In this document: positions 1 through 32,000 of the stretch, piece by piece
How the letters are laid out: every line of letters starts with the position of its first letter
Position numbering within the stretch: position 1 is the first letter of the stretch
Assembly (NCBI RefSeq): GCF_000195755.1
Contig: NC_002937.3
Coordinates: forward strand, 150,001 to 182,000
DNA length: 32,000 nucleotides
Reading direction: 5' to 3'
Origin: Nitratidesulfovibrio vulgaris str. Hildenborough
GTDB lineage: Bacteria; Desulfobacterota; Desulfovibrionia; Desulfovibrionales; Desulfovibrionaceae
The notes under the pieces: generated by a model
Database searches by the model: none
What the model saw: the letters and a program-made list of their open reading frames with translations, nothing else
What the model was told of the DNA's origin: nothing
Program-made: the position numbers and the translations under genes

Positions 1-171
1 GAACGGCTTCCCGGCGTACTCACGCATCTTCCTGCCGCTGCGCTACGCGCTACGCCATCGCCCACGGGGGACGATTCGCTTGCACGACAGCGTGGTGCGA
101 CTCCGGCGCAGGGCCCCGCAACCCCGCATCGGGGCGTAGCATCCGGTCAACAGGTCCCCACGTCCGGGCAG

Positions 172-795
172 TTGGCCGACACAGCCGGGGCGCAGGTCAT
201 GGCCCTCACCCTCGATGCCTGCGGTGGCGGCTATGATGCTGGCATTATCGCTATACTGCGCCGACTGCGGATTCCGGCGACCATCTTCGTCACCGGGCGG
301 TGGATACGGGAACACCCCGACGCCTTCGCCGACCTCGCCGCCGACCCGCTTTTCGAGATGGCCGACCATGGTGAACGACATCGCCCCGCTTCGGTGACGG
401 GGCGTAGTGCCTACGGCATCCGTGGGACGGTGTCCGTGCGTGAACTTGTGGAGGAGGTGGAATTTCCTGCGCGAGCCATTCTTGCCGCCACGGGAAAGCG
501 CCCCGCCTTCTTCAGACCCGGCACTGCCTTCTGCGATGATGTGGCGGTGCAGGTGGTGGGGGCGCTGGGCATGACCGTGGCGGGGTACACCGTCGCCGCC
601 GACGCGGGTGCCACCCTGCCTGCGCCCGCCGTGCGGCGCAACGTGGAGGCCGCGCCGTCCGGGGCCATCCTGCTGTGCCACATGAACCGCCCTTCCAGCG
701 GCACGCGTGAGGGGCTGGCGCAGGCCCTTCCCGTCCTGTTGCAGCGCGGGGTGCGCTTCGTCACCTTGTCGGCGGGAGTGGCGTCGGGGCTGTGA
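172..795 (+). CDS. polysaccharide deacetylase (NodB-homology/CE4-like) family protein; start uncertain
   Basis: ORF-track frame with G/C-rich third positions. Motifs ALTLDACGG, ATIFVTGRW and HGERH resemble NodB-type deacetylases. The frame has no stop back to nt 1, so the gene may begin upstream of the window. TTG 172 and ATG 199 are the in-window alternatives. Confidence 0.6.
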   Translation: MADTAGAQVMALTLDACGGGYDAGIIAILRRLRIPATIFVTGRWIREHPDAFADLAADPLFEMADHGERHRPASVTGRSAYGIRGTVSVRELVEEVEFPARAILAATGKRPAFFRPGTAFCDDVAVQVVGALGMTVAGYTVAADAGATLPAPAVRRNVEAAPSGAILLCHMNRPSSGTREGLAQALPVLLQRGVRFVTLSAGVASGL

Positions 796-842
796 CCTCC
801 GAGGCTGTACAGTCGCTACGGGGGTAGCCGTCGGGCCACGGA

Positions 843-1760
843 CTATCCGGATTGCCCGGTTTCTCCGGACCGACTGGACTCCCCGGTTTTCCGGGGCCAA
901 CCGGGCAAGGCGGTGAAGAGACTGTCCGCCTGCGGGCCGAGTCGGGCCATGCAGTCGTCGCGGAAGGCACGCAATGCTTCGGCAGTGGGAATGACACCGC
1001 GCGGGAAGGCGGGCATCCACGTCTCTCCGCGCAGGATGGCCACGGCCCATCCGCGTACCTCCGGTGCGAAGAAGGCAGGCGTGCGCCGGACGATGGCGGC
1101 CTTGGCCTTCGCGTCATCCGCCGAGGCCCCGACCCAGAATCCGTCGTCGCGCAGCCGGTAGTGCACCAGCGGATAGGGTACGCGCACCCGCCGCATACCG
1201 CACGATGCGGCACGCACCCAGAAATCCCAGTCCTCGTAGGCCGTGGCGGCGGTGTAGCCACCTGTGGCCTCCCATACCTCGCGGCGGAAGAGCGAGGCGG
1301 AATGGCAGGGGTTCTGCGTCGGCAGGACGTTACTGTCGTCGTCGGGGATGTTCACACGGCGGATGTGTTCGCCCCTGTGTTCGAAGTAGTCGCTGCTGGC
1401 GACATGGGCATGGGGTGCGTTGTCGAGGGCTTCGACCATGCGTACAAGGGCTTCTGGTGCCAGCGTGTCGTCCGGGTCGAGGCACAGCATGAGCGCCGCT
1501 TGTGCACGCCGCAGTCCCGCATTGCGGACGGGGCCCGGTCGGCCGACCCTCGACAGGGGCACGACGGTGAACGCTTTCCACGGGTGGCATGCCTGCCAGC
1601 GGGCGGCACGTTCGAGTGAGTCGTCGCCGCTGGCGTCATCCACCACGATGACCTCCATCCGCTGCACCGGAAGGGTCTGGGCCGCGAGGGAGTCGAGGCA
1701 GGCGTCGAGGTACCTGCCGTAGTCGTGGTTGGGGATGACGATGGAGACCTGTGGCGACAT
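843..1760 (-). CDS. family 2 glycosyltransferase
   Basis: Track ORF 843..2471 trimmed to the internal ATG (complement of 1758-1760), which has AGGAAA 5 nt upstream. The product starts MSPQVSIVIPNHDYGRYL, followed by VVDDASGDDS and DPDD, a GT-A/GT2 signature. The longer N-terminal extension is Arg/Pro-rich and runs into the upstream gene. Confidence 0.85.
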   Translation of the reverse strand: MSPQVSIVIPNHDYGRYLDACLDSLAAQTLPVQRMEVIVVDDASGDDSLERAARWQACHPWKAFTVVPLSRVGRPGPVRNAGLRRAQAALMLCLDPDDTLAPEALVRMVEALDNAPHAHVASSDYFEHRGEHIRRVNIPDDDSNVLPTQNPCHSASLFRREVWEATGGYTAATAYEDWDFWVRAASCGMRRVRVPYPLVHYRLRDDGFWVGASADDAKAKAAIVRRTPAFFAPEVRGWAVAILRGETWMPAFPRGVIPTAEALRAFRDDCMARLGPQADSLFTALPGWPRKTGESSRSGETGQSG

Positions 1761-2046
1761 GGTTTTCCTGTTATCTTGAGGATTGCGCCCATACGCTGCG
1801 CTGTCGTGCCGTTGCCTGCATGGGCGTATCCGGTTTGCCATGCCGCGTTCATCCATCCGGTTGCGGTCAGTCTGCCGACCGGCGGTCGACCGGGTGCAGC
1901 CCCGCAGCCCCCCCGCAGCCTGTGGCCACCCGTAGCTATCCGCAATCGCGCCTTGTACCGCCCTCGGGCCGTCCTTGGGCCGCCCTTGGGCAGGAGGTCG
2001 GGGAGGTTTCGGTGCGCATCGGACAAACCCCGCCCGGATGTCTCTG

Positions 2047-3411
2047 CTAGATGTCGATGGAAAGCTCTTTGAGCTTGAGCCACAACTGCTTGCGGCTGAT
2101 ACCGAGCAGGTCGGCAGCCTGTATCTTGCGGCCCCCCGTGCGTTCCAGCGCCTCCATGATGCGACGTCTCTCGAAGCGTGCCACCCCTTCGGCAAGGGAC
2201 GCCGGGGTGTCGCCCGCGTCATCGTCGCAGGCGGGTGGCATGGACTGCGTGGCTGCGCGGATGCGTTCAGGCAGGTGCCCCACGTGAATCTCCCCTTCGG
2301 TGCAGAGCAGTACGGCATGTTCCACGGCGTTGCGCAGTTCACGCACGTTGCCGGGGTAGTCGTAGGCCAGCAGGGCAAGGCGGGCCTGTTCCGAGAGCGT
2401 GGCCTGACGTTCGTGCAAGGCGCAGAATCGCCGCAGGAAGCGTTCGGTGAGAAGGGCCACGTCGCTGCCACGTTCGCGCAGGGGCGGCAGCGTCACGGGC
2501 ACGACGTTGATGCGGTAGTAGAGGTCTTCGCGGAATCTGCCGTCGGCTATGGCCTCCTCGAGGTTCCGTGCCGTGGCGAACACCGTGCGCACGTTGACCT
2601 TGCGCGGGGTGTTGCCCCCCACGGGGGTCACCTCCTGGTCTTCCAGCACACGCAGCAGCTTCGCCTGAAGGGGCAGGGGCATCTCGCCCACCTCGTCGAA
2701 GAACAGCGTACCGCCGTCGGCAGCCTCGAACTTGCCGATGCGCGCCTGCTGGGCACCGGTGAAGGCTCCCTTCTCGTGCCCGAACAACTCCGATTCGAGC
2801 AACTGTTCCGGCAGTGCCGCGCAGTTGATCTTGATGAACGGCCTGTCGCGGCGCTTGCTGCGGCGATGCAGCGCACCCGCCACCAGTTCCTTGCCCGACC
2901 CGCTGGGGCCGAGCACGAGTACCGGCACACAGGCGTCGGCGAGGGCGCGGATGCGGTCGAAGACCTTGAGCATGGCCGGGCTTTCGCCGATGAACTCGCC
3001 TTCTTCACGTTCTCCGCGCAGTCTGTCGTTCTCGCGCTTGAGGTCGAGAAAGCGGAAGAACCGTTCGACGGCGATGAGCAGCCCGTCACTCTGGAAGGGC
3101 TTGCACAGGAAGTCGAAGGCCCCGGCCTTGATGGCCTGTACGGCCAGTTCCACTTCGGGGAAGGCAGTGATGAGGATGACGCCCGTGCCCGGATGCATCT
3201 CGCGGATGCTGTCGAGCAGTTCCATGCCGCTCATGCCGGGCAGGCGCAGGTCGGTGATGACGAGGTCGAAGGGTCGTCGGTGCAGGGCGTGGCGTGCCGC
3301 CTCGGCGGTGTCCGCCGCGGCGACCTCGTAGCCTGCGCGCGAGAGCGCGTGCTGCATGCCGAGGCGCATGGAGAGTTCATCTTCGACGAGAAGTATGGAG
3401 TGGGGGGTCAT
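2047..3411 (-). CDS. sigma-54-dependent response regulator (NtrC family: receiver + AAA+ + Fis-type HTH)
   Basis: Receiver domain (ILLVEDE, VITDLRLPGMSG, KP). AAA+ Walker A GPSGSGKE. Sigma-54 contact loop GAFTGA in FGHEKGAFTGAQ. C-terminal HTH AADLLGISRKQLWLKLKE. The ATGA start/stop overlap with the upstream kinase gene implies an operon. Confidence 0.95.
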   Translation of the reverse strand: MTPHSILLVEDELSMRLGMQHALSRAGYEVAAADTAEAARHALHRRPFDLVITDLRLPGMSGMELLDSIREMHPGTGVILITAFPEVELAVQAIKAGAFDFLCKPFQSDGLLIAVERFFRFLDLKRENDRLRGEREEGEFIGESPAMLKVFDRIRALADACVPVLVLGPSGSGKELVAGALHRRSKRRDRPFIKINCAALPEQLLESELFGHEKGAFTGAQQARIGKFEAADGGTLFFDEVGEMPLPLQAKLLRVLEDQEVTPVGGNTPRKVNVRTVFATARNLEEAIADGRFREDLYYRINVVPVTLPPLRERGSDVALLTERFLRRFCALHERQATLSEQARLALLAYDYPGNVRELRNAVEHAVLLCTEGEIHVGHLPERIRAATQSMPPACDDDAGDTPASLAEGVARFERRRIMEALERTGGRKIQAADLLGISRKQLWLKLKELSIDI

Positions 3412-5072
3412 GGCGTCTCCCTTGCGAGTGGCAGGCTGATGACAAAGGTGGCACCGGCGGGGTGGTCTTGCCCTGCGTGTTGTCCGCCGTGCGCGTGCGG
3501 GGTGGTGTCCGGGGGCGTGTCGGTACAGGCTCCCTTGTGGGCTTCGGGGCAGCCCTCGGGGGATGCCTCTGCGGATGGTGCCTCCGGTGCGGGCGGCGAC
3601 TGTGCAGGCGGCGTCTGGATGAAGAGTGCGGAATCGGAGGGCCCCGCCTCGTCATGCGGCGGTTCCAGTGTCAGCGTGCCGCCGTGCCGCATGACGATGG
3701 ACGCCGACACGGCAAGGCCGAGTCCTGTGCCGCTGCCTGCGGGCTTGGTGGTGAAGAACGGGTCGAAGATGCGTTCGCGGTGCTCTTCGGCCACACCGGA
3801 ACCCGTATCCTGCACTTCGATGCGAACGTCGTCTCCGGCGCGACGGGCCGTGATGGTGAGCGTGCCACCGTCGGGCATGGCATCGGCCCCGTTGAGGACG
3901 AGGTTGAGCAGCACCTGCCCCATCTTGTCGGGGTCGATGGCAAGGGGGGGCACGTCGGGCGAGACATGGCGCACTACGTTGATGCGCCTGCGTTGCAGCG
4001 TGTAGTCCACGAGGGCCAGCGTGCGGTCGATGAGGTCGTCGGCACGCGCCTCGCGCACGGAAAGCGGGGCGGGGCGCGCATAGTGCATGAGTTCGCGCAC
4101 GATGCGCCGTATCTTTTCGAGTCCGTCGTCGATGACCTCGATATGCTGGCGGCGGGTGGCTTCGTCCATGCCGCCTTCGGTGAGGTTGCGGAAGCAGAGG
4201 ATGACCCCGCCGAGAGGGTTGTTGATTTCATGGGCCACGCCCGACGCCAGCTGGCCGATGGTGGCAAGCTTCTCGGTCTGGTACATGCCCTCCACTGCCC
4301 GCAGGCGTTCGCGTTCGGCGTCGCGCAGCCTGCGCGTCATCCACATGAAGCTGGCCTGCAACGTGCCTATCTCGTCATCGCGACGGGGCAGGTCGGGCAG
4401 CGGGCCCGCAAGGTCGCCGCGTGCGGTGATGTCGTTCATGGTGCGCGTAAGGGCGGCGAGGGGGCGCGCGAAGTGCCGCCCCGCATACCAGACCCCGGCG
4501 AGGGCCACCAGCAGCAGTACCGCGCTGATGCCCAGTACCTCGCGGCGCAGGGCGTCGAGGCTGCGGTACATCTCGCGCAGCGAGAAGCCGATGCGGCACA
4601 CCCCCCAGCGTTTGGAACCGATGGACAACGGCACCGCGATGTCCAGATGGGGCCCGAGGTTTGCCGTGTCCTGTCTCGATACCGTCGGAAAAGTCGCCGC
4701 CAGTGCCGTGCGGGTCGTCTCGTCGGTGTGCCGCCTGCCGTATTCGCGCAGGTTGTTGTGCGCGATGACGCGGCCTTCGGGGTCGAAGACCATGAAATAG
4801 ACGATACGCGTGTCGAGGCGCATGACGTCGGCCACGAAATAGTCGAGATAGTCCGACATGCCCGACGTGTCGACCATGCCGAGGTCTTCGTAAATACGGG
4901 CGTTGGTGAACAGCACCGCCGAGATGCGCGCGATGCCCATGCCCTGTTGCGTGGCGTTGCGCAGCAGCAGGTCCTCTTCGCGCTGGATGGTCACGAAACT
5001 GAGCACACCCGCGAAGATGGCGATGCACGGCACCGCGAAGAGGATGAACTTGGCCTGCATCCCGAATCTCAC
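3408..5072 (-). CDS. sensor histidine kinase (periplasmic sensor, HAMP, HisKA, HATPase_c with a low-complexity insert)
   Basis: Two TM segments flank a roughly 150-aa extracytoplasmic region. HAMP-like segment (RPLAALTRTMNDI...DEIGTL), H-box SGVAHEINNPLGG, N box LNLVLNGADAM, G boxes DTGSGV and GTGLGL. GTG start overlaps the upstream stop (GTGA); ATG at 5060 is an alternative. Confidence 0.9.
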   Translation of the reverse strand: MRFGMQAKFILFAVPCIAIFAGVLSFVTIQREEDLLLRNATQQGMGIARISAVLFTNARIYEDLGMVDTSGMSDYLDYFVADVMRLDTRIVYFMVFDPEGRVIAHNNLREYGRRHTDETTRTALAATFPTVSRQDTANLGPHLDIAVPLSIGSKRWGVCRIGFSLREMYRSLDALRREVLGISAVLLLVALAGVWYAGRHFARPLAALTRTMNDITARGDLAGPLPDLPRRDDEIGTLQASFMWMTRRLRDAERERLRAVEGMYQTEKLATIGQLASGVAHEINNPLGGVILCFRNLTEGGMDEATRRQHIEVIDDGLEKIRRIVRELMHYARPAPLSVREARADDLIDRTLALVDYTLQRRRINVVRHVSPDVPPLAIDPDKMGQVLLNLVLNGADAMPDGGTLTITARRAGDDVRIEVQDTGSGVAEEHRERIFDPFFTTKPAGSGTGLGLAVSASIVMRHGGTLTLEPPHDEAGPSDSALFIQTPPAQSPPAPEAPSAEASPEGCPEAHKGACTDTPPDTTPHAHGGQHAGQDHPAGATFVISLPLARETP

Positions 5073-6007
5073 GGCTGTGCCTCCTGCGTATCCGGCGACA
5101 GCCCCACCCTGCGCTCCATGGTGCGGAACATCTCGTACACCGAGGCGTCCACCGTGCCGAATCCATGGCGCAGCACTTCGTTCCAGCCTTCCGAGAGTCG
5201 GGCCACGTCGGGGGCGTCGGGGTCGATGCCAAGCAAGGCGTCACGCAGGGCGTTGCGTACCTCTTCGGGGACATCGGCCCGCGCCACGATGATGAAGCCG
5301 GGGAAGGGCTGCGTGGCGTCCACGACCTTGAGTCCCACCCCGAGGTAGCGCACGGCCATGGGTTCGCCAAGGGCCCCGGCGTCGTATTCACCGCGAAGGA
5401 CGGCACGCGCCACGGCATCGTGCGTTGTCAGGTTGGCATAGGTGGCGAAATCTTCGAGGGTGATGCCGTGTTCGGTGAGGTGGTCGAGGGGCGCGAGGTA
5501 GCTTGCGGTGGAGTCGGGCGACCCGAAGGCGAAACGCTTGCCCTTGAGGTCGTTCGGCGAGCGGATGTCCTGCCGGTCTTCGCGTGCCACGATGAGGCTT
5601 CGCGTCGTGGGGGTCCCGTCCCGGCCCAGGACGGCACAGAGCGGTATCAGCGGGGTGCGGCCCCGTGCCTGCAGGAAGGTGCGGCCCGCCAGCAGCGCGA
5701 TGTCGAGGGTGCCCGCCTCCAGCCTGTCCACGATGGTCGAGTAGCGGTGTTCCAGTACCAGTTCGAAGCGCCATGGCTGGCGTTCGGCGAGAAAGTCGAG
5801 GAACGGCTGGTACTGCTGGTAGATGACCAGCGGGTGATTCAGCGTGATGACGCCGAAGCGGTAGGCGCGGGGCTTCGTGCCCGTTCCATTGACCTGCTGC
5901 TGTGTTCCGGCTTCGGGCGGGGGCGTGGCGGCATGCGCCGGGGCTGCGCGAGACGACGCGACCGCGAGGCACAGCGCGATGAGAATCAGGGCAAGGGGGC
6001 GGGCCAT
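5069..6007 (-). CDS. PhnD-like (phosphonate/phosphite-type) periplasmic substrate-binding protein, probable kinase co-sensor
   Basis: Signal peptide MARPLALILIALCLAVASSRAAPAHA. Body (YRFGVITLNHPLVIYQQYQPFLDFL, LEAGTLDIALLAG, FAFGSPDSTASYL) resembles PhnD-family binding proteins. GGAG lies 6 nt before the ATG. Overlaps the kinase gene start. Confidence 0.8.
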   Translation of the reverse strand: MARPLALILIALCLAVASSRAAPAHAATPPPEAGTQQQVNGTGTKPRAYRFGVITLNHPLVIYQQYQPFLDFLAERQPWRFELVLEHRYSTIVDRLEAGTLDIALLAGRTFLQARGRTPLIPLCAVLGRDGTPTTRSLIVAREDRQDIRSPNDLKGKRFAFGSPDSTASYLAPLDHLTEHGITLEDFATYANLTTHDAVARAVLRGEYDAGALGEPMAVRYLGVGLKVVDATQPFPGFIIVARADVPEEVRNALRDALLGIDPDAPDVARLSEGWNEVLRHGFGTVDASVYEMFRTMERRVGLSPDTQEAQP

Positions 6008-6056
6008 ATGCGACTCCGGCCCGAAGGGGCCAGTGGGCCTTCGGCCCGTCGCGGGC

Positions 6057-6500
6057 CTAGGCCATGATGGTTATCTTGCAAGGGCTCGAACGGTTGAGGC
6101 GTTCGGCGAGATGCGGGGTGGTGAAGTCCATGCCCCAGCTGTGCGGGGGCAGCACTATCTCGTCTGCGCCGTTCTCGGTGGCGGCGGCAAGTACCTCGCG
6201 CAGGGGTTCGCCCCATCGCACCCCGAGCAGCGCGTGGACGCCGCTCTTGCGCGCCCGCTCGACGAAACCGCCCAGACGCGCCTCGCATTCGCTCTCGCCC
6301 TGCTCGCGCACGTAGTTTAGGAAGGTCTCCTTGTCACTCTGCGTGGCAAGCTGGTCCACCAAGCCATAATGCATGAGGTCGGTATCCACAACATGCAGGG
6401 CCATCACGCTGCCGCCTTCGCGGCGGAGGGTGGCGATGACGTGGTCTTCGGCGTGCCGTGCCTCTACGGAACCGTCGCTGCCGAGAAGGATGCGTCGCAT
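6057..6500 (-). CDS. universal stress protein (UspA family)
   Basis: 147 aa. RILLGSDGS start and a C-terminal ATP-binding-like region (AAATENGADEIVLPPHSWG) are typical of the UspA fold. AAGGAG lies 6 nt upstream of the ATG. Confidence 0.8.
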   Translation of the reverse strand: MRRILLGSDGSVEARHAEDHVIATLRREGGSVMALHVVDTDLMHYGLVDQLATQSDKETFLNYVREQGESECEARLGGFVERARKSGVHALLGVRWGEPLREVLAAATENGADEIVLPPHSWGMDFTTPHLAERLNRSSPCKITIMA

Positions 6501-6519
6501 GGCGTTCTCCTTGTGTGGT

Positions 6520-6547
6520 GCCGCCGCCGGAGGGTTCCGGCGGCGGC
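6520..6547 (-). terminator. GC-only 12-bp stem-loop between the mini-ORF and usp; possible U-tract-less terminator or processing/stability hairpin
   Basis: GCCGCCGCCGGA (6520-6531), loop GGGT, TCCGGCGGCGGC (6536-6547) form a perfect inverted repeat. No U tract follows on either strand. It ends about 10 nt from the usp Shine-Dalgarno. Confidence 0.4.
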
Positions 6548-6581
6548 GTTGTGCTGGCGATGCTGGTGATGCCCAGTGATG

Positions 6582-6680
6582 CTAGGCGAGGAACTTGGCG
6601 AGGGTGATCACGGCGAAACCGAGGAAGACGACGATGGCGTCCTGACGGCGCGACTTGGAGAGGGACTTGAAGAACGACAT
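6582..6680 (-). CDS. 32-aa single-TM mini-protein (MSFFKSLSKSRRQDAIVVFLGFAVITLAKFLA), not in the supplied ORF track
   Basis: My translation of the complement of 6680..6582. The ATG lies 12 nt after the YeiH stop, with AAGGAG overlapping that stop and 7 nt of spacing. Nearly all third codon positions are G/C, as in neighbouring genes. Basic N-terminus followed by a hydrophobic helix. Confidence 0.6.
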   Translation of the reverse strand: MSFFKSLSKSRRQDAIVVFLGFAVITLAKFLA

Positions 6681-6692
6681 GGTTATGCTCCT

Positions 6693-7775
6693 TTAGCTCA
6701 TGAAGAGGAGGACAGCGGCAAGGGCGAGGGCGGCCTTGAGGCCAGCTACGCCGAAGCCGAACAGGAACCCGTTGAGGCCCGCAGCGCGCAGGTCGGAAAG
6801 ACGGGTGGTGAGACCGATGCTGGCGAAGCCCAGCAGGAAGGCCCATTCCATGAAGTGCTTGGCCATCTTCACTTCGGGCTTGGTGAGAACGCCCGCCGTG
6901 TTGAGGCACACGATGGCGAGGAAGCCCAGGACGAACAGCGGGAACTTGTCGCGGATCATCTGCCACTTGTTGATCTTGGCGACTTCGTTGCCCTGTTCGG
7001 CTTCCTGTGCGGCGGCCATGATGGCGAGCATCAGCACCACGAAGGGCAGGAAGACCACGCGGCCGATGTTGTAGATGCCCGCGACGATGCCCGCTTCCTG
7101 ACTGAAACCGAAGCCCGCGGCCAGCACCTGCGCCGAGTTGACGATGCCGACGCCCGCGAAGGCACCGAACTGCTCGGGGGTGAGGTTGAACACCTTGCCG
7201 ATGAGCGGGAAGGCGATGAGCGCCAGCAGGCCGAACATGAGCACCACGGCGATGGAGTAGGCCATGTCCTCGTTCTTGGCCTTGACCGCGGGGGCGATGG
7301 CGATGGTGGCGGAAACGCCGCACACCGACATGCCCGCCGCGAGACACGCGGCAAGAGGCGTGGACATGCCGACCTTGCGGCACAGCCACATCATGACCAG
7401 CGCCGTTCCGAACAGGAACACGGCGATGAACACCAGCGCCTGTGCACCCACTGAGACAAGGCCAGCCAGCGAATAGCTGGAACCCATGATGACGATGCCC
7501 GTCTTGGTCATGATGGTCGAGTAGCGCAGCCCCGGCTGGAACACGGCGGGAACGCCCACGGTGTTGCGGATGATGATGCCGAAGATGATGGCGAGGATGA
7601 AGTCCTTGAGCGAGAGATAGGTCTTGAACAGCGGATAGGCTTCAAGCTTGGGTGCCACGAAGCTGGCGACGAGGGCCACCGCACAGACCAGCAGCAGGCC
7701 GGGAAGGCTCTCCGTCACGGCCCGTGCGAAACTCTGCTGGGCTTCGACAGGCTGGGAGATGACGTTCTGGGACAT
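6693..7775 (-). CDS. yeiH: YeiH/UPF0324 (putative sulfate exporter, PSE family) membrane protein
   Basis: 360-aa polytopic membrane protein whose length and pattern resemble the YeiH family. AGGAG lies 7 nt upstream of the ATG. Preceded by a sigma-54 promoter. Confidence 0.8.
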   Translation of the reverse strand: MSQNVISQPVEAQQSFARAVTESLPGLLLVCAVALVASFVAPKLEAYPLFKTYLSLKDFILAIIFGIIIRNTVGVPAVFQPGLRYSTIMTKTGIVIMGSSYSLAGLVSVGAQALVFIAVFLFGTALVMMWLCRKVGMSTPLAACLAAGMSVCGVSATIAIAPAVKAKNEDMAYSIAVVLMFGLLALIAFPLIGKVFNLTPEQFGAFAGVGIVNSAQVLAAGFGFSQEAGIVAGIYNIGRVVFLPFVVLMLAIMAAAQEAEQGNEVAKINKWQMIRDKFPLFVLGFLAIVCLNTAGVLTKPEVKMAKHFMEWAFLLGFASIGLTTRLSDLRAAGLNGFLFGFGVAGLKAALALAAVLLFMS

Positions 7776-7811
7776 GGGACACTCCTGAGGGCAAAAGTTT
7801 ACCTTGCCATG

Positions 7812-7827
7812 AGCAAATGGAGTGCCA
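7812..7827 (-). promoter_or_regulatory. sigma-54 -24/-12 promoter (TGGCAC-TCCAT-TTGCT)
   Basis: Complement of 7827..7812 matches TGGCAC-N5-TTGCW at all conserved positions. The GC of the -12 box is 38 nt upstream of the yeiH-type ATG. Confidence 0.8.
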
Positions 7828-7902
7828 TGCCTTTTAGGTGTTCAATCACAGATGGTTACATCTTCGATGTCGTGTTTCTCGTGTGTGTTTGCGGGAAGGG
7901 AA

Positions 7903-7973
7903 TGGAACGGTTCCACCAACGATGTTCCTTTGAGGGAACATGTTCCTGTTCGGGTACGCAGTCTGAAGGAACC
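7903..7973. promoter_or_regulatory. array of GGAAC/GTTCC half-sites; candidate enhancer (UAS) for a sigma-54 activator
   Basis: TGGAAC-G-GTTCCA (7903-7915), TGTTCC-N6-GGAACA (7923-7940), GGAACATGTTCC (7935-7946), degenerate GTTCG (7948-7952), GGAAC (7968-7972). The array lies 76-146 bp upstream of the -24 box. Confidence 0.6.
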
Positions 7974-8212
7974 TGAGCCCATCCTCGCTCCTGCCATGGC
8001 TTTGTGGTAGCGATAGGCCAAGGTGTATGACGGGATGTGAAGGTGGGCCTTCGTACAGCGGCATCCGGTGCAGGGTGTCACGGGACACCGGGCGGTAGAC
8101 CGGGTGCGGAATCTCGCCGGAACACGTTGCAGGCCGCATCACGCCAGCCTTCACGGGCATGACCTGAAGCCCCGCACCGTCCTGTTTCGAAGCCGTCACA
8201 CAGGAGCGTTGC

Positions 8213-9346
8213 ATGAAGAAACGCCTTTTCGTTCTCCTTGTTCTTTTGGGTGTGGCGAGCGCTGCGGGGTGGTACGTGACCCGGCATGCGCCCGGAGATG
8301 GCCCGGAAGTGCTGCATGGGAACATCGACCATCGGCAGGTGGACCTCGCCTTCAAGGATGCAGAACGTGTGTCCACGGTGCAAGTGGACGAGGGTGACGC
8401 CGTTGCCGCCGGGGATGTGGTCGCCACGCTGGAAACGGAGCGCCTCGACCTTGAGATTGCCCGTTCCCGTGCCACGGTGCGGGCACAAGAGGCCGTCCTC
8501 GCCCGTCTTGAAGCCGGGTCCCGCCCGCAGGAGATTCGCCGTGCGGAGGCCGACGTGGCGGCGGCGGCAGCCGATGCGGTCAATGCCCGTGCCGTTCATG
8601 CGCGCATGGCCGCGTTGCTCGCCGTCGGGGGGGTGGCCCCGCAGGATGAGGAGAACGCCCGTGCCGCGCGTGATGTGGCCGAGGGCCGCGCCGCGCAGGC
8701 CAGGGCCCAACTCGCGCTGGTGCGCGAGGGGCCGCGTTCCGAAGACATCGATGAGGCGCGGGCCGCACTGGCGGCGCGCCGTCAGGAACTGGCGGTGCTC
8801 GAGCGGCGGCGTGTGGAGAGCGTGCTCGTCGCCCCCACGGCGGGTGTGGTGCGCAAGCGCCTTCTCGAACCGGGCGATATGGCTGCCCCGTCGCGCCCGG
8901 TGTGCACCATCGACCTCACCGGGGTGAAGTGGGTGCGGGTCTTCGTGCCGGAGTCCATGCTTGCGACCATGGTCCCGGGGCGCGCGGCGGAGGTGTCCGT
9001 CGACGGCGCACCGGGCAAGGTCTTCGCGGGCAGGGTGGCCCATGTGGCCGCGTCTGCCGAATTCACGCCCCGCAATGTGGAGACGCCTGAACTGCGCACA
9101 TCGCTGGTGTACGAGGTGCGGGTGCTCGTGGATGACCCGGGAGGGCTGCTGCGACTCGGCATGCCCGCCACGGTACGGCTGGTGTCCCTCGCTCCTTCTG
9201 CAGCCTCTTCGGGTGGAGACGTGAACGCCTCCGACAGCGGGCCACTTGCGAGCAACAGGTCACGTGCGATGCCGCACAGGGGGGACGCTGGCCAGAGCGC
9301 TGCTGCGGCGAGCGGTGCGGCGCATGGCGGGGGGCACGATTCGTGA
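8213..9346 (+). CDS. HlyD-family membrane fusion/periplasmic adaptor protein (YbhG-like)
   Basis: N-terminal anchor MKKRLFVLLVLLGVASAAGWYV. Coiled-coil Ala/Arg-rich centre and beta-barrel-like C-terminal part, then a low-complexity tail. AGGAG lies 6 nt upstream. The stop overlaps the next start (GTGA). Confidence 0.85.
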   Translation: MKKRLFVLLVLLGVASAAGWYVTRHAPGDGPEVLHGNIDHRQVDLAFKDAERVSTVQVDEGDAVAAGDVVATLETERLDLEIARSRATVRAQEAVLARLEAGSRPQEIRRAEADVAAAAADAVNARAVHARMAALLAVGGVAPQDEENARAARDVAEGRAAQARAQLALVREGPRSEDIDEARAALAARRQELAVLERRRVESVLVAPTAGVVRKRLLEPGDMAAPSRPVCTIDLTGVKWVRVFVPESMLATMVPGRAAEVSVDGAPGKVFAGRVAHVAASAEFTPRNVETPELRTSLVYEVRVLVDDPGGLLRLGMPATVRLVSLAPSAASSGGDVNASDSGPLASNRSRAMPHRGDAGQSAAAASGAAHGGGHDS

Positions 9347-12300
9347 CCCGTCGTCAGGGCCACGGCAAGGCACATGAAGTCCCTCGCGCGGTGTGCACGG
9401 TGCAAGGCGAAGGGGCTGCGCTCCTGTGCCGGGGGCTGGTTCGGGGCTTCGGTTCCGGCAAGGCGCGTGTCCGTGCCCTTGATGGTGTCACCGTATCACT
9501 CGCGAGAGGCACGGTGACAGGCCTCGTGGGGCCGGATGGCGCTGGCAAGACCACGCTCTTGCGCATCGCCGCCGGGTTGCTGGTCCCTGACGAGGGCGAG
9601 ATGACCGTGCTCGGTCATGATGCTGTGCGTGACCCGCTCGCCATCCAGTCGCGCATCGGCTACATGCCGCAGCGTTTCGGCCTGTACGAAGACCTCACCG
9701 TGGCCGAGAATCTCACCCTCTACGCCGACCTGCAAGGCGTGACGTACGAAGCGCGTAAGCGTCGCTGGCCGCATCTCATGCGCCTGACGGGGCTGGCCCC
9801 CTTCATGGACAGGCTGGCTGGCAGGCTTTCGGGCGGTATGAAGCAGAAGCTGGGCCTCGCCTGCACGCTGGTGAAGTCGCCCGACATGCTGCTTCTCGAT
9901 GAACCCACCGTAGGGGTCGACCCCCTGTCGCGCCGTGAGTTGTGGAACATCGTCCATGGTCTCGTCCGGGAGGACGGCATCACGGTACTCGTCAGCACTG
10001 CCTATCTCGACGAGGCGGAGATGTGCGACCGGGTGCTGGTGCTGGCCGGGGGAAGGGTGTTGGGTGACGCCCAGCCCGCAGACTACCTCAAGGGTCTTGC
10101 GGGATGCGCCTTTGCCGTCGCACCAGACGGGAGGCCCCCCCGCGAGGTGCAGCACGGACTGTACGGTGTGCCGGGCGTGCTGGATGCGACGGTGCGGGAC
10201 GGCCGCGTGCACCTGCTGTGCGCGACGCCCCGGACTGTGGAGAGTCTACCGGGTGACGGCCCGTTCATGCCCCGTCCGTTACGTTTCGAGGACGGTTTCA
10301 TGGCCCTCTTCCGACGCCGCAGGGCCGACGGCGAGACGCCATCTGCTCCCGACGCCGCAGGGGAGGGGCAGAACCTCACCCATGTCGCACCCGCCGAGGC
10401 CGACGTCTCTGGTGCTCTTGGTGCGTCAGGCGCGTCGGGTGGGGTGGCAGGGCGAGTCGGAAGGGCAGGGCCGGACATGTTGGAGGGGCGGGATGACCTT
10501 CGTACGGTCACACCTCCACCCGTCGGAGACGGAGATGGGGCCTCGTCGTCGGCATCGCGCCCTGTGGTGCTGGCATCCTCTGGGAATGACACGGTGACGG
10601 GGCACTCCAGTGAAGGGGCGCACCCGCATGCCGTGCCGGGACCTGCCCTTGTGGAGGTGCGCGGTCTCGAACGGCGTTTCGGGGCGTTCCGTGCCGTGCA
10701 TGACGTCTCGTTCGATGTGCGGCAGGGTGAGGTGTTCGGCCTGCTGGGGCCCAACGGCGCGGGCAAGAGCACCACCTTCAGGATGTTGTGCGGCCTGTTG
10801 CCGCCCACGGCGGGAACGCTGCGTGTGGGCGGGGTCGACCTGCGTACGGCGGCGGCCGAGGCACGCAGGCAGGTGGGGTATGTGGCGCAGCGGTTCTCGC
10901 AATATGGCGGGCTTTCGGTGCGCGAGAACCTCGACTTCTACGCCGGGGCCTACGGGCTGCGGGGGGCGCGTCGCAACGAGCGCATCCTCTGGGCGCTGGA
11001 GGAGATGGGGCTGGCCCCGTGGCGGGATACCGCAGCGGGGACGCTGCCGCTTGGGCACAGGCAACGCCTTGCGCTGGCGTGTGCGCTGCTGCACGAACCG
11101 CGCATCCTTTTTCTGGACGAGGTGACCTCGGGCGTGGACCCTCTGGCGCGCCGCGCTTTCTGGCGTCGTATCACGGGGCTTGCGCGGGACGGGGTCACCA
11201 TCATCGTCACGACACATTTTCTGGAAGAGGCGGAGTACTGCGACAGGCTGGCAGTGCTGGCAGGGGGTGAACTGCTGGCGCTGGGGACACCCGACGACGT
11301 ACGCGCGCTTGGCGGCGGAACGTCCATCGAGGAGGCGTTCATCACGCTGGTGGAACGCCGTCGTGCGTCGCCGCAGGGTGGGGCGCCAGCCGGGGAATCC
11401 ACCTCGGGGGACGCCGCTGTTGTTCCGGACTCTCTTGGTCTTGAGGGGCCGCAAGGGGAGACGACGGGCCTGTCGTCCTCTCCGGGGACGTCTCCGGAGA
11501 CGTCCCCGGCACGGTTGTCACCACCTTCGCACGATGACGCGCCGTCTTTCACGGTATGTCCGGCATCGTCGCGTCCGGGACCGTCGCATCCGGGACCGTC
11601 CGTTGACGGCGCGGTGTGTCCTGCCATGGAAGGGGCGGGAGGGGCTGAACGGGCTGAGCGGGCCGCGACACGTGCGAAGGACGATGTCTCGCCGTTGCAG
11701 GCCTATCTGATGCGGATGCGCGGGCTGCTGGTGAAGGAGGCGTTGCAGATTGTGCGCGACCCCAGCAGCATAGCCATCGCCCTCGTCATGCCCGTGGTGC
11801 TGCTTCTGCTCTTCGGCTACGGCGTAAGCCTCGACGCGCGCAACATCCCCGTGGCGGTGGTGCTGGACGAGCGCAGCGACGAGGCCGAGTCGCTGGCTGC
11901 GCGCTTCCTTTCGGGAACCACCTTCAAGGGGGCGGTGTACCGGGATGCGGCGGCGGCCCTCGAGGATTTCCGTCAGCGACGAGTGGAGGCCATGGTGCGT
12001 GTCCCCGAAGGGTTCGCCCGCGGTCTGCAAGCGGGAGGCACCCCGGTGGTGCAGCTGGTGGTCAACGGTGTGGACGCCAACAGGGCGCGCCTCGTGATGG
12101 GCTACGTGAACGGGGCATGGCAGGGGTGGCTTGCCTCGCGGGCGACGGGCAGGCCCGGCTACCCGTCGATGGTCACGATGCAGGATGACGGCACCCCGCT
12201 GCGGGGAGGGCCGCCCGTGAACGTCAGTGCGCGCGTGTGGTTCAACCCCGAGGCTGAAAGCCGCAACTACCTCGTGCCGGGGCTGGTGGTGCTGGTGATG

Positions 12301-12858
12301 ACGCTCATCGGGACACTGCTCACGGCACTGGTCATGGCCCGCGAGTGGGAACGGGGGACGATGGAGGCGCTGCTGGTGACCCCGGTGCGCATCGGCGAGT
12401 TGCTGGTGGGCAAGCTGCTGCCCTACTTCGTACTCGGCATGGCGGGTATGGGGCTGTGCACCTCGTTGGCATTGTGGCTGTTCGACGTGCCATTGAGGGG
12501 CTCGGCACTCGTGCTGCTTGGCATGGCCTCGCTCTTTCTTCTGGCGGCACTGGGGATGGGGCTGCTCATCTCCGTGCTGGCGCGGAACCAGTTCGTCGCC
12601 GGACAGGCTGCCATCCTTGTGGCGTTCCTCCCGGCCTTCTTCCTGTCGGGTTTCATCTTCGACCTCGCAGCGGCCCCCGCGCCCATCCGTGCCGTGTCGC
12701 ACCTCATCGCAGCGCGGTATTTCGCCTCGTCACTCAAGACCATCTTCCTCGCGGGCGACGTCACGGCGGTGCTGCTGCCCGACGCATTGGCGCTTGCCAT
12801 CCTCGCCACCGTGCTGCTGGGCCTTGCGCGGCGGCGCATGCACAAAAGGCTGGAGTAG
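9343..12858 (+). CDS. ABC transporter with two ATPase domains fused to an ABC-2 permease domain (YbhF-YbhS-like fusion)
   Basis: NBD1 has Walker A GPDGAGKTT, signature LSGGMKQKL and Walker B LLLDEP. NBD2 has Walker A GPNGAGKST, a degenerate signature LPLGHRQRL and Walker B LFLDEV. The C-terminal ~380 aa form a six-TM ABC-2-type permease. It is one uninterrupted 1171-codon frame. Confidence 0.85.
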   Translation: MTRRQGHGKAHEVPRAVCTVQGEGAALLCRGLVRGFGSGKARVRALDGVTVSLARGTVTGLVGPDGAGKTTLLRIAAGLLVPDEGEMTVLGHDAVRDPLAIQSRIGYMPQRFGLYEDLTVAENLTLYADLQGVTYEARKRRWPHLMRLTGLAPFMDRLAGRLSGGMKQKLGLACTLVKSPDMLLLDEPTVGVDPLSRRELWNIVHGLVREDGITVLVSTAYLDEAEMCDRVLVLAGGRVLGDAQPADYLKGLAGCAFAVAPDGRPPREVQHGLYGVPGVLDATVRDGRVHLLCATPRTVESLPGDGPFMPRPLRFEDGFMALFRRRRADGETPSAPDAAGEGQNLTHVAPAEADVSGALGASGASGGVAGRVGRAGPDMLEGRDDLRTVTPPPVGDGDGASSSASRPVVLASSGNDTVTGHSSEGAHPHAVPGPALVEVRGLERRFGAFRAVHDVSFDVRQGEVFGLLGPNGAGKSTTFRMLCGLLPPTAGTLRVGGVDLRTAAAEARRQVGYVAQRFSQYGGLSVRENLDFYAGAYGLRGARRNERILWALEEMGLAPWRDTAAGTLPLGHRQRLALACALLHEPRILFLDEVTSGVDPLARRAFWRRITGLARDGVTIIVTTHFLEEAEYCDRLAVLAGGELLALGTPDDVRALGGGTSIEEAFITLVERRRASPQGGAPAGESTSGDAAVVPDSLGLEGPQGETTGLSSSPGTSPETSPARLSPPSHDDAPSFTVCPASSRPGPSHPGPSVDGAVCPAMEGAGGAERAERAATRAKDDVSPLQAYLMRMRGLLVKEALQIVRDPSSIAIALVMPVVLLLLFGYGVSLDARNIPVAVVLDERSDEAESLAARFLSGTTFKGAVYRDAAAALEDFRQRRVEAMVRVPEGFARGLQAGGTPVVQLVVNGVDANRARLVMGYVNGAWQGWLASRATGRPGYPSMVTMQDDGTPLRGGPPVNVSARVWFNPEAESRNYLVPGLVVLVMTLIGTLLTALVMAREWERGTMEALLVTPVRIGELLVGKLLPYFVLGMAGMGLCTSLALWLFDVPLRGSALVLLGMASLFLLAALGMGLLISVLARNQFVAGQAAILVAFLPAFFLSGFIFDLAAAPAPIRAVSHLIAARYFASSLKTIFLAGDVTAVLLPDALALAILATVLLGLARRRMHKRLE

Positions 12859-12861
12859 GGC

Positions 12862-13974
12862 ATGGAGACGCTCGTCCGCATCATGGCGCTCATCCGCAAG
12901 GAGTTCCTCGCCCTGTTCAAGGACAGGCGCAGTCGCGTGGTGGTGATCATCCCTCCGCTCATCCAGACCATCGTGTTCGGGTACGCGGCCACCTTCGATG
13001 TGGAGAGGGTGCCCTGCGCCGTCATGGACGAGGACAGGAGTGGTGCGTCGCGCGAACTTCTGGCGCGGCTTGAGGGTTCACGCGCCTTCCGCGTGGCCCT
13101 CGTCGCCACGGACGCCCGCATGATGGCGGATGCCGTGGACAGGGGGGAGGTGGTCATGGCCCTGCGCATCCCGCAGGGGTTCGAGCGCGCCGTGCACTCC
13201 GGCGCGGTGACCGTGCAGGCGGTGGTGGACGGGCGCAACTCCAACACGGGCACGCTGGCGGTCAACTACCTCCAGACCGTGGTGGCGGGATACAACGAGA
13301 CGGTGCTGCACCGCATCTCCGGGGCAGGGCCTCCGGCGAATCTGGTGATGCGGGCGTGGTACAACCCCAACCTGCTCAGCCGCTGGTTCTTCGTACCGGG
13401 CATCCTCGCCATGGTCACGCTGGTGGTCACGCTGCTGGTGACGGCGCTGTCGGTGGCGCGGGAACGTGAACAGGGCACCTTCGACCAGTTGCTGGTGGCC
13501 CCGTACCGCCCTGCGGAGGTGCTGGTCGGCAAGGCGGTGCCCGGCATGGTCATCGGCCTCGTGGAGGTGACGGGCATCCTGTGCCTTGCGGTCTACTGGT
13601 TCGACGTGCCCATGCGGGGCAGCCTTCTCACGCTGTATGCGGGGCTGGGGCTCTTTCTCTTCTCGGTCGTGGGCGTGGGGCTCATGGTCTCGTCGCTGGC
13701 GGCGACCATGCAGCAGGGGTTGCTGGGAACCTTCCTGTTCACCATGCCCGCCGTCATCCTCTCCGGCTTCGCCACGCCCGTTGCCAACATGGCGGACGGG
13801 GTGCGGCAGATGACGGTGGTGAACCCCTTGCGCTACATCCTCGTCATCATCCGTTCGGTGTTCCTCGAAGGGGCCGACGCGGCGGTGCTGGCCCGTGAAC
13901 TATGGCCGCTTGCCGCCATCGGCCTTTTCTGCATGACCGTGGCGACATGGCTGTTCAGGCGCAGGGTCTACTAG
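12862..13974 (+). CDS. ABC-2 type transporter permease (YbhR-like)
   Basis: 370 aa with an N-terminal cytoplasmic segment, a large first loop, then five further TM segments. Paralogous in pattern to the C-terminal domain of the preceding gene. GGAG lies 6 nt upstream of the ATG. Confidence 0.85.
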   Translation: METLVRIMALIRKEFLALFKDRRSRVVVIIPPLIQTIVFGYAATFDVERVPCAVMDEDRSGASRELLARLEGSRAFRVALVATDARMMADAVDRGEVVMALRIPQGFERAVHSGAVTVQAVVDGRNSNTGTLAVNYLQTVVAGYNETVLHRISGAGPPANLVMRAWYNPNLLSRWFFVPGILAMVTLVVTLLVTALSVAREREQGTFDQLLVAPYRPAEVLVGKAVPGMVIGLVEVTGILCLAVYWFDVPMRGSLLTLYAGLGLFLFSVVGVGLMVSSLAATMQQGLLGTFLFTMPAVILSGFATPVANMADGVRQMTVVNPLRYILVIIRSVFLEGADAAVLARELWPLAAIGLFCMTVATWLFRRRVY

Positions 13975-14189
13975 GTGACCGACGCCGTTGGCGTATCCCC
14001 GCGCCGTTGACCCTCGCTTGTTCGTCATGTGCGGTGTATGGCATCGCAACAGACCCCATCAGGCCCCGACAGGCACCGGAAGACACCGACACAGGCGTCA
14101 TCAGGTGCCCTAAGGTGCCATCGGGTTTTATCGGGCGTTACCGCGAGGCCGTGGTGCATCGAAACATCTCGGCGGTAACGACCGGATAG

Positions 14190-15248
14190 CTACTCTCGTG
14201 GTTCGACCGCGCCAGAAACGCCTGATACGCCGGGTGCGCCGGGCAGTCCTTCGCGTGCGAGTTGCAGCCCGAGGGCAAGCAGCACGGGCCCAAGCAGGAG
14301 CCCCATGGGGCCGAAGGCTGCAAGACCGCAGATGATGGCAAGGAATATCAGTGCGATGGGGGCTTCGATGCCTGTCTTCAGGAAGATGGGCCGCAGGATG
14401 TTGTCCGACCCCGAGACGATGATGGCACTCCACAGCACGAGACCGATGGCCGCCGTGGTCTTGCCTGCGAACCACAGCCACGCACAGGCGGGAATCCACA
14501 CCGCCATGGTGCCCACCACGGGGATGGGCGCCACCATCGCGGCGATGAATCCCCAGAATGCCGCTTGCGGTACGCCCGCCACGGCGAAGCCGATGCCGCA
14601 CAGCACGCCCTGTATGGCGGCCACAAGGACCACGCCCGCCAGCACACCCACCACAGCCCCCCTGAAGGCCGTGACGCAACGGTCGAGCATCGCGCGGGGC
14701 ATGGGCAGCAACGCCAGCGCGAAGCGCTGGATGTGCCGGGCGTAGGCGGTGAACACGAAGATGAGCATCAGCACGATGAAGCCCTGAAGCACGGCGTTGA
14801 GCGCACCGCCCGCAAGGCCCACCCCTCCCGCCAGCGCCGTCCGCGCCGCGGTGCCGAGGATGCCCGCCGCATTGCGTGCAAGCCCGCGCAGACCCCCCTC
14901 CAGCCCCGGCAGGTCGCGTAGCCGTGCGTCGATGTCATCCACAAGTTGTTGGGCCTCAGGGCTGGTGAACCAGTTCGATTCGCGCAGACCGTCGAGTACG
15001 GCAAGGCCCTGCACCGCCTGCGGTGCGGCGAGGCTGCCCACCACCGCCACCGGGATGACGAGGCACATGCCTGCCAGCGCCGTGGTGAGACCGGCGGCCA
15101 CCAGCGGGCCGCGCCACGCTTCCAGACGTCTGCTCAAGGGGCGGAAGGCACAGGCAAGGCAGGCGGCAAAGAACAGCGCCTTGAGAAACGACGAGAACAG
15201 GGCCGCACCGGCGGCGAAGGCGGCCAGCAGAAGCCAGCGTGTGGACAT
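14190..15248 (-). CDS. AI-2E family transporter (PerM/YhhT-like)
   Basis: Polytopic membrane protein with the typical C-terminal region (DNILRPIFLKTGIEAPIALIFLAIICGLAAFGPMGLLLGP). I prefer the start at ATG 15248 (AGGGGA 6 nt upstream). The track ORF extends to 15305. Confidence 0.75.
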   Translation of the reverse strand: MSTRWLLLAAFAAGAALFSSFLKALFFAACLACAFRPLSRRLEAWRGPLVAAGLTTALAGMCLVIPVAVVGSLAAPQAVQGLAVLDGLRESNWFTSPEAQQLVDDIDARLRDLPGLEGGLRGLARNAAGILGTAARTALAGGVGLAGGALNAVLQGFIVLMLIFVFTAYARHIQRFALALLPMPRAMLDRCVTAFRGAVVGVLAGVVLVAAIQGVLCGIGFAVAGVPQAAFWGFIAAMVAPIPVVGTMAVWIPACAWLWFAGKTTAAIGLVLWSAIIVSGSDNILRPIFLKTGIEAPIALIFLAIICGLAAFGPMGLLLGPVLLALGLQLAREGLPGAPGVSGVSGAVEPRE

Positions 15249-15492
15249 GGGGTATCCCCTGCGTTTGAGGTGGGAGAGGTCGACGCAATACGCGTCATAC
15301 AGCACGAGGGTTGCGCGTGTCCACTTGCGGACGTAGCAGCCGGGTTATCTTTCCGGCGCAGTATCCCGGGAGTCGCTCCTCTCCGGTTGTCACGGTTGGC
15401 GAATATATCCTTGCTTGTGTCACAAAAGCTCTGTAGGTACAGGAGGATGGGCATTAGATTCTAACGGTGGATCCCATCGCCGTGGAGGTTGC

Positions 15493-16851
15493 ATGGGGCT
15501 GGATACGCGCTACAGGGCCATCTTCAAGTCGTTACCGCAGCCGGCGTTTGTCATCGACGGCCGGCGACGGATTCTCGATTGCAACGGGGCGGCTGTGCGG
15601 ATGCTGGGCGTTGCGCCCTCGTGCCATATCGGCGACAGGCTCGAAACCTGCCTGCCGGGGCTCGAACCGGATGAGCTTGCGCCATGCGGGCCCACGGAGT
15701 TCGAGCGCAGATGGAACATGCACGGTGAAGAAAGGCATTTCCGTGTGCGCGTGGCCCCTGTGCTGGAACAGGAACGCAGACCCCCGGCCGTCGATTCAGG
15801 TAACGGTGCGGTTGTGGTCATCACCGACATCACCGAGCGGCGTCGGCAACTTTCCGAGCGGTTGCGGCTTGGGGCCATGGTCGAGTTCATCGACGACGCC
15901 ATCGTCGCCTTCGATGGTGAAGGGCGCATCACCGCATGGAATCCGGGGGCCGAACGCACCTACGGATACCGGCGTGACGAGGTGGTCGGCCAAGATGTCA
16001 TGCTGCTGATGCCACGAGACCGTAAGTACGAGGCCGTCGGGCTGCACGACAGGGTGCTTCGCGGGGGCGAGACGGTGCGGGTGGAGACGTTGCGCCGTCG
16101 CGCCGGGGGCGAGGTCTTTCCTGTTTCGCTCACCCTTTCGCCGGTTCAGGATGATGCGGGGCGAATCGTAGGTGTCTCGGCCCTCGCCCGCGACATCACC
16201 GACCGCTGGCGATTGCAGGAGGCGCGGGCCCGCCATCTGGGTGACCTGCGTGGTGCACTGGCAGGCACGGTACGCGCCTTGTCGCGTGCCGCCGGACTGC
16301 GCGACTCGTACACGGCCCTTCATCAGCAGCGGGTGGCGCGGCTTGCCGTGGCGGTGGGGCAGGAACTTGGCATGGGGGCCGCCAGTCTCGAGACACTCGA
16401 AACGGCGTCACTTCTCCATGACATAGGCAAGGTGTCCATCCCGGCGGAGGTGCTGGTCAAACCCGTCAAGCTGACGACGCTGGAGATGGCCCTCGTCCGT
16501 AGTCATGTGGAACAGGGGTGGGAGGTGCTGCACGACGTGCCCTTCTCAGGGCCTGTCGCCGAGGTGGTCTACCAGCATCACGAACGGCTTGACGGAACAG
16601 GCTACCCGCGCGGCCTGCGTGGTGACGCCATCCTGCAGGAAGCACGTATCGTCACCGTGTGCGATGTGGTGGAGGCCATGAGCAGCCACCGGCCTTATCG
16701 TCCGGCGCTGGGCGTCGAAGTGGCCCTTGCCGAGGTGGAACGCCACGCAGGGACGCGCTACGCGCCGGAGGTGGTGGCAGCACTACGCCGTGTGCTTGAT
16801 ACGCCCGATGGTGGTTTGCGCCGCGAATTGGCAGAGACCTTCTCGGATTGA
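15493..16851 (+). CDS. PAS-PAS-HD-GYP domain protein (putative c-di-GMP phosphodiesterase)
   Basis: Two PAS-like repeats, then an HD-GYP catalytic domain with LLHDIGK and HHERLDGTGYPRGL. I prefer the start at ATG 15493 (GGAGG 4 nt upstream). The track ORF starts at 15415. Confidence 0.85.
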   Translation: MGLDTRYRAIFKSLPQPAFVIDGRRRILDCNGAAVRMLGVAPSCHIGDRLETCLPGLEPDELAPCGPTEFERRWNMHGEERHFRVRVAPVLEQERRPPAVDSGNGAVVVITDITERRRQLSERLRLGAMVEFIDDAIVAFDGEGRITAWNPGAERTYGYRRDEVVGQDVMLLMPRDRKYEAVGLHDRVLRGGETVRVETLRRRAGGEVFPVSLTLSPVQDDAGRIVGVSALARDITDRWRLQEARARHLGDLRGALAGTVRALSRAAGLRDSYTALHQQRVARLAVAVGQELGMGAASLETLETASLLHDIGKVSIPAEVLVKPVKLTTLEMALVRSHVEQGWEVLHDVPFSGPVAEVVYQHHERLDGTGYPRGLRGDAILQEARIVTVCDVVEAMSSHRPYRPALGVEVALAEVERHAGTRYAPEVVAALRRVLDTPDGGLRRELAETFSD

Positions 16852-17029
16852 GGACGCCGTAGCGAGGCGGGTTGTTCAAATCGCCTGCCGGGTGCGAATC
16901 GATGTGCCCATGGGCTGCCTACAAGGGCGTGAACATATCCGGTTTCATTCCGGTTGCATCGGGCGCGTGGGGCAGCACCGGACCGGTATCATGCCGTGCC
17001 GCGCCATCCCCTGCCGCGTGAGGGGCCGG

Positions 17030-17704
17030 TCAGCGCACTGCCGTGGCGACAAGGGACAGAAGGTCACCCGGAGCCTCGAGAAGCAGGTGCGCCCCGGCGG
17101 CCTTCAATTCCTCCGTACCTCTGAAACCCCACGGACAACCCACCGCGACCATGCCCGCCGCAAGCGCGGTACGCATATCCACGTTGCTGTCGCCTACGAA
17201 GGCTACCTCGGAAGGCGCGATGCCCCACGCCGATGCCATGCGCAGTGCCGCTTCAGGGTGCGGTTTGCGGGGTACGTCGTCCTTCGCCCCGGCGACCATG
17301 CCGAAGCGTGAAGGGCCGAAATAGTGTTCGACCATCTCCACGGTGAAGGGGTGGGGCTTGTTGGAGAGGACTGCCATGGGGATGCCCCTGATGCCGAGGG
17401 CTTCAAGCATGGGCATGATGCCCGGATAGGGCGCTGTGAACACGTCCCACGCGGTCCTGTATGCCACGCCCATGCGTTCCACCCCCCGGCGCACAGCCTC
17501 TTCGGGGCTGCCGGGAGGCAGGGCGCGGCGTAGCAGAGTCTCCATCCCATCACCCACGAAGTGCCTGTAGGCGTCGACAGGATGTGCGGGATGTCCGCCC
17601 GCCATGAGTGCGGCGTTGCCAGCCTCGGCAAGGTCTCGCAAGGTATCCAGCAAGGTTCCATCAAGGTCGAAGATGCAGGCGCGGATGTTCATGCCCGCCT
17701 TCAT
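17030..17704 (-). CDS. HAD-superfamily hydrolase, phosphoglycolate phosphatase-like
   Basis: Motif I FDLDGTLLDT, motif II LSNK, motif III/IV VGDSNVDMRTALAAG. Alternative start at the second Met (17692). Confidence 0.8.
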   Translation of the reverse strand: MKAGMNIRACIFDLDGTLLDTLRDLAEAGNAALMAGGHPAHPVDAYRHFVGDGMETLLRRALPPGSPEEAVRRGVERMGVAYRTAWDVFTAPYPGIMPMLEALGIRGIPMAVLSNKPHPFTVEMVEHYFGPSRFGMVAGAKDDVPRKPHPEAALRMASAWGIAPSEVAFVGDSNVDMRTALAAGMVAVGCPWGFRGTEELKAAGAHLLLEAPGDLLSLVATAVR

Positions 17705-18004
17705 ACTGCATGCCGCCCTGCCCTGTACAGATTCAAGGGGCGCGGCAAGGCGCGTCGCAACGTCTCGTCGTGGCGCAGGATATCTTTATAGCTGTAAAAA
17801 AAGCTGACACCGGGTATCGTGGGCGTTGATGGTGTGCTGTGTGTGACTTTATCATTATATTCTGGTGTGTTGCTGTTAAGACGTTAGATTGCGGGCTACA
17901 TCTGGCAAGAATGCTGACGGTGGATGCCCGGAAGGAGGTCGCAGACTTATAAAAATCTTTTACTACAGTTGGTTATGAATAAAACCATGCCTGTGGGTAC
18001 GGTA

Positions 18005-18020
18005 TGGCACACCCGTTGCT
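18005..18020 (+). promoter_or_regulatory. sigma-54 -24/-12 promoter (TGGCAC-ACCCG-TTGCT)
   Basis: Exact match to TGGCAC-N5-TTGCW, about 93 nt upstream of ATG 18112. It is preceded by the most AT-rich stretch of the window (about 17780-17990). Confidence 0.8.
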
Positions 18021-18111
18021 TTTGTGAACGCGTGTCTCCGCCGCAGGGCTGCGGCAGGGGGTGCGACACTAGGTTCCGAAACTGCGTGCAGATTTACGGA
18101 GGAGTCACGTA

Positions 18112-19359
18112 ATGGGTTTCGCAAGAGACGTATATGAATTCATGAAGGCAGGAGCCGTGGCCCACGCCAAGTGGGATATCGAGGTCTCCACGTCCATCAT
18201 CCGCAACCGCAAGAAGATGCTCATCCTGCTTGCGATGCTGGTGCCCGTGTTCCTGTTCAACTTCGCCGAAGCGGGTGCGGTGCTTGGCAGCAAGACCGCC
18301 TACGCCCCGGCCTTCTACACGACGAAGATCTTCTTCGTCTCCATCGCAGTGGGTCTTGCGGCGGGCCTCATCACCGGCTGTATCGGTGCGGGGGGTGGCT
18401 TCATCATCACCCCGGCACTCATGGCCGCGGGGGTCAAGGGCATTCTCGCCGTCGGTACCGACCTCTTCCACATCTTCGCCAAGGCCATCATGGGCACCAC
18501 GGTGCACAAGAAGCTGGGTAACGTGTCGGTGAAGCTGGCGGTGTTCTTCCTCATCGGTTCCGGTGGCGGTACGTTCATAGGCGGCGCCATCAACAAGGGC
18601 CTGTACAACAAGGACCCGCTGCTCTCCGAACTGTTCATCAGCACCATCTACGCGGTGCTTCTGGGCTTCCTCGGCTTCTACGCGCTGTATGACTTCATCA
18701 AGGCCAGCCGTGCAGGCGGCGGCGGTGACGCCCACGGCGGCGGTTCCGGCACCACGGCCATCTCCGTGAAGCTGCAGGGCATGAACGTGCCCCCCATGAT
18801 CACCTTCGACGAAGACCTCGTGCCCGGCGGCCGTCGCATCTCCGGCTGGATCGTTGCCGCAGGCGGCGTCGTGGTGGGTATCCTCGCGGCCATCATGGGC
18901 GTCGGCGGCGGCTTCGTCACCTTCCCCATGTTCGTGTACATCTTCGGCGTGTCCTCCATGACCACCGTGGGTACCGACATCCTTCAGATCATCTTCACCG
19001 CCGGTCTCGGCGCCATCGCCCAGTACGCCATCTACGGCTTCGTGTTCTACACGCTGGCCATGGGCATGCTGCTCGGTTCGCTGCTCGGCATCCAGATCGG
19101 TGCGCTGACCACCAAGGTGGTCAAGGGCATCCATATCCGCGGCTTCTACGCCGTCTCCATCATCGCGGGCTTCATCAACCGTGCCGCCACGCTGCCCAAG
19201 AAGCTGGTGGAACTGGAGATGGTGTCGCTGCCCAAGGCGTTCGTCACCAACGTCGAGTTCTTCGGCAACATCATCTTCTGGGTGGTGGTCGCCGTGTTCG
19301 GCGTGTGGGTCTTCGGTAAGTTCTTCGCCAACATAGGCAAGCTGAGAGCGGAGGCGTAA
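18112..19359 (+). CDS. TauE/SafE (DUF81) family anion exporter-like membrane protein
   Basis: Two internal repeats carry the family pattern (GCIGAGGGFIITPALMAAGV...AVGTDL and IMGVGGGFVTFPMFVYIFGV...TVGTDI). GGAGGAG lies 7 nt upstream of the ATG. Confidence 0.75.
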   Translation: MGFARDVYEFMKAGAVAHAKWDIEVSTSIIRNRKKMLILLAMLVPVFLFNFAEAGAVLGSKTAYAPAFYTTKIFFVSIAVGLAAGLITGCIGAGGGFIITPALMAAGVKGILAVGTDLFHIFAKAIMGTTVHKKLGNVSVKLAVFFLIGSGGGTFIGGAINKGLYNKDPLLSELFISTIYAVLLGFLGFYALYDFIKASRAGGGGDAHGGGSGTTAISVKLQGMNVPPMITFDEDLVPGGRRISGWIVAAGGVVVGILAAIMGVGGGFVTFPMFVYIFGVSSMTTVGTDILQIIFTAGLGAIAQYAIYGFVFYTLAMGMLLGSLLGIQIGALTTKVVKGIHIRGFYAVSIIAGFINRAATLPKKLVELEMVSLPKAFVTNVEFFGNIIFWVVVAVFGVWVFGKFFANIGKLRAEA

Positions 19360-19360
19360 G

Positions 19361-20083
19361 ATGATCAACAACAAGTCGAGCTTCATGAAGGGATTGCTGC
19401 TTCTGGTCTCCTTCGCCGCAGTCTTCGTAGTCATCATGACGCCGGTCTTCCCGACCGACTCGGGCAAGAAGGAAAACGGTCTGCACTATGCGGACGACCT
19501 GTTCAACAAGCTGTCGAAGGGTTCCTCGTACTTCATCCCCGAAGTGCAGAAGAAGGTCGACGGTCTCGCTGGCAAGCAGATTGACCTTGCTGTGACGGTG
19601 AAGAAGGCCGACAAGGCCGCCGATGCCGCGAAGGTGTTCACCGCCGCTGGCATGACGGCCACGGCTGAAGGTGAAATCCTGAAGGTGAAGGGCGACCTCG
19701 GTGCGCTGCTGAGCGCCACCGTGAAGGACGCCGACTCCATGTACCATAACGATGCGGCTGCTGTTTCCGCCCGTTACGGCATGGAAGCCGCCGATGCCAT
19801 GGAAGCCTCGTGGGAAGCCTACGCCGGCATGATCAAGGCCCTGCAGAAGGCCAAGCTCATCCCCGAATCGCAGGCTGTGGACATGGTGATGAAGAAGGCC
19901 ATCGAACCCGGTTACAACTTCTACGGCATCAATGCCGCGAAGGTGACCGACAAGATGGGCATCATGACCGGTCTGCTCGTCTTCTACGTCATCTACACCA
20001 TGTGGTACGGCTTCGCCATCTTCGAACTGTTCGAGGGCATCGGCCTGACCATGAAGAAGTCCAAGGTGAAGCAGGAAGCCTAG
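19361..20083 (+). CDS. uncharacterised membrane protein (N-terminal TM, Ala/Lys-rich helical domain, C-terminal hydrophobic segment)
   Basis: The ATG lies 1 nt after the upstream TAA, with GGAGG 8 nt upstream. Codon bias matches the genome. I recognise no family. Confidence 0.7.
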   Translation: MINNKSSFMKGLLLLVSFAAVFVVIMTPVFPTDSGKKENGLHYADDLFNKLSKGSSYFIPEVQKKVDGLAGKQIDLAVTVKKADKAADAAKVFTAAGMTATAEGEILKVKGDLGALLSATVKDADSMYHNDAAAVSARYGMEAADAMEASWEAYAGMIKALQKAKLIPESQAVDMVMKKAIEPGYNFYGINAAKVTDKMGIMTGLLVFYVIYTMWYGFAIFELFEGIGLTMKKSKVKQEA

Positions 20084-20108
20084 CCCCCTGCGGACGAAGG
20101 ATTCTCTG

Positions 20109-20141
20109 GGCCCCCCGGTACGCCGGGGGGCCTTTTCGTTT
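20109..20141 (+). terminator. rho-independent terminator
   Basis: GGCCCCCCGG (20109-20118), loop TACG, CCGGGGGGCC (20123-20132), then TTTTCGTTT. It begins 26 nt after the stop of the 19361..20083 gene. Confidence 0.85.
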
Positions 20142-20443
20142 GTGCTGTGCGGCATGGGGCGAAGCCGCCGTGGCTTGAGCGCGGGTTGTGGCGCGTATGA
20201 ATGCCAACGTGCTCATGGCTGGTTCAGCCGGGGCAGTCCTTCCGAGGGCACTGCGGGCGCAAGCTGGCGTGGACCATCAGGGCTGGTCACGTCTACGCCG
20301 GTTGCCGGGTGAGGAAGGGAGACTGGAGGCCATGCGCGGACGGGCGTCACCGGGGTCTGCCCCTGTCGTGGCGGCCCCACTGGATGAGCGCGGTCGCGCT
20401 GGCTGTGCCGGGTACGCCGTCATGAGACGCACGGCTACGGGTG

Positions 20444-21481
20444 TCACGAGGCGAGGAGGTAGTCTTGTCCGGGCAGGTAGCCTGCGCCGTGCAGGAACAG
20501 TTCAAGCTCTTCGGCAGCGCCGTGTCCTGCCAGAAACGCCAGCATGAATCCCTGCCCGGGGGCTGGCATGGCCTCGCGTCCCACGACGGGAAGCCCCTCG
20601 ACGATATTGCCTATCTTGTGCGGGTCGATGTCGACCCACGCCCGGATGCGGATGCCGTGTTCGCACAGCGGGCGGGCGCGGCGGCGGCTGGCCTTGCCCG
20701 CGCCGATGACCCAGACGTCGGGATGCTGCGGGTTGTGTGCGCACAACCAGCGCGCGAGGTACCGTGTGCGGAGGGCCACGAAGCCCGCTTCGGCGTAGTT
20801 GTCGTGCGTGCGAGTGAGGCGTCCCGGCGGGTCGTTCCAGACCAGCAGGTGTTCGGGCAGCTTTTCCATGCGCACACCGGCCTCGAGCCAGCGCAGCCAG
20901 AGTTCGTAGTCCTCCGGGAAGGGGCCGTTGGCGTAAGGGCCGAAGCGGTCGATGAGTTCTCGCCGGAACATGACCGAAGGATGCACGAGAGGCGATTCGC
21001 GAAAACGTCCGAGCGCGATGTCCTCATGGCAGAGAAGCGAGTTCGTCCAGTCCACATACCGCACGAAGCCGCCGCACTGGGCGGCGTCGCCGCCGAAGGT
21101 CACGCGACTGGCCACAAGGCCTAGGTGCGGCGCGTTGTCGAGGGCGTGGCATTGCAGGGCGAGTCGTTCGGGGTGGCAGGTGTCGTCGGCGTCCATGCGG
21201 GCCACATGGCGTCCCCGCACGTGGAGGAGGCCGTGGTTGAGGGCATGGACGATGCCCCCGTGTTCCACATGCAGGGGCCTTATGCGGGCGTCGCGGGCGG
21301 CGTAGGCCGCGAGAAGGGCCGGAGTCTCATCCTGCGACCCGTCGTCCACCACGACGGCCTCCCAGTCTTGGAACGTCTGTGACAGGAGTCCGTCGAGCGC
21401 GGCGGGCAGGTGTCGCACCGCGTTCCACGCCGGGATGAGGACGGAGACGGCGGGCGTGACGGAAGGGGAACGGTGGCTCAC
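20444..21481 (-). CDS. family 2 glycosyltransferase with a C-terminal Rossmann-like extension
   Basis: VSVLIPAWNAVRHL, VVVDDGSQDET and MDADD make a GT2 signature. The C-terminal ~100 aa contain VWVIGAGKASRR. I prefer the GTG start at 21481 (GGAG 8 nt upstream), because the longer track ORF would overlap the upstream gene by 88 nt. Confidence 0.75.
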   Translation of the reverse strand: MSHRSPSVTPAVSVLIPAWNAVRHLPAALDGLLSQTFQDWEAVVVDDGSQDETPALLAAYAARDARIRPLHVEHGGIVHALNHGLLHVRGRHVARMDADDTCHPERLALQCHALDNAPHLGLVASRVTFGGDAAQCGGFVRYVDWTNSLLCHEDIALGRFRESPLVHPSVMFRRELIDRFGPYANGPFPEDYELWLRWLEAGVRMEKLPEHLLVWNDPPGRLTRTHDNYAEAGFVALRTRYLARWLCAHNPQHPDVWVIGAGKASRRRARPLCEHGIRIRAWVDIDPHKIGNIVEGLPVVGREAMPAPGQGFMLAFLAGHGAAEELELFLHGAGYLPGQDYLLAS

Positions 21482-21561
21482 GGGTGATTCTCCGGCAGGC
21501 CATCTGGCAGTCTGGCCTTGAAAAAGCCGCCTGCCCGGTACGGGGAGGCGGCCTGGGCTGG

Positions 21562-22473
21562 TCAGTCCTTGGGGTTGGCCACGGCGTCGCGGATGCGGCA
21601 GACACCGCAGGTGCTTCCCGACGAGGTGGGGTACCCGCACGTCTCGCACGGGGCGAGCGTCATGCCCGTGGTGGCTTCCACATGGGCGAAGGCGGGGCGT
21701 CCGCGTTCGAGGAAGCCCTGATAGAAGTCGAGCTTGCGGCCCGGCATGGTCTCTTCAAGCTGCTGCCACAGGGTCTTGTAGAAGGTGAAACTGGCCCCCT
21801 TGCTGTAGGGGCAGGGCGCATAGTGATGCTCGATGCCCATGAGGAAGGCGTAGTTGGCCGTTTCGAACTCGGTGAGACGCCACAGGGGTTTGACCTTGCG
21901 GGTGAAGCCGTCCTCGCTGTCGAGACCGGGACCCTGGTCGCTGAGGTAGGCGGCGTCCCAGCGCAGGGTGTTGCTGAACAGCCGTGCAACCTCGTCGTCG
22001 AGGTTGTGGCCGGTGGCGAGCACCGTGAAACCCTCGTCGATGGCCGTCTTGTTGAAATAGTAGCGTTTGATCTTGCCGCAGGCCGAACAGATGGGACGGG
22101 TGAGGCGTTCCTTCACGGCAGGGATGGCGAGACCTTCGTTGGCCATCTCCTTGACGATGAGCGGCAGCCCGTGCAGGGCGCAGAATCGTTCGACGACCCC
22201 TCGTGCGGCGGGTGAAGAGACGGGAATGGCAAGGTCGATGTGCAGGCCTGTCACGTTGTAGCCTTGCCGCGACAGTTCCAGCATCAGGGCCAGCGAGTCC
22301 TTGCCGCCGGAAAGGGCGACGAGGATGCGGTCGTCGTGGGTGAACAGCTTCTGTTCGTGGATGCCCCTCTCGACCTGACGCGAGAAGAACAGCTTGAAGC
22401 AGTCGGGGCAGAATCCTGTGTTGTGGCTAGGGAGCGAGACGACGGCAGTCGCCTTGCAGCGCTTGCATTTCAT
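21562..22473 (-). CDS. TtuA/TtcA-type PP-loop ATP pyrophosphatase (tRNA sulfurtransferase-like)
   Basis: Track ORF trimmed to MKCKRCK. N-terminal CxxC...CxxC zinc finger, PP-loop SGGKDS, cluster-type cysteines CSACGK and PCPY, C-terminal CETCG...CGVC zinc ribbon. The track extension to 22950 is Arg/Pro/His-rich junk overlapping the next gene. Confidence 0.85.
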   Translation of the reverse strand: MKCKRCKATAVVSLPSHNTGFCPDCFKLFFSRQVERGIHEQKLFTHDDRILVALSGGKDSLALMLELSRQGYNVTGLHIDLAIPVSSPAARGVVERFCALHGLPLIVKEMANEGLAIPAVKERLTRPICSACGKIKRYYFNKTAIDEGFTVLATGHNLDDEVARLFSNTLRWDAAYLSDQGPGLDSEDGFTRKVKPLWRLTEFETANYAFLMGIEHHYAPCPYSKGASFTFYKTLWQQLEETMPGRKLDFYQGFLERGRPAFAHVEATTGMTLAPCETCGYPTSSGSTCGVCRIRDAVANPKD

Positions 22474-22637
22474 GGTGTTTTCCGTGGGTTCGTGTGCTGG
22501 CGGCATCCTTCCGGCGGACGCCGTGCCTGTGTCGGGCCGCAACGCAAGGCGTGCGGGGTGCGTCGTCTGCCATGCCGTAACACAGAAGCGCTGGCGTGAC
22601 GCCACGCGCGCAGTGGTGGACATGGAGTGCGACGGGC

Positions 22638-22856
22638 CTAGCCGCTGGAGGTGACCTTGCGGACGAGCAGTTCGTCGTTGGGCAGCACTTCGCGGTCCGG
22701 GGTGAGCAGTTCGCCATTGCGGGCCACAAGCGCTGTGCCGGGGCGGATTTCGAGCTTCTTGAGAAGCTGGAGTACCGTCTTGACGCGGGGCATGGTGACC
22801 ACCTGCTCTTCGGGCTGGATGCGGACCGTGATGGTGGGAGGTGTGTACTCCGTCAT
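22638..22856 (-). CDS. ThiS/MoaD/TtuB-like ubiquitin-fold sulfur-carrier protein ending in -SSG
   Basis: 72 aa. The pattern V.V...V..LL..L.I.P.T.LV.RNGELLT.D..V...D.L.V matches ThiS/TtuB-type carriers. It lies directly upstream of the TtuA-like gene. Confidence 0.7.
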   Translation of the reverse strand: MTEYTPPTITVRIQPEEQVVTMPRVKTVLQLLKKLEIRPGTALVARNGELLTPDREVLPNDELLVRKVTSSG

Positions 22857-23085
22857 GGGACTTCCGGGTTGAGGTTACCGGTGAAGCCGCATTCGCGCGC
22901 GGCTGCACCTCATGGCGAGCGGAGATTACCTGTTTCATGGCGGATGGCAACCGCCGCCTGCACGCCCGCGGCGATGATTAATCGCCTTTTACCGTTGTTC
23001 TCGCGGTGCAAGGCGTGGTATGTTGAGGGCATCATCTCCGCAACTCCTCGGGTGCGTTCCCGCTACATGACAGGAGGTTTCCGGC

Positions 23086-23466
23086 ATGGCTGACAAGAAG
23101 ATTCTCGTCGTCGACGACGAAGTGCACATCAGGATGCTGTATCAGGAAGAACTGGAGACCGAAGGCTACACCGTGGCGCTCAGCGACGGACGCGAGCCCA
23201 TTCTCGACGTGATCGACCGCGAGAAGCCTCTGGCGGTGGTGCTGGACATCAAGCTGGGCACAGACCTTTCGGGACTCGACCTGCTGCAGCAGATACGCAC
23301 CCGCGAAAAGACCCTGCCCGTGATTCTGAGTACGGCGTACGACAGTTTCCAGCACGACCTCAAATCCATCGCCGCAGACTTCTATGTGGTGAAATCCGTC
23401 GACCTCTCCGAACTCAAGACCAAGGTGGCGCTTGCCGTGGAAAGGGCGAAGGCGTTCGTCGCCTGA
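23086..23466 (+). CDS. single-domain response regulator (CheY-like receiver)
   Basis: ILVVDDE, VVLDIKLG and YVVKS receiver motifs. 126 aa with no output domain. AGGAGG lies 8 nt upstream of the ATG. Confidence 0.9.
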   Translation: MADKKILVVDDEVHIRMLYQEELETEGYTVALSDGREPILDVIDREKPLAVVLDIKLGTDLSGLDLLQQIRTREKTLPVILSTAYDSFQHDLKSIAADFYVVKSVDLSELKTKVALAVERAKAFVA

Positions 23467-23534
23467 CGCGCGTCGCCTCCCTGTACATCGCGCTGGTACG
23501 GCACGCATGGTGCGTATCGTCTCCTTCCGGGCTC

Positions 23535-23574
23535 GTTCGCCCCGTCTGTTGCCACGAGGGAACACGGGGCGAAC
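23535..23574 (+). terminator. 11-bp stem-loop downstream of the receiver gene; possible weak terminator
   Basis: GTTCGCCCCGT (23535-23545), 18-nt loop, ACGGGGCGAAC (23564-23574), followed by TCGTTGCT (a poor U tract). Confidence 0.35.
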
Positions 23575-23733
23575 TCGTTGCTGGCGTGGTACAGGCACGG
23601 TCCTGCCGCCCTTCGGGTGGCGCATAGCTGTCCCGGTGGGAAAGCGGCGCCGGGGGGTGGCGACATCCGAAAGCCTTTGTCGTTGCGCGTTCAATGGTAC
23701 GCTGTTTGCTCTCTCTTGTGCGGAGCATCATGT

Positions 23734-23753
23734 CTTGCGCGATATCGCGCAAG
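23734..23753. promoter_or_regulatory. perfect 20-bp palindrome CTTGCGCGATATCGCGCAAG; candidate operator or leader hairpin
   Basis: The sequence is self-complementary over all 20 nt. It ends 18 nt upstream of the preferred kinase ATG (23772). Confidence 0.5.
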
Positions 23754-23771
23754 CGAGCCGCAGGGGTAGCC

Positions 23772-25484
23772 ATGCACGCCGAAACAGCAGGCGCACCGCG
23801 CCATCGCCGCACAGCCGTCAACCGTACCATCTACGCCGCCATTCTCGTGGCGTCGGTGATGCCCATCGCCATCATCCTCGGCGTCATGCAAGTGCACCTC
23901 GAGTCGACGTACAGTGCCATCGTCAGGCGTGGTTTGCGCGAAATAGCAGACCGGCACAGCCAGAAGGTCGATGACTTCCTGCACGAAAGACTCGCCAGTG
24001 TGCAGACGCTGGCCATGTCGCAAGGCGCGTTGCTCCTCGACCCCGCGCAGCTTGCCAGCCACCTTGAGACCTTGCAGCGCGTGCACAAGGGCGTCTACGT
24101 GGACATGGGACTGGTGGATGCGAAAGGCATCCAGCAGGTGTACGCGGGGCCACTCGACCTGCGCATGGCCGACTACAGCGGCAAGGAGTGGTTCCGTGAG
24201 GCCGTGTTGCGTGATTCGTTCATCAGTGACGTGTTCATGGGCATCCGGCAGGCACCGCACTTCATCGTCACCACCAAGGTCGTGCTGAACGGCCAGCCGT
24301 GGATACTGCGCTCGACCATAGACTTCGCCAGCTTCGTGAGTCTTGTCGAGGATATCCGGGTCGGGGCCACGGGCGTTGCGTGCATCATCAACCGTCAGGG
24401 CGAATTCCAGACGGCGGGCAACCGCCATCCCCTGCCGGAGGGCACGGCACTGGCGGCACAGGCCCGAAGGCTGTTCGGTCCCGGCTTCACGGCCCGTCCG
24501 ACAGAACGTGTCTTCGAGGACGGCGGCAACCTCTACGCCATGTCGTTGCTGAAACATGGCGACTGGGTGCTGGTGGTGCAGGAACAGCGTGAGGAGGCCC
24601 TTGCCGCCCTCGCCGACGCCAAGCAGACGCTCTTCGCCGTGCTGGTGCTGGTGAGCATTGGTGTCATCGTGGGCGGGGTGCTGCTGGCGTGGCGCATCAT
24701 GGACCGCCTCGACGAGATGGAAAGGGAGATGGCAGCGCTGAACGCACAGGTCGTGGAGGCGGGCAAGCTGGGCGCCCTCGGCGAGATGGCGGCTGGCATC
24801 GCCCACGAAATCAACAATCCCGTGGCCATCATGATGGAAGAGGCGGGCTGGATAGAGGATATCCTTGCCGACCTTGGCGAGGGCAACCCGGCTGCGCCGG
24901 AAATCGCGCGCAGTGCGGCACAGATACGCAGTCAGGGCAAGCGCTGCCGCGACATCACCCACAAACTGCTCAGTTTCGCCCGCAAGTCGGACCGCGACCT
25001 GCAACGGCTCGACCTCAACCATCTCATCCGTGAGCTTGTGGGGCTGTGCGACCAGCGTGCCGCCTCCGCCGGGGTGACGGTGTCGCTGGCGCTGGTGGAC
25101 CAACTGCCGGCGGTGTTGGCGTCACCTTCCGAGATGCAGCAGGTGTTCCTCAACCTGTTCAACAATGCCTTCGACGCCATGGAAGGCAGCGGGGGGGCGT
25201 TGCGGGTGACATCGGGCGTGGCGGCGGGCAATATGGTGTTCGTCACCGTGGCGGATACCGGGCCGGGCATCCCCGAGGCCATCCTGCAGCGCATCTACGA
25301 CCCCTTCTTCACGACGAAGCCCGTGGGCAAGGGCACCGGACTCGGCCTCTCCATCTGCTACGGTATCGTCAAGAAGCTGGGGGGCGAGTTGCGGGTGAAC
25401 AGCCTTACGGGTGTGGGCACGTCGTTTCAGGTGCTTCTGCCCAGGGCGGGAGAGGGCGTACAGGCCGTTGAACGCCATGATTGA
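23772..25484 (+). CDS. sensor histidine kinase with a Cache-like extracytoplasmic domain
   Basis: TM segment, ~270-aa periplasmic region, second TM, H-box AAGIAHEINNPVA, N box FLNLFNNAFDAM, G boxes DTGPGI and GTGLGL. Start uncertain: in-frame ATGs at 23694, 23730 and 23772. I prefer 23772 because it leaves the palindrome untranslated. Confidence 0.85.
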   Translation: MHAETAGAPRHRRTAVNRTIYAAILVASVMPIAIILGVMQVHLESTYSAIVRRGLREIADRHSQKVDDFLHERLASVQTLAMSQGALLLDPAQLASHLETLQRVHKGVYVDMGLVDAKGIQQVYAGPLDLRMADYSGKEWFREAVLRDSFISDVFMGIRQAPHFIVTTKVVLNGQPWILRSTIDFASFVSLVEDIRVGATGVACIINRQGEFQTAGNRHPLPEGTALAAQARRLFGPGFTARPTERVFEDGGNLYAMSLLKHGDWVLVVQEQREEALAALADAKQTLFAVLVLVSIGVIVGGVLLAWRIMDRLDEMEREMAALNAQVVEAGKLGALGEMAAGIAHEINNPVAIMMEEAGWIEDILADLGEGNPAAPEIARSAAQIRSQGKRCRDITHKLLSFARKSDRDLQRLDLNHLIRELVGLCDQRAASAGVTVSLALVDQLPAVLASPSEMQQVFLNLFNNAFDAMEGSGGALRVTSGVAAGNMVFVTVADTGPGIPEAILQRIYDPFFTTKPVGKGTGLGLSICYGIVKKLGGELRVNSLTGVGTSFQVLLPRAGEGVQAVERHD

Positions 25485-25591
25485 AGGCGGCAGACGCTTC
25501 GAGGGACTCATGCCGATGGGGTGCTTTGCCACCTGCAATGAGTAGCCATGCGTCTTGACGGCTGAAGCAAACAGTCAGGAAAGGAAGACCG

Positions 25592-26005
25592 ATGACGAAG
25601 ACGGAATCCGGGCGAAGCCTGCTGCTCATCGATGACGAGGACGGATTCCTCGCAGTGATGCGGAGAAGGTTCGAGCGACGCGGCTACGACGTGGCTACGG
25701 CGGGCAGCGGCGCGGAGGCCCTGCGTCTGTTGCGGGAAAGGCGTTTCGAGGCCGCTGTGCTCGACCTCAAGATGGGCGACATGGATGGTTTCGAATTGCT
25801 GCGCATCTTTCGGCGCATGGCCCCGGAGATGCCCGTGGTGATGCTGACGGGACACGGGGGTGAGACCGAGGCGGCCGAGGGGCTGCGGCTTGGCGCTGCG
25901 GGCTACCTTCTCAAACCGTGTGATTTCGAGGCGCTTGTGGAATGTCTGGATGGTGCGCTGACGCAGGACGACTCCGGCGGTGCCACGGACGGGCAGGCTA
26001 CGTGA
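25592..26005 (+). CDS. single-domain response regulator
   Basis: LLLIDDEDGF, AVLDLKMGDMDG and YLLKPC receiver motifs. 137 aa with no output domain. GGAAAGGAAG lies upstream of the ATG. Confidence 0.9.
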   Translation: MTKTESGRSLLLIDDEDGFLAVMRRRFERRGYDVATAGSGAEALRLLRERRFEAAVLDLKMGDMDGFELLRIFRRMAPEMPVVMLTGHGGETEAAEGLRLGAAGYLLKPCDFEALVECLDGALTQDDSGGATDGQAT

Positions 26006-26334
26006 CCCTGCCGCGTACGGGAGGGGATGCGTCCCGGGGCGTGCGGAGTGCCTGATGCACAGACATCCCATGAGGGCCGGAAGGTCGGATTCACCGGCGT
26101 GCGGTGTGTCTGTGGCCTCTGTGCCGGGCCGTGAGGTATCCCTGTCGTTCCCGTGCATGCCGTTGCGGTGCCCCGCTGGAGGGACGGCTGCGCAATGGAG
26201 GAAGGACTGCGAAGCTGACATGCGCCGCGTGCCGCGTGGATGCCATGCCGTCACCCTGTCCATGCCGGATGCCTCTGCCCTGCCGACACCGCGCCGCCCT
26301 TGCCCTTGGCGGTGGTTCGTGGTAGCCGCACACG

Positions 26335-27009
26335 ATGTTCGACCTCGACATGTCCATGCAGGTCAGGCGTCTCGCCGTGGCCTTCGTCCCCATGCTTCTG
26401 GGCATCGTTTGCCATGAGGTGGCCCACGGCTGGGCCGCATGGCGACAGGGGGACCCCACGGCCCGTTCCCTTGGGCGTCTCACGCTCAATCCTGCCCCGC
26501 ACATCGACCCCATGGGCGGGCTGATGTTCGTGCTCACCTCATTGATGGGACCGTTCATCATCGGCTGGGCCAAGCCCGTGCCGGTGAACCCCCGCTGGTT
26601 CGCCAACCCGCGGCGTGGCATGATGCTGGTCTCTCTGGCGGGGCCCGGTGCCAACGTCGTGCTGGCTGTGGCCTTCGGTCTCGTGCTCAAGCTCTTCGTC
26701 ATGCTGCTGCCTCCCATGCAATGGCAGGGAGACGGCACCTACGACTTCTTCATGAACATGCTCATCACCGGGGTGTGGGTCAACTTCACCCTCGCGTGGT
26801 TCAACATGCTTCCGCTGCCGCCCCTCGACGGCGGTCACGTCGTGGCGGGGCTTCTGCCCTCGCGCCTTGCGTGGCGTTACGAACAACTCGAACGCTACGG
26901 CTTCGTCATCATCATCCTGCTGCTCGCAAGCGGTATCGTCGGGCGTGTCATCTACCCGCTCATCCAAGGCTCCGTCTACATGGTGCTCTGGTCGCTGGGT
27001 CTCGCCTGA
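26335..27009 (+). CDS. site-2 protease family (M50) membrane metalloprotease
   Basis: HEVAHG zinc motif within TM1 and NMLPLPPLDGGHV (NxxPxxxLDG) motif. Polytopic, 224 aa. Confidence 0.85.
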   Translation: MFDLDMSMQVRRLAVAFVPMLLGIVCHEVAHGWAAWRQGDPTARSLGRLTLNPAPHIDPMGGLMFVLTSLMGPFIIGWAKPVPVNPRWFANPRRGMMLVSLAGPGANVVLAVAFGLVLKLFVMLLPPMQWQGDGTYDFFMNMLITGVWVNFTLAWFNMLPLPPLDGGHVVAGLLPSRLAWRYEQLERYGFVIIILLLASGIVGRVIYPLIQGSVYMVLWSLGLA

Positions 27010-27037
27010 CAATCGCCCCATTCCCGGAGGAGAATCC

Positions 27038-28027
27038 ATGACCAGACCCGAATCACGCACTGTTTCCGGCATGCGCCCCACAGGGCCGCTGCACCTCGGC
27101 CACTATTTCGGGGTGTTGAAGAACTGGGTGGAGATGCAGCACGAGATGGAGGCGTATTTCTTCGTCGCCGACTGGCACGCCCTGACCAGTGACTTCGCCG
27201 AACCTTCGCGCATCAAGGAATTCGTCCCTGAACTGGTGAAGGACTGGGTCGCCGCCGGTCTCGATCCCGAGAAGTGTGTCATCTTCCAGCAGTCGCAGGT
27301 GAAGGAGCACGCCGAACTGCACCTCATCCTCTCCATGATCACGCCGGTCAGCTGGCTGGAACGCAACCCCACCTACAAGGAACAGCAGCAGGAGATAACC
27401 ACCAAGGACCTCGGCAACTACGGGTTCCTCGGCTATCCGGTGCTGATGGCTTCCGACATCCTCATCTATCGCCCCAAGTGGGTTCCCGTGGGGCAGGACC
27501 AGTTGCCGCACCTTGAGCTGACCCGCGAGATAGGCCGACGCTTCAACCATTTCTACGGTGACTTCTTCCCCGAACCGGAAGCGCGTCTGACCCCGGCGGC
27601 CAAGTGTCCCGGTCTCGACGGGCGCAAGATGTCCAAGAGTTACGGCAATGGCATCTACCTGCGCGACACCATCGAAGAGGTGGCACCCAAGGTGCGCGGC
27701 ATGTTCACCGACCCCGCCCGCCTGCGCAAGAGCGACCCCGGCAACCCCGATGTCTGCAACCTCTTCCCCTATCACGTGCTGATGACCGACGCCGAGAAGC
27801 AGGCAGAAATCCGCGAAGGATGCACCAGCGCGAAACTCGGCTGCGTGGACTGCAAGAAGATGTTCCTCGAAAGTCTCGCCCGTTTCTTCGAGCCGCTGCA
27901 TGAGCGTCGCCGTGTCCTCGACGCGGACCCCGAGCGCGTACGCGCCATCCTCGAAGACGGCAACACCCGCGCCCGCCGTGAAGCCGCCGCCACCATGGAC
28001 GGCGTGCGTTCGCGCATCCACTTCTAG
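27038..28027 (+). CDS. trpS: tryptophan--tRNA ligase
   Basis: Track ORF trimmed to ATG 27038 (GGAGGAG 4 nt upstream). Class I HIGH-type motif PTGPLHLGHY and KMSKS motif present exactly. Length of 329 aa is typical of TrpS. Confidence 0.9.
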   Translation: MTRPESRTVSGMRPTGPLHLGHYFGVLKNWVEMQHEMEAYFFVADWHALTSDFAEPSRIKEFVPELVKDWVAAGLDPEKCVIFQQSQVKEHAELHLILSMITPVSWLERNPTYKEQQQEITTKDLGNYGFLGYPVLMASDILIYRPKWVPVGQDQLPHLELTREIGRRFNHFYGDFFPEPEARLTPAAKCPGLDGRKMSKSYGNGIYLRDTIEEVAPKVRGMFTDPARLRKSDPGNPDVCNLFPYHVLMTDAEKQAEIREGCTSAKLGCVDCKKMFLESLARFFEPLHERRRVLDADPERVRAILEDGNTRARREAAATMDGVRSRIHF

Positions 28028-28038
28028 GGGGCTATGGC

Positions 28039-28815
28039 ATGACATCCTCCGAAGAGCGCGACGCCACACAGGCGTTTCTGGACAGCCTGCCCGAGCTTGA
28101 ATCGGGCGAGAGCTTCAGGTTCTCGTGCCACCCCGGCGTGCGGTGCTTCAACGCCTGCTGTTCCGACCTCACCATGCCGCTGACGCCGTACGACGTGCTC
28201 CGCCTGCGGCGGAATCTCGGCATGGACAGCGAGACCTTCATCGCCGAACATGCCCGTGTGGGGCAGTACCCCGATACGGGCTTCCCGCTGCTGCACCTGC
28301 GCATGAGCGACCATCCACTGAAGCTGTGCCCCTTCGTCTCCGACGAGGGCTGCACGGTCTACCCCGACAGGTCGAGCGCATGCCGTACCTACCCCCTCGG
28401 GCGTGCCACCCGTGAAGACGAGGACGGCAACGTGGTGGAGCAGTTCTTCGTCGTGCAGGAGGAGCACTGCCGGGGCTTTGAAGAGACCAAGGCGTGGACG
28501 TCGGCCACATGGTTGCAGGATCAGGGACTGGAGCCCTACTACCGCTGGAACGACGCCTATATGAGCCTCATGGCACGGCAGCGTCGCACCGGGACGGTAC
28601 TGGGGCCCAAGCATGCGACCATGTGCCTGCTGGCGTTCTATCAGCTTGACCGCTTCGCCGATTTCGTGCGCGGGGTGCATCTGTTCTCCCGTCTCGATGT
28701 GGACGAAGCGCGGCAGGAACGCATCCTCGCCGACGAGGAGGAACGCCTCGGCTTCGCGCTGGAGTGGGCTGAACTCGTGCTCTTCGGCGATTGCGCCACC
28801 TTGCGGATGCTCTAG
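28039..28815 (+). CDS. YkgJ-family (UPF0153) cysteine-cluster protein
   Basis: Cys clusters FSCHPGVRCFNACCSDL and LCPFVSDEGCTVYPDRSSACRTYP are typical of the family. AGGGGG lies 7 nt upstream of the ATG. Confidence 0.75.
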   Translation: MTSSEERDATQAFLDSLPELESGESFRFSCHPGVRCFNACCSDLTMPLTPYDVLRLRRNLGMDSETFIAEHARVGQYPDTGFPLLHLRMSDHPLKLCPFVSDEGCTVYPDRSSACRTYPLGRATREDEDGNVVEQFFVVQEEHCRGFEETKAWTSATWLQDQGLEPYYRWNDAYMSLMARQRRTGTVLGPKHATMCLLAFYQLDRFADFVRGVHLFSRLDVDEARQERILADEEERLGFALEWAELVLFGDCATLRML

Positions 28816-28989
28816 GGGCATTCGTAGTGCACCCGCCGCGTCGCTGGTCGTCCACTCCGTCGCCTCGCCGCGTGCGGTCATGACGCGAGGCGTATGCGCC
28901 GTATAGAGGCACCACGCCACGTCCCACCGGTCGGGTTCGGGCTGGATAGCCTTGCCGGAAGCCCGACCATCGCACACACCGTATCCAAG

Positions 28990-29020
28990 GCCACCCGCCC
29001 GTAAAGGCGGGTGGCTTCTC
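28990..29020 (+). terminator. stem-loop with a short U-rich tail; terminator or attenuator just upstream of the rfaE2 Shine-Dalgarno
   Basis: GCCACCCGCC (28990-28999), loop CGTAAA, GGCGGGTGGC (29006-29015), then TTCTC. It starts 175 nt after the ykgJ-like stop and ends about 8 nt before the AGGAGG of the next gene. Confidence 0.55.
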
Positions 29021-29040
29021 ATCCCGCAGGAGGTTGCACC

Positions 29041-29643
29041 ATGGCAGACACCACCGTGCCGCAAGGGGCGACAGGCGACGCACCCGGCAAGCATGCAGAG
29101 GGTGCGCACTCGGAAGGTGTGTCGGCCCCCAGTCTGGATGCCTGTGCCGGTGCGCTGCCAGCGCACCCCGGCGTGGTGACTCTGTCGCGTCTTGTCGACT
29201 GTCTCGCACCGCTTCGTGCCGCCGGAAAGCGCATCGTCTTCACCAACGGCTGCTACGACATCGTGCATCCGGGGCATGTGGACCTCTTGGCGCGTGCCCG
29301 TGCCGAGGGCGACCTGCTGGTGCTGGGCCTCAATTCCGACGAGTCGGTCAGGCGGCAGGGCAAGGGGGCGGACCGTCCGGTGAACCCCTTCGAGGTTCGC
29401 GCCTTCGTGCTGGCGCATCTTGCCAGTGTGGACTTCGTCGTCCGCTTCGACGAGGACACGCCCTATGAACTCATCAAGGCCGTGCGTCCCCATGTGCTGG
29501 TGAAGGGGGGCGACTGGGCCATCGACCGCATCGTCGGACGTGACATCGTGGAAGGTGACGGGGGACGGGTGTTGAGTCTGCCCCTGTTGCCGGGATTCTC
29601 CACCACCGCCCTCATCTCACGGATACGTACCACGCACCCCTGA
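29041..29643 (+). CDS. rfaE2: D-glycero-beta-D-manno-heptose 1-phosphate adenylyltransferase (RfaE domain II only)
   Basis: [17 protein letters not shown] cytidylyltransferase motif, then VLVKGGDW and [12 protein letters not shown] as in RfaE/HldE domain II. ATG 29041 has AGGAGG 7 nt upstream. The track ORF starts at 29011. Confidence 0.85.
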
Positions 29644-29782
29644 AAGGCGTCGCAAGACCGCCGTCTTCTCTCCTCCCTCGCTTCCGGGGGTGTGTCTCCT
29701 CATTTCCCGCATCGTCCGAACGTGTTTTCCTGATGCAGTCTGGGGCCGAAGCCCGCATGCGCGACGCCGGCATTGCCCTTTT

Positions 29783-29818
29783 CTGTCCTGATTCAGTCCG
29801 GGTACTGTCCTGATTCAG
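29783..29818. repeat. two perfect copies of CTGTCCTGATTCAG, 22 bp apart (a third degenerate copy lies at 29727-29740)
   Basis: Copies read directly at 29783-29796 and 29805-29818. TTCCTGATGCAGTC at 29727-29740 matches 12 of 14. Each copy holds the small palindrome CTGA-T-TCAG. Confidence 0.7.
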
Positions 29819-29969
29819 CATGGGGGCTGTTCGCCGTTGCGCCGTGCATGCCAGCCAGAAGCGCTCCTGACGGTGCTGGAGATGTCTTGCCATGCCGGAG
29901 TCTTCTTTGTGGCGAGGGTCGGGTGATTGACGTGGTGCGCAACGCGGCATGACCCGGCCCATGAACGAG

Positions 29970-29999
29970 GAATGCCCGTGCAGGGCTACACGGGCATTC
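29970..29999 (-). terminator. 11-bp stem-loop downstream of the minus-strand receiver gene; probable terminator
   Basis: GAATGCCCGTG (29970-29980), 8-nt loop, CACGGGCATTC (29989-29999). On the minus strand it is followed by CTCGTTCAT. It begins 30 nt after the stop at 30029. Confidence 0.5.
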
Positions 30000-30028
30000 G
30001 AGGGAGGAGTGGGAGGGTCGGGTTTCGG

Positions 30029-30436
30029 TCAGGGTTTTGCCTCCCGTTCTTCGAGCAGGCGTTCGTAGACGTTTTCGATACGTTCGAGCAGTTCCTCGAC
30101 GGGGCAGGGTTTGAGCAGATAGTCGCTGGCCCCGGCGCGCATGGCGTCGAGCGCGATGTCGGTGTAGGCGTGTCCGCTCAGGATGATGACCGCAGCATCG
30201 TCGCCCCGGCGCCGCATGGCGCGCAGCACATCCCGTCCGTCCATGTCGCCCAGCTGGATGTCGAGCAGGACGACATCTGCCGGGTTGCCGGAGAGATGTT
30301 CGAGGGCGTCGCCGCCACTCCGGGCCTCATCGACGTGGAGTCCGCGGTGGCGCAGGCGCCGTATCAGGGCGTCGCGGAAGCCGTCCTCGTCGTCGACAAG
30401 CAGGATGCGGCAGTGGGTGAGAAGTTCGCTTTCCAT
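30029..30436 (-). CDS. single-domain response regulator (paralogue of 25592..26005)
   Basis: ILLVDDEDGF, VLLDIQLGDMDG and YLLKPC receiver motifs. 135 aa with no output domain. Confidence 0.9.
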   Translation of the reverse strand: MESELLTHCRILLVDDEDGFRDALIRRLRHRGLHVDEARSGGDALEHLSGNPADVVLLDIQLGDMDGRDVLRAMRRRGDDAAVIILSGHAYTDIALDAMRAGASDYLLKPCPVEELLERIENVYERLLEEREAKP

Positions 30437-30579
30437 CGATTTCTCCCGTGATGACGCCGGGCGGATGCTGCGTGATCGTTTTGTCCCGTTTTCTCGTCGT
30501 ACCTCGGCCTGCGGCCAGCGTCCGTCCTGATGGAGGGGCGAGGCGCGGCCTTAAAAAATGTCAGGCTGGACCCTTCCGT

Positions 30580-31389
30580 TCAGCATGCGGCTGCCTGTGC
30601 GCAGACGACATCACCCACCCGCACGGGGACTGATGCGTCGATGACGAGCACCGTGTCGTCGCGGTGGATTTCGCGTACCACGCCGTCGCCCACGAGACTT
30701 CCGTCACGTCGCATGATGCGGCAGGCCATACCGCTGGACACACCCATGGCGCGCCCGATTTCGCAGGTTGCCTCGAAACCGTCACCCGTGGGCTTGAGCT
30801 TGTAGATTTCGCCGCACCCCTCTTCTCGCAGCCTTCTGGCCCACAGGTGGCCCAGCAGGAAGTCCACAAGCGCAGCGAACAGGCCGAAGGGCAGAATGCA
30901 GGCTGCGGTCACGAACGGGTCGCGGTCGAGCCACCGTTCGATACGTGAGAATGATGCTGCGCGCATGGTCTCGGCATCGGGCCAGACCACGACTTCGAAG
31001 ACGAGGGCCGGGTTCTGCTTCTCGCCGTAGGGGTCGCGTACGCTGATGACGTAGTTGCCTACCGTGGGCACGTCCCCAAGTTTCACCTCGCCGCGCCACA
31101 TCCCGCCGCCGAACCAGTAGCCGGAGTAGAGTGCCTGCGGTTGCAGCACCACCTGGCCGTCGCGCGAACCGCCGTCGACCACGAACTCCTCGACGCGCTC
31201 CGTGTTGGGCGGCATGGGGCCGCTGACGGAGTAGACGCCGCCGGGGATGCCGTCGATGCGGTTCACGCCGCGCTGCATCTGGGCCAGCAGACCATCAGCC
31301 AGCGAGAGAAGGCTCAAGGCCAGCAGGACCATGGCGATGCGGCTTGAGAACCACTGTGCCCGTGCGATGGTGACGCTGCGTTGCATCAT
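30580..31389 (-). CDS. hypothetical bitopic membrane protein (TM, ~120-aa periplasmic beta-rich region, TM, ~85-aa cytoplasmic C-terminal domain)
   Basis: ORF-track frame with genome-typical codon bias. The ATGATG start overlaps the upstream stop (ATGA). I recognise no family. Confidence 0.65.
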   Translation of the reverse strand: MMQRSVTIARAQWFSSRIAMVLLALSLLSLADGLLAQMQRGVNRIDGIPGGVYSVSGPMPPNTERVEEFVVDGGSRDGQVVLQPQALYSGYWFGGGMWRGEVKLGDVPTVGNYVISVRDPYGEKQNPALVFEVVVWPDAETMRAASFSRIERWLDRDPFVTAACILPFGLFAALVDFLLGHLWARRLREEGCGEIYKLKPTGDGFEATCEIGRAMGVSSGMACRIMRRDGSLVGDGVVREIHRDDTVLVIDASVPVRVGDVVCAQAAAC

Positions 31390-31646
31390 GAAGGCTGCCT
31401 TTCTTCGTGTCCGACGTTTTCGTGTCCGGCGTCTTCGCTGCGGGAGTTGCGGAGAAGACGCTTGCCAAGCCAGCCCACGAAGAGGGTGGGGACGAGGGCC
31501 GTGAAGAACGTCTTGCAGAATACGGGGGTGAACTCGTCGGGCTGGAGTGAGGCCCTGTACATGGCGAGGAACACGCAGGCCACCACGAGAAGGTTCACTG
31601 TAAGTACGAGGCCCCTGCGGGCAAGTTCGTGTCTGTAGTCACTCAT
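31386..31646 (-). CDS. hypothetical small membrane protein (two predicted TM helices)
   Basis: 86 aa. GGGAGA lies 7 nt upstream of the ATG. Translationally coupled to the downstream gene. Confidence 0.6.
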   Translation of the reverse strand: MSDYRHELARRGLVLTVNLLVVACVFLAMYRASLQPDEFTPVFCKTFFTALVPTLFVGWLGKRLLRNSRSEDAGHENVGHEERQPS

Positions 31647-31665
31647 GTCTATTCTCCCTGTGGGC

Positions 31666-31691
31666 GGCGGGGCCGGCCATCCGGCCCCGCC
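31666..31691 (-). terminator. GC-rich 11-bp stem-loop between genes; U-tract-less terminator or stability element
   Basis: GGCGGGGCCGG (31666-31676), loop CCAT, CCGGCCCCGCC (31681-31691). No U tract on either strand. Confidence 0.4.
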
Positions 31692-31718
31692 TTGCGTAGG
31701 GGGGGGTGTCTTTGCAGA

Positions 31719-32000
31719 CTACTTCTTGAAGATGTCGGTCTTGCTGATGTTCATGAAGCGGAGCGATACACCTTCGGTCTTGTAGTATACGCGCACTTCG
31801 TCACCGGCTTCCCATGTATGATCGGGCATCGAGAAGTACTCGTCGGGTACCGAGAAGGTGCAGAGCATCTTCTGGCGACCGGAGTAGATGGTGATGGTCT
31901 TCTTGTCGCGATCGACCATGGGGAACTTCTTCGCCGTATCGGTGGCCTTGTCGAACACCAGCGGGTGCTGCCTGTCGATGTTCTGCTGAAGGTCGATCAC
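31719..32000 (-). CDS. hypothetical protein, C-terminal part (gene continues beyond the window end)
   Basis: Open frame to the window edge. Lys/Asp/Phe/Tyr-rich soluble-looking sequence ending in DIFKK. Third positions remain G/C-rich. Confidence 0.6.
   Translation of the reverse strand: MIDLQQNIDRQHPLVFDKATDTAKKFPMVDRDKKTITIYSGRQKMLCTFSVPDEYFSMPDHTWEAGDEVRVYYKTEGVSLRFMNISKTDIFKK

Follow-up and report, generated by a model that had tools for sequence, protein, structure and literature searches.

A predicted sigma-54 promoter and DVU0118 enhancer upstream of the UPF0324 transporter gene DVU0123 of Nitratidesulfovibrio vulgaris Hildenborough: recovery of a published site and its conservation in related loci

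Introduction

DVU0123 of Nitratidesulfovibrio vulgaris str. Hildenborough, which encodes a membrane transporter, is the first gene of a sigma-54 transcription unit. The promoter is a motif at positions 7812-7827 on the minus strand of the window, that is, the whole stretch of 32,000 nucleotides analyzed here (contig NC_002937.3, positions 150,001 to 182,000 of the forward strand). The account as a whole, in which a sigma-54 promoter serves the DVU0123 unit and is activated from an upstream enhancer by the response regulator DVU0118 upon a periplasmic signal, is very probable. The promoter, its activator and the activator site are already known from publications of 2011 (Rajeev et al., PMC3333781) and 2015 (Kazakov et al., PMC4641369); the assignment is therefore correct and not new. 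Since the promoter, the palindrome, the oligonucleotide used in electrophoretic mobility shift assays (EMSA) and the coordinates are identical to those published, the finding at 7812-7827 is a rediscovery. The site is an entry of a published regulome with an activator site validated in vitro and adds nothing new in itself, but it has value as a positive control, being a true sigma-54 promoter recovered from raw sequence.

The sigma-54 promoter upstream of DVU0123

The core promoter, TGGCACtccatTTGCT, occupies 7812..7827 of the minus strand with the -24 GG at 7826-7825 and the -12 GC at 7814-7813. Read as TGGCAC-TCCAT-TTGCT, it has no mismatches to the consensus TGGCAC-N5-TTGCW. The -12 C (7813) is separated by 38 nt from the A of the DVU0123 start codon (7775), and a Shine-Dalgarno sequence, AGGAG, is present on the same strand at 7786-7782, 6 nt before this ATG. 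The motif, the gap and the AGGAG are all where the original prediction had placed them. Canonical sigma-54 geometry, with initiation about 12 nt downstream of the -12 C, predicts a transcription start at 7800..7802 on the minus strand, and the 5' UTR of DVU0123 would then be about 26 nt long.

Exact matches to the consensus are rare in this DNA, with two found in the window (the other at 18005-18020 on the plus strand) against 0.05 expected from dinucleotide-preserving shuffles of the whole window. A position weight matrix was constructed from the published sigma-54 promoters of D. vulgaris, 84 in number once the three located in the window had been set aside. The DVU0123 promoter scores 15.6 bits on this matrix and ranks third among the 64,000 window positions, and the two sites that outscore it are the two other published promoters there, those of DVU0132 and DVU0139. 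Its per-position P of 2.4e-6 means that about 0.001 such sites are expected on this strand of the 437-nt intergenic region, so the weight-matrix check that had been suggested for the motif came out in its favor. Among the 84 published promoters the site would be only mid-ranking (60th), since its spacer is atypical of D. vulgaris preference. The description of the motif as a full consensus therefore holds for the 11 canonical positions but not for the species-specific matrix.

That the motif matches only by chance or as a vestige, with DVU0123 being transcribed from a sigma-70-type promoter instead, is highly improbable. Comparable matrix scores do occur in some shuffles of the whole window (maximum 18.35 in 50 shuffles) and no in vivo start site is on record for DVU0123, but the expectation for the intergenic region itself is the very low one given above. 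A scan for sigma-70 promoters and terminators over 5900-8300, which includes the intergenic region, detected no sigma-70-like promoter on the minus strand, and the sole "terminator" that it reported near the DVU0123 promoter was the palindrome at 7922-7941 itself. The validated DVU0118 site at enhancer distance and the comparison of orthologous loci (both described below) also argue against a chance match. The IHF consensus WATCAA-N4-TTR, allowing up to one mismatch, has no match anywhere in the window, including the interval between palindrome and promoter. No Rfam family matched when the window was scanned in full at gathering thresholds, so no known riboswitch or small RNA is located in the leader or the intergenic region.

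The original prediction implied that the promoter was novel for D. vulgaris, but this exact promoter is listed by Kazakov et al. (PMC4641369). Their Additional file 6 gives for DVU0123 the sigma-54 promoter CATGGCACTCCATTTGCTC at -54 with DVU0118 as regulator, and records the operon as DVU0123-DVU0121 under "Transmembrane transport". The published 19-mer corresponds to 7811-7829 on the minus strand of the window, with the same sequence and the same distance. Table 1 of that paper assigns DVU0118, which carries the GAFTGA motif, to the operon DVU0123-DVU0121, and Additional file 5 describes DVU0123 as a "predicted UPF0324 family transporter". It had also been stated that YeiH genes are not classically RpoN dependent. 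This is fair in general, as the family of DVU0123 goes unmentioned in a large survey of sigma-54 regulons, but it is wrong for D. vulgaris. In the accessible parts of the D. vulgaris literature, neither a mapped start nor expression data from an rpoN or DVU0118 mutant were found for the DVU0123 promoter, and the available text of Rajeev et al. (PMC3333781) describes no E. coli reporter assay for the DVU0118/DVU0123 pair.

The activator site and the intergenic region

The published DVU0118 site (site 1) is the perfect 20-bp palindrome ATGTTCC-CTCAAA-GGAACAT at 7922..7941 of the minus strand. This palindrome, ATGTTCCCTCAAAGGAACAT, starts 166 nt upstream of the DVU0123 ATG, and its center is 105.5 bp from the -24 GG. 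Table S9 of Rajeev et al. (PMC3333781) gives DVU_0123 as a target of DVU0118 with the site ATGTTCCCTCAAAGGAACATC at -166, which is the same in sequence and distance as the window palindrome, and the DVU0118 site at DVU0123 also appears in Additional file 4 of Kazakov et al. (PMC4641369). A degenerate second copy of the palindrome with two mismatches, at 7941..7958 on the minus strand, abuts site 1 at a distance of 18 bp and is a putative further site. In addition, a palindrome of the form TGGAAC-C-GTTCCA (TGGAACCGTTCCA) is found between the validated site and the promoter, at 7895-7907 on the minus strand. It has the same half-sites with a spacer of 1 nt instead of 6, and it is absent from the other loci compared.

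Binding of DVU0118 to the DNA upstream of DVU0123 has been shown in vitro. Table S6 of Rajeev et al. (PMC3333781) lists the EMSA substrate CGAACAGGAACATGTTCCCTCAAAGGAACATCGTTGGTGGAA for response regulator 0118 and target 0123, which is shifted in its wild-type form but not once the motif is mutated; this 42-bp substrate matches the window exactly at 7911..7952 on the minus strand. Gene starts in Table S4 of the same study equal the window coordinates plus 150,000 (DVU0118 at 3411, DVU0123 at 7775 and DVU0125 at 8213). The DVU0118 peak obtained there by DAP-chip at 157622-158318 thus corresponds to 7622-8318 of the window and covers the palindrome at 7922-7941. Table S4 has two further DVU0118 peaks, 152043-152196 at the 3' end of the DVU0118 open reading frame (window 2043-2196) and 153347-153413 at its 5' end (window 3347-3413). 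Neither contains a palindrome, and these peaks probably represent carried-over DNA of the cloned gene and not sites of autoregulation.

The 437-bp intergenic region is common to the DVU0123 promoter and a divergent operon at 8213-13974 (plus strand), whose products are an HlyD-type adaptor, a 1171-amino-acid fused double-ATPase/ABC-2 permease and another ABC-2 permease. The intergenic region is covered in full by the DAP-chip peak, which extends 105 nt into DVU0125, as might be expected if DVU0118 at the palindrome mainly regulated this efflux operon (from 8213 onward). DVU0118 might also act as a repressor, since DVU0539, another activator studied by Rajeev et al. (PMC3333781), appeared in the accessible part of that report to repress one target. 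Either arrangement is very unlikely. The distance between palindrome and promoter is roughly constant (mostly about 100-110 bp) in loci where the upstream neighbor is unrelated, no sigma-54-like site faces the divergent gene, and no promoter motif was found for the divergent operon.

For this site the regulon of the paralogues DVU0539/DVU0946, which has usp and "membrane protein" targets, was considered and dropped, as Table S9 and Additional file 6 give the exact DVU0118/DVU0123 sequences. In Additional file 2 of Kazakov et al. (PMC4641369), the C-terminal 42 residues of the window activator, GVARFERRRIMEALERTGGRKIQAADLLGISRKQLWLKLKEL, are labeled DVU0539, and a different sequence bears the label DVU0118 in the table of DNA-binding domains. 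The window protein is DVU0118 by its coordinates, by the gene order and by the target sites alike, which suggests a label slip in Additional file 2 or in its stored text.

The DVU0123-DVU0118 gene cluster

DVU0123 (6693..7775, minus strand) encodes a 360-amino-acid membrane transporter of PF03601 (YeiH/UPF0324, "putative sulfate exporter"). It matches the PF03601 model with an E value of 4e-59 and 200.4 bits (gathering cut-off 24.5) over 301 of the 304 model positions, but scores 117.5 bits on NCBIfam TIGR00698, the YeiH subfamily, for which the cut-off is 232.6. DVU0123 is thus a member of the family (PF03601, TC 2.A.98) in the broad Pfam sense and lies outside the curated YeiH subfamily, and its earlier designation as a YeiH-type gene is right in the first sense and not in the second. 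Identical copies of the protein are encoded on an NCBI chromosome (L004) and in many metagenomes, and Nitratidesulfovibrio oxamicus is the nearest of the named species in the genome collection. The remaining genes of the cluster follow on the same strand. The small membrane peptide gene DVU0122 is described below; DVU0121 (6057..6500) encodes a universal stress protein (PF00582); and DVU0120 (5069..6007) encodes a periplasmic binding protein of PF12974, the phosphonate/phosphite family. DVU0119 (3408..5072) encodes a histidine kinase with the architecture sCache_3_2-HAMP-HisKA-HATPase. DVU0118 (2047..3411) encodes an NtrC-type response regulator composed of a receiver domain, an AAA+ domain with GAFTGA and a Fis-type helix-turn-helix (HTH_8). 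The stop codon of DVU0120 overlaps the kinase start by 4 nt, so that DVU0120 appears to be translationally coupled to DVU0119, and the stop codon of DVU0119 overlaps the activator start, also by 4 nt. The Sigma54_activat domain of DVU0118 is recognized with an E value of 1.5e-70 and GAFTGA is present in the translation; a cognate enhancer-binding protein for the promoter is thus encoded in the same cluster.

The extent of the unit downstream of DVU0121 is less certain. The six genes are all co-oriented with short gaps, the binding protein, kinase and activator genes overlap by 4 nt, and Table S5 of Rajeev et al. (PMC3333781) gives DVU0120-0123 as DVU0118 targets. Moreover, the scan of 5900-8300 found no U-tract terminator. 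These features would fit a unit comprising the whole cluster DVU0123-DVU0118, with positive feedback on the sensor genes, instead of one that ends at DVU0121. The larger unit is a reasonable possibility but the less probable one. Kazakov et al. (PMC4641369) end the operon at DVU0121, and a very stable hairpin follows DVU0122. This hairpin, located between DVU0122 and the usp gene at 6520..6547 of the minus strand, has a perfect 12-bp GC stem and a 4-nt loop (GCCGCCGCCGGA-ACCC-TCCGGCGGCGGC) and lacks a U tract; for the 81-nt segment in which it lies, the folding energy is -36.9 kcal/mol (z = -5.3). From its sequence, it could be an attenuator of read-through or a processing or stabilizing element for the upstream transcript. 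The DAP-chip peaks at the ends of the DVU0118 open reading frame look like cloned-gene carry-over and not like sites of autoregulation. Finally, in three related loci (L010, L011 and L019) the usp, binding protein, kinase and activator genes lie on the strand opposite yeiH, so that these genes must have a promoter of their own there. A unit of DVU0123-DVU0121 is the preferred reading.

Conservation in orthologous loci

To the two genomes of the published comparison, Hildenborough and Miyazaki, 18 further orthologous loci (L005-L019 and L022-L024) are added here. The order yeiH-peptide-usp-binding protein-kinase-activator is found on one strand in L005, L006, L007, L012, L013, L014, L018, L023 and L024, while in L010, L011 and L019 the sensor operon is convergent to yeiH. 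A TGG-N9-TTGC element is located 48-72 nt upstream of the yeiH start in all 12 loci in which the two-component system is adjacent, so the conservation upstream of orthologues that had been proposed as a check was borne out. A palindrome with up to two mismatches to TGTTCC-N6-GGAACA is present within 260 bp upstream of the promoter element in nine of these 12. In the window and in seven of the nine palindrome-bearing loci, one such copy has its center 100.5-110.5 bp from the GG; the palindromes of L023 and L024 are at similar offsets from the start codon. L006 has half-sites only, the nearest palindrome copy in L013 is farther upstream, and L018 has no palindrome upstream of yeiH.

Promoter and palindrome are both absent from L008, L009 and L022, where the two-component system is not nearby. 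Within the set from the genome collection, a promoter lies directly upstream of yeiH in 10/10 loci with an adjacent system and in 0/4 without (Fisher p = 0.001). In L015, from the Desulfobulbaceae, two palindromes and a sigma-54 element are situated one gene further upstream, before usp-yeiH-peptide-usp. Conservation extends to the recognition helix of the activator, which reads SRKQLWLKLKEL in the window and TRKQLWLKMKEL in L010. That promoter, enhancer, spacing and regulator vary together provides strong independent support for promoter function, and a placement kept in 12/12 two-component-system loci, with the palindrome at similar spacing in most, argues against a chance match at 7812-7827. 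The prediction of an enhancer-dependent promoter is supported by the GAFTGA activator in the cluster, the published DAP-chip peak and EMSA site, and the conserved spacing.

The small membrane peptide DVU0122

DVU0122 (6581..6679, minus strand) encodes a 32-amino-acid small membrane peptide, MSFFKSLSKSRRQDAIVVFLGFAVITLAKFLA, with a basic N-terminus and one hydrophobic helix. The gene has its own AAGGAG, and its ATG is 13 nt after the yeiH stop codon. An open reading frame of 32-33 amino acids is located directly downstream of yeiH in 18/18 orthologous loci (L005-L019, L022-L024), with the consensus ..LSKSRRQDAIV..LG......L.KF.A across loci, and DVU0122 matches no model in Pfam or NCBIfam. The peptide gene is kept after yeiH even in loci that have neither the two-component system nor the sigma-54 promoter, which suggests that the peptide acts together with the transporter and not with the sensor. 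Judging by this sequence pattern, DVU0122 may be an unrecognized small subunit of this transporter subfamily.

In eight loci from Desulfovibrionaceae metagenome-assembled genomes of gut-type lineages (L010-L014, L016, L018 and L019), a separate palindrome (up to one mismatch) and a strong sigma-54 promoter (TGGCAC/T-N5-TTGCW) accompany the peptide gene, and the distance from palindrome center to GG is 113.5-114.5 bp. The palindrome and promoter span 4260-4397 in L010, 7419-7555 in L011, 1681-1818 in L012, 3588-3724 in L013, 2967-3103 in L014, 1194-1331 in L016, 5639-5775 in L018 and 7349-7485 in L019. L012, L014 and L016 each have the peptide gene as a tandem duplicate.

Other sigma-54 sites in the window

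The second exact TGGCAC-N5-TTGCT site of the window, at 18005-18020 (plus strand), is upstream of a TauE/TSUP-family permease gene (18112-19359) and is the published DVU0132 promoter (18003-18021; PMC4641369). A published DVU0110/DVUA0057 site, TGTAAAAAAAGCTGACA, is found at 17793-17809 (plus strand), about 200 bp upstream of the DVU0132 promoter, as the published offsets predict. These offsets, -232 for the promoter and -442 for the site, place the DVU0132 start codon at 18235 rather than at the first ATG (18112). The top sigma-54 score in the window, 18.9 bits, belongs to AATGGTACGCTGTTTGCTC at 23693-23711 (plus strand), the published promoter of the histidine kinase gene DVU0139. As Kazakov et al. 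(PMC4641369) give no regulator for it, it is an orphan sigma-54 promoter. A DVU0118-type palindrome with one mismatch lies about 140 bp upstream of this promoter, at 23547-23564, and may be there by chance.

Proposed mechanism and signal

In the following account we infer the in vivo dependence on sigma-54, the point of initiation, the signal, and what DVU0123 transports and in which direction. Sigma-54 RNA polymerase would bind TGGCAC-N5-TTGCT as a closed complex. The kinase DVU0119 would phosphorylate DVU0118, the product of the fifth gene downstream of DVU0123 on this strand, and phosphorylated DVU0118 would bind the 20-bp palindrome ATGTTCC-N6-GGAACAT and the abutting weaker copy, about 105-125 bp upstream of the -24 element. 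ATP hydrolysis by DVU0118 would then remodel the closed complex and open the promoter. The transcript, starting at about 7800-7802, would cover DVU0123, DVU0122 and DVU0121, with read-through into the sensor genes possible.

The signal is probably a periplasmic oxyanion that would be sensed by DVU0120, by the Cache domain of DVU0119 or by both. The closest solved relatives of DVU0120 are PtxB (phosphite, 1e-22), phosphonate binders and the arsenic-oxyanion sensor proteins ArrX/AioX (about 1e-12). The only ABC genes near it are the divergent HlyD and ABC-2 exporter-type set, with none beside DVU0120, and no importer permease or ATPase gene adjoins the binding protein gene in the window or in the related loci; DVU0120 is therefore an orphan binding protein. 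In the window and the related loci the binding protein gene always directly precedes the kinase gene, and the order binding protein-kinase-sigma-54 response regulator is conserved in 12 loci. AioXSR systems, in which an AioX-type protein is the first component, drive RpoN-dependent genes (PMC5908839, PMC6011840, PMC4563254), and DVU0120-DVU0119-DVU0118 would be a three-component sensor of this type.

Sulfite is the central intermediate of dissimilatory sulfate reduction. In Salmonella, YeiH is the main determinant of resistance to sulfite stress, a yeiH mutant is sensitive to sulfite, and yeiH is induced by the sulfite-binding LysR regulator YeiE (PMC12880088). By analogy with this role of YeiH and YeiE, a sulfur oxyanion is a reasonable but unproven guess for the substrate of DVU0123, and the term "sulfur-oxyanion exporter" is an interpretation based on the family annotation and on the sulfite resistance conferred by Salmonella YeiH. 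More speculatively, and with a low probability, DVU0120-DVU0119-DVU0118 may be an AioXSR-type sensor of a sulfur oxyanion (sulfite or thiosulfate) whose output is a two-part transporter made up of the YeiH-family protein and DVU0122. If this were true, sulfate and sulfite reducers would have a dedicated sigma-54-gated module for sulfite homeostasis, and the acquisition of a separate enhancer and sigma-54 promoter by the peptide gene in gut-type Desulfovibrionaceae would reflect the importance of the peptide. Given the tie between YeiH and sulfite, the place of sulfite in sulfate reduction and the likeness to oxyanion sensors, the conserved regulon offers a concrete handle on the substrate of this transporter family in sulfate reducers, including gut Desulfovibrionaceae.

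Comparison with known systems

The DVU0118 regulon described in the two earlier studies (PMC3333781, PMC4641369) is the same object as the one analyzed here: the promoter at -54, the palindrome at -166, the EMSA oligonucleotide and the gene order are identical. Added to it are the conservation in about a dozen further loci with similar spacing, the separate promoter of the peptide gene in other lineages and the reading of the sensor as AioXSR type.

In its regulatory architecture the system resembles NtrBC-glnAp2, ZraSR and AtoSC, which likewise have an activator with a receiver domain, an AAA+ domain containing GAFTGA and a Fis-type helix-turn-helix, and palindromic enhancers about 100-130 bp upstream of a -24/-12 promoter. 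In NCBIfam the regulator is most similar to AtoC, NtrC and ZraR and the kinase to AtoS and ZraS, with every score below its equivalog cut-off. DVU0118 is not an orthologue of the NtrBC, ZraSR or AtoSC regulators (scores of 445 vs 714, 440 vs 559 and 363 vs 760), and the DNA motif, sensor domain and target differ.

With the YeiE-YeiH system of Salmonella and E. coli (PMC12880088) it shares a PF03601 transporter gated by a neighboring sensor-regulator. That regulator is a cytoplasmic LysR-type sulfite binder acting at a sigma-70 promoter, whereas a membrane two-component system with a sigma-54 activator is found here. No small peptide partner has been described for the enterobacterial YeiH, and DVU0123 scores below the TIGR00698 cut-off.

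The AioXSR and ArrXSR systems (PMC5908839, PMC6011840, PMC4563254) also have a PF12974 binding protein encoded beside a kinase and a sigma-54 response regulator with no importer genes. DVU0120 differs in being closer to PtxB than to ArrX/AioX, and the kinase DVU0119 has a Cache domain of its own. The target here is a transporter and a peptide rather than an oxidoreductase, and the contact between binding protein and kinase is putative in this system.

Follow-up and report, generated by a model that had tools for sequence, protein, structure and literature searches.

The GGAAC/GTTCC half-site array upstream of DVU0123 in Nitratidesulfovibrio vulgaris Hildenborough is the published DVU0118 enhancer and carries a half-site at a recurrent 31-bp spacing

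The cluster of GGAAC/GTTCC half-sites upstream of DVU0123 in Nitratidesulfovibrio vulgaris str. Hildenborough is the enhancer, already mapped by experiment, to which the NtrC-family response regulator DVU0118 binds. Its sequence, regulator and promoter have been known since 2011 (Rajeev et al. 2011, Genome Biol 12:R99, PMC3333781) and were catalogued in 2015 (Kazakov et al. 2015, BMC Genomics 16:919, PMC4641369). We base this identification on a published oligonucleotide, motif instances, primers, promoter and offsets, all of which match exactly the DNA of the window (the whole stretch of 32,000 nt analysed here, chromosome positions 150001–182000). Very probably, the array is the UAS of the sigma-54 promoter of the DVU0123–DVU0121 operon, where DVU0118 dimers would occupy sites with a 6-bp spacer (N6), be phosphorylated by the kinase DVU0119 and open the promoter by looping. 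An earlier note on this DNA, made from the letters alone, had read the array in the same way, as a UAS that serves a sigma-54 promoter and is occupied by an enhancer-binding protein, and had proposed the NtrC-type regulator encoded at 2047–3411 for binding assays; this regulator is DVU0118, already shown to bind by Rajeev et al. (2011). The same note held that the motif could not be assigned to any characterised regulator, which was wrong, as DVU0118 bound exactly this DNA (PMC3333781). Our additions to the published work are all modest: a half-site at +31, a wider conservation in the Desulfovibrionaceae and a separately driven 32-aa peptide. They may help studies of NtrC-type activator assembly where a strong site is paired with a weak one, as well as the search for what a regulon of a YeiH transporter, a Usp protein and a small peptide senses in sulfate reducers. 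That both the enhancer and the correct regulator were picked from sequence alone supports the scanning approach. The features of the locus are collected in Table 1.

Table 1. Features of the DVU0118–DVU0123 locus, in window coordinates
Feature	Position	Strand	Basis
DVU0118, NtrC-family response regulator, 454 aa	2047..3411	-	REC, Sigma54_activat (AAA+, GAFTGA), HTH_8 (Fis-type HTH)
DVU0119, sensor histidine kinase (sCache_3_2, HAMP, HisKA, HATPase_c)	3408..5072	-	Domains; cognate kinase in Rajeev Table S1
DVU0120, PhnD-like periplasmic substrate-binding protein	5069..6007	-	Pfam PF12974, 2e-54
DVU0121, universal stress protein family	6057..6500	-	Pfam Usp; syntenic in L001–L003 and L010
DVU0122, 32-aa hydrophobic small protein MSFFKSLSKSRRQDAIVVFLGFAVITLAKFLA, annotated 'hypothetical'	6582..6680	-	ORF search
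DVU0123, YeiH/UPF0324-family membrane transporter, first gene of operon	6693..7775	-	Pfam PF03601, 4e-59
Sigma-54 promoter of DVU0123, CATGGCACTCCATTTGCTC	7811..7829	-	Kazakov Additional file 6, exact; top score in sigma-54 scan
Conserved block GTAACCATC (gene strand)	7851..7859	-	Kept in the window and N. oxamicus (L001), partly in L002
GTTCC half-site (gene strand), 31 bp promoter-proximal of the primary site's GTTCC	7904..7908	-	Absent from published tables
GGAAC (gene strand), no N6 partner; with 7904–7908 forms TGGAAC-G-GTTCCA	7910..7914	-	Pentamer search
Primary DVU0118 site, ATGTTCC-ctcaaa-GGAACAT, perfect palindrome	7922..7941	-	Rajeev Table S7/S9 and Kazakov Additional file 4, exact
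Second published DVU0118 site (-184), GCGTACC-cgaaca-GGAACAT	7940..7959	-	Rajeev Table S7, exact
Distal orphan GTTCC (gene strand), 33 bp upstream of the primary site's GTTCC	7968..7972	-	Pentamer search; no N6 partner

The array is dense and its clustering is non-random. A pentamer search located six perfect GGAAC/GTTCC copies, at 7904(+), 7910(-), 7924(-), 7935(+), 7942(-) and 7968(+), and reading of the sequence added a degenerate copy, GGTAC, at 7953–7957, so that the whole cluster spans 7904–7972, with the composition first described for it. The three palindromes named at that time were likewise all found: TGGAAC-G-GTTCCA at 7903–7915, TGTTCC-N6-GGAACA at 7923–7940 and GGAACATGTTCC at 7935–7946. 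When 97 sites were placed randomly in 20,000 trials, six or more fell inside 69 bp in just two, and elsewhere in the window no 69-bp span holds more than three pentamers; the claim that the clustering is not chance thus stands. The background rate of once per ~500 bp given with that claim agrees with the composition-based expectation (dinucleotide shuffles of the window give 63.6 pentamers, about 1 per 500 bp) but is too low for the actual sequence, with its 97 copies on both strands of the window, or 1 per 330 bp. None of 100 shuffles reached the 97 copies observed. The coding strand of the DVU0118 ORF alone carries eight copies, and the window-wide over-representation is probably a codon or dipeptide effect.

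Several lines of published evidence place DVU0118 on this DNA. The EMSA substrate that Rajeev et al. list for DVU0118 and its target DVU0123, CGAACAGGAACATGTTCCCTCAAAGGAACATCGTTGGTGGAA (PMC3333781 Table S6, 'shift: yes'), is the exact reverse complement of window positions 7911–7952, and the same 42-mer mutated in both palindrome halves was not shifted by the purified protein ('shift: no', Table S6). Binding in vitro is therefore specific and dependent on the 7922–7941 palindrome (PMC3333781). The two motif instances of their Table S7, ATGTTCCCTCAAAGGAACAT (-166) and GCGTACCCGAACAGGAACAT (-184), match the window exactly at 7922–7941 and 7940–7959, respectively, and both offsets agree with a DVU0123 ATG at 7775 (7941 - 7775 = 166; 7959 - 7775 = 184). 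Pentamers 7924, 7935 and 7942, together with the degenerate copy, are parts of these two published sites. In the -184 site one half is degenerate (GTACC); this site and the primary one share 2 bp, and their centres are 18 bp apart. Primers 123-F and 123-R (sites 7766–7787 and 8106–8125) delimit a 360-bp EMSA fragment equal to window 7766–8125, and qPCR primer 123-R-200 lies at 7946–7968; the qPCR enrichment was 9.4-fold (PMC3333781). The DVU0118 DAP-chip peak, at genome positions 157622–158318, extends 153 bp into DVU0123 and 105 bp into DVU0125 (PMC3333781); it corresponds to window 7622–8318 and fits start codons at 7775 and 8213. DVU0118 had one target locus in the genome, and Table S8 gives no other hits (PMC3333781). 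Kazakov et al. (2015) list the same site, promoter and regulator in Additional files 4 and 6. A literature search on DVU0118–DVU0125, in which the paper of Kazakov et al. (2015) was the only one to name these genes in its main text, found no DVU0118 mutant, reporter or mapped transcription start for the DVU0123 promoter, and no fitness or expression phenotype.

Two further peaks among the top DVU0118 DAP-chip peaks, at genome positions 152043–152196 and 153347–153413, coincide with the two ends of the DVU0118 ORF (window 2043–2196 and 3347–3413). Neither end contains a motif copy within one mismatch, and these peaks look more like carried-over expression construct than like binding. A terminator-like hit at 7922–7941, in which the palindrome is read as a hairpin, was rejected because it lies between two divergent start codons.

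The regulator itself is identified by position as well as by domains. Rajeev et al. give DVU0118 as a 454-aa protein with DVU0119 as its cognate kinase (PMC3333781 Table S1). Their DAP-chip offsets set its start at window 3411, its length and position agree with their Tables S1 and S4, and its closest relatives are in the Desulfovibrionaceae. One discrepancy concerns labels. In Additional file 2 of Kazakov et al. (2015), the DNA-binding domain given for DVU0539 is GVARFERRRIMEALERTGGRKIQAADLLGISRKQLWLKLKEL, and that for DVU0118 is another sequence, yet the 454-aa regulator at 2047–3411, which is DVU0118 by coordinates and length, ends in exactly the sequence labelled 'DVU0539'. The discrepancy may be a row-label swap in Additional file 2 or in a copy of it. 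DVU0123 is named as a DVU0118 target in both published studies (PMC3333781; PMC4641369). In searches against NCBIfam, its match to TIGR00698 fell below the family cut-off and the DVU0122 peptide matched no family.

The promoter lies where an enhancer of this kind would act. On the minus strand, TGGCAC (7827..7822) and TTGC (7816..7813), separated by N5, form a perfect sigma-54 match 52 bp upstream of the ATG at 7775. Kazakov et al. (2015, PMC4641369) give this promoter at -54, with DVU0118 as regulator of the operon DVU0123–DVU0121. Measured from it, the array lies 76–146 bp upstream of the -24 box, the distance at which it had been placed before; the main DVU0118 site is 112 bp from the -24 element, as compared with 110–121 bp in related loci, and an equivalent sigma-54 promoter is found in the orthologous loci. 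The interval between enhancer and promoter is AT-rich (55% vs 35% for the window). Assisted bending is unsupported, because a search of 7828–7903 for the IHF consensus WATCAANNNNTTR with two mismatches or fewer returned no IHF-like site between enhancer and promoter. The conserved block GTAACCATC within this interval likewise does not match the E. coli IHF consensus.

Taken with the published binding data, these features suggest how the locus may work. DVU0118 dimers would bind ATGTTCC-N6-GGAACAT through the C-terminal Fis-type helix-turn-helix, with 7922–7941 as the strong site and the published site abutting it at 7940–7959 as a weaker one. The half-site at 7904–7908, 31 bp nearer the promoter, would probably seat a further dimer cooperatively. 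DVU0119 would phosphorylate DVU0118, probably with DVU0120 as a periplasmic co-sensor; a DVU0120-type gene is linked to kinase and regulator in 10 loci. Clustered sites would aid the AAA+ domains in forming an active ring. DNA looping would bring this ring to the sigma-54 holoenzyme at TGGCAC-N5-TTGC, 112 bp away, where its use of ATP would open the promoter. Transcription probably reads through from DVU0123–DVU0121 into DVU0120–DVU0118. Phosphorylation, ring assembly, looping and promoter opening follow the established behaviour of NtrC-family activators; these steps, as well as activation in vivo, the signal and the roles of the extra half-sites, are inferred.

The array also lies in a divergent spacer (7776–8212, 437 bp), beyond which a HlyD-type gene (8213–9346) and then ABC/ABC-2 genes are encoded on the plus strand. 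It is conceivable that the array is a bidirectional element through which DVU0118 also activates or represses this divergent HlyD/ABC-2 efflux operon (DVU0125 onward, 8213+). The array sits inside the common spacer, 240–310 bp upstream of the start codon at 8213, and the DAP-chip peak covers the spacer in full (PMC3333781). However, the best sigma-54-like match towards 8213, TGGCTTTGTGGTAGCG, scores 11 of 14.5, which is background, since scores of 10 or more occur 553 times in the window, and there is no sigma-70-like promoter in that direction. DVU0125 is absent from the lists of sigma-54 operons and promoters of Kazakov et al. (2015, PMC4641369). Wherever the orthologous loci extend far enough upstream, a HlyD/ABC neighbour is absent, and the array therefore travels with the PF03601 gene. 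We consider bidirectional action very unlikely. The earlier note had placed the array in a spacer common to the HlyD/ABC operon: that geometry is correct, but it comes with neither a promoter above background nor conserved synteny, and any control that the array might exert in common on that operon is unsupported.

Nor does it seem credible, except at the outermost margin of probability, that a different regulator recognises the close-spaced palindromes TGGAAC-G-GTTCCA and GGAACATGTTCC. Both are perfect inverted repeats, as such a protein would require, but GGAACATGTTCC is the junction of two published DVU0118 sites, and the N1 palindrome TGGAAC-G-GTTCCA is conserved in no related locus. Moreover, searches of the supplementary top-20 DAP-chip lists did not find the array region under any other response regulator (PMC3333781). 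Among the arrangements originally proposed as sites, then, the N6 palindrome is the recognised and conserved geometry, whereas GGAACATGTTCC is a mere junction of two abutting N6 sites and TGGAAC-G-GTTCCA is in no relative conserved as a palindrome.

The motif is strongly conserved with its target gene. A search with the PF03601 protein against one genome per species yielded 15 orthologous loci at 65–84% identity, the best being that of N. oxamicus (84%). In 10 of the 15 the PF03601 gene is linked to binding protein, kinase and regulator. Across 232 kb (the window and the 15 loci) there are 17 copies of perfect GTTCC-N6-GGAAC, vs about 0.2 expected for ten fixed bases, and every one adjoins the orthologous PF03601 gene or its small-ORF neighbour, with none elsewhere in the 232 kb. 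Copies upstream of the PF03601 gene lie at -150 to -180 from the start codon, with their GTTCC about 110–112 bp upstream of the TGG of the -24 element. All orthologues of DVU0118 keep the recognition helix (S/T)RKQLWLK(L/M)KEL. The N6 palindrome is thus conserved beside the orthologous gene; the earlier note had named a lack of conservation in related genomes as a refutation of its reading. The published orthologous example of the DVU0118 site is that of D. vulgaris Miyazaki only; the conservation seen here is new, and reaches gut and environmental Desulfovibrionaceae. A Desulfobulbaceae locus (L011) carries two one-mismatch sites, 33 bp apart. In locus L009 (1823) the upstream palindrome and the start codon of the PF03601 gene are 383 bp apart, and the DNA between them looks coding; in L014, which has the same coding-like sequence, the upstream palindrome is absent; the position of the enhancer is therefore not fixed in all lineages.

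Three pentamers of the array, at 7904–7908, 7910–7914 and 7968–7972, fall outside the published two-site model, and we measured the offsets of every half-site around the 17 perfect palindromes. A GTTCC stands at exactly +31 in 11 of the 17 modules, including those of the window and N. oxamicus; in the window, this is the half-site at 7904–7908. The next commonest offset, +54, occurs in five modules, and all others at most three times, mostly once. In an alignment of eight related modules (A1, mean column identity 50%), the +31 half-site is invariant, like the palindrome and the promoter. It is kept in N. oxamicus despite diverged flanks, and L003 has a full palindrome at the position corresponding to 7904–7908. 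The eight aligned modules are homologous to each other, and independent support for the +31 spacing therefore comes from three or four lineages, not eleven. A chance origin of 7904–7908 is unlikely because of the recurrence of the offset, its invariance in the alignment and the L003 palindrome. We read 7904–7908 as probably a weak second site, unpublished, three helical turns from the strong one.

The remaining elements of the array appear to have a narrower distribution. The GGAAC at 7910–7914 has no equivalent in relatives (its offset of -19.5 is found in the window only), and four of its five bases are inside the EMSA 42-mer and unchanged in the mutant oligonucleotide that does not bind. 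The offset of 7968–7972 is likewise found in the window only; the 42-mer does not include this half-site, but both the 360-bp EMSA fragment and the DAP-chip peak do. The -184 site is specific to this genome, because it is absent from N. oxamicus and the other relatives. All three may be genome-specific additions, or noise.

These observations can be joined in a composite enhancer, to which we give about even credence. Here, the strong ATGTTCC-N6-GGAACAT and the GTTCC 31 bp promoter-proximal, joined in gut relatives by another site at +54, would be the real assembly unit of DVU0118-type regulators; Hildenborough would have added 7940–7959, 7910–7914 and 7968–7972, and the module of the relatives would separately drive a conserved 32-aa DVU0122 homologue. 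A simpler account, possible rather than probable in our estimation, is that just the two published N6 sites work and that the three extra pentamers are chance matches or decayed remnants. All three lack an N6 partner, 7910–7914 and 7968–7972 have no counterpart in any relative, and the mutant 42-mer lost binding though it kept four bases of 7910–7914 (PMC3333781). This account is harder to reconcile with 7904–7908, which has the exact offset common to 11 of the 17 modules, does not vary in alignment A1 (mean identity 50%) and corresponds to a full palindrome in L003.

A composite enhancer of this kind would have a familiar counterpart. At glnAp2 of E. coli and Salmonella, two strong NtrC dimer sites lie about three helical turns apart, with weaker sites in addition, roughly 100–140 bp upstream of the sigma-54 promoter. 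The DVU0123 enhancer resembles glnAp2 in its activator of the NtrC family (REC, AAA+ and Fis-type HTH), its inverted-repeat dimer sites, a neighbouring site 31–33 bp off and a distance of about 110 bp to the -24 element. It differs in the recognition sequence, which is GTTCC-N6-GGAAC here and of the TGCACC-N5-GGTGCA type for NtrC, in a second site that is mostly one half only, and in its targets, which are a YeiH-type transporter, a small peptide and a Usp protein rather than nitrogen assimilation genes. Compared with the published DVU0118/DVU0123 enhancer, the array is the same DNA; the published model has two sites and includes neither the half-sites in 7904–7914 and at 7968–7972 nor the conserved 31-bp spacing. 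Like the sites of other D. vulgaris enhancer-binding proteins, those of DVU0118 are inverted repeats of 4–6 bp with a 3–8 bp spacer, in two or three copies about 150–200 bp upstream of the start codon of the target. The recognition sequence is unlike those of DVU0539/DVU0946 (TGCAAA-N6-TTTGCA) and DVU0679 (CGTGCG-N4-CGCACG; PMC3333781 Table S7), and DVU0118 has a single target locus. The paralogous DVU0539/DVU0946, with similar gene content (Usp, membrane protein), was considered as the regulator of the array and rejected on its different motif.

In eight loci of gut-type Desulfovibrionaceae, the DVU0122 homologues have an enhancer module and a sigma-54 promoter of their own. In this module, GTTCC-N6-GGAAC is accompanied by a GTTCC at +31 and, in many cases, by a third site at +54, and a strong sigma-54 promoter lies at +120/121. 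It is found in L006 (4261–4700), L007 (9420–9800), L008 (1682–2260), L009 (3589–4100), L010 (2968–3500), L012 (1195–1700), L014 (5640–6025) and L015 (7783–8300). Some loci contain two tandem copies and others a second small ORF, MDLQTKV...; NCBIfam gave no match.

Elsewhere in the window, a one-mismatch copy of the motif, TGTTGC-cacgag-GGAACA, is found in intergenic DNA at 23547–23564, flanked by CGCCCCG/CGGGGCG. It lies 147 bp upstream of the sigma-54 promoter of DVU0139–DVU0140 (23693–23711, +), for which no regulator is given by Kazakov et al. (2015, PMC4641369). This near-motif is probably a chance match, because none of the top-20 DAP-chip lists has a peak near DVU0138–0140 and Table S8 gives no other DVU0118 hits (PMC3333781). 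A further enhancer-promoter pair already known from the literature is also present in the window: the DVU0110 site TGTAAAAAAAGCTGACA (17793–17809, +) and the DVU0132 sigma-54 promoter (18003–18021, +). The published sigma-54 promoters of DVU0132 and DVU0139 and the DVU0110 site all have consistent positions in the window.

Follow-up and report, generated by a model that had tools for sequence, protein, structure and literature searches.

We analyzed a 32,000-nt stretch of DNA (hereafter, the window), which published site offsets (-232 and -442) and DAP-chip coordinates place at about 150001-182000 of the chromosome of D. vulgaris Hildenborough (DvH). The locus of interest is an intergenic region that lies between a divergent phosphatase gene and an operon of two membrane protein genes, the first of which codes for a TauE/SafE (TSUP) permease. 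Its main features, in window coordinates, are the following.

17030-17704, minus strand: HAD-family phosphatase gene DVU0130, divergent, which bounds the intergenic region
17793-17809, plus strand: upstream activating sequence (UAS), with an A7 run inside it and its start 212 bp upstream of the -24 element
18005-18020, plus strand: sigma-54 -24/-12 element TGGCACACCCGTTGCT (TGGCAC-ACCCG-TTGCT, of the form TGGCAC-N5-TTGCT), with GG at 18006-18007 and GC at 18018-18019
18031-18111, plus strand: predicted 81-nt leader, its start placed at about 18031 by the -24/-12 geometry, 12 nt after the GC
18098-18104, plus strand: ribosome binding site (RBS) GGAGGAG, upstream of ATG 18112
18112-19359, plus strand: TauE/SafE (TSUP) permease of 415 aa (Pfam PF01925, E = 1e-35), DVU0132 with a probable corrected start
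19361-20083, plus strand: membrane protein of 240 aa, DVU0133, the second operon gene, which starts 2 nt after the TauE stop

The 240-aa product of DVU0133 has no Pfam match. In the literature that we searched, which included a review of sulfate transporters, no function was assigned to this TSUP clade, and a DvH RB-TnSeq fitness paper makes no mention of DVU0132, DVU0133 or TSUP. A search of 17650-18200 against Rfam gave no match at a permissive threshold, no intrinsic terminator was found, and megablast found no plasmid match to the promoter region.

A full-consensus sigma-54 element upstream of the permease gene

An initial annotation, made from the letters of this DNA, had read 18005-18020 as an exact-consensus sigma-54 promoter about 93 nt before ATG 18112. 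The sequence there is indeed TGGCAC-ACCCG-TTGCT on the plus strand, its GG and GC are exactly one helical turn apart, and we measure 92 nt from the end of the motif to the ATG, an interval that holds only short, spurious ORFs. The element is intergenic and on the coding strand of the TauE gene. The pattern TGGCAC-N5-TTGCW has two exact matches in the 32 kb, against 0.05 ± 0.22 expected from 100 dinucleotide-preserving shuffles, none of which contained two; the other copy, at 7812-7827 on the minus strand, is what the same annotation had called the first promoter of the window.

We also scored the window with a weight matrix derived from 84 published DvH sigma-54 promoters, with the three that lie within the window excluded. 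The 19-mer at 18003-18021 has the top score of the window at 18.8 bits (the training median is 17.1), and the best match outside the published promoters reaches 12.5 bits. The same matrix finds no minus-strand element for the divergent DVU0130 in the intergenic region. Both the expected count and the gap between these two scores speak against a chance match devoid of promoter function, as do the position and orientation of the element, which are conserved across Desulfobacterota families and linked to a conserved UAS, and the published binding of regulators in vitro; we regard that reading as barely credible.

Correspondence to the published sigma-54 regulome

Kazakov et al. 2015 (BMC Genomics 16:919, PMC4641369) reconstructed the sigma-54 regulome of DvH. 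Their Additional file 6 gives for DVU0132 the promoter TATGGCACACCCGTTGCTT at offset -232, names DVU0110 and DVUA0057 as its regulators, and annotates the operon DVU0132-DVU0133 as a “predicted TSUP family transporter”; the window 19-mer at 18003-18021 is identical to this promoter. Their Additional file 4 gives a DVU0110/DVUA0057 binding site, TGTAAAAAAAGCTGACA, at offset -442 from DVU0132. This site and three other published elements have exact matches in the window.

7811-7829, minus strand: published DVU0123 promoter (Kazakov 2015, Additional file 6)
7922-7941, minus strand: published DVU0118 site ATGTTCCCTCAAAGGAACAT (Kazakov 2015, Additional file 4)
17793-17809, plus strand: published DVU0110/DVUA0057 site, that is, the UAS (Kazakov 2015, Additional file 4)
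23693-23711: published DVU0139 promoter (Kazakov 2015, Additional file 6)

Binding data lead to the same intergenic region. DVU0110 has its top DAP-chip peak at genome positions 167640-168348; the peak ends 113 nt inside DVU0132 (Rajeev et al. 2011, Genome Biol 12:R99, PMC3333781), so that the annotated start of the gene is at 168235 and the window spans genome positions 150001-182000; both published offsets likewise point to a start at window 18235. The top peak of DVUA0057 is at genome positions 167815-167984, or 17815-17984 of the window (Rajeev 2011, PMC3333781). It just misses the 17-mer at 17793-17809; the binding data as a whole are in vitro and of array resolution. The two regulators each bound the intergenic region upstream of DVU0132 in vitro, and in a gel shift the DVU0132 upstream fragment was the only one that DVU0110 bound among the nearby sigma-54 promoters tested (Rajeev 2011, PMC3333781). 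As a separate observation, the divergent DVU0130 is listed as sharing the DAP-chip peak.

Given the exact matches to the published DVU0132 features and the regulator peaks, the promoter, its enhancer and both activators were already known from the literature (2011, 2015). The promoter call of the initial annotation thus agrees with the entry for DVU0132 in Kazakov 2015 and with the conservation of the element in orthologous loci described below. Together these results confirm 18005-18020, on sequence grounds, as a genuine sigma-54-type promoter of DVU0132-DVU0133, one that would depend on rpoN in vivo.

The A-rich enhancer and the regulators that bind it

The UAS fits a type of 17-bp site, TGT-N11-ACA, that is found upstream of sigma-54 promoters. 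With a DVUA0057 matrix built from 26 published sites, the TauE sites being excluded, it scores 22.7 bits and ranks first in the window (real sites score 14.2-24.9); with a matrix built from the orthologous loci it scores 35.5 bits, again the top of the whole window. The A7 run at 17796-17802 is the sole A7/T7 run in the 32 kb, and it had earlier been taken for an IHF-type bend between enhancer and promoter. The run is there, but it sits in the published activator site; it is therefore the center of the activator-binding site, and hence a part of the enhancer itself, not of a bending tract.

A degenerate partner may lie next to it.

17774-17790, plus strand: candidate for a degenerate partner site, CGCAGGATATCTTTATA, with the strong UAS 19 bp downstream

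This candidate scores about 3 bits only, and we propose it by analogy: in orthologs, TTTACA-N3-TGTAAA creates tandem YGT-N11-ACA sites 19-20 bp apart.

As for the activator, the window itself holds a single sigma-54 AAA+ gene, an NtrC-type response regulator at the position of DVU0118 (2047-3411, minus strand), and tblastn with the sigma-54 AAA+ domain returned no second one. This gene is flanked by genes for a histidine kinase, a periplasmic binding protein, a Usp protein and a YeiH-family membrane protein, the last of which is served by the first promoter. Being the only candidate in the window, the DVU0118 regulator could be supposed to activate the DVU0132 promoter as well. Its binding sites argue otherwise. 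The DVU0118 palindrome, ATGTTCC-N6-GGAACAT, lies upstream of the first promoter at 7922-7941 and is missing upstream of the TauE promoter (17705-18004); GGAAC/GTTCC repeats, seven copies of which precede the first promoter, do not occur in 17705-18004 either, and the single copy nearby (18073) is in the leader. Moreover, the DAP-chip targets of DVU0118 are DVU0120-DVU0123 only (Rajeev 2011, PMC3333781). We consider activation by this regulator highly improbable.

From the missing GGAAC motif, the initial annotation had concluded that a different activator, encoded outside the window, acts here, and both parts of that statement are borne out by the published regulators. The window begins around DVU0116/0117, so gene numbering puts DVU0110 outside it on the left, and DVUA0057 is encoded on plasmid pDV1.

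Spacer DNA between enhancer and promoter

Positions of about 17760-18050 form the most AT-rich part of the window (GC 0.43-0.48 vs 0.653 overall), and the ten 200-nt windows of lowest GC all begin at 17761-17851, in agreement with the earlier remark that the most AT-rich DNA of the window lies upstream of this promoter. Within the spacer is the palindrome TAAAAATCTTTTA (TAAAA-ATC-TTTTA) at 17950-17962, which forms part of a longer dyad.

17948-17964, no strand assigned: AT-rich dyad TATAAAAATCTTTTACT, possibly a weak IHF or activator-like site, or functionless

An alternative account of this DNA assigns the A7 run and the palindrome mainly to IHF-dependent bending and places the real enhancer at an inverted repeat further upstream. 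Precedent exists in the same organism: IHF is required at the sigma-54 promoters of the DvH orp operons, where the functional sites are just as degenerate and match the consensus at 67-78% only (Fievet et al. 2014, PLoS One 9:e86507). The intergenic region has four IHF-like sites with two mismatches to the core WATCAANNNNTTR (at 17850, 17874, 17948 and 17950), the dyad among them, and the orthologs with a 112-bp spacing carry an IHF-like block, ATTCAA-N4-TTR, in mid-spacer. Against this account, no site with at most one mismatch to the core occurs in the window, and the ortholog block has only a poor counterpart there. The dyad scores 9.0 bits with the DVUA0057 matrix, under the threshold, and neither the dyad with its palindrome nor the IHF-like site at 17850-17862 is conserved in the relative with 97% TauE identity (L081) or in two further close relatives (L083 and L085). 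The palindrome reported at the outset is thus present, while its proposed role as an IHF-type bend has a weak consensus match and an unconserved sequence behind it. Since the A7 run is also inside a published and strongly conserved activator site, we consider an enhancer further upstream, with the run and palindrome serving to bend the DNA, an unlikely arrangement, if one that deserves to be kept in mind. That IHF helps at the DVU0132 promoter in some way is, judging from the spacer sequence, plausible.

AT-rich DNA is also where sigma-70-type promoters are frequent, and a 9-of-12 match at 17826-17855 on the plus strand could be read as the main or an extra driver of the operon, with the sigma-54 element in a minor role. 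The two such weak matches in the spacer are no significant excess over the 0.8 ± 0.9 expected, and the block at 17826-17855 is unconserved in relatives in which the -24/-12 element is invariant. A sigma-70-type promoter in this role appears distinctly improbable, and the sigma-54 element stays our preferred driver of the operon.

Conservation of the enhancer-promoter pair

For comparison, we assembled 80 orthologous loci from species-representative genomes and added four contigs from closer relatives. In 27 of the 80 loci, both a -24/-12 element and a 17-mer with at most 3 mismatches to the published UAS are present, in an orientation that never varies. The 540 kb of locus DNA contain just 34 such 17-mers, and UAS and promoter co-occur in all 28 cases when the window is counted. 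The initial annotation had proposed that orthologous upstream regions be compared and had expected a conserved inverted repeat; the comparison did bring out a conserved element, the 17-mer that accompanies the promoter in these loci.

The start-to-start spacing between UAS and promoter is 110-117 bp in 22 of the 27 loci, a group that comprises Solidesulfovibrio, D. piger and relatives, and MAGs of Syntrophobacteraceae and Desulfobacteraceae. In the window it amounts to 212 bp; the closest relatives have 210, 195 and 186 bp, and two Nitratidesulfovibrio genomes reach 356-357 bp. When the 112-bp modules are aligned, three conserved blocks stand out: an extended UAS (TTTACA-N3-TGTAAAAAAAGCTGACA), the mid-spacer ATTCAA-N4-TTR and the promoter. 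Intergenic conservation among the close relatives (97-89% TauE identity) is concentrated in the UAS, the promoter and the RBS, and extends partly to a second GCTGAC element; the -24/-12 element is invariant in these genomes and lies at -96 to -110 from the ATG.

Both elements are missing in most Nitrospirota orthologs and in several gut Desulfovibrio, and with so many orthologous loci lacking the pair, sigma-54 control of the operon is lineage-specific. The gene pair itself is more constant: of 85 loci, 84 have a DVU0133 homolog after TauE.

The neighborhood of the operon in other genomes also bears on the activator. In 28 loci the TauE operon is immediately preceded by a gene for a sigma-54 activator, and 11 of these loci bear the UAS, with the activator gene directly before it. 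The activators of those 11 share one HTH type, whose identity to a single DvH peptide is 60-71% over 42 aa. This peptide appears to be that of DVU0110, an assignment resting on an apparent label shift in the Kazakov supplement. The peptide labelled DVU0110 in Additional file 2 of that work was also used as a probe; it gave weak matches and was discarded, and the labels in the file appear to be shifted.

A possible weak proximal copy of the enhancer

The spacer of the window contains a second, weaker UAS-like element.

17903-17919, plus strand: weak UAS-like element TGGCAAGAATGCTGACG, located 110 bp downstream of the strong UAS, with the -24 element following at 102 bp

The ortholog-derived matrix gives it 13.0 bits, the second-highest score in the window, and it lies within a 22-nt direct repeat that has a spacing of 110 bp and is 73% identical. 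Its distance to the -24 element is close to the canonical spacing of the orthologs, and it falls at the center of the DVUA0057 DAP-chip peak. A counterpart is kept at 101 bp in L081. These observations could be explained if about 110 bp of an ancestral UAS module had been duplicated in tandem, which would have produced the 212-bp spacing and left a strong site distally and a decayed one, at the canonical distance, proximally; the two paralogous activators may use these sites differently.

Several observations weigh against this history. Real sites score at least 23.9 bits with the same matrix, the TGT and ACA ends are missing from the proximal element, no counterpart is found in L083 or L085 (spacings 195 and 186 bp), and the array peaks are too coarse for a site to be assigned. 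The two 110-bp halves have an ungapped identity of 35% against 26% expected, a value reached by 27 of 2000 shuffles; a gapped alignment is not significant, its score being reached by 38 of 500 shuffles. Duplication of the full 110-bp spacer was rejected as unsupported by the gapped alignment. A decayed second enhancer born of a 110-bp duplication is thus no more than suggested by the sequence of 17903-17919, and we regard the dual-enhancer history as a whole as quite doubtful.

A broader form of the idea, just as doubtful if not more so, is that the ancestral, tightly spaced module of about 112 bp was expanded in the D. vulgaris lineage, possibly by the 110-bp tandem duplication, so that the chromosomal DVU0110 and the plasmid-borne DVUA0057 act differently through the distal and proximal enhancers. 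If that were true, a plasmid would have gained control over a deeply conserved transporter operon of sulfate reducers by way of DVUA0057, the regulator of exopolysaccharide and biofilm.

Probable start codon of DVU0132

The published offsets place the start of DVU0132 at window 18235, well inside the ORF that opens at ATG 18112. We think that ATG 18112 is probably the true start, because residues 1-41 of the longer protein are strongly conserved (M1, R5, E9, F10, K12, A17-A19, W21, D22 and others), TauE homologs of 415-420 aa cover 100% of the 415-aa ORF, and the RBS block ACGGAGGAGTC before this ATG is invariant in close relatives. Counted from ATG 18112, the promoter 19-mer begins 109 nt and the UAS 319 nt upstream, and the expected N-terminal peptide of DVU0132 would be MGFARDVYEFMK... 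The old DVU0131 call, a 40-aa ORF at 17947-18069 on the minus strand that overlaps the promoter, is probably spurious. A leader fold in which the RBS pairs with 18036-18042 does not reach significance (z = -1.6), and only the 97% relative retains it.

Discussion

Taken as a whole, the evidence makes it very probable that DVU0132-DVU0133 has a sigma-54 (RpoN)-dependent promoter, activated from the UAS by DVU0110 and/or DVUA0057. Sigma-54 RNA polymerase would sit as a closed complex on the GG and GC of the -24/-12 element, with an NtrC-type response regulator (DVU0110 and/or DVUA0057) on the enhancer 212 bp upstream. The regulator would loop over the AT-rich spacer, hydrolyze ATP and open the promoter, and transcription would run from near 18031, giving a leader of 81 nt before the ATG. 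The sequence elements with their conservation and joint occurrence are established here, and the binding of both regulators in vitro by the literature; the start site, the rpoN dependence in vivo, the looping, any help from IHF and the signal sensed we infer.

The enhancer-promoter pair is conserved far beyond the six genomes originally analyzed, reaching Solidesulfovibrio and MAGs of Syntrophobacteraceae and Desulfobacteraceae. Its spacing is strikingly uniform (110-117 bp) and has loosened in the D. vulgaris lineage alone. The TauE/DVU0133 pair is among the most conserved uncharacterized membrane modules of sulfate reducers, so a known regulator provides a handle on its function. For the published annotation, the practical consequence is that the offsets use a gene start that is probably 123 nt too far downstream, and that the promoter-to-gene distance changes from 232 to 109 nt. 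This start at ATG 18112, the possible decayed enhancer at 17903-17919 and the genes for DVU0110-type activators beside the operon in other genomes are the minor new points of our study.

Several described systems can be set beside this promoter. The DVU0132 entry of Kazakov 2015 has the same 19-mer, the same 17-mer, the same flanking genes and the same genome coordinates, and describes a single UAS; our analysis suggests a degenerate partner and a weak proximal copy in addition. The DVUA0057 targets on pDV1 (PEP-CTERM and exopolysaccharide genes; DVUA0030, DVUA0032, DVUA0036, DVUA0089) have, like TauE, TGT-N11-ACA sites upstream of -24/-12 elements, often in tandem and 19-20 bp apart. Those sites are near-palindromic (TGTCGGA...TCCGACA), whereas the TauE site is asymmetric and A-rich; unlike them, it is also bound by DVU0110, and it controls a transporter operon, not exopolysaccharide genes.

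In the same organism, orp1/orp2, which are controlled by OrpR (DVU2106) and IHF, share the layout of UAS, AT-rich spacer and -24/-12 element. IHF binding and dependence were demonstrated there, with IHF sites centered at -43 and -79 and UAS at -88 and -131 (Fievet 2014). At DVU0132, by comparison, some 230 bp separate the UAS from the predicted start of transcription, and there is no convincing or conserved IHF site. The DVU0123 promoter, activated by DVU0118, is also a full-consensus element before a transporter operon (for a YeiH/PSE-family protein); its activator is encoded adjacent to it and its UAS is the palindrome at 7922-7941, neither of which is true of the TauE promoter.

The UAS spacing of the D. 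vulgaris lineage, at 186-357 bp, exceeds the 110-117 bp of the orthologs. In E. coli, the glnAp2 promoter is served by a response-regulator-type activator, NtrC, which acts by looping and whose binding sites, 17-bp dyads, lie about 100-140 bp ahead of the -24/-12 element. The layout of the DVU0132 promoter is similar to that of glnAp2; the activator, the signal and the regulated function differ.

Start of DVU0132 and its leader

The annotated start of DVU0132, the TauE permease gene, is ATG 18235, as implied by the offsets -232 and -442 (Kazakov 2015, PMC4641369). ATG 18112 lies in the same frame in the window and, because it is preceded by a perfect RBS and followed by 41 conserved N-terminal residues, is the likelier start. 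One older gene call occupies the opposite strand:

17947-18069, minus strand: 40-aa ORF with a GTG start, at the site formerly annotated as "DVU0131 hypothetical protein"

This ORF overlaps both the DVU0132 sigma-54 promoter and the leader, and the old DVU0131 is probably a spurious gene call. Within the predicted leader (18030-18110, plus strand), the 5' end carries CUCCGCC, which is able to pair with the RBS region, and a hairpin, GCCGCAGGGCUGCGGC, is present. The z-score of the leader fold over this interval, -1.6, falls short of significance, and the only relative that keeps the fold is the one with 97% TauE identity.

Enhancer spacing and variant layouts

A 22-nt direct repeat, with copies at 17787-17808 and 17897-17918 (73% identity, offset by exactly 110 bp), connects the strong UAS, the published activator site ahead of DVU0132, with a weak proximal copy. 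The repeat may be what is left of a duplication by which the distance from enhancer to promoter became twice as long in the D. vulgaris lineage. At another orthologous locus, L012, two complete UAS-plus-promoter modules stand upstream of TauE (at ~2282-2390 and ~2783-2915), with UAS-promoter spacings of 91 and 114 bp and ~500 bp between modules. Loci of the Solidesulfovibrio type (L002, L003, L007, L023, L028, L032, L048, L051, and L069) place the UAS and promoter ~525 nt ahead of TauE. As a conserved RBS and start (GGAGCGTATGGTGAATCGTCC) follow ~40 nt past the promoter at these loci, an extra small predicted gene heads the TauE operon there.

Conservation of the TauE/DVU0133 pair

Across the orthologous loci L001-L085, the TauE/DVU0133 pair is unusually conserved among sulfate reducers of separate phyla (Desulfobacterota and Nitrospirota/Thermodesulfovibrionia), with identities among top-scoring loci of 73-87% for TauE and 46-82% for the DVU0133 partner. 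Nitrospirota copies in this set often adjoin a sigma-54 activator gene with an HTH of a different type, but without a recognisable TGTAAAAAAAGCTGACA site or a consensus -24/-12 element.

Other sigma-54 promoters and published activator assignments

Two further sigma-54 promoters of the window, and one activator site, coincide with published elements:

7811-7829, minus strand: first sigma-54 promoter, the published one of DVU0123, YeiH/PSE-family transporter operon
7922-7941: published DVU0118 palindrome, upstream of the DVU0123 promoter
23693-23711, plus strand: third sigma-54 element, AATGGTACGCTGTTTGCTC, identical to the published DVU0139 promoter

The DVU0139 promoter was catalogued without an assigned activator, and its offset of -79 implies a start at ATG 23772 (Kazakov 2015, PMC4641369). 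Since the element overlaps ATG 23694, the start of a long histidine-kinase ORF, the real start of this ORF is probably ATG 23772.

Near the DVU0123 promoter (7900-7970), GGAAC/GTTCC occurs in seven copies, and genes for the cognate activator, a kinase, and a binding protein lie downstream (2047-6007, minus strand). That activator, the only one in the window, is DVU0118 by synteny and coordinates; its C-terminal HTH (2062-2187, minus strand) matches, at 100% identity, the peptide entered as "DVU0539" in Additional file 2 of Kazakov 2015. For the activators encoded beside TauE in other genomes, the best match in that file is the peptide entered as "DVU0118". The row labels of that file seem to be off by one, at least in its text form.

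Follow-up and report, generated by a model that had tools for sequence, protein, structure and literature searches.

Introduction

The entry of sulfate into sulfate-reducing bacteria is still unsettled: SulP, DASS and CysP genes have not explained the inducible sulfate uptake of these organisms, and TSUP proteins have been named merely as possible candidates. Since D. vulgaris has three SulP genes, none of them essential for sulfate transport (PMC5840216), other importers must exist. Within the TSUP or TauE/SafE family (PF01925, TC 2.A.102; TauE, SafE, TsaS), sulfate uptake has been attributed to TK06_RS10770 of Pseudomonas fluorescens and Ac3H11_578 of Acidovorax; that of TK06_RS10770 was shown experimentally, and its type is the sole sulfate-related TauE member to have been tested directly, and an importer (PMC11535334). 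No partner subunit is mentioned in that paper, and the likeness to the genes described here is one of Pfam family.

Nine sigma-54-dependent operons encoding TSUP or PSE transporters have been listed in the D. vulgaris genome, with no data on their substrates (Kazakov 2015, PMC4641369). The DVU0132-DVU0133 operon itself has likewise been reported, together with its sigma-54 promoter, the site bound by its activators and the two activators (Rajeev 2011, PMC3333781; Kazakov 2015, PMC4641369), DAP-chip having revealed the binding of DVU0110 and DVUA0057 upstream of it. With promoter and activator site in print since 2011 and 2015, the operon is therefore not the undescribed functional unit for which a preliminary description of the locus had taken it; it is its function that is the undescribed part. 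Of the papers retrieved in literature searches, Kazakov 2015 alone names the two genes in its main text, and the main texts of Price 2014 and Trotter 2023 mention neither TauE nor TSUP. In the same genome, DVU0123-0121, DVU0150-0146 and the DVU2957 region (Kazakov 2015) resemble the operon in encoding an enhancer-dependent putative sulfur-anion carrier, and in DVU0150-0149 the TSUP gene is likewise coupled to one for a hypothetical membrane protein, but these operons respond to other activators through other binding motifs. UPF0324/YeiH, for its part, is a fold family unrelated to TSUP.

We report here the family of the partner protein, its strict pairing with the permease, natural fusions of the two, a partner fold without match in the PDB, a predicted topology, and a regulatory cassette that recurs across bacterial orders.

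Results and Discussion

The operon and its control region

The window, i.e. the whole 32,000-nucleotide stretch analyzed, spans positions 150001-182000 of the chromosome of D. vulgaris Hildenborough, which reduces sulfate, a possibility that the preliminary description had raised for the host. The second gene lies at genome positions 169361-170083 (window coordinates plus 150000). The open reading frames, promoter and terminator that we found [Table 1] bear out the proposal of a compact two-gene membrane operon under sigma-54 control. The stop codon of DVU0132 (TAA, 19357-19359) and the ATG of DVU0133 (19361) are separated by the single nucleotide noted earlier, and GGAGG-type ribosome-binding sites precede both starts, that of DVU0133 being located inside the end of DVU0132. 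The original annotation of DVU0132 (P0412), a 374-residue protein starting at ATG 18235, is corrected here to a start at 18112.

Table 1. Features of the DVU0132-DVU0133 operon, in window coordinates.
Feature	Position	Strand	Remarks
Activator site TGTAAAAAAAGCTGACA	17793..17809	+	For NtrC-type activators DVU0110 and DVUA0057; unique in the window
AT-rich spacer, activator site to promoter	17810..18002	+	Presumed DNA-looping region
Sigma-54 -24/-12 promoter TATGGCACACCCGTTGCTT	18003..18021	+	Core match TGGCACacccgTTGCT at 18005-18020; identical to the DVU0132 promoter of Kazakov 2015, Additional file 6
DVU0132, enlarged TSUP/TauE permease, 415 aa	18112..19359	+	Pfam TauE match
DVU0133, two-TM partner subunit with predicted periplasmic domain, 240 aa	19361..20083	+	No Pfam or NCBIfam family
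Intrinsic terminator ending the operon	20108..20143	+	Stem 20108-20133, 11 pairs (10 G-C), then T run

The perfect sigma-54 promoter announced beforehand was recovered 92 nt before the ATG as TGGCAC-N5-TTGCT, with correct spacing of the -24 GG and -12 GC elements. It is one of three sigma-54 matches in the window, all base-identical to the published promoters of DVU0123, DVU0132 and DVU0139. Pattern counts alone carry little weight: with up to one mismatch allowed, three matches stand against an expectation of 1.19, and as many were obtained in 9 of 100 shuffles. Of 68 related loci, 24 have a match to at least 10 of the 11 promoter positions in the 1 kb upstream, versus 3.2% of background windows; a strict regular expression missed most sites in this survey, and a scored search against background was used instead.

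The upstream site for an AAA+ activator that an enhancer-dependent operon should possess is present, its occupancy being known from the DAP-chip literature. The sequence TGTAAAAAAAGCTGACA, none of which would be expected in the window by chance, is identical to the DVU0132 site in Additional file 4 of Kazakov 2015. The corresponding motif TGTAAA-N5-CTGACA recurs in about 25 loci, including those of Solidesulfovibrio, D. piger and Syntrophobacteraceae, either upstream of the permease gene or upstream of a receiver gene preceding it, and often with an activator gene adjoining. Histidine kinase genes (38 loci), NtrC-type activator genes (35 loci) and receiver protein genes (52 loci) adjoin the pair, such that kinase, activator and motif accompany it across bacterial orders. 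The spacer downstream of the site has a GC content of 0.455 (17800-17999), compared to about 0.65-0.70 in the flanking genes, and presumably serves in DNA looping; no IHF consensus was found between activator site and promoter. In this arrangement, the operon would remain silent until switched on by a two-component system made up of a CHASE3/4HB-type sensor kinase and the NtrC-type activator DVU0110, with DVUA0057 binding as well, and the regulator bound at the activator site about 210 bp upstream would drive the sigma-54 promoter.

The strong terminator placed earlier at 20109-20141 agrees with the stem and T run found here to within a few bases; its folding energy of -36.1 kcal/mol (z -3.3) was equaled by none of 200 shuffles. 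A search of the leader and operon against Rfam yielded no family above threshold.

DVU0132 as an enlarged TauE permease

As first proposed, DVU0132 is a TauE/TSUP protein: residues 78-353 match PF01925 with an E value of 1.3e-35, and their 123.7 bits exceed the gathering cut-off of 32.6, although no NCBIfam model matches the protein. It displays the internal duplication typical of TSUP proteins, with one GxGGG and one VGTD motif per half (IGAGGGF...AVGTDLFH in the first, MGVGGGF...TVGTDILQ in the second), both nearly invariant in 76 genomes, over which column conservation of the core reaches 0.92. Identity ranges from 65 to 86% across phyla and begins at residue 1.

In contrast to these shared traits, the 415 residues of DVU0132 well exceed the ~240-270 aa (about 250) of a typical TSUP single subunit, with extra terminal TM helices and a large, predicted cytoplasmic loop of ~50 aa, to which an obligate 240-aa partner or fusion is added. 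We therefore regard DVU0132 as a variant TSUP architecture. The extra N-terminal segment, noted before as some 50 residues long, is present and in fact runs for ~75 residues ahead of the TauE domain, comprising an amphipathic helix and an extra TM helix that are kept across phyla; another extra TM helix is found at the C-terminus. The Gly-rich central loop singled out in the preliminary description does exist, at residues 197-216, but no part of the protein is less conserved (column conservation of 0.60, versus 0.92 in the core), and the model shows it as disordered. Whereas ordinary TSUP members have no second subunit, DVU0132 and its relatives are always paired or fused with one.

DVU0133 and its large unannotated family

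DVU0133 belongs, as suspected, to no curated family. It had no match in Pfam, and the only hint from NCBIfam, hemolysin HlyE, was rejected as noise (15 bits versus a cut-off of 590). PDB sequence and profile searches with either protein returned nothing, and Foldseek searches of the PDB with models of DVU0133 and of a fusion protein gave no meaningful hit (best E values of 0.65 and 0.03, respectively, TM-scores of 0.2 or less). We nevertheless retrieved 2345 homologues, and DVU0133 defines a protein family of thousands of sequences, present in at least 589 species genomes and devoid of a Pfam or NCBIfam model and of a PDB analogue. To our knowledge, neither any TSUP protein nor the DVU0133 family has a relative of solved structure.

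The AlphaFold model of DVU0133 (pLDDT 90.4) consists, in order, of TM1, a bundle of helices into which a small beta-alpha-beta-beta element is inserted, and TM2; the two terminal membrane segments described earlier are thus both there, while the domain between them is not purely helical. Net charges of +2.6 and +2.9 in the N- and C-terminal tails, with negative flanks on the domain side, would place the soluble domain on the periplasmic side of the membrane. Two motifs are universally conserved, D45-x2-F48-N49-x3-K53-x-S55 and E182-P-x-Y-N186-F. According to the supplement of Trotter 2023, DVU0133 takes many transposon insertions and is non-essential, and the main text of this large-scale fitness survey assigns it no phenotype, which weighs against the transport role favored below.

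A pair conserved across phyla and repeatedly fused

Among 80 genome loci from several phyla, the partner gene follows the permease gene in 79, the lone exception being cut by a contig end, so that the lack of conservation that would have counted against the proposed unit was not seen. In addition, some 70 clusters of natural fusion proteins of 650-700 aa occur in many other phyla, where a linker of ~25 residues with a net charge of +3.7 joins the last TM helix of the permease to TM1 of the partner (pLDDT of 81 and pTM of 0.74 for the fusion model). Fused proteins are frequent in Kiritimatiellales, Victivallales, Phycisphaerae, Planctomycetes, Armatimonadota and Sumerlaeota, a distribution that lends no support to the special tie to sulfate or sulfite reducers suggested at first; the gene neighborhoods of fused genes are mostly uninformative. 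This comparative evidence leads us to regard DVU0133 as the obligate second subunit in an enlarged transporter of the TauE family, where it probably forms a physical complex with DVU0132.

In the assembly we propose, DVU0132 would contribute the TSUP/TauE core, preceded by a cytoplasmic helix at the N-terminus, flanked on either side by one further TM helix and bearing a hairpin loop in the cytoplasm. DVU0133 would insert beside it by its two TM helices, setting a helical and beta domain of ~165 residues on the periplasmic face, and its conserved motifs (D45...S55 and E182...F) would come to lie at the boundary of membrane and periplasm.

Genetic context, candidate substrate and direction of transport

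Among relatives of the pair, a link to sulfate activation genes, which recalls TK06_RS10770 and Ac3H11_578, is seen in operons of the order cysH-like gene, permease, partner, sat in at least 13 metagenome loci; permease, partner and sat also follow each other in one Thermodesulfobacteriota MAG. These sat-linked pairs are more distant relatives (52% identical in the permease, 33% in the partner) and largely of one lineage, and sat, cysH and other sulfur genes are absent from the surroundings of the pair both in the window and in all of the 80 closest genome loci. In the cysH-permease-partner-sat operons, sat is itself followed by another TauE gene of the ordinary kind, such that context cannot assign sulfate import to either transporter. 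A DASS transporter adjoins the pair in 11 loci from at least three lineages, including Desulfofundulus, and a SulP transporter in three, both families also being carriers of non-sulfur anions. At one locus a sulfatase, an anSME and a fusion protein are encoded in one operon, an adjacency of little weight given that PVC genomes are very rich in sulfatases.

Taken with the sulfate import shown for a TauE protein, the proximity of relatives to cysH and sat, DASS, SulP and a sulfatase favors uptake over export. We give about even chances to the reading that DVU0132 and DVU0133 make up one heteromeric secondary transporter through which sulfate, or an inorganic sulfur oxyanion close to it (thiosulfate, for instance), would be inducibly taken up and not exported. 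A bolder, and unlikely, proposition is that the pair and its relatives are the system of inducible sulfate uptake so long sought in sulfate reducers, built on a transporter architecture not recognized before: a TSUP core of 12 TM helices would be capped by the two-TM subunit, and the periplasmic domain of the latter, whose fold has no counterpart in the PDB, would capture or gate the anion. The conservation of the permease across phyla, its constant unclassified second subunit and the presence of sat, cysH, DASS and SulP genes next to relatives in any case make the pair a concrete, genetically testable candidate.

A doubtful alternative, although the one that fares best, is the import of another solute, by a transporter dedicated to thiosulfate, to a sulfonate or sulfate ester, or to some non-sulfur anion tied to the exopolysaccharide and biofilm regulon of DVUA0057 and DVU0110. 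DVU0110 and DVUA0057 indeed group the operon with exopolysaccharide, PEP-CTERM and biofilm genes and not with sulfur genes (PMC3333781, PMC4641369), and TSUP substrates are diverse. In other genomes, moreover, the pair is accompanied by the genes that form the "nitrate cluster" of D. vulgaris and G20 (TauE, small hypothetical, receiver, PPDK-like, USP or phosphatase), whose loss confers nitrate resistance and for which its authors proposed a leaky thiosulfate transporter. In this cluster (DVU0251-DVU0245, D. vulgaris and D. alaskensis; Korte 2014, PMC4001038), the only one for which the nitrate-resistance phenotype is known, a TauE gene is followed by a small conserved hypothetical gene; genes for a histidine kinase, for a receiver and for a PPDK-like protein are present as well, and the same companions are found with our pair in Syntrophobacteraceae and Nitrospirota. 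Its proteins measure 321 and 196 aa compared to 415 and 240 aa, the small partners having been compared by size only; identity of the pair with DVU0251/DVU0250 was rejected on gene sizes and then on coordinates. Against another solute, sulfate best fits the sat and cysH operons, while the alternative substrates remain candidates.

The preliminary description took the pair for a putative exporter of sulfur oxyanions. A pump for sulfite or organosulfonate, clearing the toxic sulfite made in sulfate or sulfonate respiration, would accord with a Pfam family named after the TauE and SafE exporters and with the export suggested by the authors of a Dissulfuribacter study (PMC13490349), the kinship of the Dissulfuribacter pair with the present family being only presumed. 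Yet the analysis gave no support to export: the informative contexts, in which the pair sits between cysH and sat or beside uptake-type sulfate carriers, point to sulfate activation and uptake, the tested TauE member imports (PMC11535334), and the family is frequent in organisms without known sulfur-compound respiration, all of which renders export improbable.

It is more improbable still that the pair acts as a sensor, "transceptor" or regulatory membrane module signaling through USP, receiver and PPDK-like proteins, and not as a bulk transporter. A USP gene lies immediately downstream of the partner gene in 29 loci and a gene for a PPDK_N plus PEP-utilizers protein near the pair in 25, besides the single receivers counted above; however, the core of the permease retains every TSUP transporter motif at extreme conservation, and the pair stands alone in D. 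vulgaris and many other genomes, free of USP, receiver and PPDK-like genes. Finally, the notion that the genes are mere neighbors and DVU0133 an unrelated membrane protein is in effect disproved by the natural fusions, the one-base spacing and the adjacency kept across phyla.

The pairing of a large permease with a small membrane partner, sometimes fused to it, has parallels in concept in TRAP DctQM, TTT TctAB and SSS transporters with DUF4212, systems that share no sequence or fold kinship with the present one and from whose small subunits DVU0133 differs by its large, predicted periplasmic domain.

Results

Identity of the operon

ORF reading confirmed two open reading frames, hereafter g1 and g2, separated by a single nucleotide (the TAA of g1 occupies 19357-19359 and the ATG of g2 begins at 19361), with the GGAGG for g2 sitting within the 3′ end of g1; the sigma-54 promoter upstream and the strong terminator downstream, both reported in the preliminary description, were also recovered [Table]. 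As proposed there, g1 is of the TauE type (Pfam PF01925, residues 78-353, E-value 1.3e-35), and g2 can be assigned to no family, the Pfam search being empty and the NCBIfam search returning noise alone. Trotter et al. 2023, in their table of gene essentiality, put DVU0133 at genome 169361-170083 (plus strand, 723 bp), exactly the coordinates of g2 plus 150000. Since these coordinates, the published promoters and the activator site all match, the window corresponds to 150001-182000 of the Desulfovibrio (Nitratidesulfovibrio) vulgaris Hildenborough chromosome, and g1 and g2 are DVU0132 and DVU0133, annotated by Kazakov et al. 2015 (PMC4641369) as a 'predicted TSUP family transporter' and a 'hypothetical membrane protein'. 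The operon was listed in that study as sigma-54-dependent and is among the DAP-chip targets of the NtrC-type regulators DVU0110 and DVUA0057, activators which tie it to the exopolysaccharide and biofilm regulon. Thus, the unit cannot be called undescribed, its promoter, activator site and regulators having been published, yet its function still is, as no data were available on the substrate specificity of the nine sigma-54-dependent TSUP/PSE transporter operons of D. vulgaris according to the same authors (PMC4641369).

The window has three sigma-54-like sites, each base-identical to a published promoter (Kazakov et al. 2015, PMC4641369). The other two drive DVU0123-0121, encoding a UPF0324/YeiH-type carrier (activator DVU0118), and DVU0139-0140, encoding a histidine kinase and a response regulator. 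The positions published for the promoter and activator site of DVU0132 (-232 and -442) imply an older start at ATG 18235, and a 374-aa version of the protein is present in databases (P0412). Because homologues in distant phyla align with the 415-aa protein from residue 1 and current gene callers use this length, the original start is 41 codons short; ATG 18112 is supported by the conserved N-terminus, by these callers and by a GGAGGAG ribosome-binding site at 18098-18104, 7 nt 5′ of the ATG.

Coordinates of the features described in the text (window positions unless a locus, L, is named)
Feature	Position	Strand	Basis or remark
g1 ORF, 415 aa	18112..19359	+	ORF reading
g2 ORF, 240 aa	19361..20083	+	ORF reading
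Consensus sigma-54 element, TGGCACacccgTTGCT	18005-18020	+	Pattern search
DVU0132 promoter, TATGGCACACCCGTTGCTT	18005-18020	+	Base-identical, Additional file 6, PMC4641369
DVU0123 promoter, CATGGCACTCCATTTGCTC	7812-7827	-	Base-identical, Additional file 6, PMC4641369
DVU0139 promoter, AATGGTACGCTGTTTGCTC	23695-23710	+	Base-identical, Additional file 6, PMC4641369
Activator site listed for DVU0132, TGTAAAAAAAGCTGACA	17793-17809		One occurrence in window
Strong terminator, T run after stem	20108-20133	+	Fold -36.1 kcal/mol, z -3.3
g2 TM1	Residues 5-26		AlphaFold2 model
g2 helical bundle with small beta-alpha-beta-beta insert	Insert, residues 73-112		AlphaFold2 model
g2 TM2, long	Residues 195-227		AlphaFold2 model
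Two tandem g1 copies	L046 1674-2930, 4710-5966; L073 1786-3072, 4710-5966		Thermodesulfovibrionales MAGs
USP/receiver/PPDK-like set downstream of g2	L019, L039, L045, L058, L062, L072, L075, L077 and others
cysH-like - g1 - g2 - ATP sulfurylase - ordinary 252-aa TauE	L144 4952-10096 (similar: L126-L152, L158)		Gene order
sat-linked pair, ordinary TauE also present	L174 1992-6349		Gene order
DASS gene, convergent, immediately after g2	~6775-8314 (L020, L024, L025, L026, L031, L032)	-	Magnetotactic Nitrospirae
Sulfatase - anaerobic sulfatase-maturating radical-SAM/SPASM enzyme - fused g1+g2	L088 2565-7983	One strand	Short gaps

The partner protein and its pairing with the permease

Homologues of g2, all named 'hypothetical', numbered 2345 at E <= 1e-3 in a 90%-clustered protein collection; in a library of protein representatives they made up 343 clusters at 50% identity. 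Scanning one genome per species found g2 encoded in at least 589 genomes, the best 80 of which were retained as the locus sample; these came from Desulfovibrionaceae, Thermodesulfovibrionales, other Nitrospirota including magnetotactic ones, Syntrophobacteraceae, and a few Acidobacteriota and archaeal MAGs. The pair was strictly co-conserved: at 79 of the 80 loci, g2 is directly preceded by a g1 homologue in the same orientation; in the last one, g2 begins 118 nt from the contig end. g1 was 65-86% identical across the phyla represented, with a mean column conservation of 0.92 in its TSUP core (76 genomes), and g2 was ~50% identical over the same genomes. Some library matches, 600-670 aa long, consisted of an N-terminal TauE and a C-terminal g2, and a search with one fusion (P0246) revealed a whole family of such proteins (650-700 aa) in Kiritimatiellales, Victivallales, Phycisphaerae, Planctomycetes, Sumerlaeota, Armatimonadota, Sulfotelmatobacter and Firmicutes. 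Firmicutes also harbor split pairs, the g2 of Desulfofundulus being 43% identical. Given that synteny is strict, translation coupled and fusion recurrent, the only reasonable reading is that g1 and g2 would form a physical two-subunit complex.

Two loci, L046 and L073, carry tandem g1 copies ~74-76% identical to that of the window, after which come USP genes. The GC content of the operon is ~0.55-0.64 compared to 0.65-0.70 in its neighbours, dropping to 0.455 in the promoter spacer (window 17800-20083); together with the cross-phylum identity of g1, this low GC may be a sign that the cassette has spread horizontally.

The AlphaFold2 model of g2, built from a 30-sequence alignment, was confident (pLDDT 90.4, pTM 0.77) and showed two transmembrane helices and a helical bundle whose insert varies more in sequence than any other part [Table]. 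Foldseek found no analogue of this model in the PDB (best E-value 0.65), a profile search of PDB sequences with g2 gave no match, and the PDB search with g1 no relative of solved structure; the model of the fusion protein (pLDDT 81.4, pTM 0.74) was similarly without a Foldseek match in the PDB. In alignment statistics, the N- and C-terminal tails of g2 bear net charges of +2.6 and +2.9 and its domain-side flanks are negative, the linker joining the last g1 helix to g2 TM1 in the fusions bears +3.7, and the N-terminal helix of g1, the loop after its third core helix and its central loop are positive. Applying the positive-inside rule to these charges, we infer a cytoplasmic location for the two termini of each protein and a periplasmic one for the ~165-residue domain of g2. 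Residues conserved in at least 97% of 99 g2 sequences from all sub-clades (G11, D45, F48, N49, K53, S55, E182, N186, L206, Y209, G217 and G226) map to two polar motifs near the predicted periplasmic ends of both transmembrane helices and to a face of TM2. The Gly-rich loop of g1 highlighted in the preliminary description is present, but it is the least conserved part of the protein (0.60) and disordered in the model; the hairpin following it, FD..VPGGR, is conserved. What is new is that, in a distinct TSUP subfamily of high conservation, the partner would be an integral subunit, often fused and by prediction facing the periplasm.

Conservation of the regulatory cassette

When every ORF of the 80 best loci was clustered, three neighbours emerged upstream of the pair: a sensor histidine kinase whose periplasmic domain is of the CHASE3/4HB type (38 loci), an NtrC-type sigma-54 activator (35 loci) and a single-domain receiver protein, often directly 5′ of g1 (52 loci). 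A sigma-54 element (at least 10 of 11 positions, at most 1 kb upstream) was found in 24 of 68 loci versus 3.2% of random windows. TGTAAA-N5-CTGACA occurred upstream in ~25 loci, and any TGT-N11-ACA in 31 of 69, against 0.14 expected per 900 nt. Since loci from Solidesulfovibrio, D. piger and Syntrophobacteraceae carry it, the activator motif is common to several bacterial orders. That the regulatory cassette is conserved across orders is another new point; in D. vulgaris, the kinase-activator pair now lies outside the window, the activator site and promoter being kept. Strong sigma-54 sites were not found in Nitrospirota and several gut Desulfovibrio loci, so enhancer-dependent control is common rather than universal.

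Sulfur genes next to the pair

No sulfur-metabolism gene was found nearby in the window or the 80 closest loci. The order cysH-like (PAPS_reduct) - g1 - g2 - sat (ATP sulfurylase) was found, on one strand and tightly spaced, in at least 13 metagenome loci, and g1 - g2 - sat in one Thermodesulfobacteriota MAG. The sat-linked pairs, 52% (g1) and 33% (g2) identical to that of the window over their full length (E-value 5e-49), are largely one lineage and not close orthologues of the window pair. A further TauE gene, an ordinary one, comes after sat, which therefore lies between two very dissimilar TSUP transporters within a single sulfate-activation operon; either could be the sulfate importer. 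At 11 loci, which represent at least three lineages, a gene of the DASS (Na/sulfate symporter) family adjoins the pair; in Desulfofundulus and two metagenome loci the order is DASS, unknown gene, CBS gene, g1, g2. A SulP gene adjoins it in three loci, once directly after a fusion in a Kiritimatiellales MAG. Both families also carry other anions. In L088, the fused gene is the last of a sulfatase - anaerobic sulfatase-maturase operon, a single adjacency which is weak evidence given how common sulfatase genes are in the PVC group.

Discussion

Growth of an E. coli cysA mutant is rescued by a TauE-family protein from Pseudomonas fluorescens, and the homologue in Acidovorax shows cofitness with sulfate adenylyltransferase (PMC11535334), so that sulfate uptake is established for this family. 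D. vulgaris has three SulP genes, none of them essential to its transport of sulfate, which implies other importers (PMC5840216). Based on these two points and on the gene context of the relatives, we rank first the reading that the pair takes up sulfate or a closely related sulfur oxyanion, a statement to which, taken whole, we give roughly an even chance. This sulfate-uptake hypothesis, also new, is testable. It is tempered by the points made above on the sat-linked, DASS, SulP and sulfatase contexts, by the exopolysaccharide and biofilm link of the D. vulgaris activators, and by the finding that cells in rich lactate-sulfate medium can do without DVU0133 (Trotter et al. 2023).

Plausibly, the pair transports a different substrate, thiosulfate in particular. 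A USP gene directly follows g2 in 29 loci, and 25 encode a ~900-aa PPDK_N + PEP-utilizers protein whose C-terminal third has no assigned domain; in Syntrophobacteraceae and Nitrospirota, the genes downstream of g2 encode a USP, one or two receivers and the ~900-aa protein. These companions mirror the gene content of the 'nitrate cluster' (DVU0251-DVU0245) of D. vulgaris and D. alaskensis G20, the loss of which confers nitrate resistance and for which a leaky thiosulfate transporter was proposed (PMC4001038). That cluster is a separate locus whose protein sizes differ from those of g1 and g2. Export of sulfite or sulfonate, in line with the sulfur-oxyanion exporter put forward in the preliminary description, whose interpretation is overall partly supported, is not what the evidence shows, the context of the informative relatives being sat, cysH, DASS and SulP rather than anything pointing to export.

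In Nitratidesulfovibrio sp. HK-II (locus L002), an ORF read by eye as resembling an Fe/Mn superoxide dismutase with a Tat-like leader (6913-7821, plus strand) lies between g2 and a convergent histidine kinase/receiver/PPDK-like cluster.
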